From an uncultured virus (IMG/VR IMGVR_UViG_3300028564_000002) (taxonomy: Duplodnaviria > Heunggongvirae > Uroviricota > Caudoviricetes), in the IMG/VR virus record IMGVR_UViG_3300028564_000002: a DNA stretch of 20,000 nucleotides; one strand, given 5' to 3'. This document shows, piece after piece, positions 1 to 20,000 of this stretch. Below the pieces are notes generated by a model, which was given only the letters and a program-made list of their open reading frames with translations, did no database searches and was not told where the DNA came from. Each line of letters opens with the position of its first letter. The first letter of the stretch is position 1. Position numbers and translations under genes: made by a program.

Positions 1-29
1 CTGACGCCTCCTTTTTTATTATCTAAAAC

Positions 30-58
30 TTGACTTTTTAAATAAATTTTGATATAAT
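30..58 (+). promoter_or_regulatory. Sigma70/SigA-type promoter, repeated phage promoter motif
   Basis: TTGACT (30-35), 17-nt spacer, TATAAT (53-58); GGAGG RBS before ATG 87. Confidence 0.85.
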
Positions 59-86
59 AATTATAGTAAATTAAAGGAGGGATAAT

Positions 87-350
87 ATGAAGACAATTAT
101 GCAAGGCAATGCGGAAAGAGCAAAAGAATATAAGTACTTTGAATGTAGCAAATGCGGCTGGATAGGCAAGGCAGAAAAGGGTGAATACGAATATCATTCT
201 GACCAGTATCAAGGCGATTGGTGTAGAATAAAATGCCCTACCTGTTATAATGTCGTATACTCAATTGAGAAAGTTGACAGGATAGCAGAAATAAAAGCTC
301 TTGAAAATTCGCAAAAAGAAAAATACCACTGGCGGGAGGCAAAGGCATGA
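87..350 (+). CDS. Small Zn-ribbon protein
   Basis: CSKC...CPTC Cys pairs; AAGGAGG RBS; stop overlaps the next start (ATGA). Confidence 0.75.
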   Translation: MKTIMQGNAERAKEYKYFECSKCGWIGKAEKGEYEYHSDQYQGDWCRIKCPTCYNVVYSIEKVDRIAEIKALENSQKEKYHWREAKA

Positions 351-928
351 AAACATATATCATAGCCGACTTAAAACTATTCAATGATGAATAGAGATTA
401 CGCATGGGATATGGCTCTTTTACCGCCATGAACAATCATATTATTCGCACATGGAATAGTGTAGTCAAACCAGAAGACAGAGTTATTGTCATGGGGGACA
501 GCGGCGAAGGAACATTTGAAGAAATGAAGGAAGTAATCTCCCGTCTTAATGGAGAACTTACCGCAACCTCAAAACATCTCAATGAAAAATTCACTAAAGA
601 CCAATGGAAAGAAATCGGCTTCTCTCATTTTTGGGAAGTGTCTATGTTCAAAGATTTTGAAGATGGCAGAAGTGTTATCTATTTAATCAAGGAAATGCTT
701 GAACCCAGAGTATATGAAGACGAATATGCTCTCATTGTTGTCGATAGTGAAAATCCTATTGAGGGTATGATGAAAGGTAAGTTGTTTTCTGTTGACGCTT
801 TTAAATGGGGTTATTACCCTCTTGATACAGAAGACTTACTTAACACCTATGAAAGAATGAAAGAGTGGGAGACTATGGAAGATGGCACTGAAACCCGCTC
901 GGATATAAAGGAAGAAGGAGAAGTATAA
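347..928 (+). CDS. Degenerate calcineurin-like metallophosphoesterase (one in-frame TAG at 392-394)
   Basis: ATG 347 with GGAGG RBS is in frame with ORF 404..928. MKTYIIADLK...MNNHIIRTWNSVVKPEDRVIVMGD resembles the phage phosphoesterase N-terminus, but the DxH His and GNHD motif are missing. Confidence 0.65.
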
Positions 929-1176
929 TGAATAAACTGGAAAGAGCAAAAGAAATTATTAAATCTCTTTATAGTATTTATGATTGCGGCATTTATAATA
1001 CTCGTAATATCGTAGGAGACCGTATGTCAACTATTTATGACGAAGATGGTCTGACTATTGAAGGATGTTATGAATGGTCTTATTTTGAAGTATTCGGTTT
1101 AACTGAAGTTGAGTTTATGAAACTTAAAAGTTTTTATAACTCTCTTGAATCAGAGGAGGAGGACGAAGACGAATGA
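928..1176 (+). CDS. Hypothetical phage protein
   Basis: AAGGAG RBS, coupled to both neighbours, acidic tail. Confidence 0.7.
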   Translation: MNKLERAKEIIKSLYSIYDCGIYNTRNIVGDRMSTIYDEDGLTIEGCYEWSYFEVFGLTEVEFMKLKSFYNSLESEEEDEDE

Positions 1177-3032
1177 AAGTAGAACTTATTGGTTATACAC
1201 ATAAGCCTCTTTATGTATGTGCTGAGGCGGCAGCTGTCTGTTATAATAGTGAGCCTGACCTTAAAATTATAAAGGGTTGTATTCGTTCAGGACACCAGTC
1301 TGTTCTTGAACATTGCTCATTCACCTTTAAGGTAGAAGGAATTTCCCGTAGTTGCTTTGATAGAGAGACAGAAGTATTAACAAATAATGGATGGAAACAT
1401 TTTTGTGATGTTGAAAATACAGACTTGATTTTTACAATAAATCAGGATACTCAAAAAGCAGAATTTCAGCCCATCTTAAATCAGATTAAATATAAATATA
1501 ATGGATTGATGCATTATTATAAATCTCAAAATATCGATTTGCTAGTAACACCAAATCATAACTTATATATGAAAAAATATGATGTAAGAGTTCCAGATAA
1601 ATATCATCTATGTCCATCTGAGGACATAAAAGTGAAACGTTTTTATATGAAAAAGACTGTTAACTATGATATAGAAGTTGATGATTATTTTACTATTCCA
1701 GGATACAGTTATTATAGAAAAAATAAAAATGGAGAGTTATATGAAAAAACGCTTTCCGATTTAAGACTCCCAAGAGATAATTTTTATAAATTATTAGCTT
1801 GGTATTTGGCAGAGGGAAGTACATATTATAATCAAAAAGAAAATTCTTATACTATTTCTATTAGTCAATTAAAAACTCAAAATATCGACCATATTATGGA
1901 AATAGTATCTAATTGTGGATTACGACCTTATTATGATGGAAAATCTATACGTTTTAAAAATATGGTTTTAGGAAAATATTTTTCTTCTTTAGGACTATCT
2001 TTAAACAAAAAAATTCCTTTTGATATTTTTACTAATTTTAATAAAAAACTATCAAAGATTTTTATAGATGAATATATATTAGGAGATGGGACAATTCAAA
2101 AAGATAAAAGTGGAAAAATTTTTACTATTTCAAAAGAATTATCTGAACAAATTTATAATTTATGTTTTATTGCTGGATATACTGCCACTAATCATATTGA
2201 TAATAGAGCAGGACAAAGTCATATATGGGATGGTCGAGAAATAAAACATAATTATCCTTGTTATATAATTAATATTTCTATGACTGGAAAAAGAAATCAT
2301 GAAATTGTGGTCAAAAAAGATTCTCACTTTTCAGAGATTCCTTTTAACGATTATGTCTATTGTATAGAGGTTCCTAATCATACTCTTTTTGTAAGAAGAA
2401 ATGGAATTGCTTGTTGGTGTGGAAATTGTAGTCATCAGCTCGTGAGACACAGAATTGCTTCATATTCACAGCAAAGTCAGCGTTATGTAACCTATGATTC
2501 TGTTGACTGGGCTGTAGATGGATTAGAGTATGATGCGGTAGAACCAACCTTGCTTGCTTGCGCTGATGCTATGACTGCTTATAAATCTATGATTGATAAT
2601 GGAGTTAAGGCTGAAAATGCCAGAGCAGTATTGCCTAATGCTACTCCAACAACTATATATGTCACCATGAATTTAAGGGCACTCATGCATTTTTGTAATG
2701 AGCGTATGTGTTCAAGAGCACAGACAGAAATTCGTAATGTTGCCATTGGTATGAAGAACGAAATCATGTGCGCAGAGTATATCACTACTGAAGAAAAAGA
2801 AATTATTGATACAGTTCTTGTTCCTAAATGCGCCGCAGGTCCTATTAAAGCCTGTCCTGAGGTCAAGGGATGCGGCAGATATAAGCCACTTAAAGAATTT
2901 GTATGGCGTCCAAAGGCAGAATGGCTTCACTATTATGCAGAGGGCGGCGGCGAAGAGTGTAGTATTTGTGGTTTTAGTGGTGGAATTAAAACATTTAAGT
3001 TCTGTCCTATGTGCGGTAGTGAGATGAGGTAA
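1173..3032 (+). CDS. thyX: FAD-dependent thymidylate synthase, intein-containing, with C-terminal Zn ribbon
   Basis: GHQSVLEH, RHRIASYSQQSQR (ThyX signature), ENARAVLP, NLRALMHF..R and AQTEIR motifs. Confidence 0.95.
   Translation: MKVELIGYTHKPLYVCAEAAAVCYNSEPDLKIIKGCIRSGHQSVLEHCSFTFKVEGISRSCFDRETEVLTNNGWKHFCDVENTDLIFTINQDTQKAEFQPILNQIKYKYNGLMHYYKSQNIDLLVTPNHNLYMKKYDVRVPDKYHLCPSEDIKVKRFYMKKTVNYDIEVDDYFTIPGYSYYRKNKNGELYEKTLSDLRLPRDNFYKLLAWYLAEGSTYYNQKENSYTISISQLKTQNIDHIMEIVSNCGLRPYYDGKSIRFKNMVLGKYFSSLGLSLNKKIPFDIFTNFNKKLSKIFIDEYILGDGTIQKDKSGKIFTISKELSEQIYNLCFIAGYTATNHIDNRAGQSHIWDGREIKHNYPCYIINISMTGKRNHEIVVKKDSHFSEIPFNDYVYCIEVPNHTLFVRRNGIACWCGNCSHQLVRHRIASYSQQSQRYVTYDSVDWAVDGLEYDAVEPTLLACADAMTAYKSMIDNGVKAENARAVLPNATPTTIYVTMNLRALMHFCNERMCSRAQTEIRNVAIGMKNEIMCAEYITTEEKEIIDTVLVPKCAAGPIKACPEVKGCGRYKPLKEFVWRPKAEWLHYYAEGGGEECSICGFSGGIKTFKFCPMCGSEMR
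1353..2426 (+). mobile_element. Intein (358 aa) with LAGLIDADG homing endonuclease
   Basis: Begins CFDRETEVLT, block B VTPNHNLY, LAGLIDADG-like LAWYLAEGS and FIDEYILGDG, ends VYCIEVPNH...WCGN|C. Removal restores GISRS-CSHQLVRHR. More AT-rich than its exteins. Confidence 0.93.
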
Positions 3033-3037
3033 GGCTT

Positions 3038-4054
3038 ATGATTGTAGCAGTAATAATTGGAATAATAGCTATTCTATTAATTCTCATCTACGCCATTCCT
3101 CGCATTAATAAATAGGTGGATAAGCCTGAATACTCTCAGACTTTCTTTGAACAGAAGAAGTTTATTTGTAAGAAGATGCGAGAGGAACAGCAAAAACTCG
3201 TAGAATAGAACAAGAAAGAAATTGACGACAGTCTTAAAGAATATGTCGCCAACTGTGATGCTAAGCGGTAGGCGGCATTGGACGAATTAGAACGTGCAAA
3301 ACAAACTCTCCATGACTCAGAGGAATACTATGCTCGGCGTTTAAAAGAACTTGAACAGAAAACTTTTGACCTTGTTGACGAGGAATCAAAGAAGTAGGCA
3401 TTGGAATTACAAGGCGTAGTAGACTTCTATCAAACTCGTAGACAAGAAATCTACAACGACTTTGAAGCTTTCCAAGAAAAAACTAATGCAAGACGTGAAG
3501 AATTGAATGAAGTTTTCAGAAGAGAAGAGGCTAAACAGCAGGAAATAATTGAGGGGTACAAGCGAGCTGAACAAATAAAACAAGATAAAAACTTTTATCG
3601 CATTGTTCTCAATGAAGATGCTTAGGATGACGTAAAGAAATTACGTAAGATAGCCACTGACCTTCATGACCCAACTATTATCTACAAGCTTATCTACAAG
3701 ACTTACTATGAAAAGCCATTCACTGAAATGGTTGGACGTGTTGTATCTAATGATGCAAGTGCTTGTGGTATCTACAAGATAACCAATTTTGAAAATGGAC
3801 GTTGCTATATAGGTCAAACCAGATAGGCTTTTAAAGAACGTTGGCGTACCCATTTGAAAAGAGGAGTTCGTGCCGAAGCAGGTACAGCTAATAAACTTTA
3901 TCAGGCTATGTGGGAAGAAGGAGCAGAAAACTTTACTTTTGAAGTTTTAGCGCAATGCTCCGCCGCCGAACTCAATGCGAAAGAAAAAGAATACATTGCT
4001 CTATACCATGCTGATACTTGGGGATACAATGGTAATAGCGGTATCGGAACATAA
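3038..4054 (+). CDS. N-terminal TM helix + coiled coil + C-terminal GIY-YIG nuclease (338 aa, 6 in-frame TAG)
   Basis: One frame from ATG 3038 to TAA 4054, broken only by TAG at 3113, 3206, 3269, 3395, 3623 and 3824. MIVAVIIGIIAILLILIYAI; GIYKITN...CYIGQT...ERWRTH...E..YI...GYN. Confidence 0.85.
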
Positions 4055-4081
4055 TGGATTTTATTTTGAGGAGGAATATTT

Positions 4082-4414
4082 ATGACTAAATTTTTCATTT
4101 CACAATCAATGAGAGGTTTATCACAAAAAGAGATTAAGGAGCGTCGTGAGTTTCTTACTGATTTAATTGCAGATAACTTTAGTGGAGCTATTGTTCTCGA
4201 CTCTTTCTTAGAAGGAGCAAAGGACGTTGACCCATTGGTTTGTCTTGGTCATGCTATCACTATTATGTCAAAAGCAGACGCAGTTGTATTTGATACTGGT
4301 TGGCTTGAGGCACGTGGCTGTAAAATTGAATATGAAATTGCAAAGGCTTATGGTAAACAGATTTATTTTGTCATTGACGATGAAGGTCCTGCTTTCCTTG
4401 CACCCGAAAAGTAA
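4082..4414 (+). CDS. DUF4406-like / nucleoside deoxyribosyltransferase-fold protein
   Basis: FISQSMRG...ADAVVF..GW..ARGC.IEY.IA..YGK pattern; GAGGAGG RBS. Confidence 0.7.
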   Translation: MTKFFISQSMRGLSQKEIKERREFLTDLIADNFSGAIVLDSFLEGAKDVDPLVCLGHAITIMSKADAVVFDTGWLEARGCKIEYEIAKAYGKQIYFVIDDEGPAFLAPEK

Positions 4415-4418
4415 TATT

Positions 4419-4450
4419 AGCACTCCCTTTTATAGGGGGTGCTTTATTTT
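4419..4450 (+). terminator. Intrinsic terminator
   Basis: AGCACTCCCT/AGGGGGTGCT stem followed by a T-rich run. Confidence 0.75.
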
Positions 4451-4603
4451 ATTATATGGAGATAAAATATTCCAATCCCATTAGAAATTTGGGAAATACT
4501 TTTTTAGATTTTTGCCCGTTTAATTTTACCTAAATTAAGAGAGAATATCTCTCATTGGGCGGCTTAAGGAGTCCAATTATTTTTATAAAACGAGGTGAAT
4601 TAA

Positions 4604-5290
4604 ATGAGCACTTACAAAATGACAGGTCCTGGCGGCTTAGATTGCGCTATTCCACGTCCAAAGAGACCGTTTCCACCAGTTCCTCCTCCACCACCTGTTC
4701 CACCATGTCCTCCACTTCCAGATTGGGAGGTTTATCCATACTACCCACCATATCCAGAGATGGATGCTGAGCCAGTGCCAACTCCTCCAATTCCAGGAAG
4801 ACACCCTCATCCATTCCCACCAATTCCACCACATCCTCCAATTCCACCACATCCTCCAATTCCTCCATATCCACCACCAAAGCCTGAGAAGGTTGATGAA
4901 TGCTCAAAGAAGCTTGCTAAACTTACTCAGAAGACTAAGGTGCTTGTTCAGATGATTAAGGACTTTGAGAATAAGAATCGTCCAGTAATCGTTACAATCG
5001 GTCCTAATAGCTATTCATTCGGCACTGAAAACATTACTGATTTCCATGGTGACCCAGCTAAGGGTATGTATGCAAACATTGTTTGTGGTGACCCAATTGA
5101 GGACTTCCAGCCAGAAGAGATTGAGATTGATGACACTAATACTCGTGTTTCTGTTAAGAATCCAGTTGACCTTCTTCAGACAGAACTTGCAAGAGTTCGT
5201 AAGGAAATCACACTTGTAGCAGCAGCTATTAATGATGAAATTTCTGGTGAGAACGAAATCTCTAATAACGGTGTTCCCGGAATAGAATGA
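4604..5290 (+). CDS. Proline-rich protein with coiled-coil C-terminal half, function unknown
   Basis: GAGGTGA RBS; about 80 aa of polyproline/PPIPPH repeats; CCA-biased codons; own terminator. Confidence 0.8.
   Translation: MSTYKMTGPGGLDCAIPRPKRPFPPVPPPPPVPPCPPLPDWEVYPYYPPYPEMDAEPVPTPPIPGRHPHPFPPIPPHPPIPPHPPIPPYPPPKPEKVDECSKKLAKLTQKTKVLVQMIKDFENKNRPVIVTIGPNSYSFGTENITDFHGDPAKGMYANIVCGDPIEDFQPEEIEIDDTNTRVSVKNPVDLLQTELARVRKEITLVAAAINDEISGENEISNNGVPGIE
4820..4873 (+). repeat. 18-nt coding tandem repeat x3 (PIPPHP)
   Basis: CCAATTCCACCACATCCT twice, then CCAATTCCTCCATATCCA. Confidence 0.85.
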
Positions 5291-5313
5291 AAATCACTAA
5301 TTTGATTTAATTC

Positions 5314-5341
5314 AAAGGAAGGCTTTGTGCCTTCCTTTTTT
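5314..5341 (+). terminator. Intrinsic terminator
   Basis: AAAGGAAGGC/GCCTTCCTTT stem plus T run. Confidence 0.85.
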
Positions 5342-5350
5342 GTTTAGTTA

Positions 5351-5379
5351 TTGACTTTTTAAATAATTTTTGTTATAAT
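5351..5379 (+). promoter_or_regulatory. Sigma70/SigA-type promoter
   Basis: TTGACT-17-TATAAT. Confidence 0.85.
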
Positions 5380-5412
5380 ATTATTGTAATAAAGATTAAG
5401 GAGGAAATATAA

Positions 5413-5667
5413 ATGAGAAATAAGTTAAATATTGTTGGCGAAAGAGATGCTATGGCTTTTTGCATTGCTGCTTCAAAGTGTATAGGTGAGGTAATGCTTG
5501 TTGACGAGAATCGCAGACAGTGCGTAAACGGCAAGTCCATCATGGGTTGTACGCTCGCTATGACCGAGTGGAAGGAAATTTGGGTCGAGACAGAGAACGA
5601 TTGCTATTCAGCTCTCGAAGAGTGGATAGAAGTCGCTGCTGACGATGGCGCTTTTGTTCACGAATAA
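5413..5667 (+). CDS. HPr-family (PTS phosphocarrier-like) protein lacking His15
   Basis: 84 aa; VNGKSIMG matches the Ser46 motif; no GLHARP motif. Confidence 0.75.
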   Translation: MRNKLNIVGERDAMAFCIAASKCIGEVMLVDENRRQCVNGKSIMGCTLAMTEWKEIWVETENDCYSALEEWIEVAADDGAFVHE

Positions 5668-5737
5668 TTTCGATTGTCGTTCTGGTCATAATAGTTTTCG
5701 TACAATTTTTTAAAACTTTGCCAAAGGAGTGAGAAAA

Positions 5738-6529
5738 ATGATAGGCGCAATCGTAGGGGACGTGGTCGGTTCTCGATTTGAGTACCATAATCACAGAGAT
5801 AAAGAGTTCCCGTTATTTACAGATAGCTGTAAAGTAACGGATGATAGCATCATGACAACTGCCATAGCCATTGCCGTCATGGATTACAAAGAACATGGAC
5901 GGCCACTGGACAAGGCGGCAGTTCATTGGATGCGTAGAATAGGATAGCCATATAAAAACGCAGGATACGGCGGCAGATTTGCACAGTGGATGTATAGTTC
6001 TGACCCAAAACCTTATAATAGCTTTGGCAATGGTGCTGCTATGAGAGTATCGGCTTGTGCTTGGGCGGCAGATACAATGTTTGATGCAATTGAAATGAGT
6101 GATGAAGTTACAAAGGTAACTCATAATCATCCCGAAGGAATAAAGGGAGCAAGAGCTGTTACTGCGGCAATTTTCATGGCAAGAACAGGGTGTTCAAAGG
6201 ACGAGATTTATGAGTTCATTGACCAAAATTATTACTCATTAGATAAATCTGTTAATAAAATTCGGGAGACTTTACAGTTCGATGAAACTTGTCAGGTGAC
6301 TGTTCCAGTTGCTATACAGTGTTTCTATGAGTCAGAAGATTTTGAGGACTGTCTGCGTTTGGCTATTTCTGTCGGTGGAGATTCAGATACTATCGCCGCC
6401 ATAGCTTGTAGTATTGCCGAAGCATACTATGGAGTTCCAGAGAATATAAGAGAAAAAGTTTTAACTTTTGTTCCACAGCAACTTAAAGATATTTTATTCA
6501 GATTTGAGGAGATTTATGAAGAAGAATAA
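5738..6529 (+). CDS. ADP-ribosylglycohydrolase (DraG/ARH family; in-frame TAG at 5945-5947)
   Basis: GAIVGDVVGSRFE, TDDS, GYGGRF, NSFGNGAAMRVS, TH, GGDSDTIAAIA. ORFs 5729..5947 and 5990..6529 share a frame and are separated by one TAG. Confidence 0.92.
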
Positions 6530-6929
6530 GATTACTTTAAAAAGAGTAGTTAATAGCTATAAACCCAGTTGGAAAACAACTCCGGGTGTCGGCTCAGAAG
6601 AGTTTTATAAGAAGTGGGGTTTTCACTATGAAGACCTTTGGAATCTTGATGCTGAATCAGCATACTATCTTGCTGTAAGGCTTACGCTTTATCGTGATTC
6701 TCAGAGCGGACTTCCAACAACAATTCTTTCCCATTATGGCGCGAACTGGGAAACCAGAACAGCCGAACAGGAAAGAAAAGCCAGTAAGGCTTGGCGTACA
6801 ATACTTAATAAGATGATATTAGGGTTCTATCTTTATGCATCTGTATTTAACCCTGATGATAAACAAGAAAAAATAATTAACAAAGCATATAAACTTTTTG
6901 CTGAATGGCATGAGTCGCTTTGGGATTAA
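6516..6929 (+). CDS. Hypothetical phage protein
   Basis: ATG 6516 has a GAGGAG RBS; ends in LWD. Confidence 0.7.
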   Translation: MKKNKITLKRVVNSYKPSWKTTPGVGSEEFYKKWGFHYEDLWNLDAESAYYLAVRLTLYRDSQSGLPTTILSHYGANWETRTAEQERKASKAWRTILNKMILGFYLYASVFNPDDKQEKIINKAYKLFAEWHESLWD

Positions 6930-6943
6930 AGGAGGAAAATAAA

Positions 6944-7216
6944 ATGGGAAATGAAAAGGAAATGTATCCAAAGGCAAATTTCAGAATGAAGGTAACTTTA
7001 CTTGAAAAGCAGGACGGCGGCGAAGGACTTAAGGTTGTAGCCTCTAAATGGGTTAAGGGAAATGGTAAGGAGTTCCGTGAATCTATTAAAGAGGACAGAG
7101 CGAATGGTGCTGAGAGAACAATTGAAATTGTTGATAGAGCACCAGAGAAGTTTAAGATAAATCAGATTTATATGCTGAGAGACCGCAACGTTGTTTGGGT
7201 TTACACTGAAGCCTAA
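6944..7216 (+). CDS. Hypothetical protein
   Basis: ATG 6944 after AAGGAGG; followed by a terminator. Confidence 0.7.
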   Translation: MGNEKEMYPKANFRMKVTLLEKQDGGEGLKVVASKWVKGNGKEFRESIKEDRANGAERTIEIVDRAPEKFKINQIYMLRDRNVVWVYTEA

Positions 7217-7222
7217 TAAAAT

Positions 7223-7249
7223 TCTGCCCCTTTGAGGGCAGATTTTTTT
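7223..7249 (+). terminator. Intrinsic terminator
   Basis: TCTGCCC/GGGCAGA stem plus T7. Confidence 0.85.
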
Positions 7250-7262
7250 CTCAGAGAAAAAT

Positions 7263-7291
7263 TTGACTTTTGAAAAAATTTATGATATAAT
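7263..7291 (+). promoter_or_regulatory. Sigma70/SigA-type promoter followed by an all-GC tract
   Basis: TTGACT-17-TATAAT with extended -10 TG, then CGCGCGCGCGCCCGCC. Confidence 0.75.
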
Positions 7292-7351
7292 CGCGCGCGC
7301 GCCCGCCTATTTAAATAGTATAAAAGCAAAGAATTTTTCTTTGAGAAAAAA

Positions 7352-7380
7352 TTGACTTTTATAAAAAATTATTATATAAT
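7352..7380 (+). promoter_or_regulatory. Sigma70/SigA-type promoter (tandem copy)
   Basis: TTGACT-17-TATAAT. Confidence 0.85.
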
Positions 7381-7412
7381 AAATACAGAAATTCAGAAAG
7401 GAGTTAAAACGA

Positions 7413-7898
7413 ATGTATACGATACCACTTCAGATTCATGAACAGGGAGGTACTGATTATTCTTTTACAGATATGGACACCTTCTTAGAGACAAGAGAAT
7501 CAAGAGAATATCTTTTCAATGCACAAGAGGTTCAAGACGAGATTGAATCTTACATCTTCGACGCTATCGTATGGGTAGCTGAGAACAACAAGCGTCCAAA
7601 AGATGATAAATTAAGCTGGGATGAATGTCCTTATCCTCTTGATTTTGTTCAGGAGTTAATGGAATGGACAGACTTTATTTACAACTCGGATGATGACATC
7701 CTTGACGATTATGACCTTTATAAGGGTTGGGAAGCTTTAACAAGAATTTACTATAACCCTAAAAACAAGAAGTATTACGGCGTGCCATACACAAGAAGTG
7801 GCTATGGCGATTCCGATTGGTATATTGCAGATTTCTGTGAAGCCGTCGCAAAAGAAAGAATTGAAAAATATTACGCTCTCCTTGATGGAGAAGAATGA
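7413..7898 (+). CDS. Acidic, aromatic-rich hypothetical protein
   Basis: AAGGAG RBS directly after the promoter; D/E/Y/W-rich. Confidence 0.75.
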   Translation: MYTIPLQIHEQGGTDYSFTDMDTFLETRESREYLFNAQEVQDEIESYIFDAIVWVAENNKRPKDDKLSWDECPYPLDFVQELMEWTDFIYNSDDDILDDYDLYKGWEALTRIYYNPKNKKYYGVPYTRSGYGDSDWYIADFCEAVAKERIEKYYALLDGEE

Positions 7899-7907
7899 GA
7901 GGTCTAT

Positions 7908-8416
7908 ATGGAACAGCTTATTAAAAAGTTTGAATACAAGGATAAGGTATTACTACCATAGAAGAGATTTATGAGTATGATAGTAAAGTCTTTCAAGAGT
8001 GGCGAGATGCTGGCTTTATCAAAGGAACTGAAAAAGAAGAATTTGAAGAGGCTACTGACCGCTATATGCTCGATGTGCTCCGTTCAATTATATTCGACCC
8101 CGAACAAGACTTTGAGACAGACGAAGAGGCGAATGCCGCTTATGAAGAATCTATTGACCTTGGTCGTCAATTCTTAAAACTTGCATATGAACTTGACTTT
8201 TGGGACTATGCAGAAAAGACAGCTGATGGCACAGACCTTGATGACAGTTATATGGACGTAACCTATTACTTTAAGGACTACAAGGAAGAGAATCTTTACT
8301 TTGCTTTCAGTGGCAGAGAAACTCCTTGGACAAGTTATGATGAACATGACTATACTTTTTGGGCGGCGAAGCGTGTTCCAGTAACCACATATGAATATGT
8401 TTCTTATGATAAATAA
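7908..8416 (+). CDS. Acidic hypothetical protein with an apparent -1 frame break near 7945
   Basis: ATG 7908 (GAGG RBS) gives MEQLIKKFEYKDK. The frame of ORF 8066..8416 is open and protein-like from 7946 (GITTIEEIYEYDSKVFQEWRDAG...). Confidence 0.55.
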
Positions 8417-8434
8417 ATTTTAAATAAAGAAAAT

Positions 8435-8463
8435 TTGACTTTTTAAAAAATCTTTGATATAAT
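8435..8463 (+). promoter_or_regulatory. Sigma70/SigA-type promoter
   Basis: TTGACT-17-TATAAT with extended -10 TG. Confidence 0.85.
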
Positions 8464-8497
8464 ATATATAGAAAATCAAAAAGAAAAGGAATGATGC

Positions 8498-9424
8498 TTG
8501 ATGATGTTAAAAAAGTATGTTGATATCGAGCGTCTTAAGGATAAGTACGCTGAGGCTTTCAAGGCAGGAGAGCATATTACAATCACAGAGAAGATTGATG
8601 GTGCAAATGCATCCATCTCTGCAAACGAGGATGGCACACTTTCTTGTTTCTCAAGAAGACAGGAGCTGAGTGCTGAGAACGGTCTTCAGGGTTTCTACAA
8701 CTACGTTCAGACTCTTGACCCAACTATTATCTCAGCTACACTTGGCACAAGATACATCTTTTTCGGTGAGTGGAATTGTAAGCATACAATCGTATACCCT
8801 GAGAGCCGCCTTAAGCAGTTCTACGTATTCGATGTATGGGACACTGAGATTGAGCAGTACCTCCCTTGGGAGCAGACTAAGCAGATGGCAGAGTTCTGCG
8901 GTCTGAAGATGGTTCCGCTCTTCTACGACGGTCCTTTCACATCTTGGGAGGATATCTACAAGTTCGTAGGTAAGACTGAGATGGAGGGTAGTCCTACTGG
9001 TGAGGGTATCGTCATCAAGTCACAGGACCGTCTTGACAATAAGTCAAGCAGAACACCTGCATACGTAAAGATTGTCGCAAAGGAGTTCTCTGAGGTTCAC
9101 CAGTCTAAGCCACAGAAGGAGATTGACCCAGAGAAGCTTGCCAAGAAGCAGGCTGATGAGGCTCTCGCTGCAACAATCGTAACTGAACGAAGGGCGGAAA
9201 AAACTTTGGAAAAACTTATTGACGATACTCTTTTAAAACCTGACTGGGATGAGCATGATTTAGGCTATCTTGCTAAAACCGCACCTAAATTGGTATATGA
9301 AGATTGTAGAAAAGAGGAGCCTGAAATTGTAAATGCCATTGAAAACTTTGGAAAAATTTGTGCTAAATTAACTATGGCTCATATCCGCAACATTCTTCTT
9401 AATAAAAGCTCAGAAATTATTTGA
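8498..9424 (+). CDS. ATP-dependent RNA ligase (Rnl2-like family)
   Basis: Nucleotidyltransferase motifs I EKIDG, Ia SRR, III FFGEW, IIIa FYVFDV, IV EGIVIK and V YVKIV; no OB domain apparent. Confidence 0.88.
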   Translation: MMMLKKYVDIERLKDKYAEAFKAGEHITITEKIDGANASISANEDGTLSCFSRRQELSAENGLQGFYNYVQTLDPTIISATLGTRYIFFGEWNCKHTIVYPESRLKQFYVFDVWDTEIEQYLPWEQTKQMAEFCGLKMVPLFYDGPFTSWEDIYKFVGKTEMEGSPTGEGIVIKSQDRLDNKSSRTPAYVKIVAKEFSEVHQSKPQKEIDPEKLAKKQADEALAATIVTERRAEKTLEKLIDDTLLKPDWDEHDLGYLAKTAPKLVYEDCRKEEPEIVNAIENFGKICAKLTMAHIRNILLNKSSEII

Positions 9425-9466
9425 GGATAAAATAATAATTTCTACATCTTTATTGAGGTGATAAGA

Positions 9467-10381
9467 ATGGGAAAATTTATTGATTTGACTGGATAGATAT
9501 TTGGCGATTTAACTGTCATTGAAAGAGATACAACTGTTGCCGCAAGAGAAGCATATTGGAAATGTCGCTGTAGTTGCGGAAATATAATTTCGACAAGAGG
9601 GAGCACCCTTAGAGGTGGAAAAGCTACTTCCTGTGGATGTATGTCTGGTAAGAAAGCTGGCGAAAAAATGACAAAAGATTTAACTGGTTAGACTTTTGGC
9701 GAACTAACAGTTTTATAGAAAGATGAAACTAACACTCAAAAAGGAGCATTTTGGATTTGTAAATGTTCTTGTGGGACAATAAAAACTATAAATGGTTCAT
9801 CTCTTCGCCGCGGTGCCACCAAGAGTTGTGGATGTAAGTCTGCGCTTTTTGAAAGTCAAAAATATTATAAAGAAGATTTAAGCGGTGAAGTTTTTGGACG
9901 TTGGTAGGTTATAAAAAGAGATGAGGAAAATCATTTAGGACAAGGGGCTTATTGGCTTTGTCAATGTTCTTGTGGGACAGCGAAATCAGTAAGAGAAACA
10001 AACCTTAAAAACGGAAAGAGCTTATCTTGTGGATGTTTACAATCTCGTGGCGAATGGCTGATTTCTAATTGTTTAAAAGAACTTGGCTATGATTATAAAT
10101 CTTAGTATAGTTTCCCTGAGCTGTTAGGAGATTATCTTCCATTACGATTTGATTTTGCTATATTTGATAATGATACTATTTTAGCTTTAATAGAATATTA
10201 GGGAGAACAGCATTATCAAAACAGAGAATTTTTTGAAACGCATTAGTCTTTTGAAAAAAGGCAAGAATATGATTAGAGAAAAAGAGATTATTGTAAAAAT
10301 AATAATTTAACTTTAATTGAAATTCCGTATTGGGATTATAATAAAATTAACAAAGAGTATATTTCACATCTTATTAAGTAA
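9467..10381 (+). CDS. Putative free-standing homing endonuclease: three DL(T/S)G..FG...W.C.CSCG...SCGC repeats plus a Vsr/DUF559-like nuclease domain (304 aa, 8 in-frame TAG); absent from the ORF track
   Basis: GAGGTGA RBS; ATG 9467 to TAA 10381 broken only by TAG at 9494, 9689, 9716, 9905, 10103, 10199, 10244 and 10274. C-terminus SRGE...LRFDFAI...IEY(Q)GEQHY...D..KRDYC....LIEIPYW. Confidence 0.88.
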
Positions 10382-10398
10382 GGAGGAAGAAATAATCG

Positions 10399-10544
10399 AC
10401 CTCGGTGTAATCGCAAAGCATCTCCCTCGTGCAGTTTACAATGACTGTGTAAAGGAGGAATCCGAGACAGTTGAGCAGATTGAGAACTTCGGCAAGATTT
10501 GCGGCGCTCTCTCAATGAAGCTTGCAAGAGGTCTTATCAAGTGA
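10399..10544 (+). pseudogene. Orphaned duplicate of the RNA ligase 3' end
   Basis: DLGVIAKHLPRAVYNDCVKEESETVEQIENFGKICG aligns with the ligase tail DLGYLAKTAPKLVYEDCRKEEPEIVNAIENFGKICA. Confidence 0.85.
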
Positions 10545-10648
10545 TATTTGACGTAGACATTGCATTAGAATTAAAAGAATAGTTTGAGAAGGAGTTACTT
10601 GCCAACGCTATAGAACTCCTTCCTCCTACAAATAAAACAACAAATACT

Positions 10649-11269
10649 ATGGAGGAAAAAAGTATGACAAATGATTTCATGAAGGGTATGTTCGGTGCAC
10701 TCGGTAAGGGTATGTGCAAGATAACATTGGATGGCGGCATCGCTGTAAAGACTTCTGACGGATATAAGACTTATGATAAGACAAGCGGTTCTTTTATAAA
10801 TTGTGATAGCTTCTGCTTTGGCGGACTTGACGAAATGTTTTTCGTAGTTCCTACTAACGCAGTTGCAGAGGGCGATATAATTTTTGCTAAGGGTAAGCCT
10901 CGTTATGTTCTCAAGGTGGATACTAATACTATCACTGTAATCAACTACGAAAATGCTACGGTAGAGACTATCCTTCCTGAGCGTCACATTTTTATGGGTA
11001 ATACCTACTTCTACGGCAAGATTGTATCTATGTTCGGCAATGGCGACAATCTTACAGGCGGAGCTGGAGCACAGAACATCATGAAGTACATGATGATGAG
11101 CCAGATGTGCAAGAACATGGGCGGCGGAGATATGAACCCTATGATGATGATGATGTTTATGAACGGCGGCGGATTTGGAGATGTGTTCAATAACATTTTC
11201 AGTGCCATGACACCTCCAACTCTTGCACCTAAGACAACTGAGACTGAGACTGATAAGGAGGATAAGTAA
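10649..11269 (+). CDS. Hypothetical protein with Met/Gly-rich tail (start may be GTG 10541 through a TAG, or ATG 10664)
   Basis: Long ORF with phage-typical codons; upstream frame open to GTG 10541 except for one TAG. Confidence 0.8.
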   Translation: MEEKSMTNDFMKGMFGALGKGMCKITLDGGIAVKTSDGYKTYDKTSGSFINCDSFCFGGLDEMFFVVPTNAVAEGDIIFAKGKPRYVLKVDTNTITVINYENATVETILPERHIFMGNTYFYGKIVSMFGNGDNLTGGAGAQNIMKYMMMSQMCKNMGGGDMNPMMMMMFMNGGGFGDVFNNIFSAMTPPTLAPKTTETETDKEDK

Positions 11270-11271
11270 TT

Positions 11272-11400
11272 ATGGGTATGCCAAGTTTTACAGATAAGGA
11301 CTTCACAACTTATAGCACAGAATCGCTGTTTCATGGCGACGAAAACATGGAAGCTGAAATGGTCTATGCAGACCATGATGATGAGGAGATAACTGACTAA
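11272..11400 (+). CDS. 42-aa acidic peptide resembling the N-terminus of the next gene
   Basis: AAGGAGG RBS; MGMPSFTDKDFTTYS...; TAA overlaps ATG 11400. Confidence 0.55.
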   Translation: MGMPSFTDKDFTTYSTESLFHGDENMEAEMVYADHDDEEITD

Positions 11401-12269
11401 TGGGTGGCGGAAGTTGGACAACTGAAAATTTCGTAAATTATTCTAAAAGTCTCAGCAGAGGTTTATCTGCTGACGGCTCAGTAAATATAAAGAATTGTTC
11501 TGCGCAGGCAGTTTATACTGCCCGCTGGCTTGACCCTGTTCTTGACCCTAAGAATAAGATAAGAGAGTGTTGCGATTCAGCAGAGCATCCTAATACTATC
11601 CCTGTAATTCTTGCTCTTGACGTAACTGGCTCAATGGGTCGTTCTGCTGTCGAGGTAGCATCTGAACTTAACAACATTATGACAGAACTTTACAAGGACA
11701 TGACAGACGTTGAGTTCATGATTATGGGTATCGGTGACTGTGCATATGACGATGCTCCGCTTCAGGTATCACAGTTTGAATCTGATATTCGTATTGCAGA
11801 ACAGCTTGATAAACTCTATTTCGAGGGCGGCGGTGGAGGAAATTCTTTCGAGTCATATACAGCCGCTTGGCAGTTTGCAAATGACAATACAAAACTCGAC
11901 TGTTGGAAGAGAGGCAAGAAGGGTATTATCATTACTATGGGTGACGAGAATCTGAACCCATATCTTGCTACGGGTTATGACGAAGCCGTTGGCAGAGAAG
12001 GTAAGGATACTCCTGTCCTTTACAAGGAAGTAACTCAGAAGTATGATGTTTACCACATTAACGTAAAGCACGACGGCTACAACAGAGTAGATAAGCATAC
12101 ATGGACAGACGTAATCGGTGAAGACAACTACTTTGAAAGTGAAGTAAAGGGAATAGCACAGCTTATTCCTAATATTATCAGAGAGCATGAAGGAGCAACT
12201 TCAATAGCCGTTCCAGTAGATTGTGCTACTGATGTAAGTTTTGACGAGAACGGCGCAATAGTCTGGTAA
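11400..12269 (+). CDS. vWA-domain protein
   Basis: MIDAS-like LALDVTGSM, GIGD, LQVSQFE, GGGGN..ESY, MGDE. Confidence 0.85.
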   Translation: MGGGSWTTENFVNYSKSLSRGLSADGSVNIKNCSAQAVYTARWLDPVLDPKNKIRECCDSAEHPNTIPVILALDVTGSMGRSAVEVASELNNIMTELYKDMTDVEFMIMGIGDCAYDDAPLQVSQFESDIRIAEQLDKLYFEGGGGGNSFESYTAAWQFANDNTKLDCWKRGKKGIIITMGDENLNPYLATGYDEAVGREGKDTPVLYKEVTQKYDVYHINVKHDGYNRVDKHTWTDVIGEDNYFESEVKGIAQLIPNIIREHEGATSIAVPVDCATDVSFDENGAIVW

Positions 12270-12281
12270 AGGAGAATATAA

Positions 12282-13430
12282 ATGGCGGAAATAAAAATCG
12301 TATCAGGTCTTAACTATGGTGACGAATCTAAAGGACTCGTTGCCAATGCAGTATCAACTCCGACCTGTCTTAATATCTTACCCTCAAACTCTTGTCAGAG
12401 GGCACATACTGTTGTTCATAATGGTGTAAGAAGAGTTTTCCGTCACTTTGGTAGCGGTACTCTTAAAGGTGCCGCTACATATTTTTCTGAAGAGTTTATG
12501 GTAAATCCTGCTATGTTCAGACGTGAATGGGAAGAGCTTGAAGCTATGGGAATTACTCCCAAAGTCTATGCAAAAATAGGCGGTGTTATGGTATCTCCTG
12601 TTGATATGTTTGCCAACATAAATGTTGAGGGGCGCCGCGGCGATAATTCTCATTCATCTACAGGATGCGGCGTTTGGGAATCATTAAATCGTCATAGGGT
12701 TTGTACTGAAATGGCAGGTACACCTCACTATCATTTTGATACTTTAATCAAATATTATGAGGATGTTCTTAGGGATAAAGATGGTACACTGCCAGAGGAT
12801 ATTACTGATTTTCTTCATGGAGAATATCTCGAACAAAATATTGACGAAGATTTCCACTGGTTTTATGACCATATTACCTTGATTAAGAGCGACGAGGAAG
12901 AAAAAGCACTTCTCCATTCCTATCCTCTTCTTGTCTTTGAAAATGGACAGGGACTTCTTCTTGCGGATGACCATAGCTATGACTATGAACACAATACTCC
13001 TGCATATGTCGGTGCACGTGTTCCTTCTAAAATTATAACCGAAAATTTCGAGCAGAATGAAGTTGACATTGAGGCTCTCTATGTAACTCGTTCATACCTT
13101 ACTCGTCATGGCAAGGGACAAATAGGTCAGACTTCTAATCTTGAATGTAAGAAGGAAGATATCAATCCCGATATGGTTGACCTTACAAACGTTCCTAACC
13201 CTTATCAGGGCACTTTACGTTACGGCAAATTCGACAAGCGTGAAGCTGATGCCGCAGTAGCGAGAGCTATCAGAGACTCAAAGTACTTCTCTATGAAGGG
13301 ATGGAAAGCAACTCCATCACTTGTTGTAACTCACATCAACGAGTTCGCAGGACCAGAGATACTTACGGCGGCGAAGGGTAACATCAAGCTTTACACTTCT
13401 GATAATGAAGAGTCTATAAATTTAAAATAA
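12282..13430 (+). CDS. Adenylosuccinate synthetase-like protein (divergent PurA family)
   Basis: GLNYGDESKG, AHTV, HFGSG, STGCG, FENGQGLLL, VTRSYLTRHG.G, TN.PN.YQG.LRYG. Confidence 0.85.
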   Translation: MAEIKIVSGLNYGDESKGLVANAVSTPTCLNILPSNSCQRAHTVVHNGVRRVFRHFGSGTLKGAATYFSEEFMVNPAMFRREWEELEAMGITPKVYAKIGGVMVSPVDMFANINVEGRRGDNSHSSTGCGVWESLNRHRVCTEMAGTPHYHFDTLIKYYEDVLRDKDGTLPEDITDFLHGEYLEQNIDEDFHWFYDHITLIKSDEEEKALLHSYPLLVFENGQGLLLADDHSYDYEHNTPAYVGARVPSKIITENFEQNEVDIEALYVTRSYLTRHGKGQIGQTSNLECKKEDINPDMVDLTNVPNPYQGTLRYGKFDKREADAAVARAIRDSKYFSMKGWKATPSLVVTHINEFAGPEILTAAKGNIKLYTSDNEESINLK

Positions 13431-13437
13431 TAAAAAT

Positions 13438-13466
13438 TTGACTTTTCTGAAAAATAATAGTATAAT
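13438..13466 (+). promoter_or_regulatory. Sigma70/SigA-type promoter
   Basis: TTGACT-17-TATAAT. Confidence 0.85.
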
Positions 13467-13555
13467 ATATATAGAAAGTTAAGAGATTAAGTAATTTAAT
13501 AATTGATGATTTGATTTTATCAAAAACAACTTATTTATGGAAGGAGTGATGCTAT

Positions 13556-14476
13556 ATGATGCCAATTTTATATATGATGATTGGCGTTCCTTAACCAGGC
13601 TCTGGTAAGTCATTCATTGCTCGTGACCTTGGTTGCCCTATTGTCTCCTCAGATGATATCCGAGCAGAATTGTTCGGTTCTGAGGACGACCAGTCTCATA
13701 ATGGCGAGGTATTCAACGAGCTTCATAAGCGTATAAAGAGCTACCTTGCGAATGGGCAGTCTTGTGTTTATGACGCAACGAATTTATCTCGTAAGCGTAG
13801 AAAGAATTTTTTAAAGGAACTTCCTAAGGACGTTAAGAAGATTGCTGTAGTAGCGGCTACGGAAATCGACGTTATCTTAGAGCAGAACGCTAATCGTATG
13901 CGTCACGTTCCTGTTGATGTTATCATGAGAATGTTTAAGACTATGACTCTTCCTCGTCTTGACGAGGGCTGGAACTCAATTTGTCTTATCCCTAATCCTA
14001 AGAACAAGACAACTCTTGGTGAGTATTTGTATGACTGCTACGGTGTAGACCATGACAATCCTCACCACTCTGCAAACATCTTCGACCACATGATTGAAGC
14101 AGGAGCATATGCAAATGCACACGCAGATGAAAAGGGTCTTGACAGAGACCAGAAGCATCTTGCTCGCACTGCCGCCCTGTTCCATGATATTGGCAAGCCT
14201 ATTGTAAAGTCTCGTATGAAGGCTAACGGTCAGCTTGATGATAAGTCTCACTACTACAATCATGCCGAAATCGGAGCATACATGATTGCTTGCTGTGTAG
14301 GACAGTTCTCTGAAAAGCAGTATGAGTTTTACAAGAAGTTAATTGTTCTTGTTCAGTGGCATATGGATAGCTATGCTAACCCTAACCACTACCTTGACGA
14401 TTTTGAGACATCTTACGGCGGCGAAATGAGAAAGGTTCTCGAACTGGTTCATGAAGCCGATATGCACGCTCACTAA
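13556..14476 (+). CDS. Polynucleotide kinase-like P-loop domain fused to an HD domain; in-frame TAA at 13592-13594 inside Walker A
   Basis: AAGGAG RBS; MMPILYMMIGVP*PGSGKS...SSDDIRAEL...YDATNL..KRR; HD part NPHH...DH...LFHDIGKP...YNH..IGAY...HM...AD. Confidence 0.8.
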
Positions 14477-14485
14477 GGAGGATAT

Positions 14486-14659
14486 ATGTTTATACTTTTG
14501 ATACTTTTAAGTCTTGCCAATGCTATCGTATGTATGGGCTTTATTGTTGCGGAGTTTAAAGACAGAAAGACTCCAAGAAAAGGCAGGGTTATTTTTGAAG
14601 GTTTCAATATAATTTACTACATATGGTTTGCGGCATATGTTTATTTTAAATTAATTTGA
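14486..14659 (+). CDS. Small two-TM membrane protein (57 aa)
   Basis: AAGGAGG RBS; two hydrophobic segments around a basic loop KDRKTPRKGR. Confidence 0.7.
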   Translation: MFILLILLSLANAIVCMGFIVAEFKDRKTPRKGRVIFEGFNIIYYIWFAAYVYFKLI

Positions 14660-14668
14660 GTTAAAAAT

Positions 14669-14697
14669 TTGACTTTTTTCTAAATTTATGATATAAT
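14669..14697 (+). promoter_or_regulatory. Sigma70/SigA-type promoter upstream of the RNA cluster
   Basis: TTGACT-17-TATAAT with extended -10 TG; no RBS/ORF follows. Confidence 0.85.
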
Positions 14698-14736
14698 TAT
14701 TATAGAAACGGTGAGAGAATATTACATTTAATTATC

Positions 14737-14960
14737 GTTTCCACTTCTTAAAATTTAGGGGTCAGCCCTAATACAATAGCTTGGAAACAAGAGTGTATGG
14801 CGAAAGTATGAGATACGAACTTGTTCGGCAATTCAGTCCGACAGGTCTCGTATCGAAATGCTTCAATGGGTCGCCAAGTTCCTTTGGGAATGTGGGAAGA
14901 AAACAGGTGGTGTCGCAAAGGGTAGCTCCCTCCACCTGTTAAGACCACTTTAAAGCGACA
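14737..14960 (+). ncRNA. Unidentified structured RNA (nested stems and a 3' pseudoknot)
   Basis: GTTTCCA/TGGAAAC, TTAGGG/CCCTAA, TGGCGA/TCGCCA, GATACGA/TCGTATC, AACAGGTGG/CCACCTGTT crossed by TGTCGC/GCGACA; GC-richer than the intergenic background. Confidence 0.55.
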
Positions 14961-14965
14961 TTAAT

Positions 14966-15058
14966 GCGGTATTGGTGTAATGGTAACATATCTGAAATGT
15001 CGGGTTCGACCCCGCATCCGAACAGAGGTTGCGAGTTCGACTCTCGTATACCGCTCCA
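14966..15058 (+). tRNA. tRNA-Gly-like RNA (93 nt) with a 19-nt insertion in the anticodon loop
   Basis: Acceptor GCGGTAT/ATACCGC, T73, CCA; D arm GTGT-AATGGTA-ACAT; T arm GCGAG-TTCGACT-CTCGT; 4-nt variable loop; TCC at 15017-15019 in anticodon register from the 3' side. Confidence 0.75.
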
Positions 15059-15062
15059 TTAT

Positions 15063-15143
15063 GAGGCGCACACAGCAACTTATAAACAAAAGAAAATGTT
15101 TTTAATTTGGTGAAAAACTCTATCTTTATTTATATGCGTCTTG
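15063..15143 (+). ncRNA. CACAGCAA stem RNA, copy 1
   Basis: GAGGCGCA/TGCGTCTT closing stem, CACAGCAA, AT-rich inner hairpin; same architecture as 17950..18013. Confidence 0.6.
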
Positions 15144-15156
15144 TGAATTCATATTT

Positions 15157-15242
15157 GGCGTACCTACCACGCCTCTGCCAGAACTTAAGCAGGATGGTCG
15201 CGACATCGTGTGAGGAGTCAGGTTAAGCGTACCACGGTAGGT
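15157..15242 (+). ncRNA. Unidentified GC-rich structured RNA, possible pseudoknot
   Basis: GGCGT/ACGCC hairpin whose 7-nt loop ACCTACC complements GGTAGGT (15236-15242); internal TCTGC/GCAGG, GATG/CATC and CGTG/CACG stems. Confidence 0.5.
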
Positions 15243-15303
15243 CTTTAAACCCATCTTATTTTAAGATTTGGAGAATAACTTGTGGGGGTTCATTCTCCAA
15301 TAT

Positions 15304-15380
15304 CTTCCATTAGTCCAACTGGTAGAGACACATAGCTCAAACCTATGACAGTCTCGGTTCGAATCCGAGATGGAAGACCA
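15304..15380 (+). tRNA. tRNA-Leu(CAA) with short variable loop
   Basis: CTTCCAT/ATGGAAG-A-CCA; anticodon arm CATAG-CTCAAAC-CTATG; T arm CTCGG-TTCGAAT-CCGAG. Confidence 0.9.
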
Positions 15381-15429
15381 ATTCTAAAAAGTTAGATTTA
15401 TGAAGACAATATGTAATAATACAATTTAT

Positions 15430-16906
15430 AATGACCAAGCCAGAAAACCCCTAATCTTTAGATTAGGGGATGAATGGCTAATACACAATCCAACCTAAGT
15501 TGGCATAAATTGATTGTAATTTTAGTTATTTTAGTATATAATATACATATAGCAAATATTAAAGAAAGGAGGTTAATAAAGCATGGAATATGCAGTACAA
15601 AGTAATGTAATTCGTGGACTTACAAAAGAACAACATCAGATTTTAACAGAGTTGTGCCAATATTCAAATAATCTCTATAATGTAGCACTTTACAATATTA
15701 GACAGTATTTCTTTGCTCAAAATAAGTTTTTAACTTATGAAAGCAATTATCACGAATGTAAGGATAATGAAAATTACAGTTTACTACAAGCTGGTGTTGC
15801 ACAACAGACTATGAAAGTAGTAGACAGGTCTTTTAAGTCATTCTTTAACTTACTTAAAAAGTGCAAGCAAGGCGAATATCGTTACAATGATGTTAAGATT
15901 CCACACTATCGCAAGAAAGGTGGACTTTTTAACCTTGTGTTATCTACCAATGCTATTTCTATCAAAGATGGGTATTTCAAAATTCCTATGAGTAGAGAAT
16001 ATCGCAAACTTAAAAACTACAAAGACGATATTAAGATACCGTTTCCTAGTAGATTACAGGATAAAACTATTAAAGAAGTTCGTATATTGCCTTGTAGTAA
16101 TGGTAAGTATTTTAAGGTACAGTATGTCTATGTTGTAGAGCAAGAAATTAAGACTTTAGATAAGGATAAAGTTATGGCTATTGATATAGGAGTAGAAAAC
16201 CTTGCTACTTGTGTTTCCAATGTAATGACACCATTCATTATGGATGGTCGTAGGATTAAATCAATCAACCAGTATTGGAATAAGCAAATGGCAAAGTGTA
16301 AATCTATTGCTATGAAACAGCAAAAGACATCTAAAGTCACTACAAACCGTATTCAAAGACTTACTACTAAAAGAAATAATCAGGTTACTGACTGTATTAA
16401 GAAAACAGCTAGATATATTATCAATCAATGCCTTGCAAATAATATAGGAACTTTAATTGTGGGTTATAACAAAGATTTCAAGCGTTCTGTAAATATAGGA
16501 AAGCAGAATAATCAAAACTTTACACAATTACCATTTGGTAGTCTAAGAGAGCAATTACAATTCTTATGTTGGAAGTATGGTATTGAGTACATAGAAGTAG
16601 AAGAAAGTTATACATCAAAGAGTAGTTTTTTGGATAATGATGAATTACCAGAGTATAGACCAGAGCAACCATATACAAAAGGTTTTAGTGGTAAAAGAAT
16701 AAAAAGAGGGCTATACCAAAGTAAGAATGGTACAACTATCAATGCAGATGTAAATGGAGCATATAATATATTAAGAAAAGGTAAGCAGGACTTCACTTGT
16801 GAAGAACTGTCTAGTGGGCTATTGGCAAGTCCGTTACGAATAAGGTTGTCGTAAGGCAACAAACTTGGTAAGAATCCCCGATGCTTTAGCATCGTGGGAG
16901 TGTCAA
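15430..16906 (+). mobile_element. Non-autonomous IS200/IS605-family (IS1341-like) element carrying only tnpB
   Basis: Left hairpin CCCCTAATC-TTTA-GATTAGGGG (15448-15469); right hairpin CCCCGATGC-TTTA-GCATCGTGGG preceded by GAAT and ending in TCAA (16903-16906), as in IS608. Left boundary inferred just after TTTAT (15425-15429). Confidence 0.8.
15583..16854 (+). CDS. tnpB: RNA-guided endonuclease TnpB
   Basis: NLYNVAL, RuvC-I AIDIGVENLA, EESYTSK, RuvC-III NADVNGAYNI; AAGGAGG RBS. Confidence 0.93.
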   Translation: MEYAVQSNVIRGLTKEQHQILTELCQYSNNLYNVALYNIRQYFFAQNKFLTYESNYHECKDNENYSLLQAGVAQQTMKVVDRSFKSFFNLLKKCKQGEYRYNDVKIPHYRKKGGLFNLVLSTNAISIKDGYFKIPMSREYRKLKNYKDDIKIPFPSRLQDKTIKEVRILPCSNGKYFKVQYVYVVEQEIKTLDKDKVMAIDIGVENLATCVSNVMTPFIMDGRRIKSINQYWNKQMAKCKSIAMKQQKTSKVTTNRIQRLTTKRNNQVTDCIKKTARYIINQCLANNIGTLIVGYNKDFKRSVNIGKQNNQNFTQLPFGSLREQLQFLCWKYGIEYIEVEESYTSKSSFLDNDELPEYRPEQPYTKGFSGKRIKRGLYQSKNGTTINADVNGAYNILRKGKQDFTCEELSSGLLASPLRIRLS

Positions 16907-16920
16907 AGGGGAGAATACTT

Positions 16921-17697
16921 ATGGGAGGAGACATCAAATTTATAATTCAATCTGACAGTGGTTTATTTCCTGAGTCAGACATACTACGTAATGTAATACA
17001 TGAGACAGTAGGCTCAAGACCATGGAGTGTGTCTTATGAACAAATAGGGTTTGAGAAATTCAAAAGAGGACTATCTACAAACAGTGAAAGATATAAAAAT
17101 CACTTTCCATTCGGCAGCATAAACTTCGTAGAATATTGGTTAAAGCATTACTATAATAGGATTATGCAACCAATAGAAGTACCAAGCATACTGAGAACAG
17201 ATGAAATGCTAAAGAGAGATTATAAGATACTTACTAAAGATAAAATCCCACATCATGGGAGATATTTTATCAAGAATGTAAGTAGATTAAAGTCTGGTAG
17301 TTTTCTTGGTGACGCTGAAAAATGGCATATTGCATATAAGGGTGACTATGACGGCAATTCAATATTCTCTGTATCACCAGAAATAAACATACTATCAGAG
17401 TGGAGAGTATATGTAATAGACGGAGATATAGAGAACATATCTAATTATGACGGAAATACTTTGATATTCCCTGATATAAAGCTTGTAAATAAAATGGTTG
17501 AGCTTTTCAAGAGTACCGGACAAGCACCTAATAGCTTCAGTATTGACGTAGCTGTTACAGATAAGGGCACTGCAATTCTTGAAATACATCCTTTTGCAAG
17601 CTTAGGTTTATACCACACAATATGGGGATCAAACTTGATAAAAGCGTATGTAGACGGAATAAAATGGTATGTAAGTACAGATTACAAACTCCAATAA
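16921..17697 (+). CDS. ATP-grasp domain protein (DUF4343/R2K-like)
   Basis: YFIK, EWRVYV.DG, FSIDVA, ILEIHPF.SLGLY; ATG 16921 after GGGGAG (the track start at 16894 lies inside the IS end). Confidence 0.7.
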   Translation: MGGDIKFIIQSDSGLFPESDILRNVIHETVGSRPWSVSYEQIGFEKFKRGLSTNSERYKNHFPFGSINFVEYWLKHYYNRIMQPIEVPSILRTDEMLKRDYKILTKDKIPHHGRYFIKNVSRLKSGSFLGDAEKWHIAYKGDYDGNSIFSVSPEINILSEWRVYVIDGDIENISNYDGNTLIFPDIKLVNKMVELFKSTGQAPNSFSIDVAVTDKGTAILEIHPFASLGLYHTIWGSNLIKAYVDGIKWYVSTDYKLQ

Positions 17698-17704
17698 ATA
17701 CATA

Positions 17705-17761
17705 TGGATAATTATATACTACTTGTATAAATGATGATATACAGTAGCATATAATTATCCA
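17705..17761. repeat. Long AT-rich inverted repeat
   Basis: TGGATAATTATAT...TGTATA / TATACA...ATATAATTATCCA. Confidence 0.7.
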
Positions 17762-17949
17762 CATTTAAACCTACATAGGTATATAATGGGGTGTAATTTA
17801 AAAACAAATAGGTTTTTGAAAATTTAATACAGACAGACAACGGTGAAGATATGAAGAGTGGGAGAAACTGTGATTAAAGGATTATGCCGCTTGCAGCAAC
17901 TAAAGAAAGGATTTCGCGCCATCATTGCGAATACTTTGACGGCGAGTTT

Positions 17950-18013
17950 AAGATTCACACAGCAATCTATGTATTTTAAAATGGTCATAAGTTTAAAATA
18001 ACTATGAATCTTG
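17950..18013 (+). ncRNA. CACAGCAA stem RNA, copy 2, just 5' of the DUF2828 RBS
   Basis: AAGATTCA/TGAATCTT perfect stem, CACAGCAA, inner TATTTTAAA/TTTAAAATA hairpin. Confidence 0.6.
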
Positions 18014-18031
18014 TTTTCTTAAAGGAGGAAA

Positions 18032-19531
18032 ATGAATATGAGTAATTTTGCAAATTCATTCAGAGGTAACACAAATGTAACTTCCACAGAGAATGGTGCT
18101 AAGGTCTATTCTTCAACTGGTAATGCAGTTCTGAATCTCTTTGCCCGTATCGGTGGTATGCGTTCAGCTTCAGAAGCTGAGCTTAACAGAATGTATCTTG
18201 ATGCTCGTAATACCGACAAGGAACTTGCAGACAACATGATACTTTATGCTCGTGATATCCGCAACGGCGGTATTGGTGAGCGTAAGATTGCAAGAACTCT
18301 CTTGAAGACTCTTGCACTTAAGGACCCAGCAAAGGTAGGTCGTAACTTCGATACTATCGTAACTGCTGGTAGATGGGACGACTTGTTCGTTCTTGAAGGC
18401 ACTTCACTTGAGACTCAGGCTTTTGATTACATGAAGACACAGTTCCGTAAGGATATTGTTGACATGACTAACAAGCAGTCTATTTCTCTTCTTGCTAAGT
18501 GGCTTCCATCTCCAAACACATCTTCAAAGGAGACACGTAGACTTGCTCGCAAGGTTTACACTTACTTCGGTATAACTGAGAGAACATACAGAAAGACTCT
18601 TTCTGCTCTTAGAAAGTACCTTGATGTTGTCGAGAAGAAGATGTCTGCTAATAAGTTCGAGACAATCGACTATTCAGCAGTTCCATCTGTTGCTATGACA
18701 AGATACCGTTCAGCTTTTGGTCGTCACGACTTCGAGCGTTTTGACAAGTTCCTTAACGCTGTTGAGAAGGGTGAGACTAAGATAAATGCTGCAACATCTT
18801 ACCCATATGACCTTATTATGCCTTATATCAACCAGTGTGGTAGAGACTGGGGTTACTGGGGTTACAACAGAGTTGCAAATATTGATAAGACTCTTGAAGC
18901 ACAGTGGAAGGCACTTCCAAACTATGTCGAGGGTAACCACGATGTAATTGTAATGTCTGACGTATCTGGCTCTATGTTCTGCGAGGGTAATAGACCTATT
19001 GCTACATCCGTGGCACTTGGTATTTACTTTGCTGAGCGTAACAAGGGTGCTTATCAGAACCTTATGCTTACATTCACTGACGTTCCAAAGATGTTTGAGC
19101 TTGACCCAAACACTTCTGTTGCTTCTCGTGTAAACGAGGTTATGCAGAACGTTGGTTATCACACAAATCTTGACGGCGCATTTAGTGCTATCCTTCAGAC
19201 TGCCGTTCAGGCTGGCGAGGCTCCAAAGGCTCTCGTTGTAATCTCTGACGGCGAGATTGATAGATACTCATGCAATCCTGTTCTTGCAAGTAACATTGTA
19301 GAGAAGTGGACAGTCGAGTATGCTCGTAGAGGTCTTGTTGCTCCAAAGCTTATCATGTGGAACGTTGAGAGCCGCGGCTCCCGTTTCGTTGCTAAGTCTA
19401 ACAACCCTAACGTAGCATTTGTATCTGGTAGCTCAGCATCTACATTTAAGGAGCTTACAACTCTTATCAATGAAGATGCTATGACAGCTATGACTAAGAT
19501 ACTTACTAAGCCACAGTTCACATGGAAGTAA
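18032..19531 (+). CDS. DUF2828 / TROVE-like helical domain + vWA protein (Ro60-like architecture)
   Basis: TENGA..YSSTG..VLNLF, RDIR.GG.GER, GRWDDL, SLLAKWLPS, YRK.LS.LR, Y..VPS.AM, QW, vWA SDVSGSM, T and ISDGE, MWNV. Confidence 0.85.
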   Translation: MNMSNFANSFRGNTNVTSTENGAKVYSSTGNAVLNLFARIGGMRSASEAELNRMYLDARNTDKELADNMILYARDIRNGGIGERKIARTLLKTLALKDPAKVGRNFDTIVTAGRWDDLFVLEGTSLETQAFDYMKTQFRKDIVDMTNKQSISLLAKWLPSPNTSSKETRRLARKVYTYFGITERTYRKTLSALRKYLDVVEKKMSANKFETIDYSAVPSVAMTRYRSAFGRHDFERFDKFLNAVEKGETKINAATSYPYDLIMPYINQCGRDWGYWGYNRVANIDKTLEAQWKALPNYVEGNHDVIVMSDVSGSMFCEGNRPIATSVALGIYFAERNKGAYQNLMLTFTDVPKMFELDPNTSVASRVNEVMQNVGYHTNLDGAFSAILQTAVQAGEAPKALVVISDGEIDRYSCNPVLASNIVEKWTVEYARRGLVAPKLIMWNVESRGSRFVAKSNNPNVAFVSGSSASTFKELTTLINEDAMTAMTKILTKPQFTWK

Positions 19532-19659
19532 TTTCATGAAGAGGTTTAGCTTATGGTGGGGGTTATCGAAAGATACCCCTACGTCCCCGATTTAATCGGT
19601 TCAATTATTTTTAAGATAACAGCGGGTTAACTCGTAGATATATAAGGAGTGATTTTATT

Positions 19660-20000
19660 ATGGCAAAGTATATTTGTCCTGTATGTGGTAAGATTTGGTA
19701 TAACGTGAAAGATTTGGCTCAGTGCACGGCGGCAGACGCAAAGACAGAAGAGGTAAATCAGAAGGCAAGAGAGACTAAGTTGAGAGACAAGGAAAGACTT
19801 GCAACTTACAAGGCTGAACTTGATAAGGCTTATGCTGTTCTCAAGTCAAAGCTTGATGTATATAACAGTGCAGCAGCAGCTTATAATGGCAAGTATGAAG
19901 ATAAGGTAGCTACATATACAAGCACACTTACATCTAACTTTTCTTCTATCTTCAGCAACGGCTCTAAGACTAAGACTCAGACCCTGTATAACGGCGAAAT
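19660..20000 (+). CDS. Partial protein with N-terminal Zn-finger-like CPVCGK motif and coiled coil (runs off the window)
   Basis: AAGGAG RBS; MAKYICPVCGKIWYNVKDLAQC..., open to the window end. Confidence 0.75.
   Translation, partial: MAKYICPVCGKIWYNVKDLAQCTAADAKTEEVNQKARETKLRDKERLATYKAELDKAYAVLKSKLDVYNSAAAAYNGKYEDKVATYTSTLTSNFSSIFSNGSKTKTQTLYNGE

Follow-up and report, generated by a model that had tools for sequence, protein, structure and literature searches.

How can a kinase be made from a gene whose phosphate-binding loop is split by a stop codon? The question is raised by the gene at 13556..14476 (+ strand) of the window, that is, the whole 20,000-nt stretch of DNA of an uncultured virus (IMG/VR IMGVR_UViG_3300028564_000002) that was analysed in the present study. 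This polynucleotide-kinase-like AAA_33 and HD-domain gene has 307 codons, of which one is an internal and one the final stop. Apart from the former, the frame stays open to 14476; CCT TAA CCA stands twelve codons after the ATG at 13556, where the Walker A codons run ATT GGC GTT CCT TAA CCA GGC TCT GGT AAG TCA. A preliminary description of this sequence had proposed that the ribosome hops over the stop between two matched Pro codons, and that such a hop could tie kinase output to release-factor or tRNA-Pro status. It had named a mobile-element footprint, an intron remnant and an assembly artefact as alternatives. In the present study, the site was examined in the window and in homologous loci of phages and prokaryotes.

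Results

Under the hop model, the take-off codon CCT (Pro) lies at 13589..13591 (+), the stop codon TAA, which would be in the A site at take-off, at 13592..13594 (+), and the landing triplet CCA, which would be skipped and not decoded, at 13595..13597 (+). The resume codon (Gly) and the remainder of Walker A (G-S-G-K-S) occupy 13598..13612 (+). Both domains are encoded 3' of the stop, AAA_33 with E 1e-16 and HD with E 2e-10. The best solved relatives of the kinase are 4gp7 and 4jst (E 4e-9), whose records say only 'Metallophosphoesterase' and which we take to be bacterial Pnkp kinase domains; intact homologues in Bacillus phages carry the annotation polynucleotide kinase. These homologues and a strong Shine-Dalgarno sequence (13541..13549, +), which overlaps the last two codons and the stop of a nuclease remnant, suggest a Bacillota-like host.

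The splitting of Walker A by CCT-TAA-CCA was confirmed in the sequence itself, in an independent contig (L001) with an identical site and in contigs from sequencing runs. Two of four runs had a contig that bridges the site with no indel, namely X14 from an RNA library (13300-13716) and X16 from DNA (13537-13751), and the other two were not bridging. Another RNA-library contig stops at 13591, and such contig holes prove nothing. The reality of the six extra bases, which had been left to the reads, was upheld by their retention in the L001, X14 and X16 contigs, and an assembly artefact is ruled out by the independent contig and the two bridging ones, one of them from an RNA library. Across the region, the window does not differ from its nearest virus record, a 13-kb fragment. 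The same insert was found in relatives at 77% and 74% protein identity (with TAA) and at about 40% (with TAG). A self-splicing intron or intein was also rejected, as the insert has 6 nt with no catalytic RNA core or splicing domain within it. The 9-mer CCT-TAA-CCA has one match in the window against 0.42 expected and is present in 74 of 200 shuffles; being unremarkable on its own, it takes its significance from conservation.

After removal of duplicates, 258 non-redundant homologous sites were obtained, which are not independent lineages; 100 were interrupted by a Pro codon, a stop and a landing triplet, and 158 were intact. Loci with an HMM score below 30, with less than 60 nt upstream or with a duplicate 120-nt window were dropped from the counts. 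Three subfamilies were distinguished: A1, a stand-alone kinase of about 140 aa; A2, the kinase-HD form of the window; and A3, of about 300 aa with a C-terminal domain. A fourth kinase subfamily, read by eye (L358, L427, L440 and L441), has the same hairpin-Pro-stop site.

Pattern scanning of IMG/VR for Gly-x-Pro-[TRR]-Pro-Gly-Ser-Gly-Lys gave 48 loci; 44 were kinase genes with a stop, and the 4 TGG matches were not kinase genes. When the middle codon was left free, stops were found in 35 of 39 matches, the remaining 4 being noise and not kinase genes. When Ser, Thr or Ala was allowed on either side, the take-off residue was Pro in all 47 kinase matches (of 48), three of which land on TCA; Ala, Ser and Thr were thus rejected as take-off residues, none being found among the 48 matches. 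When the third triplet was unconstrained, 117 matches were obtained from metagenomes, 85 genuine and 32 noise; 41 of the 117 were missed by the HMMs, and 9 of these, genuine by eye, are counted in the 85 and lie outside the 100. Protein-based scans, whose seeds lay downstream of the loop and were taken from interrupted genes, gave rough frequencies of interruption in the three subfamilies (9/80, 8/66 and 16/80). Among prokaryotes (one genome per species, 185,579), a pattern that demanded Pro on both sides had 44 matches, one of them genuine, in a Saprospirales bin, and the other 43 by reading not kinase genes. The element is therefore essentially phage-borne, and from this one bin the A1 hosts may be Bacteroidota-like. 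In cultured phages, protein searches found distant kinases only and no near relative of the nuclease, and DNA searches with two cassettes gave no real match.

The take-off codons at the 100 interrupted sites, whose classification required CC at this position, were CCT in 53, CCG in 41, CCA in 6 and CCC in none. The stops were TAA in 54, TGA in 33 and TAG in 13, with no sense codon, and TGG stood at the stop position in 0/85 genuine as against 16/32 noise matches. That the insert varies among exactly three stops and never has TGG points to decoding and argues against an excision of the 5-7 nt, either from the RNA by cleavage and ligation, possibly with phage RNA-repair enzymes, or, in a fraction of the population, from the DNA. 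We hold such excision to be very unlikely. An RNA ligase is encoded at 8498-9424 and a structured RNA marks the site, whereas the RNA-library contig spans the site with the insert in place and no joints or deletions were listed, with the reservation that contigs may drop minority forms and that DNA carry-over is possible.

The gap was 6 nt at 93 of these sites, 7 nt at 4 and 5 nt at 3. Among 226 protein-based loci, 219 were classifiable, and none of these had a gap longer than 12 nt. The loci with 7 nt (L547, L561, L563-565 and L595) and with 5 nt (L461, the L510 group and L593) were found by scans that did not presuppose the site, and they keep the hairpin, the upstream frame, the Pro codon with the stop and an open downstream frame. 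Since gaps of 5 and 7 nt are out of frame, readthrough cannot bridge them, and this is the strongest argument against it; one forward-sliding mechanism would cover gaps of 5, 6 and 7 nt. A working kinase with a P-loop two residues longer, produced by readthrough at the 6-nt sites and by single-base frameshifts at the others, is in our judgement improbable. All three gap lengths could formally be bridged in this way (+1 shift, readthrough and -1 shift), and many A1 sites have a G-rich stretch right before the take-off codon, which is the layout of the prfB +1 shift site. Furthermore, suppressor activity exists in the window phage, which reads TAG as Gln. However, three mechanisms would be required at one unchanged signal, and the Walker A spacing would be broken relative to the solved relatives 4gp7 and 4jst. 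In addition, all three stops are used (in TGA-site loci, 18/33 kinase genes also end in TGA), and neither a sense codon nor a longer loop has become fixed, a sense loop two residues longer being found at 0/158 intact sites and in 0/39 matches of the free-codon scan.

Recoding of the phage, which the preliminary description had implied, was borne out: the genes at 347-928, 3038-4054, 5729-6529 and 9458-10381 are among those that open only with TAG as Gln. With this code, 9458-10381 becomes open across 8 TAGs, and the Pfam match in 5729-6529, otherwise confined to profile positions 118-281, covers 3-281. The hop site uses TAA, which is still a stop here, so TAG recoding does not explain it. Stop reassignment was rejected for the other loci as well; in the TAG-site loci L008, L284 and L294, reading TAG as Gln raises the coding coverage by only 0.01-0.03, and the TGA-site kinase genes use TGG 53 times, with 18/33 ending in TGA. 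Over the stretch compared, the relatives L002, L005 and L006 look recoded, and L003, L004 and L007 gain little coverage.

The landing triplets at the 100 sites were CCA 30, CTA 29, CCG 13, CTT 8, CCT 6, TCA 4, CTG 4, ACA 3, TTA 2 and ATG 1. Thus a Pro codon was found in 49/100, including the window (CCT/CCA), and a non-Pro triplet in 51/100. The 51 non-Pro landings need G·U at position 1 or 2, four of them (ACA, ATG) with an A mismatch. Where the triplet was left free in the search, positions 1-2 were pyrimidines (YY) in 84/85 genuine and 3/32 noise matches. Exceptions to the landing rule are ATG (L381, site near 1540, - strand), ACA (three sites with 5 nt) and CCC (L442). At the corresponding residue, the 158 intact sites have Pro in 133, Ser in 18, Ala in 4 and Val, Cys and Gln in one each. 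Leu codons make up 43/100 of the landing triplets and Leu never occurs at this position in intact alleles, so the landing triplet is unlikely to be decoded. The set would fit a peptidyl-tRNA-Pro(UGG) that pairs anew, using G·U at positions 1-2. By a simple home-made score, the frame-restoring triplet was the best or tied-best anticodon match within +3..+12 at 97/100 sites, with ties only at +11 or +12. In a tree of 42 linked nucleases, landing changes between Pro and non-Pro 11 times, 3 of them forced by strong branches. A C-to-T transition bias starting from CCA could yield part of the YY pattern without selection.

The third triplet also bears on termination at the stop followed by re-initiation on the next triplet, with assembly of the two chains, which seems to us extremely unlikely. 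It is ATG at one site (L381), where it could permit re-initiation, and CTG at four, and rescue of split genes is described for MobA and MobE insertions in the accessible text of bioRxiv 10.1101/2022.08.31.505936. Against this, 49/100 third triplets are Pro codons, most of the others are not start codons, and the break would fall within the phosphate-binding loop.

The preliminary description had overlooked a conserved 5' hairpin. In the window, this stem-loop (13558..13588, +) has 10 bp, three of them G·U, and an 11-nt loop, and ends on the base that directly precedes the take-off codon; its energy is -10.5 kcal/mol (z -2.5), and 4/200 shuffles fold equally well. The intact L002, L003 and L007 fold no better than shuffles (z +1.4, +1.0 and -0.3). 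Similar hairpins were found in L005, L350, L355 and L402 and a weaker one in L008. When the 45 nt before the stop were folded, the mean MFE of interrupted and intact alleles was -23.4 and -3.2 kcal/mol in A1 (n 73 and 59) and -23.0 and -4.3 kcal/mol in A3 (n 19 and 45). Values of z below -2.5 were obtained for 99% (A1) and 100% (A3) of interrupted alleles as against 3% and 7% of intact ones. The 3' arm reaches or nearly reaches the first C of the take-off codon, and the 5' arm in A1 sits on an N-terminal extension, which intact genes do not have. With the pair register picked for each sequence and the controls searched identically, at least 8 of 9 pairs were formed in 74/84 cassettes and 3/100 intact alleles. 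One column covaries as C-G 55, G-C 19, U-A 6 and A-U 4.

In the subfamily of the window, the hairpin has another sequence and is weaker (mean z -1.8, n 8); the first codons pair with the codons before take-off, and it overlaps the start codon. By arm-to-arm duplex energy, 7/8 interrupted alleles of this subfamily exceed 53/54 intact ones. A small hairpin enclosing the stop (CCN..NGG) was rejected, as its variable pair was formed in 44/83, which is about the expectation from base frequencies, with no covariation.

The interrupted gene bears several marks of a gene in use. In 87/87 interrupted loci with enough sequence, no stop closes the downstream frame within the tested length; in one further site (L436), this frame has only 18 codons. 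An in-frame ATG is found at most 35 codons upstream with no intervening stop in 78/83, and of the five misses two have GTG and three are open further upstream. The beta-strand codons before the loop are conserved, and dN is lower than dS in all 11 named pairs with a computable dS. The median dN/dS of interrupted and intact alleles was 0.46 (58 pairs) and 0.23 (130 pairs) in A1, 0.38 and 0.30 in A3, and 0.16 (2 pairs) and 0.12 in A2. The higher values of the interrupted alleles could reflect a partial relaxation, and alleles that homed recently would also take over from intact donors a sequence with the look of purifying selection. The conserved CCN-stop-CCN under purifying selection, which the preliminary description had named as a check, was found in part: 100/258 sites are interrupted and dN is below dS, whereas the landing is CCN in only 49/100.

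These data also concern the possibility that the cassette knocks the kinase out or down, the gene being dispensable or giving only the HD part from an internal start, and the hairpin serving, for example, the stability or regulation of the nuclease transcript. We regard this as unlikely. The somewhat higher dN/dS is in its favour, many insertions look recent, an in-frame TTG start is present at 13670, 3' of the hop site, and the hairpin overlaps the start codon in the window's subfamily. On the other side, the cassette restores an in-frame start together with the beta-strand and Gly-x-Pro codons, A1 lacks a further domain that could be expressed, and the downstream frames are open in 87/87, the 1-nt indels that were seen falling within the gap. 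Furthermore, the hairpin outlasts loss of the nuclease and is present with the nuclease in either orientation.

A nuclease gene was found upstream within 1.3 kb in 21/44 interrupted and 0/55 intact A1 loci (17/40 interrupted without the training loci) and in 2/9 interrupted and 0/49 intact A3 loci; about half of the interrupted loci are without a nuclease. The A1 nuclease, with NUMOD3 and a TnsA-like PD-(D/E)XK domain, lies directly upstream in either orientation. Of its 80 loci, 47 adjoin an interrupted and 3 an intact kinase, and a kinase 5' end is missing from the flank of the other 30. In many of these 30 loci (L570-L615), more distant family members adjoin RecA-like and nucleotide-kinase-like genes whose P-loops are, by eye, apparently uninterrupted. 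Such neighbours suggest that the family targets P-loop codons. Other hop loci have an HNH gene (L350) or a GIY-YIG gene (L394).

The boundaries of the cassette are sharp. Outside a 1-kb cassette whose end coincides with the hop, L227 and L235 share 98% identity on one side and 97% on the other. In most pairs compared, the identity to intact relatives returns within about 13 nt of the site. In the kinase tree, a quick tree of 115 columns, interrupted and intact genes interleave, and the label needs 21 changes, 7 of them forced by well-supported branches. Thus, three features of a homing cassette were found, namely linkage of the nuclease to the altered allele, patchy distribution and a sharp co-conversion boundary at the target.

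In the window, the remnant of the mobile cassette extends over 13487..13597 (+) by alignment and comprises the tail of a nuclease, the ribosome-binding site, a replacement kinase 5' end and the hop site. The block from 13487 on is common to L005 and L006 and absent from the intact L002 and L003. Its first part (13487..13549, +), identified by translation and tblastn, is the last 20 codons with the TGA stop of a homing-endonuclease-like gene, and the translation corresponds to the C-terminus of the full-length 312-aa proteins P0002 and P0003 from public assemblies (P0002 with 47 members; 91% over residues 291-312 by tblastn). P0002 matches PHROG 9084 'homing endonuclease' with E 7e-25, and L005 and L006 retain 79 and 47 residues of this nuclease type at the same place. 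By our own reading, P0143, a frameshifted member of the P0002 type, continues into a kinase 5' end that is read in another frame and is spaced as in the inserted allele. No intact gene of the window's nuclease type was seen in DNA beside an interrupted kinase; the link of this type to the hop rests on the remnants, protein P0143 and the HNH gene in L350.

Upstream, a promoter-like -35/-10 pair read from the sequence (TTGACT, 17 nt, TATAAT; 13438..13466, +) appears to belong to the host locus outside the cassette, and the promoter block aligns, up to 13486, with sequence ahead of the intact L002 and L003 genes. The 300 nt after the cassette are identical to the intact L003 at 289/300 positions and to the interrupted L005 at 261/300. 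The window gene is a mosaic, in which the promoter and the first 300 kinase nt resemble the intact L003 and the cassette resembles L005. Of the alternatives named earlier, the mobile-element footprint was right in that the insert belongs to a homing-endonuclease cassette, with its tail at 13487..13549, and it is the likely origin of the hop site and not an alternative to it.

Several further features of the window were observed. Promoter-like blocks are repeated ahead of several genes (about 25-74, 5351-5402, 7258-7291, 8415-8504, 13418-13486 and 14644-14719, from alignments). At 9458-10381 and 10317-10544, after the RNA ligase, there are a second homing-endonuclease-like gene and, behind it, the ligase C-terminus in a second, displaced copy, which looks like the trace of another cassette put in place of the ligase 3' end. 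The gene at 1173-3032 encodes a ThyX thymidylate synthase with an intein that has a weak LAGLIDADG match, and that at 3038-4054 a GIY-YIG domain preceded by a hydrophobic stretch at the N-terminus and by a long charged region. At 14966-15058, a 93-nt tRNA-like gene has no assignable anticodon and, in its anticodon loop, about 18 extra bases that form a T-loop-like hairpin; near that place, L002-L004 and L007 have a tRNA-Gly(TCC) with a different body sequence. A TnpB/Cas12f-like IS605-type gene (15583-16854) lies among tRNA genes with no adjoining transposase. The gene at 18032-19531, which is separated by a few kb from the genes for RNA repair and from the tRNA-like RNA, encodes a DUF2828 and DUF7788 protein, which is presumably Ro/TROVE-like.

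Discussion

In the present study, the element in the kinase gene proved to be real, conserved and mobile, and it is very probably recoded. We consider it quite likely that a programmed hop restores a loop of normal length, and likely that this hop is driven by the hairpin over 5–7 nt and rescues an insert by which a homing cassette disrupts its target. The stop-hop of the preliminary description therefore received strong comparative support from the interruption of 100/258 sites, the out-of-frame gaps, the landing rule and the hairpin. Its requirement for matched codons did not stand: strictly matched flanking Pro codons are excluded by the 51/100 non-Pro landings and by gaps of 5 or 7 nt. The suggested coupling to release-factor or tRNA-Pro status was unsupported, as all three stops are used and the TAG- and TGA-site loci that were checked look standard-code. 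A regulatory use on top of the hop is possible, and nothing in the analysis supports it.

A mechanism that joins the observed anatomy, conservation, hairpin covariation, variable gap length, nuclease linkage and mosaic boundaries may be proposed. During mixed infection, a free-standing endonuclease would cut the intact kinase allele in or near the Walker A codons, and repair would bring in the nuclease gene together with a replacement kinase 5' end carrying the 5-7 nt insert. The insert would spoil the nuclease target and so protect the carrier. In translation, the ribosome would stall with peptidyl-tRNA-Pro(UGG) on CCT, CCG or CCA and the stop in the A site, and the just-translated mRNA would zip into the hairpin, whose 3' arm would reach the take-off codon and push the ribosome forward. 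The tRNA would then re-pair 5-7 nt downstream on the best-matching triplet, with G·U allowed, and decoding would restart at Gly to give the normal G-x-P-G-S-G-K-S loop. The window would have lost the nuclease save for its last 20 codons, with the hop persisting. Free-standing phage homing endonucleases have their gene outside the target gene and spread with a resistant version of the target, and this resistance is normally a sequence polymorphism; here, in contrast, it would come from a stop-containing insert that is skipped in translation.

Bypassing in T4 gene 60 and the MobA element are described in the accessible texts of bioRxiv 10.1101/2022.08.31.505936 and bioRxiv 10.1101/2024.12.09.627546. 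The kinase site shares with the gene 60 type a take-off codon followed by a stop (100/100 sites, by classification), a gap independent of frame (5, 6 or 7 nt) and a 5' stem-loop upstream of take-off. In the gene 60 model, as given in PMC5009743, a 5' stem-loop finishes pairing in the wake of the stalled ribosome and serves as a motor, and the geometry of the kinase hairpin would fit such a role. The 5' stem-loop is the most conserved element here, whereas for gene 60 bypassing and MobA it was found not to be conserved from clade to clade (bioRxiv 10.1101/2022.08.31.505936). The kinase gap of 5-7 nt is a tenth of the 50 nt of gene 60 and, being too short for them, has no take-off stem-loop, no mini-SD 6 nt before landing and no AU-rich tract. 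Landing in the kinase is often on a non-synonymous triplet, unlike in gene 60. In the window, only 12 residues precede take-off, so a peptide signal 25-30 residues upstream like that of gene 60 cannot exist there.

The bypass insert of the MobA element, in the accessible text of bioRxiv 10.1101/2022.08.31.505936, blocks self-nicking, outlives loss of the nuclease and accepts other nucleases. Like it, the kinase hop persists after nuclease loss and pairs with several nuclease types. However, the target is an AAA_33 P-loop kinase and not topoisomerase II, the gene is not split in two, and the nucleases are of the NUMOD3/TnsA-like, PHROG-9084, HNH or GIY-YIG types and not MobA. The site would work like gene 60 bypassing and is not a MobA element.

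Few natural genes with programmed bypassing are known, and no natural in-frame stop hopping was known in 2016, according to the accessible part of a review (PMC5009743). Synthetic stop-hops in E. coli, as presented there, have one-tRNA codons flanking a stop, and nine nt specify one amino acid. The kinase site resembles them in both respects, insofar as this part describes them, and differs in being natural, conserved and provided with a dedicated stimulator, theirs being artificial constructs. The terminase of Streptomyces phage Hau3 is likewise a short natural bypass in a phage gene and has experimental support of its own; its trigger is a hungry sense codon, UUA, it has an SD element, a regulatory role has been proposed for it, and the available parts of its accounts mention no stop codon, hairpin or nuclease (PMC10732093, PMC5009743). 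The byps of Magnusiomyces mitochondria are also mobile inserts skipped by the ribosome, with imperfect landing codons tolerated. They differ, in the portions of the sources available, by their 27-55 nt, mitochondrial setting, unused sense codon in the A site, presence in many genes and relaxed mitochondrial decoding (PMC5009743, bioRxiv 10.1101/2022.08.31.505936). Our search, with most subscription journals outside its coverage, found no published description of the kinase element.

Conclusion

On balance, we lean towards a widespread and undescribed class of minimal bypass, consisting of a hairpin of about 35 nt, a Pro codon, a stop and 2-4 nt, which would let homing endonucleases occupy P-loop codons with neither an intron nor an intein. 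It may be efficient on the ribosomes of at least two bacterial phyla, and the jump would be set mainly by hairpin zipping so that mismatched landings work; if so, it would be the first in-frame stop-hop from nature. The 45-nt signal exists in about 100 natural variants, which vary in stop, gap length and landing triplet and make it testable whether the 5' hairpin alone is a ribosome-sliding motor and how much codon-anticodon pairing a landing requires. Gene callers truncate these kinases, and their in-frame stops could pass for pseudogenes or readthrough. It is suggested that selfish nucleases have a third route into conserved motifs, besides introns and inteins.
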